Source of the DNA: Candidatus Desulfatibia sp.
GTDB lineage: Bacteria; Desulfobacterota; Desulfobacteria; Desulfobacterales; UBA11574
Assembly: GCF_036446775.1 (NCBI RefSeq)
Contig: NZ_JAZFTO010000255.1
Span: forward strand, 15,737-39,736
Direction of reading: 5' to 3'
Length of the DNA stretch: 24,000 nt
The notes beneath the pieces were generated by a model. That model did not search any database, had not been told where the DNA came from, and worked only from the letters and a program-made list of their open reading frames with translations. The translations under genes and the position numbers were made by a program. Positions within the stretch are counted from its first letter, which is position 1, and the number at the start of each line of letters is the position of its first letter. This document shows positions 1-24,000 of this stretch, piece by piece.

Positions 1-634
1 GACCGGTTGTGCGGAAAACTTTTTCGCGTATCATTTCGGCAGCAATAAAGCGTTCCGGCATATCAGTGATGGTATCTTCGGGAAACAAGGGCGGACCTTT
101 GGGCAGCAAAGATTCCATGGTCTCGATGAGTTCTTCAACCTGAGCGCCCAGGATGGCTGAAACCGGCATTATGGCTTCGAAAGAATATTTCTTGGACCAT
201 TGATCCATCATGGTAAGCAGCAGCGGCTTTTTAATTAAATCTATCTTGTTGAGCACAAGCACGACAGGCTGCTTTAAGGCCTTTAATTTTTTTACTAAAA
301 AAGCTTCGGCATCCGGATCAGGGACGGCCGCGTCGACAACAACCAGGATGACATCCACATCCCCCATGGCTGTAAGGGCGGCCTCTACAATTCTGATGTT
401 AAGCGGACGTCTTGCTTGATGAACGCCCGGTGTATCCAGGAAAAGAAGCTGTGACCCCGGCCTGTGTAAAACACCGAGGATGCGGTTACGAGTAGTTTGC
501 GGCTTTTTTGAAGTAATCGAAAGTTTTTGGCCCAGCATCTGGTTTAACAGCGTTGATTTGCCCACATTGGGAGCACCGGCAATGGCGACAAATCCGGATC
601 TGAAATCAGCAAATTGATTTTTGATATGCGACAC
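1..634 (-). CDS. era: GTPase Era, N-terminal GTPase domain only (3' end lies beyond the left window edge)
   Basis: My reverse translation from 634 downwards reads SHIKNQFADFRSGFVAIAGAPNVGKSTLLNQMLGQKLSITSKKPQTTRNRILGVLHRPGSQLLFLDTPGVHQARRPLN..DVILVVVDA..PVVLVLNKIDL..FPEDTITDMPERFIAAEMIREKVFRTTG. It has G1 GAPNVGKS, G3 DTPG, G4 NKID and the Era-typical ITSxKxQTTR. GTG 634 has GAGGTG 8 nt upstream; GTG 643 is an alternative start. It is absent from the ORF track because no stop lies inside the window. Confidence 0.9.
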   Translation of the reverse strand, partial: MSHIKNQFADFRSGFVAIAGAPNVGKSTLLNQMLGQKLSITSKKPQTTRNRILGVLHRPGSQLLFLDTPGVHQARRPLNIRIVEAALTAMGDVDVILVVVDAAVPDPDAEAFLVKKLKALKQPVVLVLNKIDLIKKPLLLTMMDQWSKKYSFEAIMPVSAILGAQVEELIETMESLLPKGPPLFPEDTITDMPERFIAAEMIREKVFRTTG

Positions 635-804
635 GCGTTTCACCTCAATAATATTTATCAGACCCCAGTACCATCAAAAGGAGCTACGGGGCAGGCAGGA
701 CCAACAGGATATCAAGGATTTATTTATAAGTTTCACAGCTTCCGGCCGGTCCCCTTGAAAGCGGGGAAGAAACGGTGAAAAACGAATCCACCCAAAGGAT
801 TTTT

Positions 805-1434
805 TTATGTTGACCCATCATTATTGAAAAGTTGCGTTTCCTTTTTTGGCGCATGGTCGATTAACTGTTCAACGGCATTCCAAACAGCGTCTTTGCCCAG
901 GCGTGACTTGGTGGAAAACAGGACCAGGTCGTCGACATCAACCCCTAAGGCTTTAGCATGGGCAAGGCGCTGCTTAATCCGGTTTGTTTTGGAGAGCTTA
1001 TCCGCCTTGGTAAGTATCAGAACGCAGGGCTTGTTGTAATAATGGAGCCAATCAATAAAGTTTGCTTCCTGCATGCCGGGTGTCCGCCGAACATCCATGA
1101 TGAGCACGACACCCTTTAATGCCTGTCTGGTTGAAAGGTATGTCTCGATCATGGGCCCCCATGATTTGCGCACGGATGCCGGAACTTTGGCATATCCATA
1201 TCCCGGCAGATCTACAAAAGAGAACTCTTTGTTGATCAAAAAAAAGTTAATCAACTGGGTGCGTCCGGGAGTCCTGCTGGTCTTGACCAGACGTTTGCGA
1301 TTTAAGAGCGTATTTATCAGGGAAGATTTCCCCACATTAGAGCGCCCGGCAAACGCGATCTCCGGCAAATCAGCGGATGGATAGTGATCCGGTTTGACAG
1401 CGCTTTTAACGAATTCGGCGGACTTGATAATCAT
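805..1434 (-). CDS. engB: Ribosome-biogenesis GTP-binding protein EngB/YsxC/YihA
   Basis: The track ORF 805..1485 contains IAFAGRSNVGKSSLINTLLNRKRLVKTSRTPGRTQLINFF, FVDLPGYGYAKV and LTKADKL. The canonical EngB N-terminus MIIKSAEFVKSA starts at ATG 1434. The longer ATG 1485 start makes an ATGA overlap with the upstream stop and cannot be excluded. Neither start has a clear SD. Confidence 0.88.
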   Translation of the reverse strand: MIIKSAEFVKSAVKPDHYPSADLPEIAFAGRSNVGKSSLINTLLNRKRLVKTSRTPGRTQLINFFLINKEFSFVDLPGYGYAKVPASVRKSWGPMIETYLSTRQALKGVVLIMDVRRTPGMQEANFIDWLHYYNKPCVLILTKADKLSKTNRIKQRLAHAKALGVDVDDLVLFSTKSRLGKDAVWNAVEQLIDHAPKKETQLFNNDGST

Positions 1435-1481
1435 GGTTGATATACAAGATACATGATGTAAGGCACAGGGTGCAAGATGCA

Positions 1482-2645
1482 TCATAGATCCGGTATAGTT
1501 TTAATATACTTTTCCAGTCGATCCATCCCCTCGGAGATATTTTCCAAGGAAGTTGCATAAGAAAATCTAAGATAACCTTCAGCGTTTTTTCCAAAATCAA
1601 TGCCGGGTGCCACCCCCACATGGGCCTTTTCCAGAATTTCAAAGGCAAGTTTATATGAGTCGCTCGAAATGTGTTTTGCGTTTGCAAACACATAGAACGC
1701 CCCCGTGGGTTCAACAGTTATCCCCAAACCCATGTCTTTCAAACGGCGAATCATATATTGTCTGCGCTCGTTATATATTTGCTTCATTTGCAAAATGTCA
1801 TTTCCAGCCTCCTTGAGGGCGGTGATGCCGGCCATCTGCACCATGGCGTTGGCGGAAATAAAAAAATTTTGCTGGACCTTTTGTATAGGCCGGATAAAGT
1901 CCCTGGGTGCAATCATGTATCCAAGCCTTAAGCCTGTCATGGCATAGAGTTTAGAGAAGCCGTTAAAAACAAAAGCCTTGTCTGTAAATTCAAGGACAGA
2001 GTGTTCTTTGCCTTCATAAACCAGGCCGTGATAAATTTCATCTGAAATGATATAGGGAGAGCCTGCTTCCAAAACCAGCTCGGCAATGGCCTGCATCCGG
2101 CTTGCCGATAGGAGGTTGCCGGTTGGATTCGACGGAGAATTGATTAAGACGGCCTTGGTTTGCGGTGTTATCTTTGCTTTGATGGCCTCAGGTCGATATT
2201 GAAAGCCGTCTTCCTCATAGACCGGTACGGTAACCGGCCGGCCCTGTACGAACTTGATGAAATTGGGATAGCAGGCATAATGAGGATCTGAAATAATGAC
2301 CTGGTCATCCTTTTCCAGGAGCGCTGCAAACATGACAAACATGGCCGGTGACGTCCCGGAGGATATCACCACCCGGCCAGGATCTATGGAAACATTGTAG
2401 GTGTCAAAATAATGTTCGCAAATGGCTTCCCGCAGCTCTAGAATACCGAGGCTGTGAGTATAATGAGTATGGCCGTCATTGAGAGCCTTGCACGCGGCAT
2501 CCTTGATGCACTGGGGCGTGTCAAAATCAGGCTCCCCCACCTCCATGTGGATGATATGAGCGCCCTTGCGCTCCATTGCATGGGCTTTTTCAAGAACATC
2601 CATGACGATAAAAGGGGTCATTTCCTGCGTTCGCTTTGAAATCAT
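1482..2645 (-). CDS. Pyridoxal-phosphate-dependent aminotransferase, class I/II (AspC-like)
   Basis: 387 aa ORF with GEPDFDTP, NSPSNPTG and the PLP-lysine region FNGFSKLYAMTGLRLGY. AAGAAGGGTGGGG lies just upstream of the ATG. By eye it is not the HisC subfamily, despite the his neighbours. Confidence 0.85.
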   Translation of the reverse strand: MISKRTQEMTPFIVMDVLEKAHAMERKGAHIIHMEVGEPDFDTPQCIKDAACKALNDGHTHYTHSLGILELREAICEHYFDTYNVSIDPGRVVISSGTSPAMFVMFAALLEKDDQVIISDPHYACYPNFIKFVQGRPVTVPVYEEDGFQYRPEAIKAKITPQTKAVLINSPSNPTGNLLSASRMQAIAELVLEAGSPYIISDEIYHGLVYEGKEHSVLEFTDKAFVFNGFSKLYAMTGLRLGYMIAPRDFIRPIQKVQQNFFISANAMVQMAGITALKEAGNDILQMKQIYNERRQYMIRRLKDMGLGITVEPTGAFYVFANAKHISSDSYKLAFEILEKAHVGVAPGIDFGKNAEGYLRFSYATSLENISEGMDRLEKYIKTIPDL

Positions 2646-2718
2646 TTCCCCACCCTTCTTAACCCCGCCTTCAGCGGAATCAACGCTGCGCTACGACCCG
2701 CAACCCGCAACTTGATTT

Positions 2719-3594
2719 CTAGACTACTTTATTGAGCGGATATTCAATAATGCCTTCAGCGCCGTTTTTCAGTAGCTCAGGAATAAGATCCCTGACGACA
2801 GTTGATTCTACCACGGTTTCGATTGCAAACCAGTTTGAGTCATAAAGCGGGGCAACCGTAGGAGCATTGAGGCTCGGCAGCAATGACACTATCCGTTTCA
2901 TATGTTTTTCAGGAACATTCATTTTCAGGCCGACCAGTTTTTCAGCCAGAAGAGCGCCTTTGAGTAACAGCGCAAGCTGTTCTAATTTCTTTTTTTTGGC
3001 AGGATGCTTCCAGGCATCATGGTTGGCAATCAATTGGGTATTGGTCTGCATCAATTCATGGACAATTCTCAAACCATGGGCCCTAATAGTGCTTTCGGTT
3101 TCCGTAACTTCCACGATGGCATCTGCCAGACCGGATACCACTTTGGCTTCGGTTGCCCCCCATGAAAACTCAACAACAACATTAATATTGCGTTCAGCAA
3201 AGTACTCTTTAGTAAATTCTACCAGCTCCGTTGATATCTTTTTTCCTTCCAGATCTTCCAGCTTTTTGATGGGCGAATCGTAGGTAACCGCCAAGACCCA
3301 GCGGGCCGGTCGCGCACTTACTTTAGAATAGACAAGGTCAGCTACCACGTGCACGCTGGAGCTGTTTTCAACGATCCAGTCCTTGCCGGTGAGCCCGGCA
3401 TCCAGGGTGCCGCTCTCCACATGACAGGACATCTCCTGGGCTCTGCAGATGGCGCATTCAATCGTATCATCGTTGATTTCCGGGAAATAGCTTCGGCCGT
3501 TGACGTTAATTTTCCACCCGCTGCGTCTGAACAGAGCAATGGTTGCGTTTTGCAGGCTTCCTTTGGGAATTCCCAGCTTTAACAGCGTTGTCAT
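2719..3594 (-). CDS. hisG: ATP phosphoribosyltransferase, long form
   Basis: 291 aa. The N-terminus [23 protein letters not shown], the internal GLTGKDW and [20 protein letters not shown], and the length all fit long-form HisG with its C-terminal regulatory domain. It has a 4-bp ATGA overlap with hisI. Confidence 0.9.
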
Positions 3595-3968
3595 TTTTTA
3601 TATACCTCCTCGGGATCAAATACCGGCTTGGCGGTGATTTTGACAGTTCCATTTTCTATCTGTTTAAAAAAACAGCTCTTATATCCGGTGTGACAGGCCG
3701 CACCACCAAGCTGCTCAACTTTAAGCAAAACAGTGTCATCATCACAGTCAACCCTGATTTCTTTGACAAGTTGCAGATTTCCCGATGTTTGGCCTTTGAC
3801 CCACAATGTCTGCCGGCTGCGGCTGTAATACGTGGCCTGACCGCTGGAAAGCGTTGCGCGCCATGCTTCTTCATTCATAAAGGCCAGCATTAATACCTCG
3901 CCGGTTTGATAATCCTGGACCACAGCAGGTACCAGGCCGCCGAGTTTTTCAAAATCAAGCTTGATCAT
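3591..3968 (-). CDS. hisI: Phosphoribosyl-AMP cyclohydrolase (monofunctional HisI)
   Basis: 125 aa with [71 protein letters not shown]. Confidence 0.9.
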
Positions 3969-3995
3969 ATAGTACGCCTTTTGTTAAATATCAGC

Positions 3996-4186
3996 CTTGA
4001 TGATCTCGTAAAAAGTCACGAATTCAACTATAGAGGGCTAAGTAAAAAGGTTCATATACCCCCGCCAAACCTCGGCGGGATAAAAAGGCGTAATATTTTT
4101 TCAGGAACGAGGCCATACATGTAGTATGCCGAGTGTCTGCAAAAATACTACAACGCAGTAGATGGGACTTTTGACGACGCCATCAG
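3996..4186 (+). repeat. MITE-like intergenic repeat, copy A (longest copy, carries a 63-bp extra internal segment at 4096-4158)
   Basis: The core attcaactatagaGggctaagtaaaaaggttcatatacccccgccaaacctcgGcgggataaaaaggcgtaa recurs almost identically, reverse-complemented, at 16577-16700. Its left 46 bp recur at 8338-8383. The ends form an imperfect terminal inverted repeat: cTTGATGatcTCGTaAAAAGTCaC versus the reverse complement of GgGACTTTTgACGAcgcCATCAg. Confidence 0.8.
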
Positions 4187-4582
4187 CCTTATGGTTTATG
4201 CAACGTTAAGGCAAATTAAAACTATATCAAATAACGAGAATTCGGAGCAAAGTCAAACTCTTTTTGCCTTGTCTGCACAAAAAATGCACTATCCGGATGC
4301 AGGATGATCACCTTGCATAAACGAACGATATTTGTTAGCATGCAAGCCTTGGAATCTTTCTCCAACATGGCTTGCCCGGCTTGTTGGGTCGTCTTGTCCC
4401 GTCGTAGCTCAAAGAGCGAAGTCGGAAGCTGAAAGCGACCGGTCGGGTCGTAGCCGGAGGCGCAGCCTGAAGCCTAAAGGATAAACAAAATCGAGAGAAA
4501 TCAGTAACGCAGCCTAAGATGGTTCATGGATATCCGCAAACCAATAACAATTAACAGATAACGCCAGATCGGGTTTTGGTTT

Positions 4583-6988
4583 ATGCCTAAACGCAAAAGT
4601 ACTGCGCAGATATTAAAAAAGCGCGCCAGAAAGCGAAAGGGGGGCTTTTTAGCGAAAATTGTGCGGTGGGCTTGCTGGTCGTTTGTCCTGCTGGTGATTT
4701 GCGCCTTGCTTGCCGGGGCCGGGACCTATTTCTACCTTAGCGAAAACCTGCCCAAAATTACCACCCTTAAGGATTATCGTCCCCCGGTTATTACAACCGT
4801 GTATTCAGACGATAACCGCAAAATCGCGGAATTTTATAAAGAGCGCCGCATAGTGGTTCCGCTGTCAAAAATGCCCACAATGCTGAAAGAGGCGTTCGTG
4901 GCAGCTGAAGATTCAAGGTTTTATACCCACAAGGGCATAGATGTTTTTAGCATTATCAGGGCGTTTTTTAAAAACATCGAGGCGGGAACAATTGTCCAAG
5001 GCGGCAGCACGATTACCCAGCAAGTAACGAAGTCTTTTTTGTTGTCACCTGAAAAAAGCTACACCCGCAAACTCAAAGAGGCCATACTGGCCTACCGCAT
5101 TGACAAATCGTTTAGCAAAGATGAAATTCTTTTTTTATATTTGAATCAAATTTATCTGGGGCATGGAGCTTATGGTGTTGAGGCGGCATCTGAAAACTAT
5201 TTCGGCAAATCCGTCCAGGAATTGAACCTGGCAGAATGCGCAGTTTTAGCGGGACTGCCCCAGGCTCCCAGCAGGTATTCCCCTTTCAGGCACCCGGAAA
5301 GAGCCAAGCAACGCCAGATTTACACTTTAAATCGGATGGTTGCCGAAGGTTATATAACCAACATTCAAGCCACGGAAGCTATTAACCAGGTGCTCGACAT
5401 CAAGCCCAGGCGCAACTGGTATATTGAAGAGGTTCCGGTCTATACCGAACATATCAGGCGCTATCTTGAGAAAAAATATGGCGCCGACATCCTTTACAAG
5501 GAAGGGCTTCAGGTTTATGCGGCCGTGAACATTGAGATGCAAAAGGCGGCTCGGCGGGAAATCACAAAAGGATTAAAAGCTCTGGATAAACGGCAGGGAT
5601 ACAGGGGCCCGTTAAACCATCTTGCGCCCGAAGATATCGAGGCGTTCTCCAAAGAATTTCAGGATGAGCATGATGAAAAACCTTTGGAGGAAGGACAGGT
5701 CGTCAAGGGGGTGGTAATAGGGGTTAATGACAACGACAAAACGGTAACAGTACGCATGGGGAATGCCTTGGGAACGATCGATATCAAGGATATGCGCTGG
5801 GCACGTAAACCGGACCCGGAGATTGCATTTTATGAAGACAGGGTTAATCGCCCTGGGGAAGTGTTACGCGTTGGGGATGTCATATTCGCAAAAATAAAGG
5901 GAAAGATTGAAGATACGGACCTGTGGAGCCTGGCCTTGGAGCAGAAGCCCAAAGTGCAGGCCGCTTTGCTGTGCCTGGAAACCGAAAGCGGCCTGGTTAA
6001 GGTAATGGTGGGCGGCCGGGACTTCAAAGAAAGTCAGTTTAACCGGGCGATCCAGTCGCGGCGGCAGCCGGGCTCCGCCTTTAAACCGGTGATATATGCA
6101 GCGGCAATTGACAAGGGATATACACCTGCCACCATGATTATCGATTCTCCGATTGTATTTCAGGATACGGAACGTGATTTTACGTGGAAACCCAAGAACT
6201 ACAAAGAAAAATTTTTCGGCCCCACCCTTTTGCGCAATGCGCTTGCCAAGTCACGCAACGTGGTAACCATAAAGATCTTAAGAGATATTGGCATTGATTA
6301 TGCCATAGATTACGCCCGCAAGCTTGGTATCACCTCAAGGTTGAGCAGAAATCTTTCTATCGCTCTGGGATCATCCGGCGTATCATTGCTTGAACTGGTC
6401 ACCGCTTATTCGGTTTTTGCCAATTCCGGCTATCGTGTGGAGCCGGTTTTTATTACAAAAATCGTTGATCGGGACGGGAATGTAATTGAGGAAGCGCCCC
6501 CTGTCAGAGAAAAAGTCATGGAGAAAAATACGGCTTATATCATGACCAGCCTGCTTGAGAGTGTGGTCAAACAGGGAACCGGTCGCAGGGTGAGGGCGCT
6601 GGGTCGGCCGGTGGCCGGCAAAACCGGTACCACTAACAACCTGTTTGACGCCTGGTTCCTCGGTTTTACACCCCGTTATGTGACCGGCACGTGGGTCGGA
6701 TTTGACGAAGAAGGCCCGCTGGGCAAGCACGAAACGGGCGCCAGAGCCGCAAGCCCCATATGGCTGGGCTTCATGAAAAATATCCTGCAAGATAAACCTG
6801 TCAGGGCGTTTCAGGTGCCGGAAGGGATTGTCTTTTCTAAAATTGATGCGGCAACTGGTCTTTTGCCCATACCTGAATCTGAAAAAACGATTTTCGAAGG
6901 CTTTAAGGAGGGCTCTGTTCCCACCGAATATACCAGGAAGCCGGGTACGGTTACTGAGCCGGAACAGTTTTTTAAATCAGATATGTGA
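4583..6988 (+). CDS. mrcA: Penicillin-binding protein 1A (bifunctional glycosyltransferase/transpeptidase)
   Basis: 801 aa with an N-terminal membrane anchor. GT51 motifs are EDSRFYTHKGID, GGSTITQQ and RKLKEA. Transpeptidase motifs are GSAFKP (SxxK), KSRN and KTGTT. Confidence 0.93.
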   Translation: MPKRKSTAQILKKRARKRKGGFLAKIVRWACWSFVLLVICALLAGAGTYFYLSENLPKITTLKDYRPPVITTVYSDDNRKIAEFYKERRIVVPLSKMPTMLKEAFVAAEDSRFYTHKGIDVFSIIRAFFKNIEAGTIVQGGSTITQQVTKSFLLSPEKSYTRKLKEAILAYRIDKSFSKDEILFLYLNQIYLGHGAYGVEAASENYFGKSVQELNLAECAVLAGLPQAPSRYSPFRHPERAKQRQIYTLNRMVAEGYITNIQATEAINQVLDIKPRRNWYIEEVPVYTEHIRRYLEKKYGADILYKEGLQVYAAVNIEMQKAARREITKGLKALDKRQGYRGPLNHLAPEDIEAFSKEFQDEHDEKPLEEGQVVKGVVIGVNDNDKTVTVRMGNALGTIDIKDMRWARKPDPEIAFYEDRVNRPGEVLRVGDVIFAKIKGKIEDTDLWSLALEQKPKVQAALLCLETESGLVKVMVGGRDFKESQFNRAIQSRRQPGSAFKPVIYAAAIDKGYTPATMIIDSPIVFQDTERDFTWKPKNYKEKFFGPTLLRNALAKSRNVVTIKILRDIGIDYAIDYARKLGITSRLSRNLSIALGSSGVSLLELVTAYSVFANSGYRVEPVFITKIVDRDGNVIEEAPPVREKVMEKNTAYIMTSLLESVVKQGTGRRVRALGRPVAGKTGTTNNLFDAWFLGFTPRYVTGTWVGFDEEGPLGKHETGARAASPIWLGFMKNILQDKPVRAFQVPEGIVFSKIDAATGLLPIPESEKTIFEGFKEGSVPTEYTRKPGTVTEPEQFFKSDM

Positions 6989-7021
6989 TCAAGCCGTCCC
7001 GTCTGAGAGATTGGGAATGAA

Positions 7022-7050
7022 GCCGGGGGGAGCAATTCCTCCGGCTTTTT
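7022..7050 (+). terminator. Rho-independent terminator of the PBP1A gene
   Basis: GCCGGGGGGA / gcaa / TTCCTCCGGC forms a 10-bp stem (two G-U pairs), followed by TTTTT, 34 nt after the stop codon. Confidence 0.8.
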
Positions 7051-7055
7051 GAATT

Positions 7056-7199
7056 TTAGAAAAGGGAACCGTAAAGAAATTTGGGAAACCAGAGCGATAT
7101 CGTCGTAATATAGGTAATAACAAGCAGGGCGGCCAGCATGATAATCATAAAGGGTGCCGCTCTTTTTTCAAAAGTCTCGAAAAAGGAGAAGATTATTAA
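7056..7199 (-). pseudogene. Probable relic of the C-terminus of a TRAP-transporter large permease (DctM family)
   Basis: The last 47 codons of track ORF 7056..7394 read LIIFSFFETFEKRAAPFMIIMLAALLVITYITTISLWFPKFLYGSLF. This resembles the conserved DctM C-terminal helix (..PF....L..L.L.T..P..SLWLP..L). Everything upstream in that frame is the alternative frame of the response-regulator gene. The comparison is from memory of the family and was not searched. Confidence 0.4.
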
Positions 7200-7212
7200 T
7201 GGATATTGGCGT

Positions 7213-7563
7213 TTAAGTTTTTGCGGAAAGATTCTGGGCAGCATCCACCAGGTCTTTGAGCGGGAAAGGTTTTGTGAAAACAACATCAAAGTCGCTAGAG
7301 TTAAGGAACCAGGGTGTTCCGGAAAAACCAATGATGGGGGTAGACGATCTTTTGGAATTGCGGATGTGTTGAACAACGCTAGGGCCATTGACACCCGGCA
7401 TTAGCATATCAGTAATAACCACATCAAAGCGGCCTTCGTCAAACTTTTGGATGCCTTTGAGCCCGTCTGCGGCAGTTTCAACCTCAAAGCCGGCTCTGGT
7501 CAATGCCATTTGAACCACGTCCAGAATCGCTTTTTCGTCATCAATTACTAATATTTGGTGCAT
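7213..7563 (-). CDS. Single-domain response regulator (CheY-like receiver only)
   Basis: 116 aa. It has the acidic pair ILVIDDEK, the phospho-acceptor context DVVITDMLMPG, and the conserved T/S (GFSGT) and K (FTKPF). There is no output domain. Confidence 0.88.
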   Translation of the reverse strand: MHQILVIDDEKAILDVVQMALTRAGFEVETAADGLKGIQKFDEGRFDVVITDMLMPGVNGPSVVQHIRNSKRSSTPIIGFSGTPWFLNSSDFDVVFTKPFPLKDLVDAAQNLSAKT

Positions 7564-8115
7564 GTCTTAACGGATTATAATTAAAATATGACGCACATTA
7601 AAATCACGGTGAGATATGCTTAAAAACTCATTATATCGCAAGTCTCAACAAGTTTTGCAAGAGAGTACAACAAAGTGGTATATCTGTATGAGCTTGACGC
7701 GGCGGCGTCAAGCCTAATGAAACCGGTTTAGCCAGGAGTTCTCGGCGTGTTATCAACAGTTTGTATGTGTTTGATTTAGCAGACTATTTTTTGGCAACGG
7801 TTGCTAACCAACTAAAACCACGATGTTTTTAAAGCGTAATTTTTTGCCAAGCATATCAAACGGTTTTAGCGGAACGGCCAGTTTTGAACAAAAAATGATT
7901 TCTCGCAAAACCTCCTTAAAGCGCTTATTTTCTTTATTTTTCAAAAAAGTTCTTCAGCAAAAACACATTTTTTGCATGTAAACTCACCCAACAGATTGGA
8001 ATTTAAATGCTATAAGTGTTATGTACAGACCTCGTCATTCACCAGATAAAAATGACCGGAGACTGTTATATACTGCGGGATTTCATAAAAATTGGACATC
8101 CGGTCGGTCTGGGTT

Positions 8116-8265
8116 AGGAGGTTCAGCGTTCAGCGTTCAGCCTGCGACGAGCTCAGCCGAGTCGGGTTAATCGCTTCGCGCTTTTTTTCTATAGCATTGA
8201 TTCCATAGGGATAATTAAACGAGAGGATCAACCTCTGAACCTCTGAACCTTTGAACATTGAACCT
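8116..8265. repeat. Composite inverted repeat built from tandem short words (GTTCAGC x3 on the left, TCTGAACC-like x4 on the right)
   Basis: The left arm is aggaGGTTCAGCGTTCAGCGTTCAGcc (8116-8142). The right arm is caaCCTCTGAACCTCTGAACCTTTGAACATTGAACC (8229-8265). GGAGGTTCAG is the reverse complement of CTGAACCTCT in 9 of 10 positions. The central spacer is about 85 bp. Confidence 0.7.
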
Positions 8266-8337
8266 TAGAATGGCAAGGCTTATACCCATTATATACCGCC
8301 TAAAATCATGCTTGATTTTTGTGGGAAACTAGCTATT

Positions 8338-8383
8338 TTAGCCATCTATAGTTTAATTCGTGACTTTTTACGAGATCATCAAG
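8338..8383 (-). repeat. MITE-like intergenic repeat, copy C (46-bp left-end fragment)
   Basis: The reverse complement cttgatgatctcgtaaaaagtcacgaattAaactatagaTggctaa matches 3996-4041 with 2 mismatches. Similarity then stops. Confidence 0.75.
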
Positions 8384-8483
8384 TTGCAGCTGTTCCGCTT
8401 CTCGAAGATCCTGCTACGGGGCGGGGCGGTGCTCGTTCGGTTAGGATGTAGCAAAATAAGGATTTCACCAAAAAAGGTATAAT

Positions 8484-9131
8484 ATGGACGCAGAATTACC
8501 CGCAAGCCTGTTTTTACAGAAATCGGTACGTTGGCTATTTGTTTTTGTCTTGAGTGTTTGTGTGTCAATCCTGGCCCTCAACGCGAAATATGCTAATATT
8601 TCCACGGCAGAGACAAAAAAGGTGACAATTAAGATCAACACCCCCCCATCTGCAGCAAAAAATCTTGCTAAAACCCAGCCGGAATACAGGCCCAGGTCTG
8701 TTTTCGGCAAGAAAGGGGAACATTTATTACATCCGATTATACTGCAAACGGCCAATCGCTATCAGATGGACCCCGCCCTTGTGAATGCTATTGTGATGGC
8801 GGAGTCCGAATATAATCCCAGAGCGGTTTCCAAAAGAGGCGCCCGGGGCCTTATGCAGTTGATGCCCGCCACTGCTGCCGCCCTCGGCGTAAAAGATAGT
8901 TTCAACCCGGAGCAAAATCTTGACGGTGGCGTCAGATATTTTAAACAGCTTGTGAATCGGTTTGACGGAGACATTAAGCTGGCGCTGGCAGCTTACAATG
9001 CCGGCAGCCGAAAGGTCAGGCTTTATCGGGGAGTTCCGCCTTTTAAGGCTACCAAACGCTATATTAAAAAAGTGTTCTTATATTATCAAATCTACAAAGA
9101 TCATATGGCTGAAGCACCTGACAGAGTTTAA
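8484..9131 (+). CDS. Lytic transglycosylase domain protein (SLT/GH23) with N-terminal membrane anchor
   Basis: 215 aa with a hydrophobic N-terminus WLFVFVLSVCVSILAL. SLT motifs are VMAESEYNPRAVSKRGARGLMQLMP and AAYNAG. AAGG lies 7 nt before the ATG. Confidence 0.88.
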   Translation: MDAELPASLFLQKSVRWLFVFVLSVCVSILALNAKYANISTAETKKVTIKINTPPSAAKNLAKTQPEYRPRSVFGKKGEHLLHPIILQTANRYQMDPALVNAIVMAESEYNPRAVSKRGARGLMQLMPATAAALGVKDSFNPEQNLDGGVRYFKQLVNRFDGDIKLALAAYNAGSRKVRLYRGVPPFKATKRYIKKVFLYYQIYKDHMAEAPDRV

Positions 9132-9290
9132 TGCTGATGTTTAAGGCGCGACCTGCTTTTGTCTCTGATTTGGAATCATCACATCAAAATCTCTACCGGC
9201 AGTCCCCGCAACCCCCTTAAAGCTCAACACGAAAGCACCCAGAGTCGTCCCGGTGATTCCATGCATACAAACTTTTCTTGCTGTTTGAGC

Positions 9291-9319
9291 TTGTCTGTTT
9301 GGTATGATTCTTCTATAGT
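9291..9319 (+). promoter_or_regulatory. Candidate sigma70-type promoter for the flavoprotein gene
   Basis: TTGTCT - 17 nt - TATAGT, 72 nt upstream of ATG 9391. Identified by eye only. Confidence 0.35.
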
Positions 9320-9390
9320 AATGTCAACAGCAGATGAACCTGGTCAAAAAATGAAACATTCTATCAACCTTATCAAGGAGGACCAATCCC

Positions 9391-9969
9391 ATGAAAGTCG
9401 TAGCCTTTAACGGAAGTGCCCGGAAAAACGGCAACACAGCCATTCTTATCAACATAGTTTTAGGCGAGCTTGAGAAAGAAGGGATAGCAACAGAGCTGGT
9501 ACAATTTGCCGGCGAAAAAATACGAGGATGTCTAGCTTGCATGAAGTGCTGGGAAAATAAAGATCAGCGATGTTCAGTGAACAACGACATATTAAATGCT
9601 TGCATTGAAAAAATGATCGAGGCCGATGGTATTATTCTTGGTTCTCCCACATATTTCGCGAACGTCTCTACAGAGCTTAAGGCCTTAATTGATAGGGCCG
9701 GCATGACAAGCATCGCCAACGACAGGATGTTTAGCCGCAAAGTCGGCGCTGCCGTTGTTGCCGCTCGCCGTGCAGGGGCCCTCCATGTATTCAATTCCAT
9801 AAACCATTTCTTTTTCATTGGGCAGATGATTGTCCCCGGTTCCATTTATTGGAACATGGGTTTTGGCCTGGACAAGGGCGAGGTGGAAAAAGACGACGAA
9901 GGCCTTAATACCATGAAAAGCCTTGGTGAAAACATGGCTTGGATCTTAAAGAAAATTCACGGAAAATAA
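9391..9969 (+). CDS. NAD(P)H-dependent FMN reductase / iron-sulfur flavoprotein-like
   Basis: 192 aa with MKVVAFNGSARKNGNTA, a Cys cluster CLACMKCW..RC and GSPTYFANVS. A strong SD, AAGGAGG, lies 8 nt upstream. Confidence 0.85.
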   Translation: MKVVAFNGSARKNGNTAILINIVLGELEKEGIATELVQFAGEKIRGCLACMKCWENKDQRCSVNNDILNACIEKMIEADGIILGSPTYFANVSTELKALIDRAGMTSIANDRMFSRKVGAAVVAARRAGALHVFNSINHFFFIGQMIVPGSIYWNMGFGLDKGEVEKDDEGLNTMKSLGENMAWILKKIHGK

Positions 9970-10035
9970 ATAAAACTCAAGGATTTCTTTAAAACTGCCG
10001 ATATATTAGTTAGCACGAATTTTCTTGTTTTACAT

Positions 10036-10131
10036 TTTGCTGAAGGGCAAACCTTCCGAAAGGTTGGGACGCAAAGCTTCCGATCTAAGTCCGTTTTAAG
10101 CGGATAAGATAACGGGGTTGCTAAGCTAAAG
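10036..10131 (+). promoter_or_regulatory. c-di-GMP-I (GEMM-I) riboswitch aptamer
   Basis: The sequence GCUGAAGGGCAAACCUUCCGAAAGGUUGGGACGCAAAGCUUCCGAUCUAAGUCCGUUUUAAGCGGAUAAGAUAACGGGGUUGCUAAGC aligns block by block with the remembered Vibrio cholerae Vc2 aptamer. Shared blocks are GGGCAAACC, a GAAA-capped hairpin, GGGACGCAAAGC, UCCG..CUAA and ..ACGGGGUU. P3 pairs as CG-AUCU-aag-UCCG/CGGA-ua-AGAU-aa-CG. Confidence 0.85.
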
Positions 10132-10137
10132 AAATAG

Positions 10138-10170
10138 AAACCCGTTTCTACTCGGAAGCGGGTTTTTTAT
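10138..10170 (+). terminator. Intrinsic terminator forming the riboswitch expression platform
   Basis: AAACCCGTTTC / tactcg / GAAGCGGGTTT forms an 11-bp stem (one G-U pair), followed by a run of six T. It lies 7 nt after the aptamer and 92 nt before the cheD-like ATG. Confidence 0.8.
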
Positions 10171-10261
10171 TCAGATTGAGCAGTGTATACGATTCCAAGA
10201 AAAAAACTCGGCCATCCTCTTTGACCTTAATGCTGGGAAAGGCCCGGTTTTTAGTAAAAAA

Positions 10262-10831
10262 ATGGACAAAAAATTCCTTCAAATTAGTGAATATTATATA
10301 ACAAAAAAACCTATGCTGGTAGGAACGCTGCTGGGGTCATGTGTATCAATATGCCTGTACAATAAGTGCAACGGCCATGCGGCCATGAATCATTTTTTAA
10401 TGCCATCAGCTGTCAGAAAAGCAATGCAAAACAATCCCGGCAAATATGGAGAGAGTTCATGTGAAATGATCATTCGGTCTTTGATGAGCATTGACCCGGA
10501 TGCTTCTCATTATTCTGCCCAGATTTTTGGCGGTGGCAATATGTTTAGCCTGCGTAATTGCATAAGAGATATTGGGGAGCGAAATATAAAAATTGCCGAA
10601 CAGGTGCTGGCAAAACACAAGATACGTATTATTCGCCGAAAAACAGGTGGTACCAAGGGGATGAAAATTTTATTTAACACAGCTAAAAATCAAGTCGATT
10701 GTCGCAAATTAAGTGACACGAAAGATAGCAAAAGACTTCAAATACAATACGAGAAAGCCTTTAAAACGATAGAGGAGATTTTCCTGAAGCAGACTAACAG
10801 GTTCCCCAAAGACTATTTTGCAAAGTCATAG
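10262..10831 (+). CDS. cheD: CheD-like chemoreceptor glutamine deamidase, orphan, with about 30-aa C-terminal extension
   Basis: 189 aa. ISEYYITKKPMLVGTLLGSCVSICLYN..GHAAMNHFLMP..PGKYGE..AQIFGGGNMF..IGERNIKIA..TGGTKGMKILFNTAKNQV aligns with remembered T. maritima CheD. The catalytic Cys (LGSC) and His (NHFLMP) are kept. No other che genes are in the window. Confidence 0.82.
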   Translation: MDKKFLQISEYYITKKPMLVGTLLGSCVSICLYNKCNGHAAMNHFLMPSAVRKAMQNNPGKYGESSCEMIIRSLMSIDPDASHYSAQIFGGGNMFSLRNCIRDIGERNIKIAEQVLAKHKIRIIRRKTGGTKGMKILFNTAKNQVDCRKLSDTKDSKRLQIQYEKAFKTIEEIFLKQTNRFPKDYFAKS

Positions 10832-10866
10832 TTAGCTGAATGGTAACGGTGACAAATCTTGAATAG

Positions 10867-12234
10867 GTACGAGGTCGCGAGACCGTTAGCTATTAACCTG
10901 AAAGGAGATTATTATATCAGTTACCCTTATGGATATGTAGGCAGAGGGCGGGTTCGTGTGGTAACACACGGGCTGAACTTGCCCCGACACGGTACCGAGA
11001 CGGCTCGCAGAATATGCGGGTTTTATCCAGTCAGGGGTGCTGGCCAAAGCCGCAGGCCGTAGCGTTAAGCGAATGGTGCAGCCTCGTAAGATTTGATCGG
11101 GCGGCTATAGCTGGGCCTACGGCTCGGAGAGAGTCCGATTGAGGGATAAACCCTGCAAAGCAGGGATACGCGCCGATCCTCTCTAATCAGGGAGAAGGCC
11201 GGAGCTATCAGGGAAGCAAAGGGCATAAGCACCTGGTAGGGACCCGGGGTGTCGGAGTGGCCTGGAAGTGATGACGGGCAGAACAACATAACCTGCCTTG
11301 AGCGTGGGGCCATACTTCGACCGTGTTTAGGCAGTGAGTTGAAATGCGGAACAGGGGATAGATTTGATGGTGAGGATAATGTGCGGGTTTACGGGGCCCC
11401 CGCTTTAACAAAACCCAAGCGGCAGTCGTTGGGGAACGGTGCGACAACCGGGTAAAGAACTCGAACTGTCCCGAATCATCTTCGGTTTATACACCAGTTG
11501 CATTTCTCTCTGGTAACAGCAAGAAAGCATGCGTGCTCAAGGAGCTATTAACGTAGCGGAATAAAGTTTCTGACTTGCAGTCTAAACTGTCCCATGCAGC
11601 GAAGCAGTCGCTGGATAGGAGATTCGGGGCTTTTTACGATAAGATCTATCGTGAAGATGTTGTATTGGAGGCCTGGAAGCGCGTAAAGGCCAAAAGCAGT
11701 TCTGCGCAATATGGCCTTCAAAGCGTTCGATGGGACGCATCAAGCAGCGAGTACGCGAAGTGGTAGGGCGGCGTTATAGTCTATCGCTGGAAGAGTTGAT
11801 AAAGGAACTGACACCGGCAATAAAGGGTCGGAACAATTATCACAAGGCGACCAGAGCAGTGCTCAAGCGGCTTCGCAAGCTTAATGCGTTTGTCTGTGAA
11901 CGGCTACGAATATTCCTGAAGCGGAAGTACAGTGATCAATCGAGGGGCACCTGGAGAGTCCACGACAATTTAGTCGTTCGGCTGGGATTATACCAGTTCG
12001 GTTAATCATTGTAATTCAACGACAACGGTTACTGATAAACTCATGGCCTCCGGCTCGGAGAGCTTACGGCTCGGAGAGGCAAGGTCGTCGGAGAGTCGTA
12101 CCGGGGAAAACCCGACGTCCGGTTCGACGAGGGGACTAAGGGAAGGAAGGTATGGTAGTCGGACTGAAGCCTACCGGGAAACCGGTGGAACTGCCACCGA
12201 CGCCCATAGCCACTGCACCGAGGTTCTACTCTAC
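10867..12234 (+). mobile_element. Degenerate group II intron (boundaries tentative)
   Basis: It contains remnants of an intron-encoded RT/maturase (11575-12005). Roughly 450-700 nt of GC-rich, stop-riddled, helix-rich sequence lies upstream. A domain-V-like hairpin lies at 12093-12125: GAGUCGUACCGGG-GAAAA-CCCG-AC-GUCCGGUUC, with a 2-nt AC bulge and G-U pairs. The catalytic triad reads AGU rather than AGC, and there is one U-C mismatch. The candidate 5' ends GTACG (10867) and GTGCA (11076) and the 3' end ..CTAC (12234) are guesses. Confidence 0.7.
11575..12005 (+). pseudogene. Group II intron-encoded protein remnant with the RT domain deleted (N-terminal RT0 segment joined to the maturase/X region, frameshifted)
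   Basis: ORF 11575..11766 reads LQSKLSHAAKQSLDRRFGAFYDKIYREDVVLEAWKRVKAKSSSAQ, the typical IEP N-terminus up to the ..VKANxGxxGVDG point. In another frame from about 11709, PSKRSMGRIKQRVREVVGRRYSLSLEELIKELTPAIKGRNNYHK...RLRIFLKRKY..LGLYQF is the post-RT thumb/X region. The ~250 aa in between are missing. An in-frame stop at 11554 removes the usual N-terminal leader. Confidence 0.75.
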
Positions 12235-12389
12235 TGAATAGTGGCATCTTATTCACTATTCAAGACTCGACACCATTTATTTGCACCATTTATTTGCTGT
12301 TGCTATAGCATCTCGGTGAGGGTAATCACCTCAACTATCAAGCTTGCACGACCTTTCACGAAAAAATCCGCAAGTTAATCCCGTCTGGT

Positions 12390-12900
12390 TCATCCGTTGG
12401 TTGTGTGACATATGTGATTATTTATCCATTCTGAAAAGTTTATACGTGACATCTTTCCTGAGGCAAGCTCGAGCATGACACGCTCTTGTTCATCTACGCT
12501 GGAGATTATTTCATACCCATTCAAAAGACAAGAAACGTTTCCATAGCAGCATGCCCAACTCTTTTGTTCCCATCGACAGAGGGGTGATTCATAACCAAAG
12601 AAAAACATAGAGCAGCAGCTTTCGTAACTATATCAGGGTAAAGGTCTTTTTGATCAAATGTTTGACGAGGTTGGTTGACGGCTATTGCCAGGGCGGTTAA
12701 GAGGGCCTGGGGTCAAACCTTGATTCGTGATTAATATCATCAACAAATCATTGGTCTAATCAATATAACTATTTGCAATAAATTAACATAATGCACAATA
12801 ATCAATGATCAAGGTTTGACCCCATTCACTCACTTGTATTAAGGGGTTTTGGTGAAGCGCAGCGCAACCAAAATCCCTCTTAAATGATTTGTTAGGTCAT
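12390..12900 (-). pseudogene. doc: Doc (death-on-curing, Fic-fold) toxin pseudogene
   Basis: My reverse translation gives three pieces in different frames. (a) 12900-12825 reads ..AALHQNPLIQVSEWG. (b) 12707-12530 reads [63 protein letters not shown], with the Doc motif HxFxDGNKR present as HPSVDGNKR. (c) The C-terminal part of track ORF 12390..12608 reads [40 protein letters not shown]. There are frameshifts near 12530 and in the first 25 codons, and an insertion at 12708-12824. No antitoxin ORF lies upstream. Confidence 0.75.
12708..12824. mobile_element. 117-bp AT-rich element with 17-bp perfect terminal inverted repeats, inserted in the doc pseudogene (MITE-like)
   Basis: TGGGGTCAAACCTTGAT (12708-12724) and ATCAAGGTTTGACCCCA (12808-12824) are exact reverse complements. 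The interior is about 83 bp of AT-rich non-coding sequence. Doc homology resumes on both sides. No obvious target-site duplication. Confidence 0.55.
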
Positions 12901-12935
12901 GGGTTGCAATATTTTTTCTATGTTTGCAGTACAAG

Positions 12936-13277
12936 TTAGCTTCTTGGCCAATACATTATGATGCCAACGCCTATCAGGGCTACTCCACCACCGATAATGT
13001 CGAATCTATCTGGGATAATTCCATCTATTTTCCAACCCCATAGAATTGCTAAAACGATAAAAACACCGCCATACGCTGCATAAACGCGACCAAAATGAGT
13101 GGGCTGGAAAGTAGGGATTATTCCATAAAGAACCAAGATGATTGAGCCCACAAATGCATAGCTGATAGGTTTGCCTTCTCTCAGCCACAACCAAACAAGA
13201 TAGCCACCACCTATTTCAAAAAGACCGGCTAAAAGAAAGTAGCCGATCGATTTAATTATTCCTATTGTTTCCATCAT
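12936..13277 (-). CDS. ynfA: YnfA family inner-membrane protein (UPF0060)
   Basis: 113 aa with four hydrophobic segments. [16 protein letters not shown] and [20 protein letters not shown] match the E. coli YnfA pattern ([25 protein letters not shown]). Confidence 0.85.
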
Positions 13278-13459
13278 GTCTTATTATTTTGACCTAAAAA
13301 GTGATTAAAGGGTTTTTTCTTTGATATTACATTTACCTTGTTTCTGGATAATATCCAATTTGTAATGTTATCCAGCAAAAGTCGAACATTAATTTCTGGA
13401 TCACTCCAACTCTTTTGGAGATGACCTTCATTTTATAGTTCCTCGTTGAAGGTTTGTTT

Positions 13460-13519
13460 CACGCAAAGACGCTAAGTTTTTATTACAAAACCATCTTTGG
13501 GCCTTTGCGCCTTTGCGGG
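13460..13519. repeat. Imperfect palindromic element made of repeated 8-mers (CCTTTGCG / CGCAAAG words)
   Basis: cacGCAAAGACGCTAAG (13460-13476) faces CTTTGGGCCTTTGCGCCTTTGCGgg (13495-13519), with 12 of 15 positions complementary and an 18-nt AT-rich loop. It lies just downstream of the lnt stop. No U-tract follows on the minus strand, so it is not a classical terminator. Confidence 0.6.
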
Positions 13520-13552
13520 CCAAATTTTCTTTTTCCGTATGGGACTTAGGGC

Positions 13553-15160
13553 TTATTGGTTAATCTCTTTGTTTTGCCGGGAAGCGTTGCGATGGCGAAT
13601 AATGGAATATATTGCTGCTGCCAGCGTTGCTGCCAGGCAGATCATGGCAAACAGATCTCCGAAGCGGGAATACCAGGTTGATATGTGCAGCAAGGGCATC
13701 GGGCGGGTTATAAAGGCATCCTCAAACAGCCGGGTGGAGGCGACGATCCTGCCGGCAGGATCTATAAAACCGCTGATGCCGGTATTGGCCGCTCTGATTA
13801 GGGCGCGCCGGTTTTCCACTGCCCGAAATATTGCCATGGAAAAATGCTGATAAGGAGCGCTCGATCTGCCATACCAGGCGTCATTGGTGATATTTACCAG
13901 CAGGGCCGCATTGTTTTGGGCCATCAATCTGGAAAGCTTGGGAAAAATTATTTCATAACAGATCTGTATCCCTATGTTGTAATCTTTCCACCCAATTGTT
14001 TGGCCTTGTTTGCCCGGGCGAAAATCTCCCACCCCTTCAACCATTTTATTTATAAACGGCAGCCATTTATGCAGGGGAACGTATTCTCCAAATGGAACCA
14101 GATGAGCTTTGTCATAACGCCCGTATACCTTTGGCCCGGGCCCGATCAGGTAAGCGCTATTATAATACTCGACACTGTTTTTCCCGGGACGAAATGAAGG
14201 GCTGCCGAACAGCAAGTCTGCCCCGGTATCTTGAACCCCTTTTATAACCAATTGCGAAAGCTTGGTATTTTGTAAAAAATAAAAAGGTGCGGCGGTTTCA
14301 GGCCACACAACAAGATCCGGCCGGTCTGCTTTCGATTGCATGGACAGGTTAATATATTTCAGGGTCGAAACTTGCTGAAAAGCCGGGTCCCACTTGATAG
14401 CCTGGTCTATATTTCCCTGGATAATTGCAATCCTGGCCACAGGGGCATTGGATGACACGGCGTCGACAGCTTGTATGCGCCATGTTCCATACAACCAAAC
14501 CAGGCCGAAGATTGTGACGAAAGCAAATAACGATCCTGTGGCCAGGCGCCTGGTAACCATCTTTGCCTGCCAGCCTTGTTTCGTTAAAGCTAAAAATAGC
14601 ATAAAAAGTGCTGCATTCCCCAATACAATACAAAAAGACACACCATAAACTCCAACCATATCGGCTATCTGTATTATCGGCAGCACTTTAAATTGAGAGT
14701 ACCCAAGCAGCTCCCAGGGGAATCCTGTGAAAAGAAATGTACGCACATATTCCAAAGCAACCCAGACACACGGCGCCAAAGCAAAAAAAGTGAGGGGCGT
14801 TGTGAACAGCCGGTTTATAATAAAGCAAAAAGCAGCCATGTACAGCGCAAGGTAGGCGGACAGCAGGAAAAGAACGGGCAGGCTTAAGTACAAGGGAAGA
14901 TGTCCATATGTTTGCATGGTAGGCACCAGCCAGTAAATTAGGGTAAGATAATGTGCCAGGCCCGCGCCGAAGCCCAGAACAAATCCGTTTTTAGGTGAAA
15001 GGTTTCTTAAAGCAGCCAGCATAGGAACAAGGGCGAACCAGGCCAGCCAGAACAGCTCCGCCTTGGGGAAGGAGAGCGTCAGCAGGAAACCGCTCAATGC
15101 AGCGAAAAAGAGTTTCTGTCTGGTGATTTTTTCGGTGATCAATGTTTTGTTAAGTTTCAT
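13553..15160 (-). CDS. lnt: Apolipoprotein N-acyltransferase
   Basis: Track ORF 13553..15676 was trimmed to ATG 15160 (MKLNKTLITEKITRQKLFFAALSGFLLTLSFP..), giving 535 aa. It has multiple N-terminal TM helices and a C-terminal nitrilase-type CN-hydrolase domain (VVWPETAAPF, ICYEIIFP). The longer ORF overlaps the transporter gene. Confidence 0.9.
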   Translation of the reverse strand: MKLNKTLITEKITRQKLFFAALSGFLLTLSFPKAELFWLAWFALVPMLAALRNLSPKNGFVLGFGAGLAHYLTLIYWLVPTMQTYGHLPLYLSLPVLFLLSAYLALYMAAFCFIINRLFTTPLTFFALAPCVWVALEYVRTFLFTGFPWELLGYSQFKVLPIIQIADMVGVYGVSFCIVLGNAALFMLFLALTKQGWQAKMVTRRLATGSLFAFVTIFGLVWLYGTWRIQAVDAVSSNAPVARIAIIQGNIDQAIKWDPAFQQVSTLKYINLSMQSKADRPDLVVWPETAAPFYFLQNTKLSQLVIKGVQDTGADLLFGSPSFRPGKNSVEYYNSAYLIGPGPKVYGRYDKAHLVPFGEYVPLHKWLPFINKMVEGVGDFRPGKQGQTIGWKDYNIGIQICYEIIFPKLSRLMAQNNAALLVNITNDAWYGRSSAPYQHFSMAIFRAVENRRALIRAANTGISGFIDPAGRIVASTRLFEDAFITRPMPLLHISTWYSRFGDLFAMICLAATLAAAIYSIIRHRNASRQNKEINQ

Positions 15161-15312
15161 GCAAATGAATCCCGCTGAAGGCGAGCTGAGAAATTCAAGA
15201 TAGTAGTACCAAAACGGAAGACGTTTGTACAGGTCATATAAAATTGTAGGCTTGTTAAAAATGAATTGTTTATCGTATATAACGCGCAACATGCAACGCG
15301 TAACCCGCAACC

Positions 15313-15339
15313 ACCCAATTGAGTCGGACTCAATTGGGT
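15313..15339 (-). other. Perfect 11-bp hairpin abutting the transporter stop codon
   Basis: ACCCAATTGAG tcgga CTCAATTGGGT lies immediately next to the TAA at 15340-15342. The following minus-strand sequence is GGTTGCGGGTTACGCG, not a U-tract. Confidence 0.5.
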
Positions 15340-16539
15340 TTATACATGAAGCTTGTCTGACTTTAACGCGTAGGCAACAGCGAACCCCACCATGAATCCG
15401 ACCGCAAGATTGGAGGCCAGGGTTATGCCCAGCATCAGCAGGACGACAAAAAGATCTTTGCGCTCTTGCATATCGATAACGGTCAGGGCCAACTGGCTGC
15501 CGGCAAATACCAGCAACACACCCAACACACCCATGGGCACCAGATATACTATCGCAAGTGCATGCATGCCTAAAAAAAGCGCCATCAGCAGAAAAAAACT
15601 TCCAATGACCAGATTGGAACCTGCGGTCCGGGCTCCAAAGCGATAGTGAGCGGCCAATCCGCCGGCACCATGACAAAGGGGCATGCCGCCTACCAGGAAG
15701 CTCATAAAATTGGCCAGAGCCATGCTGATAGTCAGGGCCCTATAGGTAACTTTTTTGGAATCATCACCAAAATACTCTTGGGACAGGTCGGCGTTGGCAA
15801 TAACGGCATTGCCTATCGTCATGGGCAGTTGAGGAAGCGCTAAAGCAAACAGCGCGAAGGTAAAGTCGGCTTGAGCGGGAAACCCGAACGGCAGTATGTC
15901 CGGAAAATAAAGGCCCGGTTTGAGCTTGTCGAATCCTTGGTGGGTGCCCAGAATCAGCCCCAGCAACATGCCACCCAAAACGATCACCAGTCCGGCCGGA
16001 AACCGTTTGTTTTCAAGCAGCAAAAGTGTTAAAGCGCCGCCGACAACGCCGACGAGGACACTGGTCGGCAACGGTCCCAGATACTGCAGGGTCAGATAGG
16101 GTTCAGCCGCCTGCCGTATCAGTTGGAATTTGGAAGTGCCTAACATGAATTTAATCCCCTGGGCCATCAGGAGGGTGCCGGTGGAAAGTTGTACGCCCCT
16201 GACCACAGCTTTGGGCGTATACTTGCCGATGGGCGTAATTGCGTTGGTTCCGCCGATGATCAAAAGAAAAACGCCCATCAGCGCTGCCGAAGCCAGAATC
16301 TGGGACGCCGTCATGGCCGTTGCAATGGCATAGGCAGCGATGACCTTCATGGGCTGAACCGGAACCGTAATACCGTAATAAAGACCTGAAATAATAAAAA
16401 ATATACCAATGGAAAAGAACATGCCCGTGGGACTTAAGCCATTGACCAGGATCATTGCAATGGCCATGGGCAGCAGGGTTCCTATATCTCCAAGGGAGCC
16501 GGCAATTTCCAGGCGATTAAAGCGATAACGGGGGCTCAT
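15340..16539 (-). CDS. Putative sulfate/molybdate transporter (MOT1/SulP-related membrane protein)
   Basis: 399 aa and highly hydrophobic. The N-terminal RFNRLEIAGSLGDIGTLLPMAIAMI...ITVPVQPMKVIAAYAIA is the pattern I associate with the MFS_MOT1-type family. Family assignment is from memory. Confidence 0.75.
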   Translation of the reverse strand: MSPRYRFNRLEIAGSLGDIGTLLPMAIAMILVNGLSPTGMFFSIGIFFIISGLYYGITVPVQPMKVIAAYAIATAMTASQILASAALMGVFLLIIGGTNAITPIGKYTPKAVVRGVQLSTGTLLMAQGIKFMLGTSKFQLIRQAAEPYLTLQYLGPLPTSVLVGVVGGALTLLLLENKRFPAGLVIVLGGMLLGLILGTHQGFDKLKPGLYFPDILPFGFPAQADFTFALFALALPQLPMTIGNAVIANADLSQEYFGDDSKKVTYRALTISMALANFMSFLVGGMPLCHGAGGLAAHYRFGARTAGSNLVIGSFFLLMALFLGMHALAIVYLVPMGVLGVLLVFAGSQLALTVIDMQERKDLFVVLLMLGITLASNLAVGFMVGFAVAYALKSDKLHV

Positions 16540-16576
16540 AAGACTTCTCTACACAAAGTTTTTGTGATATGCAGCG

Positions 16577-16700
16577 TTGATGGCGTCGTAAAAAGTCCCA
16601 TCTATTACGCCTTTTTATCCCGACGAGGTTTGGCGGGGGTATATGAACCTTTTTACTTAGCCATCTATAGTTGAATGCGCAAAAAGTCGAATTCATCAAG
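16577..16700 (-). repeat. MITE-like intergenic repeat, copy B (lacks the 63-bp internal segment of copy A)
   Basis: The reverse complement cttgatgaattcgactttttgcgcattcaactatagatggctaagtaaaaaggttcatatacccccgccaaacctcgtcgggataaaaaggcgtaatagatgggactttttacgacgccatcaa is collinear with 3996-4186, apart from a flipped ~16-nt terminal module and the missing 4096-4158 segment. Confidence 0.8.
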
Positions 16701-16823
16701 AGCTTAGTATTTAGTGTTTTGTTTCAAATATATACTTATAGAACAGCTTGCTAAAAAACCAAAAACTAAATACAAAATACTTTCGTAAAAAAGCACAAAA
16801 AAACAAAACGGAAAGTCAAAAAA

Positions 16824-17321
16824 ATGAATCACATTACATACAGACCTATCGGAAGTATACGCACTCCTTTTAAAAAGCAAGCAGGAATGCCGATTCAGCC
16901 ATCAGGGGCCAAGGGTGTGCGAGGCACCATCAAAATCAAAAAGGACTATATAGGCGGACTAAAGGATTTGGAAGGCTTTTCTCATCTTGTTTTGATTTAT
17001 CATTTTCATCTGTCAAAAGAATACGATCTAATGGCGACCCCTTTTCTAGACGATCAGCCACGCGGCGTTTTTGCCACCAGGGCGCCCCGGCGACCCAATT
17101 CCATCGGTTTGTCGATAGTTAAGCTTAATGCGGTCGAGGGGGATATCCTTGAAATCGAGAACGTCGATATTGTCGACGGGACGCCACTGCTGGACATAAA
17201 GCCGTATGTACCGGAATTCGATGCCCAGACCGAAGTTAAAACCGGTTGGCTGGCCGAGGTTGATGAACGGGTAAAGCAGGCCAAATCAGATAACAGATTT
17301 AATTCGAATAAAAAGGTGTAA
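16824..17321 (+). CDS. trmO: tRNA (N6-threonylcarbamoyladenosine(37)-N6)-methyltransferase TrmO (TsaA/YaeB family)
   Basis: 165 aa with IGSIRTPF, GLKDLEGFSHLVLIYHFH, GVFATRAPRRPNSIGLSIVKL, VDGTPLLDIKPYVPEFD. Confidence 0.88.
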   Translation: MNHITYRPIGSIRTPFKKQAGMPIQPSGAKGVRGTIKIKKDYIGGLKDLEGFSHLVLIYHFHLSKEYDLMATPFLDDQPRGVFATRAPRRPNSIGLSIVKLNAVEGDILEIENVDIVDGTPLLDIKPYVPEFDAQTEVKTGWLAEVDERVKQAKSDNRFNSNKKV

Positions 17322-17409
17322 AGCAATATTTAAATATGCCGATAATATATTTACAAAGCGTTCGGGCGACACCGTACTCGAATAGATGGGTTCAGGCTCA
17401 ACCGAACAT

Positions 17410-17445
17410 AAAAGGCAAGGCCTTTTACAGGGCCTTGCCTTTTTG
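17410..17445. terminator. Bidirectional rho-independent terminator between convergent trmO and thiE
   Basis: AAAAGGCAAGGCC ttttacag GGCCTTGCCTTTTT has a 9-bp GC-rich core flanked by an A-run and a T-run. Confidence 0.85.
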
Positions 17446-17463
17446 ATGGATACTATGGATTCA

Positions 17464-18114
17464 TCAAAGATAGCTTTGAATTTTTTCCTTTAGGGACCTT
17501 GTTTTGGCGGTAATGTCGGGGGCCTGGGTGATGGCCGTGACCATAGCCACGCGGCGTGCGCCCTTGGCAAGCACCTGGTCGATGTTGGACTCGGAGATGC
17601 CGCCCATTACTGTAAAAGGCACATCGATTTCAGGACTGATGGCGGCGATAGCCTCCGGGCCCAAAAAGCGCTCTATCCCTTCCTTGGTGCCGGTGGAAAA
17701 TATGGGACCGATATTGATGTAGTCCGCGCCTTCTTTTTGGGCCTGGATCGCCTCCTTAAGGGAGTGGGTGGAGGCGCCGATGAGCAGTTCCGGCGCAATC
17801 TTCCTGACAGCGTTTAAAGGAAAGTCGTCCTGGCCGAGGTGAACACCGTCGGCCTCTACAGCCATGGCAATATCCACGTGATCGTTGATAATTAGCAGAA
17901 CTCCCGCCTTGGTTGTAATTTCCCTGAACTTCAAGGCCAGGTCGTATATTTTTTTGCCGGAATATTCTTTTTCCCGCAGCTGAATGATCCTGGCGCCGCC
18001 CTGAATTACCGCTTTTAAGACCTCCAGATTGGACCTTCCACGGGACAGCCGTTCACAGGTAACAGGGTATAGGTCGACTTGCCTGAACGCGCTTTTTCTT
18101 GCTTCCCGTTTCAT
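17464..18114 (-). CDS. thiE: Thiamine-phosphate synthase
   Basis: 216 aa with DLYPVT, IIQLREKE, LIINDHVDIA, GVHLGQDD, GASTHS, DYINIGPIFSTGTK, MGGI. The start abuts the thiS stop. Confidence 0.9.
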   Translation of the reverse strand: MKREARKSAFRQVDLYPVTCERLSRGRSNLEVLKAVIQGGARIIQLREKEYSGKKIYDLALKFREITTKAGVLLIINDHVDIAMAVEADGVHLGQDDFPLNAVRKIAPELLIGASTHSLKEAIQAQKEGADYINIGPIFSTGTKEGIERFLGPEAIAAISPEIDVPFTVMGGISESNIDQVLAKGARRVAMVTAITQAPDITAKTRSLKEKIQSYL

Positions 18115-18318
18115 TTAGCCACCACCTACCAGCCGTATGATTTCAATGGCATCTCCATCCCGGACAGTTGTTTCGTTCATTCTGTTTTTGGCCACGATTT
18201 CCAGATTGCGCTCCACAACAATCGATTTGGGGTTGATCCCCAGTTGCTCGAGCAGTTCGGCTACCGTCAGCGGCGAGGCAAAGTCAGCTCTTTTTTCCCC
18301 GTTGATTGTGATTTCCAT
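18115..18318 (-). CDS. thiS: Sulfur-carrier protein ThiS
   Basis: 67 aa, beta-grasp size, ending in ..RLVGGG, in thi operon context. Confidence 0.88.
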   Translation of the reverse strand: MEITINGEKRADFASPLTVAELLEQLGINPKSIVVERNLEIVAKNRMNETTVRDGDAIEIIRLVGGG

Positions 18319-18357
18319 TTACATTTCACGTTTCATTTTTTACGAATTTATCAAAGT

Positions 18358-19470
18358 TTATTGAAGAAAGGCCGCATCCCAGTCTTTCCACACAGGCTCG
18401 TAGCCCTTGGCTCTGATTATTGCGGCAACGTCTTTAGGAGAACGGTGGTCGGCGATATCAAACTGGGCTTCGGCCTGAACTTCATGAGCATAGCCGCCGG
18501 GTGCGGTGCAGGATCCGGCGCTCATGGAAGTTATCCCGATAGGGATCAGGTTGTCCCTGAGATACGCTGACTCGCGGGTAGATAGAACCAGGCCCGCGTC
18601 CGGGAGCAAGAGCCTTAACGCGGTGATAAGCTGGACAAACTGGGCGTCAGAGACCGGATAAGGAGGCTCGTATTCACCGGCTGCGGGCCGCAGGCGCGGG
18701 AAGGAAATGGTGATGTGTGATTTCCAGAAATTGCGCAAAAGATAGCGGGCATGCAGTGCCAGAAAAAATCCTTCTACGCGCCAGTTGTCAAGCCCCAGAA
18801 GAGCGCCGATCCCGATACGGCGAAATCCGGCCTCACCACCTCTTTCCGGTGTCTCCAGCCGCCAGCGGTAGTTGCTCTTGTTGCCGGCCGGATGAACATC
18901 ACGATAGCGCTTTTCATTGTAAGTTTCCTGATAGACGACCAGGCCGTCCACCCCGTTTGTGATGAGATTTTGGTAGTCGACGGTGGGCATGGGATAGAGT
19001 TCGATCGATATGGAGGAAAAACTATGCCGCAATTTTTGCAATATTTTCGTCAGATACTCCATGGTGACGGCCTGCGGCGCCTCTCCGGACACCAGCAATA
19101 TATGACGAAACCCCTGAGAATACAGAAAAGAAGCTTCGGCCTCGGCCTGCTCCAATGCAATTGTCAGGCGGTCGACAGTATTTTGCACATTAAATCCGCA
19201 GTAGACACAAGCATTGGTACATTCGTTGGACAGATAGAGCGGGGCAAACAGACTGATTACCCGACCGAAACGCTGTTGCGTGAGCCGGTGAGCCCTTTGA
19301 GCCATCTCCTCCATGGCCTGTTCCGCAGCTGGAGACAGGAGGCTGATAAATCCATCCATTCCCAGGGATCGAGCTGCAAGCGCCTTGGCCACGTCAGCCG
19401 GGGTGCGGCTCATGATCTGTTTTTCAATCTCTTCCCAACGCAAGCGGCTTATCTTTTCATAAAAACTCAT
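18358..19470 (-). CDS. thiH: 2-iminoacetate synthase ThiH (radical SAM tyrosine lyase)
   Basis: 370 aa with the radical-SAM cluster motif CTNACVYCGF. Length and neighbours fit ThiH. Confidence 0.88.
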   Translation of the reverse strand: MSFYEKISRLRWEEIEKQIMSRTPADVAKALAARSLGMDGFISLLSPAAEQAMEEMAQRAHRLTQQRFGRVISLFAPLYLSNECTNACVYCGFNVQNTVDRLTIALEQAEAEASFLYSQGFRHILLVSGEAPQAVTMEYLTKILQKLRHSFSSISIELYPMPTVDYQNLITNGVDGLVVYQETYNEKRYRDVHPAGNKSNYRWRLETPERGGEAGFRRIGIGALLGLDNWRVEGFFLALHARYLLRNFWKSHITISFPRLRPAAGEYEPPYPVSDAQFVQLITALRLLLPDAGLVLSTRESAYLRDNLIPIGITSMSAGSCTAPGGYAHEVQAEAQFDIADHRSPKDVAAIIRAKGYEPVWKDWDAAFLQ

Positions 19471-19471
19471 A

Positions 19472-20248
19472 TTACGGTTGCCTCAAAAAGCCTGTCAAAG
19501 GGCTGGAGGCTGAGGCTGCCTTCTGGCGGGAGCTGATTCCAGCCAGAAAGGCTTCTCGACCGGCTTCCACCCCTTTTTTGAAGGCCTGTGCCATTAATGC
19601 CGGGTCTGCGGCCACTGCAATGGCTGTATTGACCAGAACGGCATCGGCTCCCATCTCCATGGCTTCGGCAGCGTGGGAGGGTGCTCCCAGGCCGGCATCC
19701 ACCACTACCGGAACATTCGCCATTTCGATGATGATTTCGATGGATTCTCTGGTGTTAATGCCCTGTTTTGAGCCGATGGGTGACCCCAGGGGCATAACCG
19801 TGGCCGTGCCGATATCCTCCAGTCGTTTGGCCAGGATCGGGTCGGCATGGATATAGGGCAGCACCACGAAGTTGTCCTTGACCAGGATTTCGGCGGCCTT
19901 AAGGGTTTCGACGGGATCGGGGAGCAGATAGTGAGGGTCGGGAGTGACCTCCAGCTTGATCCATGGTTCGCAACCGGCTGCCCGTGCCAGGCGGGCCAGT
20001 CTAACCGCTTCTTGGGCATCCCTGGCACCCGAGGTGTTGGGAAGAAGAAGATAACGACTGGTGTCGATGGCATTAAGCAGGTCATCATCGGGATTTTCCA
20101 GATCCACCCTTCTCAAGGCTACGGTGACAACTTCAGAACCCGAGGCCTCTAAGGCCTTTTGCATGACGTTGTTAGAAGAGAATTTTCCGGTACCCATCAG
20201 CAGCCGCGAAGAAAAAGGGCGACCGGCGATAATCAGAGAGTCTTCCAT
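19472..20248 (-). CDS. thiG: Thiazole synthase
   Basis: 258 aa with [20 protein letters not shown] and [11 protein letters not shown], then [31 protein letters not shown]. Confidence 0.92.
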
Positions 20249-20270
20249 TTTGACTTACCTTTCCAATAAT

Positions 20271-20299
20271 AAAAAAACCGTTTCCGATTAAGGAAACGG
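20271..20299 (-). terminator. Attenuator terminator of the TPP riboswitch expression platform
   Basis: The minus strand reads CCGTTTCC ttaatc GGAAACGG, a perfect 8-bp stem, followed by TTTTTTT. It lies 22 nt upstream of the thiG ATG. Confidence 0.8.
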
Positions 20300-20334
20300 C
20301 TACCGATAAGAGCGGAAAAGGTACCGCGCTTACA

Positions 20335-20413
20335 GCCGTTTCCCTCCGTTGGCATTATCCACGTCAGGTCTTAAGGGTATTTTCTCAGCCCGGATATACG
20401 AGCACCCCTAACG
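20335..20413 (-). promoter_or_regulatory. TPP (THI-box) riboswitch aptamer
   Basis: The minus strand reads aGGGGUGCucguauauccgggCUGAGAaaauACCCuuaagACCUGAcguGGAUAAUGCCAacgGAGGGAaac. It contains the hallmark CUGAGA, ACCUGA and GGAUAAUGCC blocks, upstream of a thiamine operon. Confidence 0.9.
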
Positions 20414-20433
20414 ACTATTAATGTAATATGCTA

Positions 20434-20462
20434 ACTATAATTGCATGATCTTCAATTGTCAA
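20434..20462 (-). promoter_or_regulatory. Sigma70-type promoter of the thi operon
   Basis: The minus strand reads TTGACA - 17 nt (attgaagatcatgcaat) - TATAGT, ending about 20 nt upstream of the riboswitch aptamer. Confidence 0.6.
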
Positions 20463-20479
20463 ATACGGGGCCTGGGTCT

Positions 20480-21793
20480 TTACTCAGTGTATCTTTTGAA
20501 GATTAAAGTGGCGTTTGTACCCCCAAAGCCGAACGAATTCGAAAGGGCAATATCAATTTGGGCTTTAAGGGCTTGACCGCTGACATAATTCAAACCTTTG
20601 CATTCTTCGTCAATACGATCAAGATTCAGAATCGGGGGGACGATATTATCCCGGATGGACAATACGCATAAAGCCGCCTCAATAGCTCCAATCGCCCCCA
20701 GGCAGTGCCCTAACTGAGATTTGTTTGCGGTAATGAAAGGCTTCTCTTTGCCGGCCCCAAACACCTCTTTTAGGGCTTTTGCTTCGTTAATATCACCTTT
20801 AGGGGTGGAGGTTGCATGGGGATTGATCAAATCGACATCTTCCGGCCTGATGCCGGCATCTTTAAGGGCTATTCGCATGCACCGGATCGCCCCGTCAATA
20901 TCAGGGTCGGTAATATGACTGGCATCCCCGGTCATACCGCAGCCAGTCATTTCGACATAAATTTTGGCCCCCCTGGCCAGGGCATGTTCCAGCTCTTCTA
21001 AGATTAGAACCCCCGCTCCTTCTGCCATAACAAAGCCGTTGCGATCTTTATCAAAGGGGCGGAAGGCTGATTCCGGAGTTTTGTATTTAGATGACAACGC
21101 CTTGAGAGCATGAAAGCCTGCAACCGTAAGGGGTGTAATCGAAGCTTCCGCTCCCCCGCAGAGAATCGCATCTTCTTTGCCGATTTGAATGCGATGAAAC
21201 GCCTCCCCCAGTGCGTGCGCTCCGGAAGCACAGGCTGTAGACATACAGGCGTTGATGCCTTTGGCTTTGAAGGAGATGCTGATATTACCGGCCGCTAAAT
21301 TCGGAATTTCACGTGGAATTAAAAATGGCGACACTTTTTTCCCTTCTAAAAGGCGCAGGTGCTCTCTTTCCAAAGTTTGAATGCCGCCTTGCCCCGAACC
21401 GATAATAACGCCGACACGATTAGGGTCAATGTCGCCATTCTCCAAACGAGCGCCAGAATCAGCCACCGCCTCTAAAGCCGCTGCATCGGCATACTCTATA
21501 AAAGGATCCATATATTTTGTCTGTTTTAAATCCTCTCTAGAAAAAGCAGGCTTTCTTTGCTTGATGATATCTTTGATATTAAAGCCTTTAACTTCCCCGG
21601 CGATAAAAGGAAATTCGTCTGATAATTTATACTTAGCTTTAATTTTTTCTAAATCGCCCCAACCGGCAATCCAGTCGATGCCCGAGCGGCAATCGAGCAT
21701 GGCCTGCCAGGTTGAAGGCACATCTATACCTAACGGCGTTACCAATCCTAAACCGGTCACGACCACTCTTCTTAGCGTTTGTGTTTTGCTCAT
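20480..21793 (-). CDS. Beta-ketoacyl-ACP synthase II family protein (FabF-like)
   Basis: 437 aa with RRVVVTGLGLVTPLG, the active-site Cys in STACASGAHALGEA, His residues in NPHATSTPKGD and QLGHCLGAIGAIEA, and the C-terminal NSFGFGGTNA. There is an extra ~15-20 aa near the N-terminus. No acpP or fabG lies nearby. Confidence 0.85.
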   Translation of the reverse strand: MSKTQTLRRVVVTGLGLVTPLGIDVPSTWQAMLDCRSGIDWIAGWGDLEKIKAKYKLSDEFPFIAGEVKGFNIKDIIKQRKPAFSREDLKQTKYMDPFIEYADAAALEAVADSGARLENGDIDPNRVGVIIGSGQGGIQTLEREHLRLLEGKKVSPFLIPREIPNLAAGNISISFKAKGINACMSTACASGAHALGEAFHRIQIGKEDAILCGGAEASITPLTVAGFHALKALSSKYKTPESAFRPFDKDRNGFVMAEGAGVLILEELEHALARGAKIYVEMTGCGMTGDASHITDPDIDGAIRCMRIALKDAGIRPEDVDLINPHATSTPKGDINEAKALKEVFGAGKEKPFITANKSQLGHCLGAIGAIEAALCVLSIRDNIVPPILNLDRIDEECKGLNYVSGQALKAQIDIALSNSFGFGGTNATLIFKRYTE

Positions 21794-22025
21794 GGTTTTA
21801 ATTCCTTAGGCTGGGTAAAGATCAAAGGGTGGCGGTTAGTTCATAACAATAACCAGCAGAAGCAATATGGTGTATCGCCGGTTATATTAAAGGCATGCTG
21901 TTACACTGTCAAGTGGTTTAAAATCGCAATCAAAGGCTGCAATGAGGAGGGGGGTGAACATCTGGATAGAAGGCGATCCGGTTGCAAAGTGCCATCAAGA
22001 GCAAGACGCTCAATAAACACCGGTT

Positions 22026-22304
22026 TTATTTGTCAACAACGCCGCCGACGATCATGGAGAAGGCGCCCGTGCCAAGCAGCAAAATATACATAGGCATTGT
22101 TGTGATATATTTTAAGTTTTTTTGGATGCTATGCCATGAAATACTGTCAATCCATTTAAGATATGTTGCATCAAGAACGTCAACAAGGCTTAAACTCTTC
22201 CAAACGATATCACCAGGCGTCATCATTGACGATATAGCCTGAAAGCCAACTAATACCAAACCGCCGAGGCATAAAAGCCCACCAACAATATAATACTTAG
22301 ACAT
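22026..22304 (-). CDS. Hypothetical small membrane protein (two predicted TM helices)
   Basis: 92 aa ORF with hydrophobic ends (YYIVGGLLCLGGLVLVGF and MPMYILLLGTGAFSMIVGGV). No recognisable family and a weak SD. Confidence 0.5.
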   Translation of the reverse strand: MSKYYIVGGLLCLGGLVLVGFQAISSMMTPGDIVWKSLSLVDVLDATYLKWIDSISWHSIQKNLKYITTMPMYILLLGTGAFSMIVGGVVDK

Positions 22305-22524
22305 TTAATAGCCGCCCTATTTATTGTTTATAAAATATACGGGTAAATTCACAGAAAACATTTTTTGGGTTAATGGATTTATTATCGGCTGTTTGTGAAA
22401 AATACTTAACAGGATTTCTCAGAAAGAATTTAATCGGGCTTTAAGGCATTAAAAATAAAGGATATTTGTCGGCTGGAGAGCAGTCCGGATTTGGCTTTCT
22501 AGTTTGATCGCCCATAGACATTTT

Positions 22525-24000
22525 TTAAGAAAGCGCTTGGCCTTCGGCCTTGTCGGGAGCACGGCTGGCGGGAGTAAGGCGATTTTTGGAGCGGCGGCGC
22601 CTTTTTTTCTTCTTTTTGGGGCCCTCTGCGGCCGCTGGTTTTGATTCCGGGGCAAAACCGAAAAGACTGCCCGGGTATGAGCCGGTCCGGGTTTTTTCTG
22701 GAGTCGTTGTGCTTTGCTTGCGTCTGCGTTCGTGCCGCCGCGAGGGTCTTCTCCCCCTCCCCTTATGCCTGCCAGGTACCCGCGTGGATATGTCTTTGAT
22801 AAACCAATCATCTTCGGGCCAAATTGTCGGAATCTTGTAACCGAGCATGGCCTCGAGGGGTTCGAGATGAAAAACATATTTCTCACAGGCCAGTGACAAC
22901 GCTCGTCCGGTTTTGCCTGCTCTGGCGGTGCGGCCGATGCGGTGGATATAGTTTTCTGAATCCTGCGGAAGGTCGTAGTTGATTACATGGCTGATATCCT
23001 CAACGTGAATGCCTCGCGAAGCCACATCCGTGGCCACCAGAATCTTAATCCGGCCGGTTTTGAACCATTCCATCAGCCTGAAGCGTTTGCGCTGGGGCAA
23101 GTCGCCGGTGATACCTTCGGCCGGCCATGCGTTACCGCTGAGTTTGCGGGTCAGCCATGTTACGCCGGCCTTGGTGTTGACAAATATGAGAATCCGGCTC
23201 CATTCTTCCCTTTTCAGCAGACCCAAAAGAAGGGGCAGTTTCATATCACTGCCAATGTGAAAAAGAGACTGCTCAATGCCCTCGACAATCACCTCCTCCG
23301 GCGTAATAGCTATAAACTCCGGTAAGTTCATGTACTCATAGGTCAATTCCATTACGCGGTAGGAGAGGGTGGCTGAAAAAAGCATGGATTGTCTTTTCTC
23401 ATAGTGGGGAAGCTTGCGCAGGATATAGCGCATATCCTGGGAGAATCCGAGATCCAAAAGGCGGTCGGCCTCATCAACTACCACGGCTTTGATGCCTGTG
23501 GTTTTAAAGATGCCCTGCTTTAAATAATCGATTATACGCCCCGGAGTGCAGATAATGATGTCGGCACCTTTGCGAAGTATAGCGGCCTGCTTGCGATAGT
23601 CTACTCCGCCCAATACCTGTGCAAAAGTCAAACCGGTATGGCGGCCGAGATCTTGGGCTTCTTCATATATCTGGAGGGCCAGTTCCCGGGTGGGGGCGAC
23701 AATAAGAGCGGACGGCAATTTAGATTTTTTTGAGGGTAATGCCAAAAGCTTGGTAAAAATAGTAACCAGAAAGGCGGCGGTCTTACCTGTGCCGGTCTGG
23801 GCCTGGCCGGCAACATCACGGCCGGCCAAAGAGACGGGAAGAACTTGAGACTGAATCGGGGTGCAGAAGGTATGGCCGGCGTCACTCAGGCCGTCCAGAA
23901 CCTCGGCAGGAAGGTCGAATTCGTCGAACCTAGTCCGGGTTAGAAATTTAGGCTTATCCCGGCGGCGAGCAGGTTCCGGTGATTCGGTTGCGTCTAACAT
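22525..24000 (-). CDS. DEAD-box ATP-dependent RNA helicase (RhlE/DeaD-like) with Arg/Lys-rich C-terminal tail
   Basis: 491 aa. Motifs are Q (FCTPIQSQ), I (AQTGTGKT), Ia (PTRELA), II (VVDEAD), III (SAT), V (ATDVASRGIHV) and VI (HRIGRTARAG). The tail reads GRHKGRGRRPSRRHERRRK...KKKKKRRRRSKNR. The ATG sits exactly at the window edge, so the true start could lie further upstream. Confidence 0.9.
   Translation of the reverse strand: MLDATESPEPARRRDKPKFLTRTRFDEFDLPAEVLDGLSDAGHTFCTPIQSQVLPVSLAGRDVAGQAQTGTGKTAAFLVTIFTKLLALPSKKSKLPSALIVAPTRELALQIYEEAQDLGRHTGLTFAQVLGGVDYRKQAAILRKGADIIICTPGRIIDYLKQGIFKTTGIKAVVVDEADRLLDLGFSQDMRYILRKLPHYEKRQSMLFSATLSYRVMELTYEYMNLPEFIAITPEEVIVEGIEQSLFHIGSDMKLPLLLGLLKREEWSRILIFVNTKAGVTWLTRKLSGNAWPAEGITGDLPQRKRFRLMEWFKTGRIKILVATDVASRGIHVEDISHVINYDLPQDSENYIHRIGRTARAGKTGRALSLACEKYVFHLEPLEAMLGYKIPTIWPEDDWFIKDISTRVPGRHKGRGRRPSRRHERRRKQSTTTPEKTRTGSYPGSLFGFAPESKPAAAEGPKKKKKRRRRSKNRLTPASRAPDKAEGQALS

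Follow-up and report, generated by a model that had tools for sequence, protein, structure and literature searches.

A modular, gene-less repeat family of Desulfobacterales, very probably of non-autonomous transposons

Three repeats in a stretch of 24,000 nt from a Candidatus Desulfatibia genome (the window; G000:C255:15737-39736) very probably belong to one family of gene-less, non-autonomous transposons of the MITE superfamily that is spread through the Desulfobacterales. Its elements are small and frameless, end in terminal inverted repeats, are flanked by 6-bp target-site duplications, exist as dispersed copies and have moved recently. The genome that contains the window (G000) is a fragmented MAG of 3.67 Mb in 400 contigs with 46% G+C. 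A genome-wide BLASTN search with the three copies of the window as queries, a check proposed in an earlier note on this DNA, yielded 111 loci and thus supports the suggestion made there of a MITE-like mobile family; the copies are distributed over more than 80 contigs, each with unique flanks. Inverted termini of 19–22 nt bound each element, and interchangeable hairpin modules between these ends give rise to the different size classes. According to the mechanism that we propose, a transposase provided in trans, most likely of the DDE type, would bind the termini and make a 6-bp staggered cut. The inserted copies would decay later, either by hairpin deletion that leaves solo ends (as in copy C) or by loop inversion at the palindromic ends (as in copy B).

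Anatomy and distribution of the family

All three copies noticed earlier were recovered in the window by sequence inspection and with a repeat finder, at refined coordinates. Positions 4019-4095 pair with 16603-16679 (copy A with copy B; 77 nt, 96%, inverted), positions 4154-4185 with 16578-16609 (likewise A with B; 32 nt, 91%), and positions 3996-4041 with 8338-8383 (A with copy C; 46 nt, 96%, inverted). The true element boundaries are GATG...CATC. The ends of copy A are indeed imperfect inverted repeats, with a measured length of 22 nt instead of the roughly 24 nt given before, and the core with the CCCGCC/GGCGGG hairpin, which had been ascribed to all three copies, is shared by A and B and missing from copy C, which is a left end only. 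Copy B has the opposite orientation to copy A and is without an internal segment of about 60 nt. The neighboring genes named in the earlier note, hisI (PRA-CH), a transporter (MOT1-type) and a transglycosylase (SLT), are all present beside the copies, as are genes for a class-A PBP, TrmO and a response regulator. Copy A is located 28 bp upstream of hisI, and the spacers of A, B and C are all divergent. The individual features are listed below.

3993-3998, no strand: left copy of the target-site duplication of A (AGCCTT); the same hexamer stands at 4185-4190, and congeners have one, AGCC[C/A]T
3999-4184, + strand: copy A, a two-ended element of 186 nt, left to right; absent from the orthologous spacer of four congeners (G001-G004)
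3999-4020, + strand: left terminus of A, GATGATC-TCGTAAAAAGTC-AC; exact match to the terminus pattern
4033-4055, + strand: internal degenerate direct copy of the terminus motif, GAGGGCTAAGTAAAAAGG..., from the alignment of copies; pairs with the right terminus in the predicted fold (163-nt type)
4060-4084, + strand: optional module 1, hairpin CCCGCC-AAACCTC-GGCGGG with an A-rich tail; in A and B, not in the 163-nt subfamily
4090-4151, + strand: optional module 2, long hairpin, outer stem of 15 bp; in A, not in B; compensatory changes between subfamilies
4163-4184, - strand: right terminus of A, reading GATGGCG-TCGTCAAAAGTC-CC on this strand; one mismatch to the terminus pattern
4185-4190, no strand: right copy of the target-site duplication of A (AGCCTT); matches 3993-3998
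8338-8380, - strand: copy C, a truncated left end of 43 nt made up of the terminus and the start of the internal repeat, from comparison with G001, G002 and G004
11628-11646, - strand: degenerate terminus-like unit with two mismatches, from repeat pairs and pattern search; possibly a relic, weak
16579-16697, - strand: copy B, an element of 119 nt in the opposite orientation to A and lacking module 2; flanked by AGCGTT and AAGAGC, which no longer agree
16670-16697, - strand: hairpin form of the left-end module of copy B, loop of 8 nt flipped; ACTTTTTG versus CAAAAAGT between identical stems (compared with G000:C315:19171-19293)
18334-18352, - strand: degenerate terminus-like unit with three mismatches, from pattern search, then GAAACGTGAAA-type sequence, an order also seen in another repeat subtype; weak

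The window also holds an inverted repeat with GGGGTCAAACC (12701-12733 and 12799-12831), which resembles the repeats that flank a Y1_Tnp gene at G000:C170:12950-14010.

Throughout this genome, 31 two-ended elements of 46-193 nt were recognized, and these fall into size classes of 46-48, 60 (n = 4), 98, 112-129, 163 (n = 9) and 180-193 nt. They share a 19-nt terminus, GATG-NNN-TCGTAAAAAGTC, of which the genome contains 174 units if up to two mismatches are allowed; the exact pattern occurs 74 times and the reversed control pattern not once. Alignment of the longer copies with MAFFT revealed a common layout, in which the left terminus is followed by a spacer of about 15 nt, an internal degenerate direct copy of the terminus, a set of optional modules, and the right terminus. 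Module 1 is a GC hairpin, module 2 is a longer one (about 60 nt, outer stem of 15 bp), and modules 3 and 4 are small. A search for modules 1 and 2 outside elements of this family found none, and the possibility that they are independent mobile units was rejected because they are confined to these elements. Coding frames within the elements are solely spurious read-throughs.

The majority of the terminus units (112 of 174) lie outside recognizable two-ended elements. This share of solo units exceeds that of a textbook MITE family and counts against the explanation preferred here. About 36 units in this genome have a 28-nt hairpin form with a 10-bp stem and the loop TAAAAAGT. Arrays of G/T-rich heptamers (GTTTTAG and GTGTTTG types) usually come after it, and examples are found just upstream of the window (G000:C255:10288-10401) and at G000:C315:2133-2161. 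This form is without a duplication of its own and is apparently an end module that belongs to a different composite repeat. Further solo units are truncated left or right ends resembling copy C.

Of 41 relatives, 24 have matches to copy A, and no genome of the genus is without one. The exact 27-nt pattern of the right end occurs in at least 115 stretches of public genomes, which are named Desulfobacteraceae or Desulfobacterales MAGs; among the matches listed are Eth-SRB1, Candidatus Desulfaltia bathyphila, Candidatus Desulfatibia vada and "uncultured Desulfococcus". A single exact match to the right end comes from a short contig (CAZCPP010000593.1, 2161 nt; L049) assigned to an Anaerolineaceae MAG; misbinning is a more probable cause than presence of the family in a second phylum. 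The exact 19-nt terminus was detected in 49 of 52 genomes of the bacterial family. In a sample of 201 genomes of the class, 127 contain it, all from one order (Desulfobacterales) and with up to 201 copies; the reversed control pattern was found 0 times in every genome of both sets. Between genomes of a single genus the number of exact termini varies from 12 to 122, and in a second genus it varies from 0 to 67; such swings in copy number fit bursts. The 163-nt subfamily of the window's genome is up to 98% identical to non-orthologous copies in another genus (G012, G020), whereas their flanking genes are only 69-81% identical. The cross-genus identity might be due to recent passage of a source element between genera or to sequence constraint; judging from these comparisons, we favor transfer.

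Insertion sites, target and decay

The hisI side of copy A (400 nt) is present in all four congeners with 94-95% identity, and in each of the four the flanks of copy A abut directly in the same hisI/PBP1 spacer. Where the window reads AGCCTT, element, AGCCTT, the congeners have ...AAATATCAGCC[C/A]TATGG.... Judged from these sequences, copy A is a precise insertion with a 6-bp duplication that took place in the lineage of G000. One congener (G002) contains independent insertions of the family elsewhere in the hisI/PBP1 spacer and also in the spacer of locus C. The spacer of locus B is a hot spot of repeat turnover, in which three congeners have a different repeat and one has a truncated element. 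In the stretches from G003, G002 and G001 (L143, L144 and L145) that are orthologous to window positions 16540-16820, this different repeat is about 170 nt long and rich in CACGAAG/CTTCGTG. Further empty sites were identified for copies of G012 and G020, the loci of which are unoccupied in G000.

Target-site duplications were evaluated in a pool of the G000 elements and the elements of 115 loci from other assemblies, which comprised 80-102 distinct elements. With the ends placed at TGATG...CATCA, perfect direct repeats of 4 bp or more directly adjoin the ends in 70 of 102 distinct elements, and at most one such repeat remained when the right flank was shifted by 3, 5 or 7 bp (a shift of 2 bp is no independent control, as it catches part of the true repeat). 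With the ends at GATG...CATC, the repeat is exactly 6 bp long in 46 of 80 elements, 7 bp in seven and 5 bp in one. The outer T and A belong to the target and not to the element, because three elements with atypical outer bases, L020 (AATAAA), L053 (TGAATT) and L109 (TTCTTT), have these bases duplicated too. The logo of the target, A (63/70) A (42/70) N N T (61/70) T (67/70), corresponds to the palindrome AANNTT with TYAANNTTRA as a wider form. A perfect duplication is missing in about a third of the elements. Since the duplication has a fixed length and the target is palindromic, a dimeric enzyme that makes staggered cuts, usually one of the DDE type, would be expected; the class of the transposase and its cut-and-paste chemistry are something that we only infer.

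The target also accounts for a peculiar relation of the elements to stop codons. In G000, the upstream ORF owes its TGA stop to the element end in 14 of 174 cases, as compared to 1.45% of the available AANNTT sites (p = 3e-7), and a TAA inside the terminus serves as the stop of ten more ORFs. Likewise, 11 of 80 elements from many MAGs form a spike at the exact stop distance at which the TGA consists of the last T of the duplication and the GA of GATG; in nine of these 11 stop-codon insertions the right end points toward the gene. If a target overlaps a stop codon, its last T and the GA of GATG would form TGA, so that the stop would be rebuilt and the insertion tolerated. Many ends are situated exactly on gene 3' ends because the junction rebuilds the stop. 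On contig C92 of G000, the flanks imply that an original TAG across the target was replaced by the junction TGA, which would have left the protein unchanged.

Signs of decay are found in copies B and C. Copy B is 97% identical to the element at G000:C315:19171-19293, with the 8-nt loop inverted between the identical 10-bp stems of the left-end hairpin, and such a flip of the loop is as expected of template switching at a palindrome. At locus C, the 43-nt left end of the window takes the place of about 66 nt of unrelated spacer in the congeners. Because the congeners keep spacer sequence that is missing from the window, copy C can be read as the remnant of an insertion followed by deletion of the rest of the element together with about 60 nt of ancestral spacer. 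In micro-forms on contigs C79 and C41, the terminal CATC comes immediately after the start of the internal repeat, and these look like excisions of the whole hairpin rod. Truncated REP-like derivatives and many partial copies are known for Chunjie and QMITE2 (PMC10969869).

Placement, moving enzyme and alternative explanations

According to a simple longest-ORF gene call, by which 82% of G000 is coding, 94% of the terminus units lie outside called genes. The units are distributed over tandem, divergent and convergent spacers in numbers of 64, 34 and 15, as compared to 68, 28 and 17 expected from spacer length (p = 0.37). The placement of the copies in 5' intergenic regions that the earlier note had pointed out therefore holds for the three divergent spacers of the window; as a genome-wide preference of the family it was rejected, because the spread follows spacer length. 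The two-ended elements occupy 19 tandem, six divergent and no convergent spacers, a weak deficit. Among the cases in co-directional spacers, 30 have the left-to-right strand antisense to the neighboring genes and 13 have it in the sense direction (p = 0.014). Solo left ends immediately upstream of start codons were considered as ends of insertion sequences or as 5' signals and dismissed, the genes behind them being of the housekeeping type (mrp, pyrD, miaA, nadE); the geometry of solo left ends relative to starts (54 versus 35) is non-significant (p = 0.056).

The enzyme that moves the elements was searched for by several routes. No terminus pairs at insertion-sequence distance (0.3-6 kb) that enclose a transposase were found in G000, nor any around a transposase in the 115 loci of other MAGs, in Eth-SRB1 (170 units), or in G035 and G083; the same result was obtained for the 100 units listed of the 135 in G085. 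The inverted terminus pairs that are 0.3-6 kb apart bracket ordinary host genes, such as adenylate kinase/folC, an AraC-type regulator or an HdrA-like oxidoreductase. Conversely, seven rve, eight DDE_Tnp_1, four Y1_Tnp, and the ISNCY_1 and ISNCY_2 loci of G000 were inspected for ends of the family and have none, but other inverted repeats or no repeats at all. ISNCY elements of the ISDol1 group, which generate 6-7-bp duplications, were considered as partners and received no support from the ISNCY loci and their ends. Two elements on small contigs of their own illustrate the difference: an IS21-type element with IstA and IstB (G000:C245, 3836 nt) has the ends TGTCAGCGGCG, unlike the family terminus, and an ISNCY_2-type insertion sequence (G000:C353, 2317 nt) has 21-bp inverted repeats unrelated to the family. 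Contig ends that start with a terminus lead into element interiors only. Searches of viral contigs, which gave mostly chance matches in coding sequence and a few of these elements, and of plasmids found no partner. MAGs often lose the contigs of insertion sequences, and an autonomous partner with the same ends, although usual for a MITE, is no precondition, the Correia elements having none known.

That the three repeats are the product of a local duplication or an assembly artefact, as their presence within 24 kb of a fragmented MAG of 400 contigs might suggest, has a negligible probability: the copies with their unique flanks on more than 80 contigs, their occurrence in dozens of independent assemblies from different studies and the precisely empty sites of copy A in four congeners have already refuted it. 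It is also quite unlikely that the elements are primarily functional, with selection maintaining them as a structured RNA or as a module for protein binding or regulation (promoter, operator, mRNA stabilizer) and with mobility being secondary. Several properties would agree with such a role. The stem of module 2 contains compensatory changes between subfamilies that keep the pairing, and every imperfect position in it is a G.T/G.U pair on the left-to-right strand. As RNA, this strand has a mean folding advantage of 5.4 kcal/mol over its complement and is the more stable one in 67 of 78 distinct copies, with a modest overall excess of G.U pairs (318 versus 243) in a set of related copies that are not independent. 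The orientation bias in co-directional spacers and the near-identity of the 163-nt type across genera point in the same direction, as does the stability of copy A, folded as single-stranded DNA, against shuffles (z = -3.2), a value that is expected of nested palindromes. Against selection for a function, the interiors are interchangeable and unrelated between subfamilies, and RNAalifold found no consensus structure in a mixed alignment of 81 distinct copies; palindrome arms can also co-evolve through template switching without selection. The Rfam check recommended in the earlier note was run with Rfam 15 and identified no known structured RNA in the element, neither at the gathering score nor at E <= 10 (best sub-threshold value 16.9 bits, cut-off 37). 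Consensus scans of copies A and B for sigma-70-like promoters and terminator-like sites detected none, and no evidence was found that copy A is the source of a regulatory signal for hisI. Furthermore, the units are spread over spacer types as spacer length predicts, and copy A is missing in four congeners with the same gene order and is thus not needed there. The strand asymmetry of the hairpin is not taken as evidence of an RNA function; together with the order-wide conservation of the terminus it could reflect some added constraint beyond simple selfish spread. Elsewhere in the window, Rfam matches at the gathering score comprise a c-di-GMP-I riboswitch (10036-10125, + strand) and a TPP riboswitch (20324-20419, - strand).

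The remaining alternatives concern the identity of the mover. If the units were repetitive extragenic palindromes spread by a resident RAYT (HUH/Y1), the two-ended forms would be REP doublets. Many units are single 28-nt hairpins, inverted pairs or clusters, the motif occurs at high copy across the whole order as in long-term REP-RAYT associations, and G000 has four Y1_Tnp genes. However, the clear 6-bp target-site duplications and the palindromic target, neither of which is to our knowledge a feature of HUH-mediated single-strand transposition, render this reading very improbable. Moreover, none of the four Y1 genes in G000 has a terminus unit beside it, the Y1 gene on contig C170 being associated with yet another repeat and the RAYT-like one (G000:C15:11690-12634, 314 aa) having its own, different hairpin repeat on both sides (TTACCCA...TGGGTAA). 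The C15 gene and its hairpins represent a separate candidate REP-RAYT pair. A variant closer to the preferred transposon family, albeit an unlikely one, is that a resident, vertically inherited transposase encoded outside any element maintains the family, as a DDE-type counterpart of the REPIN-RAYT system. If true, this could explain why the 19-nt terminus has stayed intact across the order despite the turnover of interiors, why an autonomous copy is absent even from nearly closed genomes with 170 units, and also the strand-specific (G.U-only) conservation of the hairpin and the orientation bias.

Significance and comparison with known systems

Literature searches found no description of this family. 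As a gene-less transposon family it is an ordinary kind of element, and this kind is already known; the points of interest are its order-wide conserved terminus, the end that rebuilds stop codons, the near-identity of copies across genera and the missing transposase. The identity of the enzyme and the conservation of a single terminus should be of moderate interest to specialists in mobile elements, and neither alters what is known of this kind of element. For annotators of Desulfobacterales MAGs, including those of the partners of alkane- and methane-oxidizing archaea, the family explains a large share of contig breaks, as well as spurious short ORFs and spacer differences between close genomes. 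Thanks to the precise 6-bp AANNTT target and the stop-rebuilding end, recent insertions can be marked cleanly, as can horizontal exchange between genera.

Several described repeats share features with the family. The BOX elements of Streptococcus pneumoniae (boxA-boxB-boxC) likewise combine conserved end modules with variable internal ones and nest or cluster with other repeats, but their sequences are unrelated and we know of no defined target-site duplication for them. Members of the IS21 family have several transposase-binding repeats at their ends and make duplications of variable length (4-8 bp). The extra subterminal copy of the end motif in one arm of the present elements is reminiscent of this arrangement, and the duplication of 6 bp, sometimes 5 or 7 bp, is within that range. 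In contrast, the IS21-type element on C245 has other ends, and no IstA/IstB element with ends of the family was found in G000; the link to IS21 is a resemblance only. The Correia (NEMIS) elements of Neisseria, for which no cognate transposase is known to us, resemble the family in their length of about 100-200 bp, inverted ends, more than 100 copies and size variants by internal deletion, and in that they often lie beside genes and are co-transcribed. Correia elements duplicate TA and have documented sigma-70 promoters, an IHF site and RNase III cleavage sites (PMC10969869), whereas the present family duplicates 6 bp and no promoter-like site was detected inside A or B. REP, BIME and REPIN sequences are similar to it as short hairpin units that occur singly, in inverted pairs and in mosaics, in hundreds of copies that are confined to spacers and conserved across large evolutionary distances. 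Unlike in REP/RAYT systems, target-site duplications are present here and the RAYT-like genes of G000 are accompanied by other hairpins; truncated MITEs are known to mimic REPs (PMC10969869).

A further counterpart is Chunjie, a gene-less MITE of about 180-235 bp from Geobacter uraniireducens Rf4 (Chen et al., 2008), as it is summarized in PMC10969869. According to this summary, both families have conserved terminal inverted repeats together with direct repeats, dozens of full copies of varied size and many partial copies that are without an end; both are mostly intergenic, live in an anaerobic "deltaproteobacterial" host and can insert within operons without destroying them. By description, although not by terminal sequence, and as far as that summary extends, the present family is set apart from Chunjie by its 6-bp AANNTT target, its modular hairpin interiors and its spread across an entire order.

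Follow-up and report, generated by a model that had tools for sequence, protein, structure and literature searches.

Riboswitches of the GEMM family are established ahead of chemotaxis genes (PMC1950547, Table 2; PMC6366702; PMC11218506), and the paper that defined GEMM named cheW, cheY, MCP and Cache genes among its targets (Weinberg et al. 2007; PMC1950547, Table 2). In Cd1, the OFF switch in the flgB leader of Clostridioides difficile, a class-I aptamer is followed by a separate intrinsic terminator with which it coexists, and an antiterminator competes with both (PMC9262584). In the ON switch of pilM, one of the GEMM-Ib 3'3'-cGAMP riboswitches of Geobacter, which carry A at position 20, aptamer and terminator are mutually exclusive; position 20 acts as a selectivity factor, not as a hard filter (PMC9262584). 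Bc1, a GEMM-I element in the 5' UTR of MCP genes in the Bacillus cereus group, has a long expression platform with two terminators, turned a reporter on, and is reported to be ON or dual (PMC11218506).

The locus described here comes from the MAG of a sulfate reducer of the Desulfobacterales (Candidatus Desulfatibia) and lies in a 24-kb stretch of DNA, called the window below. We consider it likely that the ~250-nt leader of a monocistronic cheD gene in this window contains a transcription-attenuating class-I c-di-GMP riboswitch (Table 1). Its layout, with a class-I aptamer, a separate intrinsic terminator and a competing antiterminator, is that of Cd1, but it precedes a single cheD rather than a large, motility-related flagellar operon, it belongs to another phylum, and its behavior is a modeled one. 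With Bc1 it shares a position in the 5' UTR of a chemotaxis gene, a long expression platform and more than one terminator-like hairpin, whereas its modeled layout is of the OFF type; the targets of Bc1 and of the GEMM elements ahead of cheW, cheY and MCP genes are receptors or coupling proteins, whereas the target here is a receptor-modifying enzyme. GEMM-Ib riboswitches have the same fold and Rfam family and a host from the former Deltaproteobacteria, but the window element has G at the selectivity position and a terminator compatible with the aptamer. Vc2 of Vibrio cholerae has the same core (GGGCAAACC...GAAA...GGGACGCAAAGC), the residues equivalent to G20, A47 and C92, and the same tetraloop and receptor, and differs in its first hairpin and its expression platform.

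Table 1. Features of the cheD locus, in positions of the window
Feature	Coordinates	Strand	Sequence or basis
Candidate sigma-28 (FliA)-type promoter	9975..10004	+	ACTCAAG (9975-9981), N15, GCCGATAT (9997-10004)
Class-I c-di-GMP (GEMM-I) riboswitch aptamer	10036..10125	+	RF01051 covariance model
Predicted antiterminator	10111..10146	+	Thermodynamic model only
Intrinsic terminator, 14-pair hairpin and U6 run	10136..10168	+	Consensus scan, MFE folds
Second terminator-like hairpin, weak (GCUGGG-AAAGG-CCCGGU + UUUUU)	10232..10253	+	Consensus scan
cheD homologue, 189 aa	10262..10831	+	CheD core residues 1-151 and conserved C-terminal helix 153-179

A cmscan search of the whole window matched the Rfam c-di-GMP-I model (RF01051) on the plus strand with 70.5 bits (E 3e-12), twice the gathering score of 35, over the full length of the model (positions 1-87 of 87), in agreement with the initial annotation of a well-formed GEMM-I aptamer with its conserved blocks. 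Canonical or G.U pairs make up 20 of the 22 pairs of the model, and two are U.U; in the first hairpin, the 6-bp stem below the GAAA tetraloop (10058-10061) contains tandem U.U mismatches (10054/10055 versus 10064/10065) at sites that are Watson-Crick pairs in Vc2 and in L084, a related locus discussed below. The second hairpin presents the CUAAG...UAAG receptor blocks, and every ligand-contacting and tertiary-contact position is intact in the RF01051 alignment, by which the equivalents of Vc2 G20, A47 and C92 are G10046, A10073 and C10121. This mapping to Vc2 numbering follows the Vc2 sequence and PMC9262584. The guanine at the G20 equivalent, which had been read correctly at the outset, favors c-di-GMP over cGAMP. 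Judged from its sequence, the element upstream of cheD is a genuine class-I c-di-GMP riboswitch, for which we infer ligand binding; its 3' end lies 137 nt from the cheD ATG, on the same strand.

Between aptamer and gene, entirely 3' of the former and without overlap, the consensus scan and the MFE folds both place the terminator that the initial annotation had proposed for the cheD leader. Its hairpin (10136-10167) has the core CCCGUUUCU/GGAAGCGGG, followed by UUUUUUAUU, reaches -18.1 kcal/mol by itself and is part of the MFE structure. Since it does not overlap the aptamer, a bound aptamer would not exclude it, and the two appear compatible because their joint fold scores -35.0 kcal/mol. The predicted antiterminator would pair the 3' strand of the aptamer, AACGGGGUU (10111-10119), with the 5' arm of the terminator, AAACCCGUU (10138-10146), in a helix of eight pairs with one G.A mismatch that is worth a modest -6.2 kcal/mol alone in the thermodynamic model. 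The MFE structures of nascent transcripts with their 3' ends at 10148, 10153 and 10160 contain the helix 10112-10117 : 10141-10146 and, besides it, a non-aptamer helix, 10062-10069 : 10078-10085. The full-length leader contains the terminator in every MFE fold at equilibrium, so regulation would hinge on co-transcriptional kinetics. The second, weak hairpin stands directly before the cheD start codon, upstream of which no Shine-Dalgarno sequence is evident; the number of terminator-like sites in the region, four, does not stand out from the 2.2 expected after shuffling.

We posit that transcription starts upstream of 10036, possibly from the sigma-28-like promoter at 9975-10004. At low c-di-GMP, the 3' strand of the aptamer (10111-10119) would pair with the 5' arm of the terminator (10138-10146), blocking the terminator and letting RNA polymerase read through into cheD. 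At high c-di-GMP, the ligand would lock the aptamer (10036-10125), which thereby retains its 3' strand, and the hairpin 10136-10167 with its U-run would form and end transcription ~95 nt before the start codon. Read-through at low c-di-GMP would make CheD, the receptor-modifying enzyme, mainly a product of the low-c-di-GMP, motile state. As for the direction of the switch, the coexistence of aptamer and terminator and an antiterminator competing with them form a Cd1-type OFF layout, which suggests that c-di-GMP probably shuts cheD off, a reading that we favor with some reservation. The initial annotation had the riboswitch "driving" cheD, which is probably the wrong direction, as the Cd1-type architecture points to repression. 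An OFF switch on cheD would match the known pattern in which high c-di-GMP represses motility and chemotaxis and would leave a specialist unsurprised.

The cheD ORF matches the Pfam CheD profile (PF03975) with 78.7 bits (cutoff 25; profile positions 2-107 of 108), and its best match among solved structures is CheD of Thermotoga maritima (PDB 2f9z_C; E 3e-17, residues 3-151), which is also the first Foldseek match of its AF2 model (pLDDT 85, pTM 0.81; E 4e-14, TM 0.81 normalized to the target). The assignment to CheD made beforehand is borne out, as is the retention of the catalytic Cys and His: Cys27 and His44, together with Thr22, align with the catalytic residues of 2f9z_C (T. maritima C27, H44 and T21) and are invariant across 19 relatives (alignment A1). 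On this basis the ORF is a member of the CheD family that falls in no curated NCBIfam orthologue group, as none of the nine CheD equivalog models reaches its cutoff (best, NF010013, 105.2 bits versus 223). By homology, the product would be a Cys/His amidohydrolase that deamidates Gln to Glu at the adaptation sites of methyl-accepting chemoreceptors and may demethylate them. It shares Pfam family, fold and Thr/Cys/His catalytic residues with the CheD proteins of T. maritima (PDB 2F9Z) and Bacillus subtilis, but is only ~28% identical, has an extra C-terminal helix, and is encoded without an adjacent cheC or che operon. The extra tail had been estimated at ~30 aa; it is present but extends 38 aa past the T. 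maritima alignment, forms one predicted helix (residues 153-179), and is conserved and clade-specific. MAFFT placed its segment FLKQTNRFPK against FLKKLSKYLPK of CheD-REC fusions; descent of the tail from their REC domain was rejected when BLASTP gave no alignment even at E 100. With dN/dS values of 0.16-0.22 against its relatives, cheD is a functional gene under purifying selection, and on these values a decaying, pseudogene-like remnant was rejected. A "Candidatus Desulfatibia sp." MAG encodes a protein 100% identical to its product.

No other che genes turned up in the 24-kb window when its large ORFs were all scanned against Pfam and NCBIfam, tblastn with CheW, CheR, PilZ and kinase queries returned nothing, and no cheC, MCP, CheA or flagellar gene was seen there as a partner for CheD. 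The only signaling gene of the window is a generic REC-only ORF (7213-7563, minus strand), which was considered as a CheY and rejected: it matched generic receiver models only, and its top matches included no CheY equivalog. Thus, the absence of other che genes around cheD, as first noted, holds within the window. The description of cheD as stand-alone holds for this locus but not for the gene family: relatives 61-85% identical lie inside cheW-cheR-cheD-cheR-PilZ-kinase clusters, and among the relatives compared the stand-alone placement is peculiar to the window locus. CheW and CheR neighbor CheD in L082, L084, L087, L092 and L102, and in L083 and L092 the cheW-cheR-cheD-cheR cluster runs on into genes for PilZ and PAS kinase proteins; the PilZ gene would give the module a second tie to c-di-GMP. 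Next in closeness come CheD-REC fusions, of which one is encoded between glycosyltransferases and one after a CheA-like gene. Several related modules show decay: in L084, cheW contains an in-frame stop, L083 has a truncated cheR, and L085 has a fragment of CheD.

L084 is the one relative in which the pairing with the riboswitch recurs. Its CheD is 85% identical to that of the window, and a GEMM-I aptamer heads its cheW-cheR-cheD-cheR cluster; this aptamer scores a borderline 35.2 bits with RF01051, its second hairpin being poorly paired or degraded, and is 85% identical to the window aptamer over 47 nt, the poorly conserved 5' flank included. The two aptamers are evidently homologous. Conservation of the riboswitch-cheD pairing across orthologous loci, which the initial annotation had raised, is confined to this case: a regex prefilter of 101 loci (947 kb) retained only the window and L084, and an Rfam scan of 37 loci found no copy of the riboswitch, so that it is not a general feature of CheD genes. 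Nor is it one of near-identical cheW cassettes, as RF01051 was not matched in L103-L106, L111 or L102. The carriers are two loci only, without covariation support specific to the lineage, and the L084 copy is at threshold. Homology between the window and the relatives' loci starts exactly at the cheD ATG and stops 3 nt past the stop codon, and blastn and tblastn found no remnants of cheW, cheR, PilZ or kinase genes across the window; an origin of the window leader by deletion of cheW-cheR from an L084-type operon is, lacking such remnants, neither supported nor excluded.

Three readings of the RNA compete with a c-di-GMP OFF switch. The polarity could be reversed, c-di-GMP causing read-through so that CheD, made at high c-di-GMP, remodels or silences chemoreceptors during the shift to sessility. 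The direction of a riboswitch cannot be read from gene function, Bc1, which sits ahead of MCP genes and has two terminators in a long platform, activated a reporter (PMC11218506), and the window, too, has a second terminator-like hairpin (10232-10253). We nonetheless regard an ON switch as unlikely: the sole competing helix found uses up the aptamer's own 3' strand, following the OFF logic of Cd1 (PMC9262584), nor did any other pairing emerge that would let a bound aptamer break up the terminator. The riboswitch could instead be an inactive or decaying relic and the leader a constitutive attenuator, leaving cheD blind to c-di-GMP. The U.U mismatches in the first hairpin, the decay of related modules (the L084 cheW stop, the L083 cheR truncation and the L085 CheD fragment), the degraded second hairpin of the 35.2-bit L084 aptamer, and the fact that homology ends precisely at the borders of the cheD ORF, suggesting a rearranged locus, would all fit. 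But tandem U.U is among the better-tolerated internal mismatches, a score of 70.5 bits with intact ligand- and tertiary-contact positions is higher by far than one would expect of a decaying element, the matched terminator and predicted antiterminator are intact, and cheD is under purifying selection; a relic seems improbable. Least probable of the three, and by our estimate very unlikely, is sensing of 3'3'-cGAMP, in the manner of GEMM-Ib, or promiscuous binding. GEMM-Ib variants are found in the former Deltaproteobacteria, to which the host belongs; the first annotations of cGAMP riboswitches had them as c-di-GMP riboswitches, and the base at position 20 is no hard filter (PMC9262584). Against this, the element has G10046 in place of the A usual in GEMM-Ib and C at the C92 equivalent, and the module's relatives encode the c-di-GMP receptor domain PilZ.

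A different question is what CheD acts on. The protein could serve outside flagellar chemotaxis, on another target in a CheR/CheD/PilZ/PAS-kinase pathway of the alternative cellular function type, as its failure to reach any NCBIfam CheD equivalog cutoff (best 105 versus 223 bits) and its clade-specific C-terminal helix might suggest; its relatives are encoded next to two CheRs, PilZ and a PAS-HisKA kinase, and neither CheA nor CheY nor an MCP was seen beside them, and one of the next-closest relatives, a CheD-REC fusion, sits between glycosyltransferases. Against this, catalytic triad and fold are of the receptor deamidase type, CheW and CheR neighbors imply MCP-type substrates, one CheD-REC fusion comes after a CheA-like gene, and the relatives' contigs are too short to exclude nearby MCP or CheA genes. 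We give this alternative a small share of the probability and retain chemoreceptors as the expected substrates of CheD.

GEMM control of cheD was not found in the searchable literature or in published gene lists. The initial annotation of an undescribed coupling is accurate as far as cheD is concerned, but GEMM-controlled chemotaxis genes have been known since 2007, and the novelty was overstated: the riboswitch-cheD pair is one more, unexceptional case of a second-messenger riboswitch on a chemotaxis gene. It would add the receptor-modifying CheD to the chemotaxis genes with direct RNA-level control by c-di-GMP, until now MCPs, CheW, CheY and flagellar operons, and as a compact unit of aptamer, terminator and single enzyme gene it offers a handy test case for the tuning of sensory adaptation by c-di-GMP. 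In Pseudomonas aeruginosa, the PilZ protein MapZ reportedly places chemoreceptor methylation under c-di-GMP control through CheR1. The window locus would likewise couple c-di-GMP to covalent modification of chemoreceptors, and its module relatives encode CheR beside a PilZ protein; MapZ-CheR1 controls methylation, and does so through proteins, whereas the window would have RNA-level control of a deamidase gene and has no PilZ gene. In the small Desulfobacterales module of CheW, two CheRs, CheD, PilZ and PAS kinase, c-di-GMP may thus act on receptor adaptation twice, by two possible routes, the riboswitch and the PilZ protein. It is a speculative and rather doubtful extension that c-di-GMP sets chemoreceptor modification in Desulfobacterales through one such module, combining the riboswitch with a MapZ-like PilZ-CheR pair, in which the tailed CheD replaces CheB. 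If true, (i) the riboswitch would gate cheW-cheR-cheD-cheR, or only cheD in the window genome, (ii) the tailed CheD would act as deamidase and demethylase in CheB's stead, and (iii) the stand-alone riboswitch-cheD would be the minimal retained core, which would make CheD dosage the step where c-di-GMP control matters most.

Upstream of the aptamer, a sigma-70 promoter scan returned no plus-strand site. The sigma-28 consensus is given as a TCTAAAG -35 with a GCCGATAA -10 or as TAAAGTTT-N11-GCCGATAA (PMC12784957, PMC7286023), and the site ~32 nt upstream of the aptamer, picked out post hoc, is a weak match of 12/16 bases with spacing one base long. Its -10, GCCGATAT, agrees with the consensus at 7/8 positions, and its -35 at 5/8 (TCAAGGAT) or 5/7 (ACTCAAG). 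The octamer GCCGATAW alone is common in the window, with 6 matches; CAAG-N13-17-GCCGATA, for which the expectation is 0.10 occurrences per window, is present once, at this very site, which is possibly where transcription of the riboswitch and cheD begins. At the aligned position, L084 reads TAAAGTTT-N12-ACCGAATA.

The initial annotation placed a GEMM-I aptamer and a terminator ahead of cheD, and this identification is correct, with RF01051 and Pfam CheD both above their cutoffs. Rfam 15, run over the whole window, gave exactly two matches above the gathering score, one of them to RF01051 (gathering score 35) on the plus strand. The conserved blocks are in place: the alignment contains the core GGGCAAACC...GAAA...GGGACGCAAAGC, with the GAAA tetraloop at 10058-10061, and the CUAAG receptor block. 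G10046 (model position 11) is unpaired just 5' of the G-C/C-G pairs, A10073 is the adenine after the closing pairs, and C10121 is the C after GGGGUUG; we take these to be the equivalents of G20, A47 and C92 in the known riboswitch Vc2, so that model alignment puts a G at the G20 equivalent, as had been proposed. The corresponding position in a second known riboswitch, Cd1, has been equated with Vc2 G20 (PMC9262584). The sole blemish is a tandem U.U (10054/10055 versus 10064/10065) in the 6-bp stem beneath the tetraloop, and the element is in every testable respect a member of RF01051.

Features of the cheD leader and its surroundings in the window
Feature	Position	Strand	Evidence and remarks
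Generic REC-only ORF	7213-7563	-	sole signaling gene besides cheD in the window
RF01051 (c-di-GMP-I) aptamer	10036-10125	+	70.5 bits, E 3e-12; full model matched
Intrinsic terminator	10136-10167	+	hairpin of 14 pairs, then UUUUUUAUU; consensus scan, folding
cheD ORF	10262-10831	+	189 aa; Pfam CheD 78.7 bits, cutoff 25
thiE (thi operon)	17464-18114		
thiH-like radical SAM (thi operon)	18358-19470		
thiG (thi operon)	19472-20248		
TPP riboswitch RF00059	20324-20419	-	66 bits, gathering score 54.3; upstream of the thi operon

The terminator, of standard intrinsic type, does not overlap the aptamer; folded together, they reach -35.0 kcal/mol. In a competing helix, the aptamer 3' strand AACGGGGUU (10111-10119) pairs with the terminator 5' arm AAACCCGUU (10138-10146); its core is present in the MFE structures of nascent transcripts ending at 10148-10160, which also hold a non-aptamer helix, 10062-10069 with 10078-10085. 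In Cd1, an OFF switch, the aptamer and terminator coexist and both compete with an antiterminator, whereas in pilM, an ON switch, they are mutually exclusive (PMC9262584). Because the layout obtained here by folding matches that of Cd1 and is unlike that of pilM, the riboswitch is probably an OFF switch. We posit that c-di-GMP would stabilize the aptamer, that the stabilized aptamer would free the terminator, and that the freed terminator would shut cheD off. We favor this direction with moderate confidence, since equilibrium folding is its sole basis and the antiterminator is modest (-6.2 kcal/mol). Between the terminator and the cheD start lies a second hairpin, flanked by A and U runs (10196-10254), which the consensus scan scored as terminator-like on both strands (10232-10248, plus; 10226-10210, minus); the ATG at 10262 has no obvious Shine-Dalgarno sequence ahead of it.

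Upstream of the aptamer, ACTCAAG-N15-GCCGATAT at 9975-10004 resembles the σ28 consensus TCTAAAG/TAAAGTTT-N11-GCCGATAA (PMC12784957, PMC7286023), a post hoc observation of only 12 of 16 bases, and the aligned place in the related locus L084 reads TAAAGTTT-N12-ACCGAATA; against the site, the octamer GCCGATAW is overrepresented in the window (6 matches versus 1.8 expected). We regard the site as a candidate σ28 promoter, a lead from sequence which, if true, would bring cheD into the late flagellar regulon. A closer consensus match, TAAAGCAA-N11-GCCGATAA, occurs at 17319-17345 (plus), just past trmO and antisense into thiE.

The ORF is a CheD homolog, as annotated. Residues 3-151 align to Thermotoga maritima CheD (PDB 2f9z_C, E 3e-17), which is also the best PDB match by Foldseek (E 4e-14) of the AlphaFold2 model (pLDDT 85, pTM 0.81). 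Thr22, Cys27 and His44 are invariant in 19 relatives and align with the catalytic T21/C27/H44 of the T. maritima protein; the catalytic Cys and His are thus retained. The reported C-terminal extension is present, its length being 38 residues and not ~30, and is modeled as one long helix (153-179). The ORF has every testable feature of Pfam CheD; what it lacks is che-operon context in the window and a score above any of the nine NCBIfam CheD equivalog cutoffs (best 105 versus 223 bits), and it is therefore a divergent CheD outside any curated ortholog group. Every pairwise comparison, those with the window's cheD included, gives a dN/dS of 0.16-0.22, and the gene is no relic. Its stop codon is followed at once, in the same orientation, by a probable ORF-degenerate group II intron (~10850-12240). 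Two subthreshold Rfam matches, to group-II-D1D4-4 (10899-11067, 19.6 bits) and domain V/VI (12091-12234, 21.7 bits), have the order and strand expected of such an intron, and an ORF resembling an RT N-terminus (11575-11766) adjoins one with a GIIM maturase domain (11730-12005, Pfam E 2.7e-10); the RT domain is absent. Homology to related cheD loci stops at 10834, near the putative 5' edge.

The claim that no other che genes surround cheD holds within the 24-kb window, where none was found; nor did tblastn queries taken from related loci (CheW, two CheRs, PilZ and the PAS kinase) match anything there. CheD itself is 100% identical to a protein encoded on a 39.8-kb contig of a "Candidatus Desulfatibia sp." MAG, a genus of the Desulfobacterales (Thermodesulfobacteriota). 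The window's gene content is housekeeping: an EngB-like GTPase, an aminotransferase, hisG, hisI, PBP1A, an SLT transglycosylase, an FMN reductase, ynfA, lnt, a MOT1-type transporter, trmO, a KAS gene, a DEAD-box helicase and a thiE/thiH-like/thiG operon behind the TPP riboswitch. The ~900 nt between the REC-only and SLT transglycosylase genes (7564-8483) wholly contain no ORF of at least 60 aa and no Rfam match at gathering score; only two ORFs, 8368-8568 and 8465-8755 (both minus), touch this stretch, straddling its 3' edge.

The CheD clade is small (42 matches, 10 of them at least 60% identical), and where flanks are available its members mostly lie in a che-type module. L084 carries an RF01051 aptamer (35.2 bits, at threshold) followed by cheW, cheR, cheD (85% identical) and cheR; L083 and L092 have cheD, cheR, PilZ and a PAS-HisKA-HATPase kinase; and cheR lies immediately 5' of cheD in L082, L087/L088 and L102. 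L081 (60% identity) is alone in sharing the window's lack of che neighbors, and it has no riboswitch. The "stand-alone" cheD is peculiar to the window's genome. DNA homology to related loci covers exactly the cheD ORF (10262-10834, 83-88% identity) and, in L084, also the aptamer 5' half (10035-10081 versus 377-422, 85%); since this includes the family-variable 5' flank UUUUGCUGAAG, the sequences suggest common ancestry of the two leaders. The riboswitch-cheD pairing recurs in L084 and nowhere else among 101 loci (947 kb), which are otherwise devoid of the GEMM-I core, and is therefore a narrow lineage feature. Nor does RF01051 occur in the leaders of near-identical multicopy cheW cassettes at the six loci scanned with Rfam (L102-L106 and L111).

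GEMM elements were associated with cheW, cheY, methyl-accepting chemotaxis proteins and Cache domains in their original description (Weinberg et al. 2007, Table 2; PMC1950547), reviews restate their location upstream of chemotaxis genes (PMC6366702), and Bc1 of the Bacillus cereus group precedes MCP genes (PMC11218506). The coupling is thus not wholly undescribed, as had been supposed, but cheD as a target was not found in the literature; of the three papers containing both terms, none is about c-di-GMP riboswitches by its title, and PMC3543383 has the terms in unrelated passages. The present case, from an uncultured sulfate reducer, adds one more chemotaxis gene to those under GEMM-I riboswitches. 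Of greater interest than the window's cheD is the relatives' CheW/CheR/CheD/CheR/PilZ/kinase module, which appears tied to c-di-GMP by riboswitch and PilZ, the latter giving it a second link. In L083 (1047-1412) and L092 (1694-1948) the gene directly following cheR codes for a small PilZ-domain protein, an adjacency that recalls MapZ-CheR1, which reportedly couples c-di-GMP to receptor methylation at the protein level.

In metagenome contigs the related module seems to be decaying, although sequencing error may contribute. One in-frame TAA interrupts L084 cheW (611-1165) at a position occupied by Tyr in CheW proteins (LADEE*DISILK); in L083, whose CheD is the same as that of L084, the cheR after cheD is cut to a 91-aa N-domain (702-977); and L085 has a C-terminal CheD fragment of 87 aa (424-687) ahead of cheD. 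The next-nearest CheD relatives are CheD-REC fusions, which may be CheB analogs built on the CheD catalytic domain. These 306-331-aa proteins (P0012, P0013, P0015, P0016, P0020, P0032, P0033; L090, L093, L095), some annotated "CheB" by JGI, follow a CheA-like gene in L095 and lie between glycosyltransferase genes in L090. More than 100 CheW proteins of 170 aa (P0043-P0162; L103-L111) are mutually 87-96% identical, with at least two copies in one MAG (GCA_032127815.1); in most cases an MCP gene comes next, giving them the look of multicopy cheW-mcp cassettes.
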